Source: a virus | Lineage: Duplodnaviria; Caudoviricetes | Length of the DNA: 32,225 nucleotides | Reading direction: 5' to 3' (one strand) | IMG/VR virus record: IMGVR_UViG_3300020239_000013 | Coordinates: 1 to 32,225 of that record | In this document: in pieces, positions 1-32,225 of the stretch | Position numbering within the stretch: the stretch's first letter is position 1 | Layout of the letters: each line of letters begins with the position of its first letter | Notes under the pieces: generated by a model | What the model saw: the letters and a program-made list of their open reading frames with translations, nothing else | Told to the model about the DNA's origin: nothing | Databases searched by the model: none | Made by a program: the position numbers and the translations under genes

Positions 1-117
1 TTGATTATGATTCTGATATGCTACTTTTGCTGAGTACTCTAAACAAACATCTAAGTCGTTAAAGTAAACGGGCTCTTGCTCTTTACCCGCTAAGAATACA
101 ATCAGCACCCATAACAT
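1..117 (-). CDS. Hypothetical protein, partial (runs off window start)
   Basis: Hand translation MLWVLIVFLAGKEQEPVYFNDLDVCLEYSAK...; ATG overlaps the stop of the upstream gene; hydrophobic N-terminus. Confidence 0.65.
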   Translation of the reverse strand, partial: MLWVLIVFLAGKEQEPVYFNDLDVCLEYSAKVAYQNHNQ

Positions 118-323
118 TACTTCATCCAGCCTGAAGCTAAATTACTTAGTACTCCTATTGAACCTCCTAATCCCATCATTAACCAGAAGGCGCCTCTCCA
201 ACGGTTAGCGGTAGCTTTTAAATCTTTAACACTGTCCCGCATTTCTTTCATGTCTTCTTGCATAGCTTCAACTCTTTCTTCTAGTCTAGCTAAAGCAATT
301 TCTAATTTTTGTTCTTGTGACAT
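117..323 (-). CDS. Coiled-coil plus C-terminal TM protein (holin/XhlA-like)
   Basis: Heptad LARLEERVEAMQEDMKEMRDSVKDL followed by hydrophobic GAFWLMMGLGGSIGVL; GGAG SD favours the start at 323 over 347. Confidence 0.6.
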   Translation of the reverse strand: MSQEQKLEIALARLEERVEAMQEDMKEMRDSVKDLKATANRWRGAFWLMMGLGGSIGVLSNLASGWMK

Positions 324-348
324 CTTAGTCTCCGTTGAAAGTTTCATT

Positions 349-924
349 CTATGCTTTATATTCTTTTATTAAAAGATAATTTTCTGCTCCATCTCCATTG
401 GCACTACCCATTTCCATATTATTATTTGTTATAGGATAATATACTTTACCTCTAACATCATACGTTCTTGCAGAGGTGCTACCAGAAGTTTCATAATATT
501 GTTTCCAAGCATATTTTATAACTCTTGTACTAGCATCTTGATATAAATCATAAGGTCTATCAGAGCTGTCATTTGGACTATTGCTTACTCTTGTGCCGTC
601 TTTAAAAATATTTATACCATAACCATTCGCTCCAGCTGGTTGTGCATTTATAAATACTTGAGTAAATATTTCTATAATACTATTTGCAAATAAAGGTGTA
701 AAAGATATAGATAAACCAGAAACTTGCACATAACTTGTTGTATCATTTTCTGTAGCAGTATCTTTAGAAACTACTCTTGCAGATTGTACTAAAGAACCAC
801 TTGGCATATTAGCACTACTTAATGTACCTATTTTACTCGCAGCTATCGCAGCACTAGCATTTATTTGTGTATTGGTTAGAGTACCATCGGTGACTCCGAG
901 AGCTTTTAGTTTTGTGATAGCCAT
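349..924 (-). CDS. Tail fibre / receptor-binding-type structural protein
   Basis: N-terminal MAITK..DGTLT..INASAAIAASKI stalk motif and 'PSGSLVQ' junction into a beta-rich tip, as in marine phage fibres. Confidence 0.6.
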   Translation of the reverse strand: MAITKLKALGVTDGTLTNTQINASAAIAASKIGTLSSANMPSGSLVQSARVVSKDTATENDTTSYVQVSGLSISFTPLFANSIIEIFTQVFINAQPAGANGYGINIFKDGTRVSNSPNDSSDRPYDLYQDASTRVIKYAWKQYYETSGSTSARTYDVRGKVYYPITNNNMEMGSANGDGAENYLLIKEYKA

Positions 925-934
925 TTAGTTCTCC

Positions 935-1201
935 CTATTTAGGTGGTGTATTTTCTTCATTTACCTCTTTAGCTGTTTTAACTACTTTCAAAGTAAATGC
1001 TTGTTCAACTTGTTTGTCTTCACCTTCTGCTATTGCTATTCCATTAGCGTTACAGTGTGCTACATTAGCTGCAATGATTTCATCTTTAGCAATCCTTGCT
1101 CTATTCTTTAGGGCATTATCTACCCAATCTTGTGTTGATACAGTACAATAAGACATTGCTTTATCTTCTGTATCTGTTAATTTTACAGTATAATCTGCCA
1201 T
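935..1201 (-). CDS. Hypothetical protein (possible fibre assembly chaperone)
   Basis: 88 aa ORF with AAGGAG SD, directly after a C1q fibre gene. Confidence 0.6.
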   Translation of the reverse strand: MADYTVKLTDTEDKAMSYCTVSTQDWVDNALKNRARIAKDEIIAANVAHCNANGIAIAEGEDKQVEQAFTLKVVKTAKEVNEENTPPK

Positions 1202-1215
1202 AATTTTTCTCCTTA

Positions 1216-2091
1216 TTATCCTATTAAAAATCCTTGAAAAAATGTATACGGATGGTGATTATAATAATTTCCACCTTGAGTATTTAAGTGAACATCTATT
1301 TTATCATTTGCTGCCATATTAACAATACCAGCTACCCATACTGTTACTTCAGAGCTACTATTATATCCATAAACATTTCCTACTGCGAAATCAGTTCCAT
1401 TATGTCTTAGCTTTATTCTTTTTTGATTTGTTCCATTTTGTACTAATGCTTGTGTATAAAACTGATACTTACCAGCAACTGGTGCAAAAAATCCATTTGA
1501 ACTTGTGTTGTAATTATTACCTTGGTCAAAGTTAAATCCATTGCCATCATTAGCAAACTGAACAACATCATTAATTCCAGTAGACCAAGCACCACCTAAT
1601 CCTGCAGCTCTAAAACATGGGTGTTTAGGTTTTAATAATTCACCATCTATAGTTAATTGCATATTGGTTGTTAAATTAATTGAAGCATCAGCATTAGCAC
1701 TAGGATTACCAAACCAAGTGTGATAGCCGTTTGCTCCTAATGCATAGTTTGAACTTGTACCATTTTCTTTAGCTTTCCAACTACCATCATGGTACATATT
1801 AGTGCCAATTTGAGTATCACCACCATCATAGTGTCCAAAGTGACCTTGGTCTCCTAAATCAATAGCTGTCCAATTTCCATGCCAAGATTTAGGTGTTGTA
1901 CCTATTCCAATGTTTTCTGAACTGTCTATAGTCATAGCTAAAGCATTAGCATTATCATCTATTCCTGGAGATGTAAACGCACCAGTAGAAGTTAAAGTCG
2001 AAGCAGCAGTTACTCCACCACCATCAGCAATAGTAAGAGCAGCATCTCCATCTGTGTATTGTATATTTTGTACTTTTATAATTGATGTCAT
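1216..2091 (-). CDS. Tail fibre protein with C-terminal C1q-like domain
   Basis: C1q-type signature P.F.A...F.APVAGKYQF...MAANDKIDV...FQGFLIG. Confidence 0.75.
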   Translation of the reverse strand: MTSIIKVQNIQYTDGDAALTIADGGGVTAASTLTSTGAFTSPGIDDNANALAMTIDSSENIGIGTTPKSWHGNWTAIDLGDQGHFGHYDGGDTQIGTNMYHDGSWKAKENGTSSNYALGANGYHTWFGNPSANADASINLTTNMQLTIDGELLKPKHPCFRAAGLGGAWSTGINDVVQFANDGNGFNFDQGNNYNTSSNGFFAPVAGKYQFYTQALVQNGTNQKRIKLRHNGTDFAVGNVYGYNSSSEVTVWVAGIVNMAANDKIDVHLNTQGGNYYNHHPYTFFQGFLIG

Positions 2092-2100
2092 TCTGTTCTC

Positions 2101-2889
2101 CTACCCTATTAAGTGCCCATTTAAATATATATAACTAGCACCACAATATACATTATAATTATTACTTGTTGCATTCCCATCATAAAGGGCTGTATATAAT
2201 TGTACATAATCATTTGCAGCTAATTCAATAGTAAGTGTTGTAGTTGAACTAGTTGCAGTATCGTAATTTCCAATCCAAGTTTCTGATTTTCCTACTCCAT
2301 TTACATAAATAGCTGTACCTGCTCTAGCATAGTTACTAGTATAGTTTGTATAGAATTGACCATAAAATTGATATACACCAGCTACTGGTGCAACGAAGCG
2401 ATGGTTTGTAGTGTTATAATGATTACCTCTATTAAATCGTGTTTGATTAAGTGTTTGTAAATGGAAACCACCATCAGTAGTATCAGACCAACAATAAGTA
2501 TTACTAGCATAGTATGCTTGAAAAGCTGGGACTTTTGGTTTTTTTATAATACCATTACTATCTATTGTTAATCCATCTAAACTATTTGCATTATTAGAAA
2601 GATTTATATTATCTGCTCTTAATCTTATATGATTACTTACAATATGAGTGTCACCAGTTCCTGTTTCTTCTATATAACTATTACTTCCATCATGGTATAA
2701 GTTAAGATCATTACCTGCACCTAATCTTAATTTAAAGTTATCACCCATAGAAGCAGCACTATCAGTAACTGTTATCCTATCAGTATTAGCAGTTTTTATT
2801 TTAACCTGATCATTTACTAAGAGATCAACTCCAGAGTCTTGATCTCCACTTGAATTCATTATTTTATCTGCGTGTATTGTACTTGTCAT
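2101..2889 (-). CDS. Tail fibre protein with C-terminal C1q-like domain
   Basis: PAFQAY...RFVAPVAGVYQF...LAANDYVQLY...LNGHLIG; stalk motif GAGNDLNLYHDGSNSYI. Confidence 0.75.
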   Translation of the reverse strand: MTSTIHADKIMNSSGDQDSGVDLLVNDQVKIKTANTDRITVTDSAASMGDNFKLRLGAGNDLNLYHDGSNSYIEETGTGDTHIVSNHIRLRADNINLSNNANSLDGLTIDSNGIIKKPKVPAFQAYYASNTYCWSDTTDGGFHLQTLNQTRFNRGNHYNTTNHRFVAPVAGVYQFYGQFYTNYTSNYARAGTAIYVNGVGKSETWIGNYDTATSSTTTLTIELAANDYVQLYTALYDGNATSNNYNVYCGASYIYLNGHLIG

Positions 2890-2897
2890 ATATCCTC

Positions 2898-3425
2898 CTA
2901 ACCTAAGTATATTATATTATATAGGGAGTATGCATCTCCATACCAATTGGCAGTCCATTGAACTTTAATCTGATCATTAACTGCACATGGAAATGTAACA
3001 TTACCTGCAATATTAGTATAAGACCAATTTTGAACACTAGAAGGAATAACTGAATTATATAAATGTAATTTTGTAGTACTACCATGGATTACTTTTCCTT
3101 GAGTAGTAGTATCTGTTATATTTGTATTAGCTAAACTAACTATAGAAACTTGATACATTCCTGCAATAGGACAAGTAAATATTCCAGCATTACTCATATG
3201 ATTTCCAGTATTTACCACATTAGTAAAATGACCACCATCTATACTTAATACTGTATCTGCAGAAAGTACCAGTGAGCCACTAGCACCATTAGCAAAGAAA
3301 TAAGGCTGTACATTTCTTTGCACTCTTGCGCTACTATCAATAGATAATGCAGTTGTACCATTAGTATTTTTAAGGGTAGTATTTGTAGTATTTCCTCTTA
3401 TTTCATCAACAAATAATTTACTCAT
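2898..3425 (-). CDS. Short fibre protein with C1q-like domain
   Basis: QPYFFA...FTCPIAGMYQV...AVNDQIKV...YLG. Confidence 0.65.
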   Translation of the reverse strand: MSKLFVDEIRGNTTNTTLKNTNGTTALSIDSSARVQRNVQPYFFANGASGSLVLSADTVLSIDGGHFTNVVNTGNHMSNAGIFTCPIAGMYQVSIVSLANTNITDTTTQGKVIHGSTTKLHLYNSVIPSSVQNWSYTNIAGNVTFPCAVNDQIKVQWTANWYGDAYSLYNIIYLG

Positions 3426-3895
3426 TATATCACCGTAAATGTACCATTCACAGTTATGGTCACTCCATTATTAATTGTTACTGGTCCTATTACACTACCA
3501 TTTTCACCTGATGCTATTGTCTGGCTAGTCGCTAGTGTATTCGTATTTATTCTAATTGGTGTAGCACCTCTAGCTAACTGTGAACTTAACTTAGCTGCTG
3601 TAACTGTACCATCAGCTGGTGTTGTTAGAGATCCTGTTTCACCTAGTACTATTATATAATCTATTACATCATTACTTGTAAGTGCAGAAGCAAATACAAT
3701 ATTACTACCATTTAAAGTATAAGCATCAATAGGTGCTTGTGTTACTCCGTTTAAACTTACAATCATTGATTCAGCACTAGCTGGAGTATAAGCTACACCT
3801 GCACGTTGCAAGGCAAAAGTTGCTGTAGCTGACGTAGTAATACTGTCTAGCTTTATAAACTCTCCTTGTATTAATTGCTTACCTATATATGGCAT
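3425..3895 (-). CDS. Tail structural protein (fibre adaptor-like)
   Basis: MPYIG N-terminus, VSLNGVTQ.P..YT..G..I.F motif and C-terminal GPVTI..GVT.TV motif. Confidence 0.6.
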   Translation of the reverse strand: MPYIGKQLIQGEFIKLDSITTSATATFALQRAGVAYTPASAESMIVSLNGVTQAPIDAYTLNGSNIVFASALTSNDVIDYIIVLGETGSLTTPADGTVTAAKLSSQLARGATPIRINTNTLATSQTIASGENGSVIGPVTINNGVTITVNGTFTVI

Positions 3896-3905
3896 ATTAT
3901 TCTCC

Positions 3906-4223
3906 TTATAGTTTCAATGCTTCTTCAATATCTTTTTTATATGCTTCTTTTACTTCATCTGTCCAAAGTGATTCAGCAATAGCTTTTACTTTTGGTTCTT
4001 CATTAGATAAATCTGTTGGTTCGTGTTGCCAACTTTCATCTGCTAATCTCATTGATGTAAAAGGAACTAATGAACTTCTTTCATGTGAACTACTTATAAT
4101 TTCATAAGAACCATTTGCTTGTTCTTCTTTTACTTTTGTAGTTGTTCTTACTGATAAAGACCAATCTCCAATTACTTCTATTACATCTACTTTTGTTTCT
4201 TTTATTAAATCGCCTTGTGCCAT
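3906..4223 (-). CDS. Hypothetical protein (possible fibre chaperone)
   Basis: 105 aa acidic ORF with AGGAG SD inside the fibre cluster; WTDEVKEAY motif. Confidence 0.6.
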   Translation of the reverse strand: MAQGDLIKETKVDVIEVIGDWSLSVRTTTKVKEEQANGSYEIISSSHERSSLVPFTSMRLADESWQHEPTDLSNEEPKVKAIAESLWTDEVKEAYKKDIEEALKL

Positions 4224-4232
4224 TTTTTACTC

Positions 4233-5294
4233 CTAAACTGTACCTATATGATAACAACCACTTATTTTCATTCTATGGTCACTAAAACTTATTTCACTTG
4301 CTGGTAAACTTCGCCATTGACCACTATCTGGGCTTTGTAAAAAACTTATATAATTATCGTATTGCTGTGCCATTAAATGAGGATATGAAGAACTTGATAC
4401 TCTTCTATAAAAATATTGTGCATTCATAGAAGTACCAGTATGTCCAGTAAAAGGCAGATTTTGAATTTGTACAGAATTAGACGTAGTGCCACTTACTCCA
4501 CCATCACTATCAAAGTTCATATCAACAAAAACTATATCACCTATTCTTGTATAATGACCACTTCCATATTGACCACCACTTCCTTGATAATCAAATGTAG
4601 CACCACTTGAAACCATTTTTGGTTTGAACGTACCATGTTCATAATGTTTTAATACTTCATTTTCTGTAGTTGGATTTTCAGTTCCATCACCAGATGATAA
4701 AGCTGTGCCACCAGTTTGTGCAGAAAAATCTATTCCCTTACCACTTGTTCCTATTACAAGGTTGCCAGTATTTAAAGTTAAATTACCAGTATCTCTATCT
4801 AAACCCATTCTTTCAGTAACAGTTACTTGCGAACCACTAAACCACTTTAATACATTATTAAAGCCATCAAGCATTGTTCTAAAACCATAAACATGATTTT
4901 CACCAAATACTGCTGTTGAAGTTGCAGAGCTTTGTTTTTCTACAATATCCAACGAACCAGAATAAGTAGGATTATTGTCTGCTGTAGTTGTAATTTGTAT
5001 TCTTGGAAATGCTCCACCTTGTGTGTTAGCAGATGTTCCAGATATTTCTAATGATGTTGCTGGTGTAGTAGTTCCTAATCCAACATTTTCTGAACTATCT
5101 ATTGTAATAGCAGTTGCATCGGCATTATCGTCTATTCCAGGTGAAGTAAAAGCACCAGTAGTAGTTATTGCACCACTTGTACTTATTGCAACATTGTTTG
5201 CTAGCTGTGCAGATTCAATAGCATCATCTGCTATCTGTGCAGTATCTACAGAATCATCTGATAAACTTGCAGTTGTTATTTTTGATAATGCCAT
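4233..5294 (-). CDS. Tail fibre protein
   Basis: MALSKI..DDSV.TAQIADDA pentapeptide stalk; GNLVIGTSGKGIDFSA and YE.GTF.P...G.YTRIG..V motifs. Confidence 0.7.
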   Translation of the reverse strand: MALSKITTASLSDDSVDTAQIADDAIESAQLANNVAISTSGAITTTGAFTSPGIDDNADATAITIDSSENVGLGTTTPATSLEISGTSANTQGGAFPRIQITTTADNNPTYSGSLDIVEKQSSATSTAVFGENHVYGFRTMLDGFNNVLKWFSGSQVTVTERMGLDRDTGNLTLNTGNLVIGTSGKGIDFSAQTGGTALSSGDGTENPTTENEVLKHYEHGTFKPKMVSSGATFDYQGSGGQYGSGHYTRIGDIVFVDMNFDSDGGVSGTTSNSVQIQNLPFTGHTGTSMNAQYFYRRVSSSSYPHLMAQQYDNYISFLQSPDSGQWRSLPASEISFSDHRMKISGCYHIGTV

Positions 5295-7039
5295 TATTTA
5301 CTCTCCAATGCTTCTATTCTTTTTATAGCTTCTTGCAAAGCTGCTGTTAATATAGGAACTAATTTAGAATTATCTAATACTTGTGGCTTTATATCTTCAA
5401 ACTCTTCTTGCCATGTACTGTCTGTTGGATAAGTTGTTTCACCTATAGGACTGTTATCTTCATTATCACTATCAGCTTTGCGTTTTTCCCAATCTTCTTT
5501 TTCAATATTGTCTGCAATAGCAATACCTTCTTTATTTAGAACAACATTTTTCTTTGTTACAACTGCATCTTTTTTACCATCAACAGCATAATCAAATACC
5601 TCACCTACTTCATGTGCAAAAAAACCATCTTCTCTATCACCACTGTTTTTCCACTTAAAATTATAAGGCTTTAACTTTTTAACTTGCCCTATGGCATCAG
5701 TAATTTCTTTATTATCTTCTTTTAATCTATAATCAGAAGCTGAATAATAATTTACGCCATTAGCTCCAGTTATTCTTATATAACCTTGTGTAGAACTATT
5801 TCTTCTAAACAATATGTCTTCCATATTACGACCATTATTAGTGTCGTTATTATAGATTGTTATAGCTGGAATACCTGAATAATAAGCATAGGTATATATT
5901 CCTATTCCACCCTTACTATTATTGTAATCAGGACTTACAGTTAATTGTGTTGTAGTATTAAATGGACTAGTTGAACCATTGCGAGATAAAACAACTTGTC
6001 TAGTATCATGCTTCATAAAGAAGCCAATAACACTACTAGTTTTTATAGCAAAGTGTGTTGAGTTTTGTGTATACCAAATATTAGTGCCACCATTATAGGT
6101 AGCTCTTTCAAAACCACAAACACCATAATTACTATTATCTGGGTCCATAAAGTATAAAGCTGTTCTGTCATTAGCACTTGTTTTAAACTGTAATTGACCA
6201 TTATTATTTATTGCTACTCTTTCTGTAGAATCTATCGCAAATTTAATTACTCCTGTAGCACCAGTTGCATCATGGTCAGTTGCAAGTGTCATAGAGCCAT
6301 TATTATAAAATAATCCACCATAGTTGTTGTCATCTGTATCCATTAATTTTAAATCTGGGTGACTGCCTTTTATCTCAACTACATCTGGCTTCACAACGAC
6401 TGTGTCTGTGCCACCTACTTTTAAATCAATTTGGTCATCTGTGTCGGCTGTAATAGATGTATCACCATCATCATCAAGTATTATTTCATTTCCTTGAACA
6501 TCAATAGCACCACTAGTAGTTAACCCAGTTAATGTACCAACACTTGTTACGTTTGGTTGAGCAGCAGTTTGTAATGTTCCTGTTAAACTTGTAGCAGTAA
6601 CACCAGCAATTCCAGTTATATTTGTTGAATTATCACCTGCAATATTTCCATTTGCAGTTATGTCACCACTAAATGTACCAGTAGTTCCTGATATAGCTCC
6701 ACTAAAAGTAGCAGTAGTTCCTACTAGCCCACTAGTAAATGTACCAGATGTAGCAGTTAAAGCTTGATCGGTCGGATGTGAAATACTTTGTACTGCTAAC
6801 TCGTCATATATAATATAAAAGTCATCTGTACTTGCAACACTACCTGTAGTTGTTAATGTAGTTCCATTGACTGAATAAGCTGTTGTTGGTTCCTGTCGTA
6901 CATGGTTTATATAAACAGATAAATCATTTGCATGAGATACTGCATGAGTCAAAGTAAAACTTGTACCACTTTGTCCTGTAAGATCTTGTTTTTCCCTAGA
7001 TGAAAATGCATCTGCTAAAGGGTTTCCTACGTATGGCAT
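5294..7039 (-). CDS. Tail fibre with C-terminal intramolecular chaperone (peptidase S74-like)
   Basis: SDYRLKED..I..A...VKKLKPY.F.WK...GFFAHEV...KLVPILTAALQE...RIEALE autocleaving-chaperone signature. Confidence 0.85.
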   Translation of the reverse strand: MPYVGNPLADAFSSREKQDLTGQSGTSFTLTHAVSHANDLSVYINHVRQEPTTAYSVNGTTLTTTGSVASTDDFYIIYDELAVQSISHPTDQALTATSGTFTSGLVGTTATFSGAISGTTGTFSGDITANGNIAGDNSTNITGIAGVTATSLTGTLQTAAQPNVTSVGTLTGLTTSGAIDVQGNEIILDDDGDTSITADTDDQIDLKVGGTDTVVVKPDVVEIKGSHPDLKLMDTDDNNYGGLFYNNGSMTLATDHDATGATGVIKFAIDSTERVAINNNGQLQFKTSANDRTALYFMDPDNSNYGVCGFERATYNGGTNIWYTQNSTHFAIKTSSVIGFFMKHDTRQVVLSRNGSTSPFNTTTQLTVSPDYNNSKGGIGIYTYAYYSGIPAITIYNNDTNNGRNMEDILFRRNSSTQGYIRITGANGVNYYSASDYRLKEDNKEITDAIGQVKKLKPYNFKWKNSGDREDGFFAHEVGEVFDYAVDGKKDAVVTKKNVVLNKEGIAIADNIEKEDWEKRKADSDNEDNSPIGETTYPTDSTWQEEFEDIKPQVLDNSKLVPILTAALQEAIKRIEALESK

Positions 7040-7047
7040 ATAACCTC

Positions 7048-7383
7048 CTATGTACTAATTGCATCTACAACAGATACTATTGCGTCTACTGAACTTGCTA
7101 CATTTGATTTAATGTATAACCTATCCCCACTTACTGCAACTATTTTAGCACCACCATCTATAAGCTCAAGTGACGATCCACTTGGAATTGGTGCATTTTT
7201 AATAAGGTAAAAGTTATTACCTCCATTTTGTATATAAGCTTCTACTGTAACTGATTGTGTATGTGTATTTGCTAATCGTATCCCTACAATACAATCAAAG
7301 CTATCAAAGTTAGAACCATTAGGAAAATCTACAGCAGACGTTCCTATATTTCTTTCTTTGTATTGTCTAAAATTCTGTGCCAT
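7048..7383 (-). CDS. Tail-associated structural protein
   Basis: MAQNF... beta-rich ORF with IKNAPIPSGSSLELIDGG..V..GD.L motif, following the ...AVAMAIAL fibre. Confidence 0.6.
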   Translation of the reverse strand: MAQNFRQYKERNIGTSAVDFPNGSNFDSFDCIVGIRLANTHTQSVTVEAYIQNGGNNFYLIKNAPIPSGSSLELIDGGAKIVAVSGDRLYIKSNVASSVDAIVSVVDAIST

Positions 7384-7393
7384 TATTTTCTCC

Positions 7394-9664
7394 CTATAAT
7401 GCTATTGCCATTGCTACCGCAAAACCTTGTGATGCTGCATCAGCTCCATTTATCTTAACTGCAGGTGCTTTAAAAGTTTTATTTACACTAAGCGAATCAT
7501 CTGTATTTGCATAAGTAAATGTTGCATCTGGATCACTTCCACAATCAATTGTTAAACCACCACCATTAGCAGCAGCTGCATTTGCAGAACCATTTGCAAT
7601 TGTAATATTTTTATCAGTAACATCTAATGTCTGAGAGTTTACTGTAGTTGTTGTACCATCTACTTGTAGACTTCCTTTAATCTGAACTAAACCTGAGTTA
7701 GCACCTACTACTGCTGGATCAATAACAAGTGTAGATGGTCCACGTATTTCACCACTTGAAAAAGTTAAGTTACCACCTAAAGTTACATCGTTACCAAAAG
7801 CATTTGTAATTCTAGCATCAGCTCTTGTATCAGTATAGTATAAGTTTGAGCTACCTTCAGATAAATCATCTGTATCATATGTTGATATAAATGTTACCCA
7901 TGCAGAACCATTATATACTTTCATTTGTGATGTATTAGTATCATACCATAAATCACCACTACCTATAGTTCCACCTGAAGGCGCTGAGCTTCCTATAAAA
8001 TAAGTATTAGCAAAAGCATTTACATTAGCTATATTTGTAGCAACTGTATTTACATTTGATATTGCACCGCTTACTGTACTAACGTGAGATATATTGGATG
8101 CTACTGTATTAACATTAGTTATAGCACCAGCTACTGTATTTATATTACTTGCATTATTTGCTACGCTAGTTACATTACTATTATTACTTGCAACTGTAGT
8201 TACATTAGCTTGTATTCCAGCCACGGTAGTTACATCACTAGATATTCCAGCTACTGTATTAATATTAGTAGCATTACCTGCAACTGCATTAATTTCTGTA
8301 GTATCTCCAGCTACTGTAGTTACGTTAGCATGTATTCCAGCAACTGTTGTAACATTAGCACTTATACCGGCTACAGTAGTTACATTAGCGCTTATACCAG
8401 CTACTGTAGTTACGTTAGCACTTATACCTGCAACAGTTGTAACATTGCTTGAAATACCAGCTACTGTTGTAATCTCACTTGAAATAGTTAGTACTTCTGC
8501 AATATCATTATTTTCAGTAGTAATAGTATTACCCATATTATTACCATGCTGTGTACAATAATATCTAGCTGGCTGTGTTCCTGTAGTTGGTACTGCAAAA
8601 ACTACTTTAGCACCTGCTTGACCAGCTGTACCAGTTACAGTTACTCCTGTAGTATAAGCATTTCCACCACTATCTTTAAATGCAAGCGGATGTCCACTAT
8701 TAGTATTATCACTAACATCAAATGTATAAGTAAAACCTTTTACAAGTGTAAGAGCTGGTTTACTTGTTGCACCACTTCCTGTATTAATATAAAATACACC
8801 ACCTTGAACAGTAACAGTATATGTAGCGGTACCTTCAAAAATTGCTGCAACTGTATTTATGTTTGATGAATTATTAGCTACGCTTGTAACATTAGAACTA
8901 ATACCTGCAACAGTAGTAATATTTGTATTATTATTAGCAACTGTAGTTACATTACTATCATTATTTGCTACTGTAGTTATATTACCTGCAATACCTGCTA
9001 CTGTATTAATTTCTGTAGTATCTCCTGCTACTGTGTTAATATTTGTAGCATTTCCTGCAACGGCATTAATATTACTAGAATTACTATTTACCGCATTAAT
9101 ATTGGTCGCATTACCTGCTACTGCATTTATATTACTTGAGTTACTGTTTACAGCATTAATATTAGTAGCATTAGCGTTTACTGCGTTAATTGCAGTTTGA
9201 TCTGAAGATGTTGGTTTAACTGTAACCCATGACGAGCCAGTGTAAACTCGCATTATATTATCAGTAGTATTAAAATATAATGCTCCTGTTAGTAATGCAT
9301 TACCATCATTATCAACACTAGGATCACTAGTTTTATTTCCTAAATATCTATCATCAAAAGCATCTAAAGTATTAGCTGCATTAGTAGCTGAAGTTGCTGC
9401 TGCTGTTGCACTATTACCTGCATTAGTTTCTGAAGTTGCTGCATTAGTTGCGCTAGTTGCTGCATTAGTTGCTGAAGTAGCTGCATTAGTTTCACTAGTC
9501 TTTGCATTAGTAGCAGAGGTTGCTGCATTAGTAGCTTTAGTTGCTATTGCTTGTTCAATTGTTGAAAGAGTTGTATTATTTAAACTATTAAACAATCCTC
9601 CTTTTGAGGCATCATCAGTTGCTCCAACTGAATTAACTGTATCTGGTGCTGCTGGTGTTGTCAT
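7394..9664 (-). CDS. Long repeat-rich tail fibre with an internal cupredoxin-like domain
   Basis: 7-aa ATNAATS repeats, 10-aa NVTTVAGISA repeats, FDDRYLG and GDLWYDT motifs, GHPL...YYCTQHGNNMG. Confidence 0.75.
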   Translation of the reverse strand: MTTPAAPDTVNSVGATDDASKGGLFNSLNNTTLSTIEQAIATKATNAATSATNAKTSETNAATSATNAATSATNAATSETNAGNSATAAATSATNAANTLDAFDDRYLGNKTSDPSVDNDGNALLTGALYFNTTDNIMRVYTGSSWVTVKPTSSDQTAINAVNANATNINAVNSNSSNINAVAGNATNINAVNSNSSNINAVAGNATNINTVAGDTTEINTVAGIAGNITTVANNDSNVTTVANNNTNITTVAGISSNVTSVANNSSNINTVAAIFEGTATYTVTVQGGVFYINTGSGATSKPALTLVKGFTYTFDVSDNTNSGHPLAFKDSGGNAYTTGVTVTGTAGQAGAKVVFAVPTTGTQPARYYCTQHGNNMGNTITTENNDIAEVLTISSEITTVAGISSNVTTVAGISANVTTVAGISANVTTVAGISANVTTVAGIHANVTTVAGDTTEINAVAGNATNINTVAGISSDVTTVAGIQANVTTVASNNSNVTSVANNASNINTVAGAITNVNTVASNISHVSTVSGAISNVNTVATNIANVNAFANTYFIGSSAPSGGTIGSGDLWYDTNTSQMKVYNGSAWVTFISTYDTDDLSEGSSNLYYTDTRADARITNAFGNDVTLGGNLTFSSGEIRGPSTLVIDPAVVGANSGLVQIKGSLQVDGTTTTVNSQTLDVTDKNITIANGSANAAAANGGGLTIDCGSDPDATFTYANTDDSLSVNKTFKAPAVKINGADAASQGFAVAMAIAL
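8040..8470. repeat. Degenerate 30-nt tandem coding repeat
   Basis: Units such as CTACTGTAGTTACGTTAGCACTTATACCTG encode NVTTVAGISA on the minus strand; a second block lies at about 8840-9200. Confidence 0.85.
9375..9535. repeat. Degenerate 21-nt tandem coding repeat
   Basis: GCATTAGT..CTGAAGTTGCT units encode the ATNAATS heptad (coiled-coil stalk). Confidence 0.8.
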
Positions 9665-10539
9665 TAGATTAACCCTCTTCCGCTAAAGTTTACTTGTACA
9701 TTTCCCCCTGCTGCATTACGTTTAGAATCTTCATCATTTAATTCAAATATTTCTTGATCAAATAACTTTTTATACTTAACGCCTTGATCGTCATCTTGCA
9801 AATAATAAAATACTTCTGCAAGTGCACCCATTAATAATACTCTTTCATTTTCATCTCTTAACCAATTAGCTGCTTCGTTACCTTTATATTTAGCATTATT
9901 AGTATTTCCTTGATTGCCACCTGCAGCTTCTGTAGCTTCTGCCTGTGTAGCATAAGCTGTATTGGTATCACCATTAACAAAGAAAAGACTTACAGCCGCT
10001 GCATTATCTTGTGTTAAAAATCCTGCAGCATAGTTAGCTGGTGTTACGTCATATACTGCATTTAATGCAGGTAGTCTTCTATAATAATGTAATTCTATTT
10101 TATCTGCAGTGCTTAAACTATTTGCTTGACCAAATCCTGGTGCTAATAATAATGTATTACCCTGTCTTGAAAAATAACCTATATAACTAGTCTTAAGTGC
10201 TGACCAATCATTAAATGTTCTTAAATCAGTTTTTTCATTAAACACTCTACATGTTCTACCAGCTGAATCAATTTCTCTTATTTGTATAAACTCTATTAAA
10301 TCAGTTGGTAAAGTTAAATCTGTTTGACTTGGTAAAAAAGTATTAGCCGCTGTAGTAGCAGCTTCTAAAGCTGTAGAGTTATATGTTATAGTATTTTCTA
10401 ATGCCGCTACTCTAAGATTTCTGTAACACTTATCCGCAGCATATCTTAAACAATCTTGAATTCTGGTATCAGATAATACAGATGAATCTTTGTTAGACCA
10501 ATCTCTAACTAATGCTGTAAAGTTTGCATAAGTCGGCAT
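9664..10539 (-). CDS. Head-tail adaptor / tail tubular protein
   Basis: Helical N-terminus (LVRDW..I..A...YRNLRV), LP.D..E, L.LAP, L.YY..LP and NWL..L.GAL.E motifs of podovirus adaptors; position after the capsid genes. Confidence 0.7.
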   Translation of the reverse strand: MPTYANFTALVRDWSNKDSSVLSDTRIQDCLRYAADKCYRNLRVAALENTITYNSTALEAATTAANTFLPSQTDLTLPTDLIEFIQIREIDSAGRTCRVFNEKTDLRTFNDWSALKTSYIGYFSRQGNTLLLAPGFGQANSLSTADKIELHYYRRLPALNAVYDVTPANYAAGFLTQDNAAAVSLFFVNGDTNTAYATQAEATEAAGGNQGNTNNAKYKGNEAANWLRDENERVLLMGALAEVFYYLQDDDQGVKYKKLFDQEIFELNDEDSKRNAAGGNVQVNFSGRGLI

Positions 10540-10548
10540 AATTATCTC

Positions 10549-10893
10549 CTAAGTATTTACAAGCAAATGTTTATATTCCGTTTGTAATATATACTTTAGC
10601 TTTTTCATTTTATCTTTATCACGCATAAACGTACCATCGTGTAAATTTATTCCATGATCTTCATTGATTTTAATAGCTACAATATCTGGTATAGTGGCCA
10701 TTTTTCTAAAACCACTTTTATTTTGTTTTCCGAAATAAGCTTCTTTATCTCTATCAAGCTTAGCATTATTTAAGTATTGAGTAATATCTTGCTTAGCTTC
10801 CCAATCTCCAGAAGATAAATCAAAGCCTGCTCTAATACCTTGCTTTGGATTTACTGTAGCACTACCAAATGTGAATTCGTTTTCTTTTGCCAT
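10549..10893 (-). CDS. Hypothetical phage protein
   Basis: Q D....L, RKMATIP and 'L..EY..L' motif pattern common downstream of podovirus capsid genes; GGAG SD. Confidence 0.65.
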   Translation of the reverse strand: MAKENEFTFGSATVNPKQGIRAGFDLSSGDWEAKQDITQYLNNAKLDRDKEAYFGKQNKSGFRKMATIPDIVAIKINEDHGINLHDGTFMRDKDKMKKLKYILQTEYKHLLVNT

Positions 10894-10905
10894 CCTCTTC
10901 TCCTA

Positions 10906-11139
10906 TTAAGTAGCCGGTTCTGTAATAGCTATAAACCTACCTGACTTACCAATGTAACCTAATAAATCTCCAGCTGTTGCTGCTGTAAGCGATGCTTGTA
11001 AAGCTGGTGCTGGTGCACTACTTACATTTATAAGATCTAAATGTGTTAACTTATATCCTCCACCTGTAGCTGCGCCTATTCTGTATACACACTTTTCTAC
11101 TGGGTATATATTTCCTGCATTTGTTTTAATAACGTACAT
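10906..11139 (-). CDS. Small hypothetical (possible capsid decoration) protein
   Basis: 77 aa Ala/Gly-rich ORF with GGAGG SD. Confidence 0.6.
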   Translation of the reverse strand: MYVIKTNAGNIYPVEKCVYRIGAATGGGYKLTHLDLINVSSAPAPALQASLTAATAGDLLGYIGKSGRFIAITEPAT

Positions 11140-11150
11140 AGTTCCCTCCG

Positions 11151-11429
11151 CTATTTTTTATGTTGTTTACGTATGGCTTCTTTACCTTTTTTAAATATAC
11201 TAGCCACTTGATTTTTCTTCATTACTTTAGCTCGCTGTTCTCCAACGGTAAGGATTTGAATTTTTCTTGCATACGGTTTATTGATCCTTTTAACCTTAGC
11301 AACCGTTGCTCTGGCGTCAGATGGAGTTGCGAATTTGATTCCAACCGTGTCCTTAGGATTTTCATCTGTGTAAAGACGCCTCCCAGAACCTTTAGGTTTT
11401 TTTCCGGTTCCTTTTTTTGGATCTGCCAT
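11151..11429 (-). CDS. Small basic protein
   Basis: MADPKKGTGKKPKGSGRRLYTDENPKDTV.IKF...; ATG at 11429 preferred over the track's TTG start. Confidence 0.7.
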   Translation of the reverse strand: MADPKKGTGKKPKGSGRRLYTDENPKDTVGIKFATPSDARATVAKVKRINKPYARKIQILTVGEQRAKVMKKNQVASIFKKGKEAIRKQHKK

Positions 11430-11535
11430 TTTTATTTCTCTCAAGTTTATTTATATCAGCTGCAGTTATTTTCTTACGAGGTGGTGCTACTGCAGCTAAT
11501 CTTTTTTGTTTAGCCGAATATTTACTATAAGGCAT
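11392..11535 (-). CDS. 47-aa basic micro-protein (not in ORF track)
   Basis: Hand translation MPYSKYSAKQKRLAAVAPPRKKITAADINKLERNKNGRSKKRNRKKT; ATG overlaps the upstream stop. Confidence 0.65.
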   Translation of the reverse strand: MPYSKYSAKQKRLAAVAPPRKKITAADINKLERNKNGRSKKRNRKKT

Positions 11536-11864
11536 TACTTCTTTTTCTTAGCTTGTAATATTTTCTTTTGTAAAAAGTCTGGTAATGTTTTTTGAGCAGC
11601 TGTTAAACCTTCTCTACCCGACATTACTTCGCCGCCGCCTTCATAATATTTAGCCATACCACCCATTGCTTTATAGCTAGCTTTAGTTTTTAAATTAGTA
11701 CGATTACCTAAAGCATCTGTGTTACCTTTAAATTTAGGTTTAGCTTTTGGCATAGGTACATTAGAAAGCTTTTGTTTCTGACCGCCTTTAGTACTTTTAA
11801 CTTTAGTCTTACGCATTGCTGCGCCTTCTTTATGATACCCTTTATAAAAATCTGGTAATACCAT
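11535..11864 (-). CDS. Lys-rich protein with Y-x-x-x-GG motifs
   Basis: SYKAMGG and KYYEGGG; start coupled to the upstream stop. Confidence 0.7.
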   Translation of the reverse strand: MVLPDFYKGYHKEGAAMRKTKVKSTKGGQKQKLSNVPMPKAKPKFKGNTDALGNRTNLKTKASYKAMGGMAKYYEGGGEVMSGREGLTAAQKTLPDFLQKKILQAKKKK

Positions 11865-12067
11865 TAATCTCTCCCTGTCATAACTATGCCACCATCAGCA
11901 TAATACTTTGAAGATTTATTATAAGGTGACTTTTCTTTCTTTTTCTTTTTCATCATATTTTTAACAGTTCTTGTTAAATCATTTGTTATCATTTTAGTAC
12001 CTTCTTTATAATCATCATAGATACTTTTACCAATACCTACAGCCGATACTTTTTTATTATTAGGCAT
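11864..12067 (-). CDS. Lys-rich protein with a YYADGG motif
   Basis: 67 aa, GGAG SD. Confidence 0.7.
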   Translation of the reverse strand: MPNNKKVSAVGIGKSIYDDYKEGTKMITNDLTRTVKNMMKKKKKEKSPYNKSSKYYADGGIVMTGRD

Positions 12068-12081
12068 ATTTATTCTCCAAT

Positions 12082-12111
12082 AAAAAGGAGAGACTAATTA
12101 AAGCCTCTCCT
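12082..12111 (-). terminator. Intrinsic terminator after the major capsid gene
   Basis: Minus strand AGGAGAGGCT-TTAATT-AGTCTCTCCT followed by TTTT. Confidence 0.8.
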
Positions 12112-12118
12112 AAAAGTT

Positions 12119-13288
12119 TTAGTTAAGTCCGTAGATTGCTCCACAACCTAATGGGTTACGTACTTCAAGAGTACATTCTTCAACCATCATACCTTTGGTT
12201 GAGTCACCCTGCTGACCTACGTCAACCTCTTGTAGAGGTCTTAGGTAAGCTGTAGCAAACCACATTGGATCATAAATCAATGCTGAGAAGTTAGCCATGT
12301 CTGGTCTACCTGATGAGGTAAACTTTGTAGAAGCATGGTTAGATCCAAGCATATTATCGATTACGTTAGATAGACCCATAATATAGTTAGGCATAACCAT
12401 AATTTCACCGAAGTCTGACATATACACATCAACAGATTGTCTTAGCTGACCACCTGCATCAATGTTTCTAACTACGCCTGTATCACTAACCATAAGGTCA
12501 GAGAAGTCTCTTCGGATCTTTGGTGATACCATGATCTTTGTAGCTTTACCACCTTGCTCATAAATCTTCTGCATAACAGAATCAATATCAGTAAGAGCTA
12601 AACTTCCTCTTGCTGGAGCAGCAGAACTTGAAGGAGCAATAGTTGCTCTTGGAATTTCAGTTCCGTCATTATTAGGCTTTGAACCTGTACCTGTAGCTGG
12701 CTGTGTAAACTCACCTACATAAGTACATGTATCTGTGCTGTTAATAAATGATTGATAACCACCGGCTGATCTTGCGTCACCGTTCTGTGCACTAATAGCA
12801 GCAGATACATTATAGCCGTGAACCATATCAAATTCAACGTCTCTTCGTAGTTCTGTACCACGCTTCTTAAGCTGGTATGCATATTCGTCTGCAACACCTG
12901 CTTGGTCAACTGCACGTCTTGTTCCTGACACAGCAATAGTTTTACCATTGATCTGTGTGTAGTTACCTAGTCTAGTTCTTTGAGGACCTGACTCTGCAAA
13001 TTTATTACCAACACTAGGAGTTGCAGAAGCACCACCAGAAGCTGGAGCTAAGAAGTCTTGACCTTCAGGGATTCTTGAATCACCTGGAGCTTCAAGTGTA
13101 TCTGTTTGCCATTCATGATAAATAGCAGTGGCGGATGATTTACCAATGTCTGATGTGAACGGAGTCTCATCTCTAGTAATCATTGTTATAAAGTTCGCTA
13201 GGTCTTCTCTTTGCGAGACATTAGCACCTGTGCCACGTGTTGGACCGCCTGGGCCTCCGGTAGCGCGAACAGCTAATAAATTAGTCAT
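12119..13288 (-). CDS. Major capsid protein (SU10/DUF5309 type)
   Basis: REDL...I..I...ETPF, HEWQTDTL, RLGNYTQI..K...VSGT, EYAYQL.K...EL.RD.E and VDVY.SDFG motifs; followed by a terminator. Confidence 0.92.
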   Translation of the reverse strand: MTNLLAVRATGGPGGPTRGTGANVSQREDLANFITMITRDETPFTSDIGKSSATAIYHEWQTDTLEAPGDSRIPEGQDFLAPASGGASATPSVGNKFAESGPQRTRLGNYTQINGKTIAVSGTRRAVDQAGVADEYAYQLKKRGTELRRDVEFDMVHGYNVSAAISAQNGDARSAGGYQSFINSTDTCTYVGEFTQPATGTGSKPNNDGTEIPRATIAPSSSAAPARGSLALTDIDSVMQKIYEQGGKATKIMVSPKIRRDFSDLMVSDTGVVRNIDAGGQLRQSVDVYMSDFGEIMVMPNYIMGLSNVIDNMLGSNHASTKFTSSGRPDMANFSALIYDPMWFATAYLRPLQEVDVGQQGDSTKGMMVEECTLEVRNPLGCGAIYGLN

Positions 13289-13306
13289 ATCTTAATTCTC
13301 CTAAGA

Positions 13307-14428
13307 TTAAATATTAGATAGTGACCGCTCAGCTAAACTTCTTAAAAATGCATCTTGATCTTCTTTAGTTGAATCTTTACTCAAAGCTCTTTGTCTTAAA
13401 GCCTGTGCAGCATCTTGTTTCTTTTGCTTTACAGGTTTAGACTTTTTAACAGGAACTGATTTAGTTGGCGTAACTTTACGTTTAGCCGCACCTTTATTCA
13501 ATCCTTGCTTTAAAACTCTATAGTCATTAACAAACTTAACTATATTAGGATCGATAATAGTATCTAATACTTTTTCATCGATTCCTTCTTTGATTGCAAA
13601 TTCACGAATATCTTTAGCAATATCTTCATTAAACCCAGGAATTAAAGTTGGAATAGTTTCGTCAAATACTTTTAACTGTTCATCCCATATTTTTTGCATT
13701 TGTTCCTTAGATTTTTCAGCAACGGTTTTTTGTAAACCTTCTCGCTCTTTTCTTGCTGTCCAATATTTCTTTTGAATTTGTTCTCTCTGATCTTTAAGTT
13801 CTCCTAAATCAAAAGAGTTATTTTCACTTCGAGCTTTATCAATCTTTTCTTCAACAGCATGAAACTCTTTAGCATGCTCTTGTTCAGATTTATATAAGAT
13901 AGCAATTGAAGTATCTGACATTTCTTTTACTTCAGCTAACTTATCTTGATACTCTTTTTCAAAGTCTTTCCTTGCGTCACCAAGTTCACGACCCTTTTTA
14001 GATAGAGATTGTTCAGTAGAATAACCTTTAATAAGATCATTAAAAGAAACTTCAGTATCTTGCCCATCGATCTTAATAGATACTTTTGCTTCTAAGTCTA
14101 ATTCTTCAGGAGTAAATAATGTAGTATCTTGGGTAGCGGATTCTTCATCGGCATCCTCAACCACTTCTTCAACTTCTTCAGTCTCAGCTTCTTCTTCAAC
14201 TTCTTCTTTTACAGGTTCATCAGTTTCTTTTGGGTCTTCTATTTCTTCTGATTCGCCTGGGTCTACTTCAGGTACTTGCTCTTCGGGTAGAGATTCTTCT
14301 TTCGGTACAAAGTCCGAATTAGAAATAATGTCAGCCAGCAATTGTTCTTGTGTTCGACCATCCTTTGCAATAGCGTCATCCGCAGGTGGGGTAGAGGCTA
14401 CTTCTGCTTCGGTTATTTGTTCACTCAT
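13307..14428 (-). CDS. Capsid scaffolding protein
   Basis: Very acidic N-half, KIDGQD.EVS..DL.KGY motif, coiled coil and basic C-terminus; immediately upstream of the capsid gene. Confidence 0.85.
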   Translation of the reverse strand: MSEQITEAEVASTPPADDAIAKDGRTQEQLLADIISNSDFVPKEESLPEEQVPEVDPGESEEIEDPKETDEPVKEEVEEEAETEEVEEVVEDADEESATQDTTLFTPEELDLEAKVSIKIDGQDTEVSFNDLIKGYSTEQSLSKKGRELGDARKDFEKEYQDKLAEVKEMSDTSIAILYKSEQEHAKEFHAVEEKIDKARSENNSFDLGELKDQREQIQKKYWTARKEREGLQKTVAEKSKEQMQKIWDEQLKVFDETIPTLIPGFNEDIAKDIREFAIKEGIDEKVLDTIIDPNIVKFVNDYRVLKQGLNKGAAKRKVTPTKSVPVKKSKPVKQKKQDAAQALRQRALSKDSTKEDQDAFLRSLAERSLSNI

Positions 14429-14619
14429 TTCTTAATTACCTCTTTTTTAGGTTTTAATAGTGAATGGTATCTTTGTTGTAATGAATACAAATAATATAAT
14501 TTATCACAGTTAAGTTTAGTTTTACCACCACTTCTGCTTGAATCATATTCTAATGTATTAATCATTTCATCAATATTCTGTAATAGCTTATCATAATCAA
14601 TTTCTCTATTGACCATCAT
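14425..14619 (-). CDS. Hypothetical protein
   Basis: 64 aa ORF overlapping both neighbours in an operon. Confidence 0.55.
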   Translation of the reverse strand: MMVNREIDYDKLLQNIDEMINTLEYDSSRSGGKTKLNCDKLYYLYSLQQRYHSLLKPKKEVIKK

Positions 14620-14938
14620 TGCCCTCCTTTAGGTATGGAATATTTTTTCCATATGTCTCGAAGTTTATCATTCTTTCTTTAACACTACCAAGTGCCATAG
14701 CTGAAGAGTAGAGGAACTCTCGAGATTTAGTTTCATGTGGTTCGGTTTTTAACCATTCCACAAATAAGTCAATTAAGACTTCGCCATATACTTCATCAAA
14801 AAATTCATCTCGTTCTTTAGATGCGAAGTGCCCTTTAACATGGGCACGCCGCGCTAATTCTTCCGGATGTATTTTATGTTTACCGTATGACTTTTCATTA
14901 CCCAGCCTCTTCTCAGCTGTCTCACGGTACTTATCCAT
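14606..14938 (-). CDS. Hypothetical head-morphogenesis-region protein
   Basis: Helical W..T...E...RE.LY....AL motif often seen between portal and scaffold genes. Confidence 0.7.
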   Translation of the reverse strand: MDKYRETAEKRLGNEKSYGKHKIHPEELARRAHVKGHFASKERDEFFDEVYGEVLIDLFVEWLKTEPHETKSREFLYSSAMALGSVKERMINFETYGKNIPYLKEGNDGQ

Positions 14939-14939
14939 A

Positions 14940-15053
14940 CTAGCCGCCGAATATCATGACTAGTGTTGGTGTAATTACTTCCTTTGCTAAACCGATAGCT
15001 AGTACAGCTTTAATGCCAAAACTAACTACGCCTGAAAATGTAATTGGATCCAT
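14940..15053 (-). CDS. 37-aa hydrophobic micro-protein (not in ORF track)
   Basis: MDPITFSGVVSFGIKAVLAIGLAKEVITPTLVMIFGG; AGGAGG SD; fills the intergenic gap. Confidence 0.65.
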   Translation of the reverse strand: MDPITFSGVVSFGIKAVLAIGLAKEVITPTLVMIFGG

Positions 15054-15062
15054 AATGTCCTC

Positions 15063-15485
15063 CTATTTAATTTTAATTAACTTGGGTTTCTTTTCTTCTG
15101 GAATAATTCTTTCCAGTAGTATAGTTAAAAGACCATCTTCTAACTTTGCATCTTTAACTTCAATGTCATCTGCAATTGTAAACTCACGGGTAAACTTTCT
15201 ATATGATATACCTTTATAAATATTTTTTGTATCATGTTCGTTTTCTTTTACAGATTTTATTTTTAATACATTATCTGCAACTTCAACTTCAATATCTTTT
15301 TTACCGAAACCTGCAAGTGCCATTTCAATTCTAAAATTATATTCATCGTCCTTCATAATATCATATGGAGGATATGTTTTAGTTACTCTTGAACTATGTG
15401 CAAGCTGATCGAATAAACGATCAAAGCCAACAGCATAAGGTGTTAATGTATTAAAGTGATCAAATAAAGTTAATGTTTGATTCAT
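15063..15485 (-). CDS. hsp20: Small heat-shock protein (Hsp20/IbpA family)
   Basis: GFDRLF, YPPYDI, IEMALAGF, YKGISYRKFTREF, A.LEDGLL.I.LERIIPEEKKP..I.I. Confidence 0.95.
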   Translation of the reverse strand: MNQTLTLFDHFNTLTPYAVGFDRLFDQLAHSSRVTKTYPPYDIMKDDEYNFRIEMALAGFGKKDIEVEVADNVLKIKSVKENEHDTKNIYKGISYRKFTREFTIADDIEVKDAKLEDGLLTILLERIIPEEKKPKLIKIK

Positions 15486-15491
15486 AAGCTT

Positions 15492-15536
15492 TCTCCTTTG
15501 TAAGCAAGATTGTTAGTAACCCATTAGGCATTACTA
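15492..15536 (-). promoter_or_regulatory. ROSE-like RNA thermometer / IbpA-type 5' UTR
   Basis: UCUUGCUU-ACA-AAGGAGA pairs the SD with UUGCU, leaving a bulged G; upstream hairpin UAGUAAUGCC-UAAU-GGGUUACUA. Confidence 0.7.
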
Positions 15537-15549
15537 TTTATTAATTATT

Positions 15550-15834
15550 CTAAGATGCTAAATGAATATATAATTTTTCATCTTTTTGCGCAACTGTTCC
15601 ATGCGCAGTTCTAACGCTTGTTAATGTCTTAGCAGCATTAGCAAGACCTGATAATATTGTAAAATCTTTTTTCTGTATAGTTATACCAGATTGTTCTACT
15701 GTTGATCCTCCAGTTGTTACGTCAAATGTAACAGCAGCATCAGTATCATTAACAATTAATATACTAGTTCCTGATACGGCTCCGCCTGATTGTGCTGCAC
15801 CAACACCTGATGCATTAATTGTAACTGTTGCCAT
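15550..15834 (-). CDS. Small beta-rich hypothetical (possible virion) protein
   Basis: 94 aa Thr/Ala/Val-rich ORF with GGAG SD after the portal gene. Confidence 0.6.
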   Translation of the reverse strand: MATVTINASGVGAAQSGGAVSGTSILIVNDTDAAVTFDVTTGGSTVEQSGITIQKKDFTILSGLANAAKTLTSVRTAHGTVAQKDEKLYIHLAS

Positions 15835-15836
15835 AA

Positions 15837-17987
15837 TTATTCTCCCTTTAAGATTTGTTTGGCCATCATTATTATCTGAGCATAATTAGGATGCTCAGCT
15901 ATTGGTGCGCCTTCCTTAGTTGCTTTAATAGTAAGGTCAGCCCATTCTTGATAATGTTTATCTATAGCTACAGCTAATTGTTTTGCATTATCATCCTCGG
16001 TATTTTTAGTTTGAGCATTAGTAAAACTGACGTTAGCCTCCGCTAAAGCGGAATCTGCTGCAGCTTTATTCTTTTCAAGCTCTTTCATTTGTTCAGCATC
16101 TTGCGATTGCTTTTGAATTGTTTGAGCAGCCTTCTGCTTAAACTCATCAGTAGTATAGTCCTCTAAGAAATCATTACTATCTAAGTTCATTGCTTCAATT
16201 AACTTAGTAGCTAATATAGCAGGTGCTTCAGGTCTAATAACCATTCCTACACCCTGTTTATTTAATGCAGGTAATATCTCTCCACCTATCTTAGATAGCT
16301 TTTGAATTTGGTTAGCATTAGAATTTTCACCAATATCTAATAAAATTTCTACATCCATATTAGAAGGTAAGCTATCCATATTAACAGTACCGTATACACC
16401 TTCTAGGTTATACATCATTTTACCTTTTATATTTTTACGCATAGTTTCATATATACCAGCAACTAGCTTTTTAAATCCAGTCTCAGCAAACCTACGTGCA
16501 ATATGTTGTATTCTTTTTTGCGCTGCGGACTGCACAGCAGCTAGCTTTTGTTCTGAGTTACCTGATATATACAAAGTATCATTAAGGCCCTGTGCGGCCT
16601 TCGACATGCCCGTTGCTTGCTCCTTTATTAGCTGTAAGTATTCTAATAATGGCACAGTACCTGTAGATATTGTTTCAGGTTGCATTTGTTGTACTGCATT
16701 TACTGGACTACCGTTAGTTGGTATAATCTGTTTAGGCTTCATATTCTGTAATGCACTAAAATCAACTACATTAGGGTCTGCAAGTTTAGGTGAATAGTTA
16801 GTTAAGTAAGTATTCTCTACAAATCCACGTAGTATAGCAGTAGATGCTAGTGTAGATGATCTAGTAAAGTCTGCCATTGACAAACCATAAAACTCAAATG
16901 GTATGTCTATAGGTGTAATAGACGCTAATGGTATGCTATCAATATCTTCTTCATACATTATATAGTCGCCAACAGTTATTATATGCTTTAACTCTGCAAT
17001 ACCATCGCCATCTCTGTCCACATTTAGCCACGATTCTGTAACTGTTACCGGTTTATTAGCTTCTAATGGCGCATCATTCTCTACCATGCTGCCTGATATG
17101 TACTCTTGTCCTGTAATTTCTTTTCTTGCAGCAACTTCTTGCGAATATCTTAGACTACCTGCGTAAGCTGTGTCACCTAATTCGTCCCATTCTGTAATAT
17201 TTGCAGTTTCTTCGGGATAATGCTTACGTAATTCTGATCTTGTCATCTCTGTTTGTATACCAACAAAGGATGCTTCTTCGATTGACGTAGCTTCACGCGA
17301 TATTCTAAAGTTTTCTGGTGGAACCAACTCTAATTTTACACGAGATCTGTCAATTGTTTTCTTTAATCGTACATTTATGTACATTAATTCTGCTTGTGGC
17401 TGCATACTTGTTAATGGATCTGCAGGTGCAAAGTCATTTTCAAACTGTAATTCGCCAACAATTTCTGTATTTTCATCTGAAAGTAATTCATCTAGCTTAG
17501 CTTGTGAAATTCTTTCGTATTCTTCAAACTCATGTTTCTTATCTTCTATATATGTCCAGCGACATACCGAATTTTTCCATAATAACGCAGCTTTAATCCA
17601 TTGAGACATAAGCTCCCAGCCGTTATTCTTTTTAAACAAACAATAATTTACTATAGCTGAAGCGTCTTTGGCCGCAGCAAAGCTGCCTGGTGAGTCATCA
17701 TAAGGCACAAAGCGTGCTAGTTTATTATTACTTAAAAATAAATCTGATATAATTGCAGTATATGCTTCAACAACTTCTGTTGTAGATGTATCAACAATGG
17801 TACTTACGCCTTGTGGTGTTAAATGGCTTTCAGGTACACCAGCATATTCATATGTAGCTTTTAATCTTTCTCTTGATAAATCAGCTGAATCCAGCCAATC
17901 ACCACTAGAATTCATTATACCTCTATCAATAAGCTCAACTAACTCATCATCAGTTACAGGTTCTTTATATCCATAAGGTTCGGTCAT
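15837..17987 (-). CDS. Portal protein (P22/SU10-like)
   Basis: 716 aa; VPPENFRI, E.W..VD.DGDGIAEL, P..FYG.S.AD and IARRFAETG.K.L motifs; C-terminal coiled coil. Confidence 0.9.
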   Translation of the reverse strand: MTEPYGYKEPVTDDELVELIDRGIMNSSGDWLDSADLSRERLKATYEYAGVPESHLTPQGVSTIVDTSTTEVVEAYTAIISDLFLSNNKLARFVPYDDSPGSFAAAKDASAIVNYCLFKKNNGWELMSQWIKAALLWKNSVCRWTYIEDKKHEFEEYERISQAKLDELLSDENTEIVGELQFENDFAPADPLTSMQPQAELMYINVRLKKTIDRSRVKLELVPPENFRISREATSIEEASFVGIQTEMTRSELRKHYPEETANITEWDELGDTAYAGSLRYSQEVAARKEITGQEYISGSMVENDAPLEANKPVTVTESWLNVDRDGDGIAELKHIITVGDYIMYEEDIDSIPLASITPIDIPFEFYGLSMADFTRSSTLASTAILRGFVENTYLTNYSPKLADPNVVDFSALQNMKPKQIIPTNGSPVNAVQQMQPETISTGTVPLLEYLQLIKEQATGMSKAAQGLNDTLYISGNSEQKLAAVQSAAQKRIQHIARRFAETGFKKLVAGIYETMRKNIKGKMMYNLEGVYGTVNMDSLPSNMDVEILLDIGENSNANQIQKLSKIGGEILPALNKQGVGMVIRPEAPAILATKLIEAMNLDSNDFLEDYTTDEFKQKAAQTIQKQSQDAEQMKELEKNKAAADSALAEANVSFTNAQTKNTEDDNAKQLAVAIDKHYQEWADLTIKATKEGAPIAEHPNYAQIIMMAKQILKGE

Positions 17988-18148
17988 CTCTTACCTCCCT
18001 GATGCATAAGAACTTTCTTTTTTAAGTCCTGTAAATCTGAAACAGCATATGAACCAGGTTTAGGAAGAGTTCTAGGTTCTTTCTTTTTCTTTCCTTTACC
18101 TTTTAAATATTGAGGCTCATTACCATTTTGTATAAATCTTTCAAACAT
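17984..18148 (-). CDS. 54-aa basic micro-protein (not in ORF track)
   Basis: MFERFIQNGNEPQYLKGKGKKKKEPRTLPKPGSYAVSDLQDLKKKVLMHQGGKR; AGGAG SD; stop overlaps the portal ATG (ATGA). Confidence 0.65.
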   Translation of the reverse strand: MFERFIQNGNEPQYLKGKGKKKKEPRTLPKPGSYAVSDLQDLKKKVLMHQGGKR

Positions 18149-18166
18149 ATTCCGCTCCTGGGATTT

Positions 18167-18367
18167 TTAACATGTACATTCTTTTTTGTTTGCTAGCTCT
18201 GCTAATAATTCTTTATTTCTTTTTAGTAATTTATAATGGGCTTTTTGTAATTCTTTTAAATCCATTTTAGTTAACCACAAAGCTTGTCTTGCAGATAACA
18301 TTTCTCTTCTTAATGTTTCTTCAAAACTTTCTTCATGGTTTTGCCATCCTTGTCCATTGATAACCAT
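18167..18367 (-). CDS. Coiled-coil hypothetical protein
   Basis: 66 aa with heptad pattern; GAGGA SD. Confidence 0.6.
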   Translation of the reverse strand: MVINGQGWQNHEESFEETLRREMLSARQALWLTKMDLKELQKAHYKLLKRNKELLAELANKKECTC

Positions 18368-18368
18368 A

Positions 18369-18704
18369 TCATCCTCTTTTACTCATCCATGCTGATGTAC
18401 CCATGTATGCACCTACTATACCAGCACCTGATATATAAAATAAGTTACTTACATCTGATAGAGCTTCAACTCTTTCTAATGGTACCCATGGTAAAAACAT
18501 AGCTGTAGTAAACACACCCATACCTATTAGTGTCCATCTAGCCATTCTAAGTTGGCCTAACTGCTTACGCAGTGCAGCTTCTGTTTCTTTTATTTCTTTT
18601 AAATGCGATAGTTCTTCATCAGAAACTACGCCGTCACCATCCTCATCATACTCATTAAATCTTGAGTTTTTCTCCAGGTTCTTTTGTATCGCTCTCATTA
18701 CCAT
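18369..18704 (-). CDS. EF-hand-like, two-TM membrane protein (holin-like)
   Basis: DEDGDGVVSDEE loop followed by two hydrophobic segments. Confidence 0.6.
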   Translation of the reverse strand: MVMRAIQKNLEKNSRFNEYDEDGDGVVSDEELSHLKEIKETEAALRKQLGQLRMARWTLIGMGVFTTAMFLPWVPLERVEALSDVSNLFYISGAGIVGAYMGTSAWMSKRG

Positions 18705-18909
18705 TGTACTTTTCCGGGTTTGTAAATTGATCCGTACAAGTTTGTTTAATAACTACAAATGGTAATCGATGATTTATTATATCGAATTTCATTTCTTCTA
18801 TTCTTACTTCGCATTTTTCCATTTCTACATATGGACCATTTAAATCTTTAAATGTACGGCAATCACTAAAATTATAAACTGAGCATACCATTATGAATGC
18901 TTCAAACAT
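18655..18909 (-). CDS. Cys-containing hypothetical protein
   Basis: MFEAFIMVC.....C.......GPY....C; GAGG SD. Confidence 0.6.
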   Translation of the reverse strand: MFEAFIMVCSVYNFSDCRTFKDLNGPYVEMEKCEVRIEEMKFDIINHRLPFVVIKQTCTDQFTNPEKYNGNESDTKEPGEKLKI

Positions 18910-18924
18910 GTCCTCATCTCCTTA

Positions 18925-19050
18925 TTATTTACATAGATCATCAAACTTTGTTGAGTATATTCTATGTTTACTTTTATCAAGTAACTTATCTAATAATATT
19001 TTATTTCTGTTTCCTATTAACCATAGCATTTGTTGAAATAAAAATATCAT
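18925..19050 (-). CDS. 41-aa hypothetical micro-protein (not in ORF track)
   Basis: MIFLFQQMLWLIGNRNKILLDKLLDKSKHRIYSTKFDDLCK; ATGA overlap with the upstream stop. Confidence 0.5.
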   Translation of the reverse strand: MIFLFQQMLWLIGNRNKILLDKLLDKSKHRIYSTKFDDLCK

Positions 19051-19298
19051 CTGTGCCTCGCTACTTTCTTTGCAATTCGTTTTGGTTGTTTAGAGTGCTG
19101 CTTACCAGCTTTAGTATCTTTTCTTTTCTTCCTAGTTGTTGCAGCATACTCAGCGGCAGTTAAAGATTTTATAGCTGACGACGGCATATATCTTTCGCCT
19201 GTAGCTTTCGGACCTACAGTAGAATTCTTACCACTTTTAGTTCGCCACTTTTCTTTACCCCACTTCTTTAGACTTTTTTGACCTTTGGTTAAAGCCAT
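19047..19298 (-). CDS. Small basic protein
   Basis: QKSLKKWGKEKWRTKSGK...TGERYMP..AIK.L...EYAATTRKKR. Confidence 0.75.
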   Translation of the reverse strand: MALTKGQKSLKKWGKEKWRTKSGKNSTVGPKATGERYMPSSAIKSLTAAEYAATTRKKRKDTKAGKQHSKQPKRIAKKVARHR

Positions 19299-19471
19299 TA
19301 TCTATAGCCCCCACCTTTAGCTTTATATTGTTTAGCTAACATTTGAGCTTTACGTGCAGACCATTGTCCTGGTCTACCACCTTTACCACCAGCTTTTATT
19401 CTCTGAAAGAGTTGCTTACGCATAGTTGGTTTAGTATAATTACCTGCTTTATTTACTGTACTTTTAGCCAT
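19298..19471 (-). CDS. 57-aa basic protein (not in ORF track)
   Basis: MAKSTVNKAGNYTKPTMRKQLFQRIKAGGKGGRPGQWSARKAQMLAKQYKAKGGGYR; fills the gap exactly. Confidence 0.8.
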   Translation of the reverse strand: MAKSTVNKAGNYTKPTMRKQLFQRIKAGGKGGRPGQWSARKAQMLAKQYKAKGGGYR

Positions 19472-19472
19472 A

Positions 19473-19757
19473 TTACCATTTAACCTTATGTGACCAGTAT
19501 CTGGCGCTTAACTTGCTTGGGTTTGCATCTTGCGCATTATGTCTAGCATAATATGATTTCTTACGTGCTTTATCTTTTTTACTTGTAGGATTCTTACCAG
19601 CACCACGTACGCCTTGCTGTCCAAATCTAATTGTTTTAACTTTATCACCCTGCTTAGCTACCACTACATGTGATTTAGTAGGATGCCCTGGAGTCCTTTT
19701 AGGTTTATTATAACCTGACACTCCGGCTCTTTTTAATCGCGGATCCCTTTCAGCCAT
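19473..19757 (-). CDS. Small basic protein
   Basis: NKPKRTP.HP.KSHVV.AK.G...K.IRFGQQG...R.SYYARH...ARYWS.KVKW. Confidence 0.8.
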   Translation of the reverse strand: MAERDPRLKRAGVSGYNKPKRTPGHPTKSHVVVAKQGDKVKTIRFGQQGVRGAGKNPTSKKDKARKKSYYARHNAQDANPSKLSARYWSHKVKW

Positions 19758-20044
19758 TACTTTTCTCCTATAAAATCTATTATTTCAGCTGAATTATTAT
19801 CTTCAACTACTTCCCATTCTATAACTTCTTTCATTGCACCTATATATTCTGATAGTCCCATCTCAGATAATAACTGTAATGGCGCAGCTAACGTATCACA
19901 TTTAAATATTAATATCTTACATGATTTAGTTATTGTAAGTTTAATACCTAATGCTTCCGCTAGTGCAATCATAGCTATAGATTCTTCAGGTGATATTTCA
20001 TCAACTAAAGTTATAATCTTTGTGTTTACACACCTGGCTTTCAT
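19757..20044 (-). CDS. Hypothetical protein
   Basis: 95 aa ORF coupled to its neighbours. Confidence 0.6.
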   Translation of the reverse strand: MKARCVNTKIITLVDEISPEESIAMIALAEALGIKLTITKSCKILIFKCDTLAAPLQLLSEMGLSEYIGAMKEVIEWEVVEDNNSAEIIDFIGEK

Positions 20045-20157
20045 TGTATAAAGATATGATAAACTAACAAACCAATTATTAATAGTTTACCATAATCTAA
20101 ATCCCAGGCTGTGCCTTCACCAAAGTTTTTACTAAAATTTTTAAATTTTTCTTTCAT
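20041..20157 (-). CDS. 38-aa membrane micro-protein (not in ORF track)
   Basis: MKEKFKNFSKNFGEGTAWDLDYGKLLIIGLLVYHIFIQ; GGAG SD; ATGA overlap downstream. Confidence 0.6.
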   Translation of the reverse strand: MKEKFKNFSKNFGEGTAWDLDYGKLLIIGLLVYHIFIQ

Positions 20158-20158
20158 A

Positions 20159-20887
20159 TTATTTCTCCCTCTTAAGAACTCTAATTATATCTATAACATC
20201 TTTTTCAGGTATTGCTATTTCATATCTTGGATCTTCAGTATCCATTTTTCCACCAAAAGTTCTACCTTTTTTATCAGATATAACAGCATGAACATTTGAT
20301 CCAAAAGGTTTAAATGCTTCTGTATCTAACAATCCATGAGTAAATATCATTGGGCCTTCACCGGTACCTGCTTTACCAGGTACGTTAATTGATTTATACC
20401 TAAAAGTATTTGGATCTAATTCTTCAGCCATACTAGTATGAAAATTTATTTGAGTATCATCTCCATATTCTTTTTGTAATCTTTTCTTTTCTTCTAATAT
20501 TTTTCTAATTTCTGGATTAGATAAAGGACCAACATCAGCACCTACACTTCGATAAGGCATCGAAGCAGGATTGCCTAGTATATCACCTAAACTTCTATAA
20601 TCAGGATCTACTACTGCATTTAAAGCACGCTTACCTAACCTACCAACTGGTCTAGCTACTAAACCAAATGGTGTATATCCTAATCCTATTAATCCTGCAT
20701 TAGCAAGTGCTTTTAAATATTCACCTTGCTGATAAGCATTATATGCATCTTTACCAGTTTGTATATCTCCATAAGGAGTAAATGTTTCAGCAGCAAACTT
20801 ACCTAGCTTTTTATAATCTTCAACTGTAGGTATATTTATACCGTAATCTTCAGCGGCATAACCTGCATAGCTAGCTGGTAAAACCAT
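20159..20887 (-). CDS. Possible ejected protein with pre-toxin-like N-terminus and ADP-ribosyltransferase-like C-terminus
   Basis: Gly-rich helices (TPYGD...G.Y..AL..AG...LG..P.G) then FHTS...GEGPMIF...FG..V..V...YEIAI; GGAG SD favours the start at 20887. Confidence 0.45.
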   Translation of the reverse strand: MVLPASYAGYAAEDYGINIPTVEDYKKLGKFAAETFTPYGDIQTGKDAYNAYQQGEYLKALANAGLIGLGYTPFGLVARPVGRLGKRALNAVVDPDYRSLGDILGNPASMPYRSVGADVGPLSNPEIRKILEEKKRLQKEYGDDTQINFHTSMAEELDPNTFRYKSINVPGKAGTGEGPMIFTHGLLDTEAFKPFGSNVHAVISDKKGRTFGGKMDTEDPRYEIAIPEKDVIDIIRVLKREK

Positions 20888-20904
20888 GTTAATCTCCATT
20901 AGGT

Positions 20905-20936
20905 GGCGGATTTATCCCCTGCTTCCGCCGGAGCAG
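20905..20936 (-). ncRNA. Putative H-type pseudoknot between terL and the next gene
   Basis: Minus strand CUGCU-CC-GGCGGA-AGCAG-GGGAUAAA-UCCGCC gives two interleaved perfect stems in a GC-rich island. Confidence 0.55.
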
Positions 20937-20954
20937 CGAGGACAATGGGAACTC

Positions 20955-22625
20955 TTAAAGCCACTGTGTATCATCATCAAACAAAAAATTATCTGCTTTC
21001 TGCGACCAGGGTACTTTATTCATAGTTAACTTGTCATAATGTGTTCTTAATGTTTCTAAGGCAATAGCTGTAGCCATAATAGTATCATCATGACACCCAG
21101 GAGCAGCCTCAGTTCTTCCGGAGTCGGTACTAACATAATCTTTTAATTCCTGTATAATAGTACGTGATGCTATCCATATATCATCATTTTCTACAGCATT
21201 TTTTAAATTACCAATTATATGTGGTTTTGTTACCTGAGTTGTTTTAAACCCTGGTACCATACCTTCTTCTTTTGATATAGCCGAAATTTTTGTTTGTTTA
21301 TATAAATTTATATAATTCATCTGTGCTAGTCGAGATAATGTTGCAACGCCCATTGAATTACTTTCAACAGTTAACAATGCATTATTATAATAGCGACCTA
21401 AGTAAAATAATAAATCACCAAACTTACTAGGGTCAATATAATTATCTCTATACAAAGCAATTACTTTTCTATCTGTGTCCATAACAACAGCTGCTGAATA
21501 ATCTTGTCCAACACCTAATGCAACATCGGCAGCAAGAATATAATTACTATCCCAATCAGGAAACTCCCATATATCCAGATTGCCATCTTTCGATGCCTCC
21601 CACGTAAATGAATTAAAATCAAATATCATTCTTTTATCAGGTTCAGCAGGTAATAACTTTTTTAATTTGTCCATTGCAAATACAGATTTACCTGCAGTAA
21701 TAAATGCTTCATCGGGAGTTGCTGGGTATTCCTGGCGGAACTTTAGTTCCCCACCTTCAGCAATCTTCAACCGACGCCAGTAGAGTTGTCCGTTGTTTAA
21801 GTTGTGATCCTCTACCAGTAGCTCTTCTTCTGAAGAACGTTCGAAGTCTTCCGGTGGTTCTCTGTAGTATTCAGAGGTCGTAAACCACGGAAGGAATATC
21901 GGTGTATATTCATTTTCACCATTTAATGCACCACGCCATAATCTATAAAACTCACCTTGTGCACCATTAGCGGTTGACTCAAGTATAACTTCAGTACCCG
22001 GCGCTTCAGATATACCCTGAAACAAACCAGCTAATATTTTCTCATCATGTTGCCAGAAAGCAATCTCCGATAGATGTGCTATAGTCGGTGTAGTTCCACG
22101 GCCAGCCTCAGGACTACCCGCAGTATATAATCTATATGACGATACAGGTTTTTCACCAGTAGCATCTTTTTTAAAGTGAGGTGATGAAATAACAATTTCT
22201 TTTGCATTTGATCGCAGCTCAGTTGGTTTATACAAAGAATCCATATTCCTTATAATATTACGGCTCATATTAAATAGTGCGTCAGATGTTGCGCTGTCGT
22301 GTGCCATAACAACTGAACGAGCATGCGGTGTAAAATATGTTTTCCAGAATACTCTGCCAGCACAGTAAGTTGATATTCCTTGCTGTCTAGCTTTTAATAT
22401 AATAGCTCTGACCTTTCCGTTTGTTGCTAACTGTTCATCTAAAATTTCTGTAATTTTTTTCTGACAGTCGTTGAACGTAAAGTTTACAAAGCCCCTCCTT
22501 GCATCTTTAGTAATAATCTTAATATTGTCTGATGCAAAGTCAGTAAAGTTATTCTGATAGTTATTTAGCTTTTTTCTTTTATGTTTTTCTTCGAGAAGCT
22601 GGATTAACTGTTTCTTCTTATTCAT
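20955..22625 (-). CDS. terL: Terminase large subunit
   Basis: Walker A ILKARQQGIST, Walker B HLSEIAFW, ESTANG coupling motif, nuclease ADVALGVGQDYS, VESN and HDD.IMA. Confidence 0.95.
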   Translation of the reverse strand: MNKKKQLIQLLEEKHKRKKLNNYQNNFTDFASDNIKIITKDARRGFVNFTFNDCQKKITEILDEQLATNGKVRAIILKARQQGISTYCAGRVFWKTYFTPHARSVVMAHDSATSDALFNMSRNIIRNMDSLYKPTELRSNAKEIVISSPHFKKDATGEKPVSSYRLYTAGSPEAGRGTTPTIAHLSEIAFWQHDEKILAGLFQGISEAPGTEVILESTANGAQGEFYRLWRGALNGENEYTPIFLPWFTTSEYYREPPEDFERSSEEELLVEDHNLNNGQLYWRRLKIAEGGELKFRQEYPATPDEAFITAGKSVFAMDKLKKLLPAEPDKRMIFDFNSFTWEASKDGNLDIWEFPDWDSNYILAADVALGVGQDYSAAVVMDTDRKVIALYRDNYIDPSKFGDLLFYLGRYYNNALLTVESNSMGVATLSRLAQMNYINLYKQTKISAISKEEGMVPGFKTTQVTKPHIIGNLKNAVENDDIWIASRTIIQELKDYVSTDSGRTEAAPGCHDDTIMATAIALETLRTHYDKLTMNKVPWSQKADNFLFDDDTQWL

Positions 22626-22646
22626 TTTAGCTTCTCCTCAGTTTAA

Positions 22647-22684
22647 CTTTAAGGGGACATTTAAATTTAAACGTCTCCTTAAAG
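22647..22684. promoter_or_regulatory. 38-bp near-perfect palindrome upstream of terL
   Basis: CTTTAAGGGGACATTTAAA / TTTAAACGTCTCCTTAAAG, 17 of 19 positions complementary; one arm recurs at 26815-26832. Confidence 0.7.
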
Positions 22685-22810
22685 GGGGGATCTATATATT
22701 ATATATAAGCTGAAGGATAAGTAAACTTAACTTATAAAATGTGTATATACCCTTATATACTTTCAGCCCCCTACTTCTTTATATACACTTATTTTATTCT
22801 TACATTTTCT

Positions 22811-22839
22811 TTTACATCTTTACTTCCTTAACATAAAAT
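22811..22839 (+). promoter_or_regulatory. Sigma70-like promoter containing no G
   Basis: TTTACA-17 nt-TAAAAT, 5/6 match in both boxes. Confidence 0.65.
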
Positions 22840-22866
22840 TTACTCCACGTTGTTCCATAAATTTTT
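22836..22866 (+). repeat. Intergenic motif A, copy 1 of 3
   Basis: AAATTTACTCC..CATAAATTTTT; other copies at 23578-23610 and 26843-26874. Confidence 0.7.
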
Positions 22867-22903
22867 CTATACTTTTCTTTCAATTATATAAAGGATCTCC
22901 ATT

Positions 22904-23257
22904 ATGCAATTTCAAAAACCTCTTTCTTTTCTTAATCCTCTTTATAATTCACAACAATTCACTAACTTATATAATTATATAAATCTTCCACAAAATAATA
23001 ATTTCTTTCACACTCATTCATTTAATTATATAATTACAAATACACAAACCCAACAATTTTATACACAACACTATAAAATTATAAATCAAACTTTGGGTTT
23101 ACAACCTACTCCTTCTAACCCTAATTATATTACTCCACAACAAAATAATATAATTAACCAATATAATCCTCTTCCTCCAATACCTTCTACACCTCAGGCA
23201 TCTGAAGCACCTCAAACATCTACTCCCACTCCTTCAGAACCTGTTTCTAATTTATAA
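22904..23257 (+). CDS. G-depleted first early gene; N/Q/T/P/Y-rich protein of unknown function
   Basis: AAGGA SD, promoter upstream and terminator downstream; only 10 G in 354 nt; no in-frame TAA despite very high A/T content. Confidence 0.7.
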   Translation: MQFQKPLSFLNPLYNSQQFTNLYNYINLPQNNNFFHTHSFNYIITNTQTQQFYTQHYKIINQTLGLQPTPSNPNYITPQQNNIINQYNPLPPIPSTPQASEAPQTSTPTPSEPVSNL

Positions 23258-23263
23258 ATCTCT

Positions 23264-23295
23264 AAATACCTCACCTAAGCGGTGGGGTATTTTTT
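23264..23295 (+). terminator. Intrinsic terminator
   Basis: AAATACCTCACC-TAAGC-GGTGGGGTATTTTTT. Confidence 0.85.
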
Positions 23296-23300
23296 AAAAG

Positions 23301-23312
23301 AACCTACATCCG
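23301..23312 (+). repeat. Intergenic motif B (AACCYACATCCG), copy 1 of 3
   Basis: Other copies at 26379-26390 and 26896-26907; degenerate copies at 23661 and 24468. Confidence 0.7.
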
Positions 23313-23354
23313 TAGACCCACACGTGTTACGTTGGAGTTTACTTGAAGTTAATC

Positions 23355-23370
23355 TGTCAGAATTCTGACA
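23355..23370. promoter_or_regulatory. Perfect 16-bp palindrome (operator-like)
   Basis: TGTCAGAATTCTGACA, intergenic, about 35 nt before a start codon. Confidence 0.5.
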
Positions 23371-23404
23371 ATATAACCCGCGTCCAAACTTTACAGGAGT
23401 TCCT

Positions 23405-23575
23405 ATGTTATTCACCAATCTCAATAAACGTCTCGATGACGAGTTCCTTTTAATCTATACGAAGCTCAAGCACATTGAGAATCAAATAGATCTTCTCATC
23501 ACTAAACTCGATAACGAAGATGATCCCGAAGATCTTCTCTCAGAATCTGAAAAATCTTTTCTCTCAGATTCCTAA
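23405..23575 (+). CDS. 56-aa acidic early protein (not in ORF track)
   Basis: MLFTNLNKRLDDEFLLIYTKLKHIENQIDLLITKLDNEDDPEDLLSESEKSFLSDS; AGGAG SD. Confidence 0.7.
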   Translation: MLFTNLNKRLDDEFLLIYTKLKHIENQIDLLITKLDNEDDPEDLLSESEKSFLSDS

Positions 23576-23681
23576 TCAAATTTATTCCGGCTAACGCTAC
23601 ATAAATTTTTCTTTACTTTTCCTTCTCTACATATACACCTTATATAAAGGTCCAGATGTTCCTACATCCTAAGAGAAGCAA

Positions 23682-23712
23682 AACGAACCTGAGCATGTCG
23701 TTAAACTGCTCA
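23682..23712 (+). ncRNA. Putative H-type pseudoknot in the ssb leader
   Basis: AACGA(A)C/GUCGUU interleaved with UGAGCA/UGCUCA, then an AU-rich unstructured spacer to the SD. Confidence 0.65.
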
Positions 23713-23755
23713 CGAATTATTTAATCTTAACATCTAGCAAAGGAAGGTACTATCC

Positions 23756-24244
23756 ATGCAGAATTTTGAAGCACGTAATTATCGTATTGATAATGTCGAA
23801 ATCAATTGGGCTAAGCTAGCTAAGCCTGTAAATCCTTTTGGCACTGAGCAATGGGAAATACAAATAGCTACTACTGATAAAGCTAAAGCTGATGAATGGT
23901 CAGCTAATCATTTTAATGTAAAGACTGATAAAGCTGATTCGTCTAAGTATACTGTTTCTCTCAAAAGAAAAGCATACAAAGCTGACGGTTCATCTAACGG
24001 TCCAGTCAGAGTTGTTGGTAAAGATACACAACCTATCGCAGATCCTTCAGTAATCGGTAACGGTTCTGTTGGTAATGTTATTGTATATCAATACCCTTAT
24101 TCTACTGCAGGTCGCGAAGGTATTGCAAGTTCTTTAACTGCAGTACAAATCGTTACTCTTAACGAATACACACCTGCTGTAGACTTCGAGCCGATTGTTG
24201 AACCTCAGCAATCTAATGATCAACCAGCAGAAATGCCATTCTAA
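23756..24244 (+). CDS. Single-stranded DNA-binding protein (gp2.5/DUF2815-like)
   Basis: WAKL.KP, P.VV, IGNGS.GNV and L.AVQI..L.EY motifs; acidic tail ending in PF. Confidence 0.8.
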   Translation: MQNFEARNYRIDNVEINWAKLAKPVNPFGTEQWEIQIATTDKAKADEWSANHFNVKTDKADSSKYTVSLKRKAYKADGSSNGPVRVVGKDTQPIADPSVIGNGSVGNVIVYQYPYSTAGREGIASSLTAVQIVTLNEYTPAVDFEPIVEPQQSNDQPAEMPF

Positions 24245-24254
24245 GGAGATACTT

Positions 24255-24416
24255 ATGGGTGTTATAGCCACAGGTTTATTCCAAGGTATTGTTACTTTAA
24301 TGCTTATCGCCGGTACTATAACTGAGACTGAGAATCATACCTCACTCGATATAACCGGTCTTAAAGCACAAAAAGAAGCAATCTTCATGTCTACAGACGA
24401 TAACACGTCTAAGTAA
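24255..24416 (+). CDS. 53-aa protein with hydrophobic N-terminus
   Basis: TAAGGAG SD places the start at 24255 (MGVIATGLFQGIVTLMLIAG). Confidence 0.6.
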   Translation: MGVIATGLFQGIVTLMLIAGTITETENHTSLDITGLKAQKEAIFMSTDDNTSK

Positions 24417-24424
24417 ATAATTCT

Positions 24425-24456
24425 TAGGGACTAAGCGTTCACTCTCTTAGTCCCTA
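24425..24456 (+). other. Intergenic hairpin (terminator or RNase III-type processing site)
   Basis: TAGGGACTAAG-10 nt-CTTAGTCCCTA perfect 11-bp stem; weak U tract. Confidence 0.55.
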
Positions 24457-24497
24457 CATTATTTAGCAAACCGTCATCCAATATAGAAAGGTAGCTT

Positions 24498-25010
24498 ATG
24501 GCAGTTTATAGAAAACCTCGTAACAGTAAAAAGTCATGGCGATCTAAGTCATATAAATTTACTGTAGCAACTAAAGATGATAAAAGTCTTATCGATCTTA
24601 AAAATACTATTACTAAACAAAATGCAAACGTAAGAAAGCATGCAAGAACTTATCAAATGATTACAGATTATGATATGCTCTACACAGTGCGCCTTATGGC
24701 GCGTGGCCCAAGACGATGGCATACTAAATATAAACCATCTCTTGTAAGATACTTCAAAGGTGCATACGGCATTCCACAAACACAAAAGTTATTACATGGT
24801 AATGCTGATTCTAATCTTAATCATAAATTTGCTGAAGAGTTCGACGTATACGTACATCACGATAGACACGCTCTCGATAAACTAAAACATGAAATCGAAA
24901 CCGGTCAAACTCCTGGTGTTCAACGTAAAATCGAAAAGCTTAAGAATAAAATATGGCGTCTTGAGTTCCAAGCTAAAAATGATAAGTTAGCAGCTTATGG
25001 ATCAAATTGA
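24498..25010 (+). CDS. Basic hypothetical early protein
   Basis: 170 aa Lys/Arg-rich ORF, AAGGT SD. Confidence 0.7.
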   Translation: MAVYRKPRNSKKSWRSKSYKFTVATKDDKSLIDLKNTITKQNANVRKHARTYQMITDYDMLYTVRLMARGPRRWHTKYKPSLVRYFKGAYGIPQTQKLLHGNADSNLNHKFAEEFDVYVHHDRHALDKLKHEIETGQTPGVQRKIEKLKNKIWRLEFQAKNDKLAAYGSN

Positions 25011-25092
25011 TCCGTTTTGGGAATACGTCGGTTCAGGTATCGGCGTAATCCTTTTGATACGAGCAATCCTATATTGGTGGTCGTATCGATAA
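24997..25092 (+). CDS. 31-aa TM micro-protein (not in ORF track)
   Basis: MDQIDPFWEYVGSGIGVILLIRAILYWWSYR; weak SD. Confidence 0.45.
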   Translation: MDQIDPFWEYVGSGIGVILLIRAILYWWSYR

Positions 25093-25127
25093 ACCCATTC
25101 CCTTTAACAACTAAAGAGTTTAAAATT

Positions 25128-25406
25128 ATGCTATTTAAAGTATATAAAGATATTATTAACCATGCTCAATCAGCTCTAGAATCAAGATCTGATGAGCTCG
25201 AATCTATCGTAAATGATTTTATTGAAGAAACTGTTCTCGAGTTCCGTGAAAATGTAACTCAACTAGCAGCTAATCATAATTTTACTGATGAAGACATTCA
25301 AATTATTATCGCAGGCTGTCGTACTTCTGATGAATATAAAGATCTCGAAGACATCGAAAACTGCGAAATACGAAATGTTATGACTTCAACATTCTGTAAT
25401 TTCTAA
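25128..25406 (+). CDS. Acidic hypothetical early protein
   Basis: ATG at 25128 (MLFKVYKD) preferred over the track's TTG start. Confidence 0.6.
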   Translation: MLFKVYKDIINHAQSALESRSDELESIVNDFIEETVLEFRENVTQLAANHNFTDEDIQIIIAGCRTSDEYKDLEDIENCEIRNVMTSTFCNF

Positions 25407-25408
25407 CT

Positions 25409-25597
25409 ATGGTAGTCGAATATAAAATAGTACTCGATGAGAAAGAACGCGATTTGCTTCTTGATCTTATCGAACACCGAGTATTCTTAATTAATTCTAG
25501 AATTGATGAAAAGTATAATACTAAAGATCGTAAAGGTTATAAAGATTCATGTTCAGAATTAAGTATGCTTCATAAAATAGGAGACAGATTAACATGA
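25409..25597 (+). CDS. Hypothetical protein
   Basis: 62 aa ORF in a tightly packed run. Confidence 0.6.
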   Translation: MVVEYKIVLDEKERDLLLDLIEHRVFLINSRIDEKYNTKDRKGYKDSCSELSMLHKIGDRLT

Positions 25598-25680
25598 CAC
25601 TTCCAAGATTTATGCTCGGCATAGCTTTAGGTATTACTTTAATTTTAATCATTGAAAATGTAAAGGTTGTAATAATATGA
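25594..25680 (+). CDS. 28-aa TM micro-protein (not in ORF track)
   Basis: MTLPRFMLGIALGITLILIIENVKVVII; AGGAG SD; ATGA overlaps on both sides. Confidence 0.6.
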   Translation: MTLPRFMLGIALGITLILIIENVKVVII

Positions 25681-25916
25681 GTATGACAAGACCAGACTTC
25701 GAAGCACTTGCACATATGTGTGCTGACGAAACTCACAAAGAATTACTTTGCGATGCTACTATTGATTTACTAGCATCATTCTGTAAATCTCGAAATCCTA
25801 ACTTTGATTCTGACAGATTTCATAATAAAGTTGCTAAACTTAAACTAGCTCAACGTATGGCTATGAAAGGTGTTAACAAAGAATGGTTTGATAAACACGT
25901 TGAGGTTATACTATGA
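25677..25916 (+). CDS. Hypothetical phage early protein
   Basis: MTR.DFEALA....LA..C...NPNFD.DRF motif. Confidence 0.7.
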   Translation: MSMTRPDFEALAHMCADETHKELLCDATIDLLASFCKSRNPNFDSDRFHNKVAKLKLAQRMAMKGVNKEWFDKHVEVIL

Positions 25917-26143
25917 TTAAGCTATTCCACTTCGATGTTTCTGAAAGATCTCCTGTTGATAACCGAGTTCGAGCTTTTGCTAAAGCTACCTCGCTTGATC
26001 TCGGTCTATCTACTAAAGATGAAATCAAAGCTAAACAAAAGATTAATGGCACTCACTGGGTTCCATTAGGTTCGTTCAAGAATAAGAAAGATGCATACGA
26101 TTATATTCAAATACTTCGTGACGAACAAAAAGCATTACGGTAA
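25913..26143 (+). CDS. Hypothetical protein
   Basis: GAGG SD, ATGA overlap; the stop lies inside the tRNA 5' end. Confidence 0.65.
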   Translation: MIKLFHFDVSERSPVDNRVRAFAKATSLDLGLSTKDEIKAKQKINGTHWVPLGSFKNKKDAYDYIQILRDEQKALR

Positions 26144-26213
26144 CTATAGTGTAACGGTTGCACGACAGTTTGTGATTCTGTTAGTTTGAGTTCAAGTCTC
26201 AATAGTTACCCCA
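26139..26213 (+). tRNA. tRNA-His (GTG)
   Basis: G-1, acceptor GTAACTA/TAGTTAC, D stem GTGT/GCAC, anticodon loop TTGTGAT, T arm TTGAG-TTCAAGT-CTCAA, C73 and encoded CCA. Confidence 0.92.
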
Positions 26214-26214
26214 T

Positions 26215-26327
26215 ATTTTTGCGATGAGAGTTAAGGCCTCCTAGTCGGTAGCGACGAAATTAAATAACCACGCGACTCCTCTTGACGGGTTCCTTGAGTT
26301 CACTCGGCCTGGTGAAATTGCAAAAAT
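26215..26327 (+). ncRNA. Candidate structured RNA of unknown class
   Basis: Closing stem ATTTTTGCGAT/ATTGCAAAAAT, internal hairpins and raised GC content. Confidence 0.45.
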
Positions 26328-26369
26328 AAGCCTAGAGCGTACACAATCAAGTGATACCTCTAGGCTTTT
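26328..26369. terminator. Hairpin between convergent units (possibly bidirectional terminator)
   Basis: AAGCCTAGAG...CTCTAGGCTT 10-bp stem with an A run before and TTTT after. Confidence 0.6.
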
Positions 26370-26399
26370 AAAATTGCTAACCCACATCCGAGATACGTC

Positions 26400-26795
26400 T
26401 CAGTCCGACAATTCCGCAATTTTTTTCTGCAAATCCTCTTCCGACATTTCCGCCGTATCAAGTGTCAAGCTAGTCTGGTCAATACGCTGTAGCTTCGGCT
26501 GTTCATACTCAGCTAACGCCATAGCCAATCGTTCTATAGTTTCTTGATCTTCCAATTCAATAGCCTTCGCCAATTGTACTTTAAGTATATCAACGGCCGA
26601 TGGCATTTCGGAAATTACTTCATCCCTAATTTTTTTAAACTCGGAGGCTGACAGTCTCATAGCTTCTCTGAGTGCTTTGTTCTGACGACGCTTCTCCGCG
26701 CCTCTCGCCTGCATCTCACGAGCTGTCTCTGAGTCCATCACTGGTCTCAACTGTGCAAGCGAATTCGGGTGCTTCCCGCAATTCTCATAACCCAT
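26400..26795 (-). CDS. Putative terminase small subunit
   Basis: HPNSLAQL.P...ARE....G N-terminus, PKLQR.D and MSEEDL C-terminus; AAGGAGGT SD; shares an upstream motif with terL. Confidence 0.6.
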   Translation of the reverse strand: MGYENCGKHPNSLAQLRPVMDSETAREMQARGAEKRRQNKALREAMRLSASEFKKIRDEVISEMPSAVDILKVQLAKAIELEDQETIERLAMALAEYEQPKLQRIDQTSLTLDTAEMSEEDLQKKIAELSD

Positions 26796-26917
26796 AGGTA
26801 CCTCCTTTAGATTTCTTTTAGGAGACGTTTAAGATCTTAATTAAATTTATTCCGCTGTCGCTACATAAATTTTTATATAATATATATTTTTTAATAACCC
26901 ACATCCGGAGTATGCGT

Positions 26918-27085
26918 ATGAAACCACATATTAGAATCATTAATCCTATAGCTAAAGCTATGAATGAAGGTAGAAGACGTGAATACGCACATAAAGTTAT
27001 TCCAGATAAAACTAAATACAATCGTAAGAAAGGAAATAAGTATGGCAAAAGTAACAGCCTCGACGATATTGAAAGAAGCAGCTGA
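26918..27085 (+). CDS. 55-aa basic protein, weakly ArfA-like (not in ORF track)
   Basis: MKPHIRIINPIAKAMNEGRRREYAHKVIPDKTKYNRKKGNK...; GGAG SD. Confidence 0.6.
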   Translation: MKPHIRIINPIAKAMNEGRRREYAHKVIPDKTKYNRKKGNKYGKSNSLDDIERSS

Positions 27086-27365
27086 GCTTAAAGAAAGAAA
27101 GCAAGCTGATTACCAAGGTAACATGTGGACTGAAGAAGATTACTTTCCATATGGTAATAAATCGTATATGCATATGATTCATACTAAGTATTTACGCATG
27201 AGAAGTCTTGCAGAAACTAAAGATAAAAAGATTAACTTTGAATCCTTAGAAGATACTTTAGTAGACATGGCAGTTTATTGTGCAATGTTTGCAGCTTATT
27301 TAGAAAATAAGAAATTAGAAAATGCAGATGTTATTGATAAAATTAATTCTGAGAAAGGAATATAA
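27042..27365 (+). CDS. Nucleotide-modification-associated (Nmad1/DUF1599-like) helical protein
   Basis: K..DY, YFP.G..SY, K..R..SL and FES.EDTL.D...Y motifs; AAGGA SD places the start at 27042. Confidence 0.7.
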   Translation: MAKVTASTILKEAAELKERKQADYQGNMWTEEDYFPYGNKSYMHMIHTKYLRMRSLAETKDKKINFESLEDTLVDMAVYCAMFAAYLENKKLENADVIDKINSEKGI

Positions 27366-27587
27366 ATGCAATTTAAAAATCTATTTAATCATGGTAAATA
27401 CGGTGATGCTACTCAATACAATGTATTACTATGTAAGCAGCAATACTCTGAAAAGAAGATTGTAATTAAATTAGAAGAAATTGAATCAATTGAAGAATGG
27501 AACTCTGGTTCTTTATGTGTATACATGAGATCAGGTACCAGACTTTATGTTGAAGGTGACCTAACAGATATATTTAAAAGTGAATAA
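27366..27587 (+). CDS. Hypothetical protein
   Basis: 73 aa ORF, AAGGA SD. Confidence 0.65.
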   Translation: MQFKNLFNHGKYGDATQYNVLLCKQQYSEKKIVIKLEEIESIEEWNSGSLCVYMRSGTRLYVEGDLTDIFKSE

Positions 27588-27589
27588 AC

Positions 27590-28402
27590 ATGCAAATATA
27601 TAACCAAAAATATTTAAATATAGCTGAAGACATACTAAGATATGGTCGTCAGAAAGAAGGTCGTAATGGTTATACTAGATCTTTACCATTTAAAGAACTA
27701 GAATTTGATATGCGTAATCATTACTTCCCGTTACTAACATCACGTAAGATACACTATGAAGGTGTACTAGGTGAATACGCTGCTATAATTAGACAGCCTA
27801 AAAATGTTAAAGACTTTCAGAAATGGGGGTGCAATTACTGGAATGAGTTCGGAGATCCTGATACTGGCGAGTTACGTCTTAGTTACGGTAATAGTTGGTA
27901 TAATTTTAATGGTGTTAATCAAGTAAGAAACGTATTAAATAATCTTAGATCTAATCCATATGATAGAAGACATATTATTAGCGCATGGAATCCTGAAGGT
28001 ATGGAAGATCTAAGTTTACCACCATGTCATTTCTTATATCAATTCTATGTTGATGAAGATAAATATGATAATGAGAAAACTTTATCTATGTTAATGTATT
28101 CAAGATCAGGTGATTGGATGGTAGGTATACCAAGTGATATGGTATTTGGTGCTACTATGCTAGCATGTTGGTCTAACTTAATTGGTGCTAAGTCAGGTAC
28201 ACTAAAACTAATGGTAGCTGATGCACATATTTATTCAGATCATTTTAGTACAGCTTGGTCACAAATAGAAAATGGTTATGTACATTATGATGCTAACTAT
28301 CATTTGCAACCACAGTTTAGTACAGAAGATTTTGAACCAAAGCATATGGAAATATATAACTACGAACATAAAGGAAATATAAAGTATGAGCTTAAAACGT
28401 AA
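27590..28402 (+). CDS. Thymidylate-synthase-family enzyme, predicted dCMP-specific (methylase or hydroxymethylase)
   Basis: FPLLTSRK, DRRHIISAWNP, LPPCH, RSGD and HIY motifs; Asp (GIPSD) in place of the dUMP-selecting Asn (GLPFN). Confidence 0.8.
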   Translation: MQIYNQKYLNIAEDILRYGRQKEGRNGYTRSLPFKELEFDMRNHYFPLLTSRKIHYEGVLGEYAAIIRQPKNVKDFQKWGCNYWNEFGDPDTGELRLSYGNSWYNFNGVNQVRNVLNNLRSNPYDRRHIISAWNPEGMEDLSLPPCHFLYQFYVDEDKYDNEKTLSMLMYSRSGDWMVGIPSDMVFGATMLACWSNLIGAKSGTLKLMVADAHIYSDHFSTAWSQIENGYVHYDANYHLQPQFSTEDFEPKHMEIYNYEHKGNIKYELKT

Positions 28403-28919
28403 CGAAAATTATTCAGAATGGTATGATGATATTAGAATCATGCATGATAAATTCGGTGCTAAAGAATGGGTTAGACGCCAATTCGAAGCAAGAAATTTTA
28501 AATTATTAAATGATTTCTTAGCATTTAGATTAGACTTTTTAGAAGAAGAGTTTGAAGAAACTCAAGCAGCTTTCTTAAATAAAGATCACAAAGAAGTAGT
28601 TGATGGTTTAATTGATCTTATTGTTATTGCAATAGGTACATTAGAATTATTTAATTGTGATGCAGATAAGGTATGGAAAGAAGTACATAAATCTAATATG
28701 GCTAAAGAACCTGGAGCAAATAAATCCAGGAAGAATCCATTTGGTTTACCAGATATGGTTAAACCTGAAGGCTGGAAAGGACCTGAAATAACTAAGTATG
28801 ATTGCGGAATACTATCTGATATATTTGAAGCAGAAAGAGAAAGGCTTTTAGTATTAAGAGAAAAACGTGATTTACAAAATGAATTTAAAGGTCAAGTAGC
28901 AAACTCACAATATGAATAA
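28386..28919 (+). CDS. MazG-like (DR2231/PRA-PH type) dNTP pyrophosphatase
   Basis: EEE.EE, E.VDGLIDL, EVH.SNM.K and KP.GW..P motifs. Confidence 0.85.
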   Translation: MSLKRNENYSEWYDDIRIMHDKFGAKEWVRRQFEARNFKLLNDFLAFRLDFLEEEFEETQAAFLNKDHKEVVDGLIDLIVIAIGTLELFNCDADKVWKEVHKSNMAKEPGANKSRKNPFGLPDMVKPEGWKGPEITKYDCGILSDIFEAERERLLVLREKRDLQNEFKGQVANSQYE

Positions 28920-28928
28920 GGAGTATAT

Positions 28929-29123
28929 ATGAGTGACGATTTACAAAAAACTAATGTTGCTGATAGCAAACCTGTAACGGTTGATGATGTTAGAAAAGCA
29001 ATAATAGGTGACGAAAATAAATTCTTGTTATTAAATGTATTCAATAATTTAATGCAAGAAAATCAACAACTTAAAGCTGAGCTTGAAGCCAGCAGAAAGG
29101 CTAACAATGAGGCTAACGTTTGA
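28929..29123 (+). CDS. Small coiled-coil protein
   Basis: TAAGGAG SD; LMQENQQLKAELE. Confidence 0.65.
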   Translation: MSDDLQKTNVADSKPVTVDDVRKAIIGDENKFLLLNVFNNLMQENQQLKAELEASRKANNEANV

Positions 29124-30942
29124 TATAGAAACTGACGGTCTAGATGCGACTAAGATATGGTGTTTAGTAATACAAAACATAGATACAGGTCGTATCATGA
29201 AATACACTAATGAATCCGATAAATATGATGGGCCTATTAAAATGGGCCTATCATTATTAGAAAAAGCAAATTTACTAATAGCACATAATGGTATTGGTTT
29301 TGATGCACTAGTAATTAAAAGATTATATAATGTTGATTTGTATCAAGGTAATAGATTCTTTGATACATGGATAGCATCTCAAGTATTAAACTACAGACGA
29401 CCACATAAACATGGGTTAGCTGGATGGGGTGAGTATCTTAAATATCATAAAGGTAGTTATGATGATTGGTCACATTTCTCTGATAGAATGATGGAGTATT
29501 GTGTAAGAGATGTTAAATTAAACTCTGTAATATACGGTCATCTTACATCAGAATTAAATAGATTAGCCATGAAGAAACCATTAATACGTAAAGGTTTACG
29601 AAATGAAATGACTGCTGCTAAATTTGATGCATACTGTCAATACTATGGCTGGGCTTTTAATAAAGATAAAGCTAATTTATTATTAGATGATATTGAAAGT
29701 AGTATGAATGCTATCGAAAAAGTAATTGAACCTGAGCTACCACCAGTTATTAAGTTAATTGATAAGAAACCTAAGACACCTAAGTTTACTAAGAAAGGTG
29801 AATACACTGCAGCCACTGCACGTATGCTAAGTGAATTTCTTAATCAAGAAGTTAAACCTAATCATACATTTAAATGGGAAGCTGGTAGAGAGTTTCAAAG
29901 AAAAGAAACTAAGAAAGCTAATATGGGTAATCTTGCACAAGTTAAAGAATACTTATACTCAATCGGATGGGAACCTGATGATTGGAAAATGGAAAGATTA
30001 GGCAGAGAGTTCATTAAGAAAACACCTAAACTTACATCAACTTCATTAGAAAAGCTTGGTGATAAAGGTAAAATGATTGATGAATGGACTACACTTAGAT
30101 CACGTAAAGGTGTTGTTGAAGGCTGGCTTAATAACTTAAAGAATAATAGATTACATGGTAAACTATGGATAGTAGGTACACCTACATTCAGATGTCGCCA
30201 TGAAGTTATTGCTAATCTTCCAGCAGCTAATGCTAAACTTGGTAAATCAATTAGAGAATTACTAACAGCAGAACCTGGAAGAAAGATAGTAGGTGCTGAT
30301 TCTAGTGGTAATCAATTCAGATCATTAGCACATTATGTTAAATCAGATAGTCTTACAAATCAAATACTAGATGGAGATATACATCAGTATAATGCAGACA
30401 TTATTAATACTGATAGACGTACTGCAAAGACTTGGATCTATGCATTTCTATTTGGTGCTGGTGCTACTAAACTTGGTAAAGTACTTACAGGTAAAGGTAA
30501 CATACAAGCTGGCAAACAATCTATAGAAAAGTATGGTGATGCTATTCCTGGTTTAAAAGCATTAAAAGATAATCTAGTATCAATGTGGAATATAACAGAT
30601 AATCATAGCAGAAATGTTGAAGGTTATGTTCCTGGTCTTGATGGTCGTAAAGTTTATGTACCACAAGATTATCAAACACTTAATTATTTGTTACAAAGTT
30701 GTGAAGCTATAACTACAAAAGCTGCATTACATTATCAAATGAATAAAATTAAATCAGAAAATCTTGATGCTGAGCCTAGACTTTATTATCATGATGAAGT
30801 AGCATGGTCAGTAGCAGAAGAAGATGCTGATAGAGTATTAGAAATACTTATAGAATCATTTGCCGAAGGTCCTAAAGAAATGGGCGTAGATATTATGGCA
30901 GGTGAAGGTACAATTGGTAATAACTATGCGGAGGTACACTAA
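29107..30942 (+). CDS. Family A (T7-like) DNA polymerase with 3'-5' exonuclease
   Basis: FDIETDG, AHNGIGFD and YC.RDV exonuclease motifs; motif A GADSSGNQFR.LAHY, B RRTAKTWIYAFLFG, C YHDE; ATG at 29107. Confidence 0.95.
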   Translation: MRLTFDIETDGLDATKIWCLVIQNIDTGRIMKYTNESDKYDGPIKMGLSLLEKANLLIAHNGIGFDALVIKRLYNVDLYQGNRFFDTWIASQVLNYRRPHKHGLAGWGEYLKYHKGSYDDWSHFSDRMMEYCVRDVKLNSVIYGHLTSELNRLAMKKPLIRKGLRNEMTAAKFDAYCQYYGWAFNKDKANLLLDDIESSMNAIEKVIEPELPPVIKLIDKKPKTPKFTKKGEYTAATARMLSEFLNQEVKPNHTFKWEAGREFQRKETKKANMGNLAQVKEYLYSIGWEPDDWKMERLGREFIKKTPKLTSTSLEKLGDKGKMIDEWTTLRSRKGVVEGWLNNLKNNRLHGKLWIVGTPTFRCRHEVIANLPAANAKLGKSIRELLTAEPGRKIVGADSSGNQFRSLAHYVKSDSLTNQILDGDIHQYNADIINTDRRTAKTWIYAFLFGAGATKLGKVLTGKGNIQAGKQSIEKYGDAIPGLKALKDNLVSMWNITDNHSRNVEGYVPGLDGRKVYVPQDYQTLNYLLQSCEAITTKAALHYQMNKIKSENLDAEPRLYYHDEVAWSVAEEDADRVLEILIESFAEGPKEMGVDIMAGEGTIGNNYAEVH

Positions 30943-31418
30943 TGATTGTAGATATTAATGTAACAAAAGATTTTATTAATCAACGTGATGCTCGCGCTGA
31001 AATATATAATCCAAGGGGCAGATCATTCGAACGATTAAAACTTGATATTGAATGTGAAATATTTGAGTGGTGGATGATTGATAAAGGTACTTGGCAAGAC
31101 CATATTGATTGGCAAGTTGATGGCGTCGATCAAATATATGGTAATGTTGATGTTAAATTTATTAAAACCTGGTATAATATTCCATGCAATAAAATGGTTT
31201 ATTTATTAAAGCAAAGAGAATTAACAGATAACTTTTTCTTTTGTGAATGGAATGATAGACCTGAAAGATTATTAGTTGCAGGTGATATGGTTAAAGTTAA
31301 TACACTTGGTGTACTAGAATACTGGGAACTAATGGATATAATTAAACCTTCTAAATACAACGGGTTTTATGCAGATATTCGTAAGCATTTAGAAAGAAAG
31401 GAAGTACATGGAAACTAA
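30942..31418 (+). CDS. Putative PD-(D/E)xK endonuclease
   Basis: E..E helix, then VD and VDVK spacing typical of restriction-endonuclease-like folds. Confidence 0.5.
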   Translation: MIVDINVTKDFINQRDARAEIYNPRGRSFERLKLDIECEIFEWWMIDKGTWQDHIDWQVDGVDQIYGNVDVKFIKTWYNIPCNKMVYLLKQRELTDNFFFCEWNDRPERLLVAGDMVKVNTLGVLEYWELMDIIKPSKYNGFYADIRKHLERKEVHGN

Positions 31419-32190
31419 ACACATGTTTGTAGATACAGATTCTATATTCTTTAAGATAGCATATAAATCTAAGAATCAATCTGAACTACGCAAGAACTAT
31501 AATAGCTTTTGTAATAAGATGAAGCTAGAAGTTTCTGATAAAATGGTTAATCCTTTTACTGAAGAACTGAAAGTATTATATGCAGTTAAAGGTAAAGGTA
31601 ACTATCGCAAAGAACTTAGTTCTGATTATAAGTCTACGCGTCCTGAGCTTGATAAAGATGTAAGAGATAAACTAAATTACTTACATAAACATGCAGTATC
31701 TAAAGGTGCTATTCAAGCAGACGGTATGGAAGCAGATGACTTAGTTTCTATATGGGCACGTGAAGCGCTCGATAGAAAAGAAGAGTATGTAATTTGTGGT
31801 ATAGATAAAGATTTACTACAGATACCAGGTCATCATTACAATTATGGTAAAGATACTTGGCAGCTTATCAATGAAGAAGAAGCATTACATAATCTATATA
31901 TTCAATGTTTGACTGGTGATAACACAGATAATATTCCAGGTCTAAAAGGTATTGGTCCTAAGAAAGCAGCAAAGATTTTAGCTGGCGTACCACTATCAAG
32001 ACAATGGAATAAGATTAAAGCTACGTGGAAAGAACATGGTCAGAGTATAAAACAGTTAGAGCTTAGTCATAAGTTACTAAGAATGCTAACGTCATGGGAA
32101 GAATATGAAGATATTAAAGCATACATTCAAAGTAAAGCCACTGTCAGCGAATCAAATGACGTACAGGAACAAGTCGATAAAGTCGGCTAA
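31408..32190 (+). CDS. 5'-3' exonuclease (T7 gp6/RNase H-like)
   Basis: D.D, NYR, YK..R, EADD, DKDL.QIPG and GD.TDNIPG..GIG.KKA motifs. Confidence 0.92.
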   Translation: METKHMFVDTDSIFFKIAYKSKNQSELRKNYNSFCNKMKLEVSDKMVNPFTEELKVLYAVKGKGNYRKELSSDYKSTRPELDKDVRDKLNYLHKHAVSKGAIQADGMEADDLVSIWAREALDRKEEYVICGIDKDLLQIPGHHYNYGKDTWQLINEEEALHNLYIQCLTGDNTDNIPGLKGIGPKKAAKILAGVPLSRQWNKIKATWKEHGQSIKQLELSHKLLRMLTSWEEYEDIKAYIQSKATVSESNDVQEQVDKVG

Positions 32191-32225
32191 GTATATCGAA
32201 TATCAAAATGAATTAAGAGACGAAC
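32105..32225 (+). CDS. RusA-like Holliday junction resolvase, partial
   Basis: MKILKHTFKVKPLSANQM....KS.KY..Y N-terminus; position after the exonuclease; catalytic residues lie outside the window. Confidence 0.5.
   Translation, partial: MKILKHTFKVKPLSANQMTYRNKSIKSAKYIEYQNELRDE

Follow-up and report, generated by a model that had tools for sequence, protein, structure and literature searches.

A predicted podophage first gene written almost without G, and relatives in which the excluded base is A

Marine T7-like phages, as described in the part of PMC12455610 drawn on here, are sensitive to a Type I restriction site only in the leading region, and the same portion of that study describes site avoidance in first-injected DNA for Murciavirus and the Autographiviridae, citing the T5 first-step region. 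Two further points of comparison for the locus analyzed below are the Xp12-type phages, in which 5mC fully replaces C, and the Roseobacter phage CRP-7 group. Our literature search, which covered few subscription journals, returned no description of phage genes or leading regions that lack G or are depleted in guanine or adenine, and the sections of the CRP-7 paper used here (PMC6918029) do not mention a base-free unit. The window, that is, the whole stretch of 32,225 nt analyzed in this work, is a 32-kb podophage fragment with plus-strand early and replication genes and minus-strand late genes that end in the terminase large subunit gene terL (20955-22625, minus strand; PHROG 2, E 4.7e-33). 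Divergent from terL lies a unit nearly devoid of G. As judged by sequence comparison, this phage family has a three-letter first gene whose excluded base depends on the branch, and the gene is real, conserved and selected.

Between 22767 and 23196 (430 nt), the early-sense strand holds 152 A, 101 C, 8 G and 169 T, matching the eight G and plentiful C of the original prediction, and the sliding scan of G content that it proposed makes this tract the unique low of the window, the second-lowest 430-nt stretch having 39 G. The remaining G lie at 22849, 22852, 22893, 22894, 22906 and 23095-23097 and delimit the two G-free runs already predicted, of 188 nt (22907-23094) and 99 nt (23098-23196), together with a third of 82 nt (22767-22848); the longest G-free run in the rest of the window spans 52 nt. 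Chance is excluded as the origin of the tract, with a binomial P of about 1e-21 at the G frequency of the window and of 6e-10 at the rate of the second-lowest stretch. The share of C is raised to 25% and that of A is not. The downstream edge is sharp, with 12-20% G in the next genes, and no depletion ramp was seen along the early arm. An assembly artefact, one of the outcomes that would have undone the original prediction, or low-complexity junk is ruled out by the contigs of an independent DNA run (X5), which cover 30 of 30 bins, by near-identical loci that recur among relatives and by purifying selection on the open reading frame (ORF).

This ORF is a G-stripped gene of 117 codons (22904-23257, plus strand) with 40 homologues; its predicted length was confirmed, and the other five frames across it contain 4 to 15 stops each. 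A comparison of the dN/dS type, suggested in the original prediction, yielded pN/pS values of 0.09-0.47 by a rough counting method in nine pairs of G-stripped homologues, and on this measure the ORF is a real gene under purifying selection. Together with the non-chance composition, this conserved coding unit supports the proposed selection at the nucleotide level. Residues needing G make up at most 5% of the first 80 positions in 34 of the 40 homologues, against 43% in the window's ordinary proteins, and the ATG is the sole source of G in the ORFs of L008, L019, L020, L021 and L053.

The encoded protein consists of a conserved core of about 65 residues followed by a Pro/Gln/Thr tail. Structural modelling of an ordinary homologue (P0110; core of 60 residues, pLDDT 57-90) predicts three short helices and a short hairpin in the core and a disordered tail. 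Searches with the 117-codon protein gave no Pfam, PHROG or Atlas family match and fold comparison no match (best Z 2.7; best E 0.44), results that prove neither novelty nor the absence of relatives. The core has no acidic residues, unlike Ocr-type DNA mimics, which are acidic proteins. Solely from its position, the product is predicted to be an anti-defence protein. The longer members of the family (L008, L020, L021 and P0106; 167-171 aa) present an apparent internal duplication of the core helix segment.

The message itself is predicted to fold, over 22967-23157 (plus strand), into three A-U-rich stems, with the GGG of the Leu-Gly pair (23095-23097) paired to an upstream CCC, and folding of the ORF exceeds that of synonymous shuffles (z -3.4). 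The same holds for the A-U stems of 10 of 12 G-stripped ORFs (z -3 to -6.6), L019 and L010 having little structure. Since A-U stems are kept in the mRNA, as in other early genes, absence of structure is not the purpose of the G loss. A Rho utilisation site or decoy RNA was rejected because the RNA is coding and folded more than its shuffles. Rfam returned no matches at E up to 1 over 22400-24600.

Several elements surround the gene. An inverted repeat with G-runs (22647-22684; 19-nt arms, 89% complementary) lies ahead of terL and is kept in clade relatives. At the start of the G-free tract, a C-run motif (TATA-CCC ... CCCCC; 22740-22772, plus strand) occurs once in the window and, among the 61 loci whose upstream sequence is 450 nt or longer, is present on the early-sense strand of 53; it is a candidate genome-end or promoter signal. 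In the CRP-7 clade the motif is reverse-complemented on the early-sense strand (CRP-7 record 57295-57345; also L127, L102 and L134), where its four G-runs could form a quadruplex. Four G occur in the 137 nt of the leader (22767-22903, plus strand), and the Shine-Dalgarno site AAGGA (22891-22895, plus strand) accounts for two of these. Homologues have GGAG or AGGA before the ATG, and five relatives (L008, L018, L020, L021 and L026) have wholly G-free leaders of 130-330 nt. Because non-coding leaders are also G-free, the constraint acts on nucleotides.

The signals proposed for transcription fared less evenly. The predicted sigma-70-like promoter, TTTACA-17-TAAAAT (22811-22839, plus strand), is present with a 10/12 match, but such sites are not above chance in the scan (10 found, 8.2 expected) and an RNA contig begins upstream of it, at 22796, so that it is probably not the sole start. 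That contig comes from one metatranscriptome whose contigs (depth 2.5-3.5) cover 22796-23211 and the unit of the single-stranded DNA-binding protein (SSB) and skip the DNA between and upstream, a weak hint of the transcribed span; two other RNA runs (X16, X17) cover only parts of terL or of the SSB unit and none of the G-free unit, an absence that is uninformative in either direction. Likewise, the strong terminator of the original prediction corresponds to a terminator-like hairpin in which G reappears (23264-23295, plus strand; 12-bp stem, then a T run), but the hairpin is absent from the list of our terminator scan. Of 11 loci examined, 9 have a G-C hairpin after the stop; it is lacking in L008 and L021, where the stop codon is followed by 117-138 more G-free nt with A/T inverted repeats ending in a T run, possibly a G-free terminator.

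Past the terminator, at 23330-23385, a segment with a hairpin (GAAGTTTACTTGAAGTTA ... CTGTCAGAATTCTGACA) is kept in most clade members irrespective of the first gene. A short G-free element of 52 nt (23597-23648, plus strand) ahead of the SSB unit shares a 26-nt repeat with the leader (92%). In addition, an inverted A/T repeat (AAATTTA ... TAAATTT) recurs at 22836-22866, 23577-23610 and 26835-26875, each time ahead of an early unit and with a G-free run of pyrimidines behind it; it constitutes a candidate promoter or operator element.

Relatives were located with terL as the anchor. The upstream sequence is 700 nt or longer in 56 of the resulting 80 TerL loci; among these 56, near-duplicates included, 23 contain a G-free run of 150 nt or more (up to 648 nt) within the first 1500 nt upstream of terL, in line with the expectation that G-free first genes would recur in related contigs. 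Among close relatives the tract is optional. Among isolates, Roseobacter phage CRP-7 has the closest TerL (60%), four of five related records encode a T7-like RNA polymerase, and the runs containing the stretch are marine or estuarine by their records. No terminal repeat or molecule end was found in the records searched, all of which are classed as linear; the terms first-early and first-injected hence rest on gene order, the unit lying where the late and early arms diverge, from which the G-stripped gene is predicted to be the first early gene and the first-entering DNA.

Other features of these genomes were recorded in passing. Four loci (L025, L040, L028 and L044) present G-poor stretches (2-4% G) of up to 1.3 kb over several small unrelated ORFs, an intermediate state. 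The tractless L250 (NZIO01000066.1; TerL 83%) is binned, possibly wrongly, in a Pelagibacter MAG, a weak hint of host. Within the early arm of the window, a 131-aa gene (26400-26795, minus strand) is conserved across the family (37-100%) with much more G at fourfold sites; it has no Pfam or PHROG match, and terminase small subunit is a guess at its label. An Hsp20 gene (15063-15485, minus strand; Pfam E 2e-19) lies between the portal and scaffold genes.

Three first-gene families occur beside terL, each in an ordinary and a base-stripped form, and no profile match points to their common ancestry. Ordinary forms of the window's family are found in L210 and L213; the second family is G-poor in L064, L073 and L074 and ordinary in L065, L201 and L218-L221; and the CRP-7 family, discussed below, is ordinary in L098 and L207. 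The existence of both forms in three unrelated families indicates that the proteins were recoded. In aligned codons the swaps are conservative, with Val to Ile, Asp to Asn and Arg to Lys accompanying loss of G and Lys to Arg, Ile to Val and Thr to Ser accompanying loss of A, and lost bases are replaced by all three others, the direction of change being unrooted. A local strand-specific mutator, acting through 5mC deamination on one strand or adenine-directed mutagenesis, would erode the base without benefit to the phage; G to A is indeed the commonest change (55-70% of lost G), and close relatives encode an enzyme of the dCMP deaminase family. However, 30-45% of lost G correspond to C or T, mixed fates that reject pure G-to-A hypermutation, lost A is spread over G, C and T, and it is C rather than A that rises in the tract. 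The boundaries are moreover sharp, the Shine-Dalgarno site, ATG and stems are spared, and no reverse transcriptase is found in CRP-7 gp1-32 or in its annotation. We regard a mutator as very improbable.

At the junction equivalent to that of the window, the early-sense strand of CRP-7 is free of A over stretches of 224, 168 and 104 nt, the first two being separated by a single A, that of the ATG behind a GGGG ribosome site. Its 129-codon ORF has no A at 104 fourfold sites, substitutions show a third-position excess (42 vs 25 and 19; 81 vs 40 and 36), and the unit ends with a terminator-like hairpin. Units of the same kind occur in L109, L127 and L130 and in the more distant L206, while L098 and L134 have only an A-free leader and L102 no tract. 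Residues needing A account for at most 12% of the core in 57 of 64 family members and for at least 30% in four (one of 65 rows, missing the anchor motif, was dropped). The CRP-7 gene gp72 is deposited on the minus strand (L081:17272-17967; record 57271-57966), but the 129-codon gene of this region is placed on the plus strand (57608-57997) by its ordinary homologues and by a conserved ATG, stop and ribosome site; stops cannot occur on a strand that lacks A or T, and gene callers are misled by this. A segment of about 90 nt in the A-free leader (CRP-7 record 57500-57590; L098, L109, L127 and L134) is kept even with an ordinary homologue downstream and is possibly a structured RNA or DNA element. 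In a midpoint-rooted TerL tree (97 of 140 rows after duplicate removal), the deepest split separates all A-free units from all G-free ones, so that the division provides few independent contrasts. The G-free unit of the original prediction thus recurs in relatives, but the switch of the excluded base to A in another branch and the optional nature of the tract had both escaped it.

Both forms drop a purine from the message, as would be expected if a first transcript lacking one purine were made under scarce or poisoned ATP or GTP, or escaped base-specific RNases or RNA-modifying toxins. Such an RNA-level cause would account for the choice of strand and for context independence; the exceptions are exactly the Shine-Dalgarno site, AUG, stop and terminator, and the A-free tract begins immediately after a TAGGTT -10-like box. 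On the other hand, translation needs both ATP and GTP regardless, no C- or U-free message was found in any locus scanned, and A-free DNA extends 40-140 nt beyond the terminator or stop, to the next Shine-Dalgarno site. Avoidance of GA dinucleotides was rejected, since GA persists among the residual G, which also argues against a GA-specific toxin such as CmdT, whose specificity is GA. An RNA-level cause leaves unpredicted the link with DNA modifiers described below, and we consider it unlikely.

The window encodes a thymidylate synthase (TS) homologue (27590-28402, plus strand) with Leu143, Asp169 and an Asp at the equivalent of Asn177, predicted to be a dCMP methylase (5mC DNA) under the residue criteria for TS homologues given in the portion of PMC13326640 used here. 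It is accompanied by a PRA-PH/MazG-like pyrophosphatase (28386-28919, plus strand), a predicted dCTPase in a modified-C neighbourhood, by Pol A and by DUF1599 (nucleotide-modification-associated domain 1; 26964-27365, plus strand; E 1.8e-05), and a dCMP deaminase is seen in L178 (TS 97% identical) in DNA beyond the window's end. A TS homologue with PRA-PH, dCMP deaminase and Pol A is the neighbourhood of modified-C contigs in the part of 10.1101/2024.12.05.627091 consulted. From these genes we infer that the phage of the window replaces C by 5mC. The clade of the second family has a different Asp-type enzyme, the motif of which resembles that of the T4 hydroxymethylase.

Four G-free contigs extend as far as the nucleotide genes, and each encodes a predicted dCMP-modifying enzyme, of the methylase type in the window and L001 (counted once), L018 and L021 and of the hydroxymethylase-like type in L073; the L017 fragment, with no TS match, was left out of this count. 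The expected co-occurrence with an Asp-type TS homologue is therefore seen in all testable G-free contigs, but its reverse fails: ten loci carry a modifier without a tract (L014, L023, L024, L045, L072, L230, L218, L219, L221 and L151), and the isolate or reference phages Kolga, PH1, VPMS1, KF-1, Amaethon and ctXG1253, which carry similar enzymes (of the Asp type in five to six), have no such tract either. L224 (96% complete) has no TS match and neither type of tract. In L151/G035 (52 kb, 92% complete), the hydroxymethylase-like gene occurs with no RNA polymerase match and no base-free tract. The complete CRP-7 genome has no match to either modifying enzyme, with none in Pfam for gp1-32; no Z-DNA or thymine-modification pathway was found in gp1-32, gp33-72 being judged by annotation only. 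The tetranucleotide CGCG is seen once in CRP-7 against 29 expected and 12 times in the window against 11, and by these counts CRP-7 is under classical restriction pressure and the window is not.

The link of G-free units to modifiers also fits the original proposal of a C-free template for the host RNA polymerase, according to which a 5mC or 5hmC template is read poorly, the first unit's template consequently lacks modified C and the A-free branch has a separate cause. In the sections of PMC4838386 used here, 5mC blocked the B. subtilis polymerase and partly inhibited that of E. coli. This proposal further accounts for a G-free instead of the cheaper C-free message, for the context-independent loss per base, for the match to the transcribed span and for the short G-free elements ahead of other early units. 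In the same portion of PMC4838386, though, the effect in vitro is on initiation, with no pausing or slower elongation, so that a G-free ORF body is not predicted. The next early genes have 12-20% G, and generally G-poor promoters were not seen in modifier phages, whose intergenic G/(G+C) of 0.37-0.55 compares with 0.43-0.55 and reveals no general deficit. The A-free unit of CRP-7 is left unexplained. A template effect seems to us unlikely, if slightly less so than the RNA-level cause above.

A role of sunlight would likewise account for the strand and the switch of base, if the pyrimidine that reacts most readily to light, T in plain DNA and 5mC in modified DNA, were dropped from the template strand and dimers thereby rarely blocked the first gene. 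According to the part of PMC8477449 drawn on, 5mC and 5hmC readily form dimers in sunlight; the tract holders are marine, and leaders are purine-poor even in relatives without a stripped gene (0.27-0.47 vs 0.57). Two predictions of simple dimer avoidance nevertheless failed: template TT in G-free ORFs, at 13-19.5 per 100 nt, does not fall under the 13-14 of the genome, and residual G is not directed to pyrimidine flanks (YGY 22% vs 18% in controls; RGR 26% vs 26%). There is also no deficit of AA relative to synonymous shuffles (z -0.9). This makes sunlight an improbable cause.

The explanation that we favour, tentatively and at somewhat less than an even chance, is that the stripping of G hides first-entering DNA from host restriction enzymes or nucleases. 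A little more tentative is the broader proposal that the family repeatedly evolved three-letter genes, recoding any protein that comes to occupy the first slot, and that the excluded base tracks the phage's own DNA chemistry, A in plain DNA and G in DNA with 5mC or 5hmC. Selection would act on the DNA, the first few hundred bp to enter carrying the methyl-target base on one strand only and evading host nucleases until synthesis of the first gene's product, the predicted anti-defence protein. All sites needing a given base on both strands would be abolished by removing it from one of them: a lower strand without C would nearly eliminate sites that need modified C or a C and a G spanning the two strands (CG, CNG, GCNGC and C-N20-23-G), and in unmodified phages of the CRP-7 type, A would be cleared because the threat would be adenine-methylating Type I, II and III systems, which need A on both strands or in inverted pairs. 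PMC12707154 describes modification of both strands by Type I systems and a need for inverted sites in Type III systems. An optional tract would be expected of a host-specific arms-race cassette.

Relative to the median of other 430-mers, the tract contains 0 CNG (30), 2 GC (34), 2 CNNG (24) and 8 C-N20-23-G (74), and CRP-7 has 9 A-N7-10-T against a median of 148, although depletion of two-strand sites is a trivial consequence of losing the base. In A-free tracts, which are G-rich, the number of G/C-only palindromes is reduced by about half, and this halving and the A-free DNA past the terminator point to a DNA-level cause. Site depletion, the agreement of the excluded base with the DNA chemistry, the CGCG contrast, the A-free DNA beyond the terminator and the Type I precedent in marine T7-like phages together favour restriction escape. 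The evidence is not one-sided, as single-strand targets are left in the tract (44 RC vs 82, 37 CNNR vs 64 and 27 CC vs 24), the tract of the G-free clade stops at the terminator, matching the transcribed span, and a C-free message would empty the same sites at far lower cost, ruling out 23% of residues instead of 43%, yet only the G-free one is seen. The C-run motif, conserved in 53 of 61 loci, could be the reason for the G-free choice by tying C to the upper strand, an ad hoc suggestion. The cheaper C-free option, the remaining single-strand targets, the context-free residual G and the transcript match instead favour a template or RNA cause. Of the options in the original prediction, that of restriction survives as our leading one in an altered form, with modified-C-dependent enzymes as the agents behind G-free units and adenine-targeting systems behind A-free units; the C-free template keeps its modifier link but does not cover the A-free relatives, and 5mC acts at initiation in vitro (PMC4838386, as above); the option of GTP or G-specific RNases is retained, within the RNA-level cause, as unlikely.

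If restriction escape is true, three-letter genes would be a sequence-independent escape from whole restriction classes rather than from single enzymes, a general trick for passing unknown restriction barriers, and the first-slot proteins would become new candidates for anti-defence functions. Should the cause lie in transcription or RNA, an unrecognised base-specific obstacle would exist in the first minute of infection. In either case these are natural, selected genes in three bases with four-base homologues as built-in controls, in which the cost of losing 9-10 amino acids and the selective force that offsets it can be measured, and since CRP-7 and its host are both cultured, the question is directly testable.

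Rho-loading (rut) tracts and artificial G-less cassettes also have a C-rich, G-poor strand, but the RNA of the window's unit is translated and keeps A-U stems, and its A-free relatives are G-rich. With the Xp12-type 5mC phages, the window shares three residues in E. coli numbering (Leu143, Asp169 and an Asp at 177) and the same neighbours, its modification being predicted from genes. With the CRP-7 group (PMC6918029) it shares the SU10-like head genes, Pol A, SSB and exonuclease; the single-subunit RNA polymerase of near relatives is common to that group, whereas CRP-7 differs in its A-free instead of G-free unit and in having no TS homologue. The leading-region avoidance described in the part of PMC12455610 cited at the outset likewise involves a variable first region next to the early arm, with small genes that act in anti-defence or have no assigned function, podophages with a T7-like RNA polymerase and marine hosts. 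The residual G of G-stripped units, however, has no context bias beyond the genome-wide CG deficit, the base itself rather than a motif being lost, and for want of motif specificity three-letter units are not filed in that family. Leading-region avoidance loses particular motifs, whereas three-letter first genes lose a whole base from one strand over 400-900 bp, are written in alphabets of 10-11 amino acids and differ by branch in the base that they exclude.

Follow-up and report, generated by a model that had tools for sequence, protein, structure and literature searches.

A first early unit almost without guanine in a phage predicted to carry 5-methylcytosine DNA

In phages T5 and T7, the DNA that enters the cell first (the first-step transfer DNA of T5 and the class I genes of T7) is shaped by host defence and carries accessory anti-defence genes. 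Among phages with modified cytosine, neighbourhoods encoding an Asp-type thymidylate synthase (TS), a dCMP deaminase, a PRA-PH pyrophosphatase and PolA are described in the available text of one report, in which 5 of the 7 TS tested made 5mdCMP (bioRxiv 2024.12.05.627091), and Asp at the N177 position has been used as the criterion for the modified-cytosine type of TS (PMC8670742). On the host side, defence glycosylases against 5hmC exist, and the accessible part of a report on them describes Brig3, which excises 5hmC and is inactive on 5-methylcytosine (5mC), its authors proposing that such enzymes interfere with replication and/or transcription (10.64898/2026.02.25.707755). No description of base-free first cassettes of phages was found in the published literature. 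Here we describe such a unit, nearly free of G, in a stretch of marine phage DNA of 32,225 nucleotides (nt) (IMG/VR record IMGVR_UViG_3300020239_000013; the window hereafter). The related terL gene, the late-placed T7-like RNA polymerase gene and the two arms of this phage are those of the group of the cultured roseophage CRP-7.

Predicted cytosine-modification genes

The first-pass annotation had read the early arm as encoding an Nmad1-like protein, a dCMP-type TS homologue, a MazG-like pyrophosphatase and a polymerase, and family matches confirmed all four (Table 1). The TS has Asp at the position equivalent to N177 of the Escherichia coli enzyme, where canonical enzymes have Asn; the same Asp is found in Xp12 and in all 18 distinct TS sequences of the clade that were aligned. 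The MazG-like enzyme is predicted to remove dCTP, and Nmad1 is the other candidate for this step. A dCMP-deaminase gene (PF00383; E value, 1e-22) lies beyond the window edge, about 6.5 kb from the TS gene, in contig L014, a near-identical genome (TS 100% and terL 99% identical to those of the window); its 151-aa product would supply dT from 5mdC. The Asp-type TS, the MazG-like enzyme and the deaminase gene match the Xp12/mSCD-B5 pathway and support the proposed cytosine-modifying pathway, which is predicted to make 5mC. No ThyX was seen in the cassette neighbourhood, no nucleotide kinase was recognised among the open reading frames (ORFs) scanned in the window, G001 or G002, and no transferase, TET, oxygenase or kinase was recognised among those of the composite genome, in agreement with the earlier remark that no kinase or hypermodification enzyme was visible. 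Judged from these genes, the phage likely replaces cytosine with 5mC.

The protein of 158 amino acids (aa) that had been called a restriction-like nuclease had no match in Pfam, PHROG or PADLOC, and the part of that proposal that stands is a lead in the ESM Atlas to PD-(D/E)xK clusters (0.91). It accompanies cytosine cassettes, being present at 22 of 22 cassette loci and at 0 of 5 loci without a cassette.

Table 1. Features of the window discussed in the text
Feature	Position	Strand	Remarks
Terminase large subunit (terL)	20955..22625	-	Opens the late arm, which runs the other way; comparison anchor
Back-to-back pair of promoter-like motifs	22647..22684		Inverted repeats I3/I4; kept in relatives; one faces terL, the other the early arm
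Conserved motif: AT-repeat, C-run, second C-run	22745..22776	+	G-free zone begins after it
G-poor leader	22767..22903	+	Sigma-70-like promoter candidate at 22811-22839; Shine-Dalgarno site
First early gene (117 aa)	22904..23257	+	10 of its 354 nt are G; the product has a folded core (about 65 aa) and a Pro/Thr/Gln/Ser-rich tail
Hairpin and T-run	23267..23295	+	Read from sequence; normal G content from here on
Second short G-free stretch	23597..23648	+	52 nt; after a repeated promoter-like motif
ssDNA-binding protein (ssb)	23756..24244	+	PF10991, phrog_112; normal G content, 19%
Nmad1 (DUF1599) protein	27042..27365	+	PF07659, E value 1e-5; start set by alignment
Asp-type TS homologue, predicted dCMP methylase	27590..28402	+	PF00303
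MazG-like (PRA-PH) pyrophosphatase	28386..28919	+	PF01503, phrog_671
Family A DNA polymerase	29107..30942	+	PF00476
158-aa protein, possible PD-(D/E)xK nuclease	30942..31418	+	ESM Atlas lead

The G-poor first unit and its product

Positions 22767-23196 hold 8 G, compared with 80.5 expected, and the plus strand has runs without any G of 188 nt (22907-23094), 99 nt (23098-23196) and 82 nt (22767-22848); when the window was shuffled 200 times, the longest G-free run averaged 53 nt and was at most 81 nt. These counts bear out the earlier observation that the first unit of the early arm is nearly without G. The statement that the template of the first gene lacks C holds nearly and not wholly, since the ORF retains 10 G, and the second G-free stretch that had been singled out upstream of ssb is of the length expected by chance. 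With a coding strand almost without G, the strand read by RNA polymerase is almost cytosine-free. The ban on G is strand specific, spans leader and gene, and ceases at the terminator. The locus was found in all four DNA runs examined, from four studies. The ban is leaky within the lineage of the window itself, where 3 of 20 variant rows are changes to G. Avoidance of UV dimers was rejected as a cause, coding-strand AA (template TT) standing at expectation (observed/expected, 1.02), as was the idea that only the GA step is avoided, 14 such steps remaining in 13 genes.

The promoter-like motif pair, of which a third copy lies at 26815-26832 ahead of a 131-aa minus-strand gene, likely serves the phage's own T7-like RNA polymerase, whose gene is the last of the early arm, at its far end. 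The conserved motif with an AT-repeat and C-runs occurs in relatives both with and without a G-free gene (pattern match in 15 of 18 loci), and in the 120 nt after it we counted 0 to 7 G in 9 G-free loci versus 13 to 32 in 6 others. The left end of the packaged genome is likely here or close by, a placement drawn from contigs; the motif is conserved, the locus sits between the divergent arms, and the linear record of CRP-7 breaks in this region. Two of the leader's four G are in the Shine-Dalgarno site (22893-22894). The hairpin that follows the gene reads as the likely intrinsic terminator of the first unit and was absent from the list returned by a terminator scan.

The frame of the 117-aa gene is open with a probability of about 0.001 given its composition, and the gene is under purifying selection (dN/dS of 0.12 to 0.62, with all 7 pairs below 1), which rules out a spurious ORF in low-complexity DNA. 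Thirty-seven clusters are homologous to its product. Residues requiring G make up 1.4% of the core (38 homologues) and 10% of the tail, compared with 42% in neighbouring genes, the protein being recoded to 11 amino acids (Lys 2.6%, Gln 13%, Pro 12%, Asp plus Glu 0.7%). With almost no acidic residues, it cannot be an acidic DNA mimic like Ocr. It had no match in Pfam, PHROG, PADLOC or the ESM Atlas. A first structure model was poor (pLDDT of 49); a second, from AlphaFold, reached a pLDDT of 72 in the core and gave no fold match in PDB, BFVD or a wide search, a result that proves neither novelty nor difference. The gene was covered by contigs in one of four RNA runs (depth, 2.5 to 3.5), with strand and start not visible in the contigs, and had no coverage in the other three. 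The covering contigs span 22796-23211, which raises the possibility that the leader is partly transcribed. For the host, a polymerase scan of bacterial genomes gave no match.

G-free units among relatives and the A-free gene of CRP-7

If the unit went with cytosine modification, relatives without the cassette should lack it. The counts run in the predicted direction and fall short of significance (P = 0.11): of the 29 contigs that have a cytosine cassette, 10 carry a G-free unit, versus 0 of the 6 that do not. With G-poor units included, the comparison becomes 16 of 29 versus 0 of 6 (P = 0.017), in both cases among contigs that are related and not independent. The first unit is normal in 13 of the 29 contigs with the cassette, and in L007, L035 and L204, close relatives with the same cassette, the first gene is absent and the arm opens with ssb.

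In relatives, zones wholly without G extend over 309 to 656 nt, ending in most of the loci shown at a terminator hairpin, and include whole gene bodies of 460 to 510 nt; G-free sequence that stops at the terminator reaches 648 nt. G-free orthologues differ by 118 and 56 nucleotides, and G is involved in none of these differences; one conserved gene of 170 codons, a striking natural object, has its only G in the start codon. Unrelated genes and proteins occupy the first slot with the same G depletion. The base dropped is always G and never C, even though C is the scarcer base of these coding strands and both the start codon and the ribosome site depend on G. Among the terL loci examined, none had a C-free first unit.

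The ban on G arose twice independently, in clades whose cytosine-modifying enzymes differ. The second origin is L093, a single contig with a G-depleted first gene and a homologue of the T4 dCMP hydroxymethylase (E value, 4e-47), which falls in a separate clade of the terL tree (a quick version, with no bootstrap and with L204 left out). Genes of the gp42 type occur in relatives L093, L241, L308 and L320-L325. No G-free zone was found in Xp12 (5mC), DSS3_VP1 (dU) or five cultured phages with an Asp-type TS.

CRP-7 shows that a first gene lacking one base is not confined to phages with a known modifying gene. Its corresponding slot holds an unannotated A-free gene, where the GenBank record has an annotation on the other strand; the unit is G-rich. 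No known T-modifying gene was found in CRP-7, which has no TS, ThyX or deaminase; its clade gave no TS or ThyX matches and retains the N-deoxyribosyltransferase-like gp21. Phages with dU-DNA have a dCTP deaminase and either a dTMP phosphatase or a dTTP pyrophosphatase (PMC12697855), and none of these families was seen among the 33 CRP-7 proteins scanned. The A-free gene indicates either a new T-modified genome or a cause at the level of RNA.

Explanations for the missing base and comparison with known systems

Our preferred reading, to which we give a probability of roughly 0.45, is that the DNA of this phage contains 5mC and that its first unit, likely from the genome end to the terminator, presents a template almost free of the modified base, which would remain legible where hosts attack modified cytosine or stall on it. 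Because the gene for the phage RNA polymerase comes at the distal extreme of the arm, it would fall to host polymerase to read this unit as the modified DNA enters. Lesions at modified C would be left by a host factor, in the simplest case a nickase or a glycosylase that excises bases; in the first unit these lesions would fall on the coding strand only, where they would not stop transcription and, being unopposed, would give no double-strand break. The first gene is likely dispensable and is predicted to counter host defence, its product acting as an accessory inhibitor that would be retained or exchanged depending on which host is infected. In the available parts of the literature on defence glycosylases, none that excises 5mC was found. 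Counting against this reading are the 13 normal cassette contigs, the strict P value obtained with related contigs, the lack of a zone in Xp12, DSS3_VP1 and the five cultured phages with an Asp-type TS, the leaky ban, the share of tail residues requiring G, and CRP-7. A general rule, by which phages with non-canonical DNA recode the unit read first to three letters so that its template lacks their own modified base, is a tentative extension that we hold as possible and rather doubtful. It would make base-free first genes predictors of a modified base and of inhibitors of modification-sensing defences, and would imply a 5mC-attacking defence not yet described in the host here and an unrecognised thymine substitute in CRP-7.

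The missing base might instead reflect a constraint on the RNA, the first transcript omitting one purine (G here, A in CRP-7) so as to be synthesised even when GTP or ATP is scarce, or to escape a base-specific RNase or RNA-modifying toxin. We consider this unlikely. The zone does coincide with one transcription unit, the RNA contigs leave room for transcription of part of the leader, and both versions in the phage group drop a coding-strand purine, the A-free one without a known modifying gene. G-free units were nevertheless seen only in lineages with a cytosine cassette, twice, and in none of the six others; a motif-specific RNase would not demand the loss of a whole base, and GA steps remain; translation, which requires GTP and ATP, uses both regardless.

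The first-pass annotation had suggested that the product might license host RNA polymerase or block modification-dependent defence. In the strong form of the former idea, host RNA polymerase cannot get past modified C in its template and depends on the 117-aa protein to transcribe the remainder of the arm. The late position of the phage polymerase gene fits this, as does the finding that fully 5mC-substituted templates block Bacillus subtilis polymerase in vitro (E. coli polymerase is partly tolerant); that block was ascribed mainly to initiation, with no shorter transcripts (PMC4838386), yet gene bodies of 460 to 510 nt are wholly G-free. Nor was a need for the product borne out, given the normal cassette contigs, the close relatives that keep the cassette and start with ssb, the exchange of the whole cassette between co-occurring strains, the unrelated proteins that fill the slot and the lack of a zone in Xp12. 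The composite genome also yielded no recognisable transferase, oxygenase or kinase, and we judge this explanation improbable.

It is highly improbable that the choice of strand is incidental and the zone evades those type IV nucleases that need modified C on both strands. A strand without G does leave no site with methyl-C on both strands, non-coding DNA included, but a C-free coding strand would be equally effective and cheaper and was not seen in the terL loci, and nucleases needing just one modified C would still cut. Mutation in place of selection has the least to recommend it: 5mC in a template strand left single-stranded near the genome end would be deaminated to T, perhaps by the phage deaminase, erasing coding-strand G. 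Single-stranded 5mC DNA is a substrate of mSCD-type deaminases in the available text (bioRxiv 2024.12.05.627091), and G-to-A changes account for 16 of 31 G losses between L084 and L085, but transversions account for the other 15, Lys is rare and Gln and Pro are abundant in the product, the zone stops at the terminator at varying distances from the genome end, and sister strains retain normal G at the same place. A Rho-loading or unstructured-RNA role was also considered and would leave the G-rich A-free unit of CRP-7 uncovered.

If the missing base marks the modified one, a simple scan of composition would offer a route through metagenomic data to phages with modified bases and to the counter-defence proteins that they make earliest, and would also point to host defences that sense modified bases on the template strand. 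With CRP-7 and its host in culture, the question is testable now.

Among known systems, the Xp12/PaMx74/mSCD-B5 5mC pathway, in the available text, shares with this phage the Asp-type TS, dCMP-family deaminase, PRA-PH enzyme, PolA and exonuclease in one neighbourhood (bioRxiv 2024.12.05.627091); the window's TS is only 22% identical to that of Xp12, no kinase was recognised here, the deaminase is about 6.5 kb from the TS, and Xp12 has no G-free unit. The CRP-7 group shares the two-arm podophage layout and the T7-like RNA polymerase that ends the early arm (PMC6918029, available text). CRP-7 itself, with terL matching at 60% and RNA polymerase at 35%, likewise has a first gene from which one base is missing, but this base is A and not G, and CRP-7 lacks TS, ThyX and deaminase. 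The Brig1, Brig2, Brig3 and Dag glycosylases produce lesions of the sort from which a clean template strand would be spared (10.64898/2026.02.25.707755, 10.1101/2025.10.29.685425); the second of these reports proposes phage inhibitors in its discussion, and neither an inhibitor nor a clean-template strategy was found in the available text of the two. Unlike the T4/RB69 type with hypermodified cytosine, the window has a ThyA-like and not a gp42-type TS, and no transferase was recognised. The leading regions of T5 and T7 resemble the role proposed here in placing accessory anti-defence genes in the first-entering DNA; they avoid short recognition words on both strands, whereas here one whole base is missing from one strand.

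The G-free first unit and its slot

The window covers 32 kb of a marine podophage genome whose genes run in two divergent arms, and its nearest cultured phage is the Roseobacter phage CRP-7 (terL, 60%; RNA polymerase, 35%). In near-identical contigs, the early arm extends through a RusA-like gene, a primase-helicase, and a dCMP-family deaminase to a T7-like RNA polymerase gene at its end; therefore, we infer that host polymerase must read this arm first. In related contig L065, 8-nt units are repeated after a conserved motif in the first 560 nt upstream of terL. We take them to resemble the T7 terminal repeat sequence, a hint that a genome end lies there.

Between 22767 and 23196, the plus strand contains 8 G against 80.5 expected, with G-free runs of 188, 99, and 82 nt, while no run longer than 81 arose in shuffled windows (n = 200). 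The G depletion of the first gene (117 amino acids) reported in the first-pass annotation is real, although not total, and a second stretch that it described upstream of ssb is a 52-nt run of chance length. Those G's that are left belong to the ribosome site and the start codon, to one Leu-Gly pair and the tail, and to two positions in the leader.

Comparison with relatives indicates that the gene is genuine and that the ban on G is under selection. Homologues have G-free stretches of up to 648-656 bases, those of 170 codons contain a single G (that of the ATG), and dN/dS is 0.12-0.62 (7 pairs). In two pairs, none of the 118 and 56 nucleotide differences involves G. G-requiring residues make up 1.4% of the core and 10% of the tail (38 database homologues) versus 42% in neighbouring genes, and none of the 37 clusters found contained a normal-composition homologue. 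A conserved motif precedes the zone, and G returns in the terminator stem in most of the 16 loci shown; in L020, L028, and L180, it extends about 120-160 nt beyond the stop. The leader is also G-poor (0-7 G per 120 nt in 9 G-free loci versus 13-32 in 6 others, counted in 15 of 18 loci, the pattern failing to match 3). Unrelated G-poor genes occupy the slot in L051, L060, L048, L064, L084, and L093, so that the ban is a property of the slot rather than of one protein; the L084 gene, alignable with the normal gene of its sister L085, shows 31 G losses and 5 gains.

The locus was found in four DNA runs from four studies, and in two of them, 22690-23332 was replaced by another 649 bases in a co-occurring strain, so the first unit is a swappable cassette. 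The first gene is entirely missing in L007, L035, and L204, and a normal-composition gene, which we take to be SLOG/YspA-like, fills the slot in L015, L016, L036, and L175.

Features of the window and of related genomes
Feature	Location	Strand	Remarks
Structural genes, terL	one arm	minus
Early and replication genes	other arm	plus
Hsp20 gene	15063-15485	minus	late arm; PF00011
246-aa gene	20159-20899	minus	directly after terL; missing there in near-identical L014; no match in Pfam, PHROG, or PADLOC; C-terminal half, we presume, reminiscent of ADP-ribosyltransferase-like folds
26-nt motif, three copies	22856, 23600, 26864		each upstream of a block of early or middle genes; probably promoters for host polymerase
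Conserved non-coding motif	23330-23385		after first terminator; in many relatives irrespective of first gene; right border of swapped cassette
131-aa conserved gene	26400-26795	minus	opposed to early arm; own phage promoter-like motif copy; no family match; small terminase subunit at a guess
A-free coding strand, CRP-7	L102 27385-28070 (MK613349 about 57384-58069)		128-aa gene at L102 27609-27995
T4 gp42-like dCMP hydroxymethylase genes	L093 1159-1833; L241; L308; L320-L325		in place of ThyA-like gene
279-aa methyltransferase-like gene	L320, L321, L323, L324		inside cassette; possible further modification
A-free run (193 nt), Xp12	L328 16851-17043	minus	within minus-strand gene annotated TolA; probably a low-complexity repeat protein

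The cytosine cassette and its possible link to the unit

The thymidylate synthase (TS) homologue has Asp at the specificity position in 18 of 18 distinct sequences. Each of 22 cassette loci carries Nmad1 together with the MazG-like gene and the possible nuclease of 158 aa, whereas none of 5 other loci does (27 of 29 chosen loci, those with hit tables, many close kin). In L157, which lacks the cassette, what we presume to be a ThyX gene occupies the position of this clade's deaminase; Pfam confirmed ThyX in one of five records searched, that of L327. The first-pass annotation saw no kinase or hypermodification enzyme in the window, and we likewise recognised no kinase, oxygenase, or transferase there or in near relatives G001 and G002, so that plain 5mC is the likely base. 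Asp is the criterion of PMC8670742, and bioRxiv 2024.12.05.627091 describes the same neighbourhood, with 5mdCMP synthesis by 5 of 7 such enzymes and a deaminase proposed as the dT source. 5-Hydroxycytosine, which TS homologues can also make (PMC13326640), could be an alternative product.

Among 35 contigs showing both first unit and cassette slot (repeated contigs merged by hand), those with the cassette have 10 G-free, 6 G-poor, and 13 normal first units, versus no G-free or G-poor unit in the 6 without it. The expected dependence on cytosine genes thus held in direction, but 13 cassette contigs have normal units and Fisher's P is 0.11 (0.017 with G-poor units included). The association leans this way but falls short of proof, since 2 of the 10 show the TS only in part, L166 may come from the genome of the window itself, and the lineages share ancestry. 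Its strongest single case is L093, which belongs to a separate terL clade; there, a different, G-depleted gene lies on the same contig as a homologue of the T4 dCMP hydroxymethylase (E = 4e-47). Against it stand L007, L035, and L204 without a first gene and L015 and L016 with a normal one. Nor was a comparable zone found in Xp12, the dU phage DSS3_VP1 (PMC8323127), or five phages with an Asp-type TS (Kolga, PH1, VPMS1, KF-1, and Amaethon); a modified genome can do without one.

An A-free first gene in CRP-7

In CRP-7, the equivalent slot has three runs without A (224, 168, and 104 nt) and a plus-strand ORF of 128 aa that is missing from the annotation. The GenBank record instead places gp72 on the other strand, probably a by-product, as a T-free strand has no stop codons. 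A-free runs occur in 5 (L255, L266, L284, L287, and L291) of 23 CRP-7-group terL loci, many of the rest ending before the slot; L259 and L295 reach it and have none. The protein has 56 homologous clusters (A-requiring residues, median 3%), and a gene of normal composition in L255 is also its homologue (28% over 87 amino acids, E = 3e-7). The clade retains an N-deoxyribosyltransferase-like gene; no TS, ThyX, or deaminase was seen in it, nor were the dU enzymes named in the available text of PMC12697855. Either a hidden thymine substitute or an RNA-level cause would account for CRP-7. The substitute, if true, would complete a rule that the template strand of the first-read unit carries none of the phage's own modified base, and the question is directly testable in this cultured relative.

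What the ban may protect

In these coding strands, C is rarer than G and its loss costs fewer amino acids, yet G was dropped. The ban is therefore strand specific, directed at template C or transcript G; of these, template C is favoured because the ban goes with two cytosine cassettes. We consider the best explanation (probability roughly 0.45) to be a clean template strand: a host-dependent defence would attack modified C, and a template without that base would allow intact transcription, with no opposed lesions. The patchy distribution of the unit fits host-dependent attack. Defence glycosylases create abasic sites at modified bases (10.64898/2026.02.25.707755; 10.1101/2025.10.29.685425); the weak point is that the available text of this literature yielded no 5mC-specific enzyme. 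A cause in RNA, which the cassette link disfavours, is possible though clearly less probable. Doubtful is the strong form of the bootstrap role proposed in the first-pass annotation, in which modified C blocks host polymerase and the first-gene product licenses reading. 5mC blocks the Bacillus subtilis polymerase and is partly tolerated by that of Escherichia coli, mainly affecting initiation (PMC4838386), and strains without any first gene read normal genes first, so a plain block fits poorly. Avoidance of symmetric sites is improbable, and mutation rather than selection more improbable still.

We regard the base-free first unit as a real, selected, and unusual feature whose mechanism we infer. 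No description of it was found in the full-text literature covered, which excludes most subscription papers. The cassette is a further member of a known pathway.
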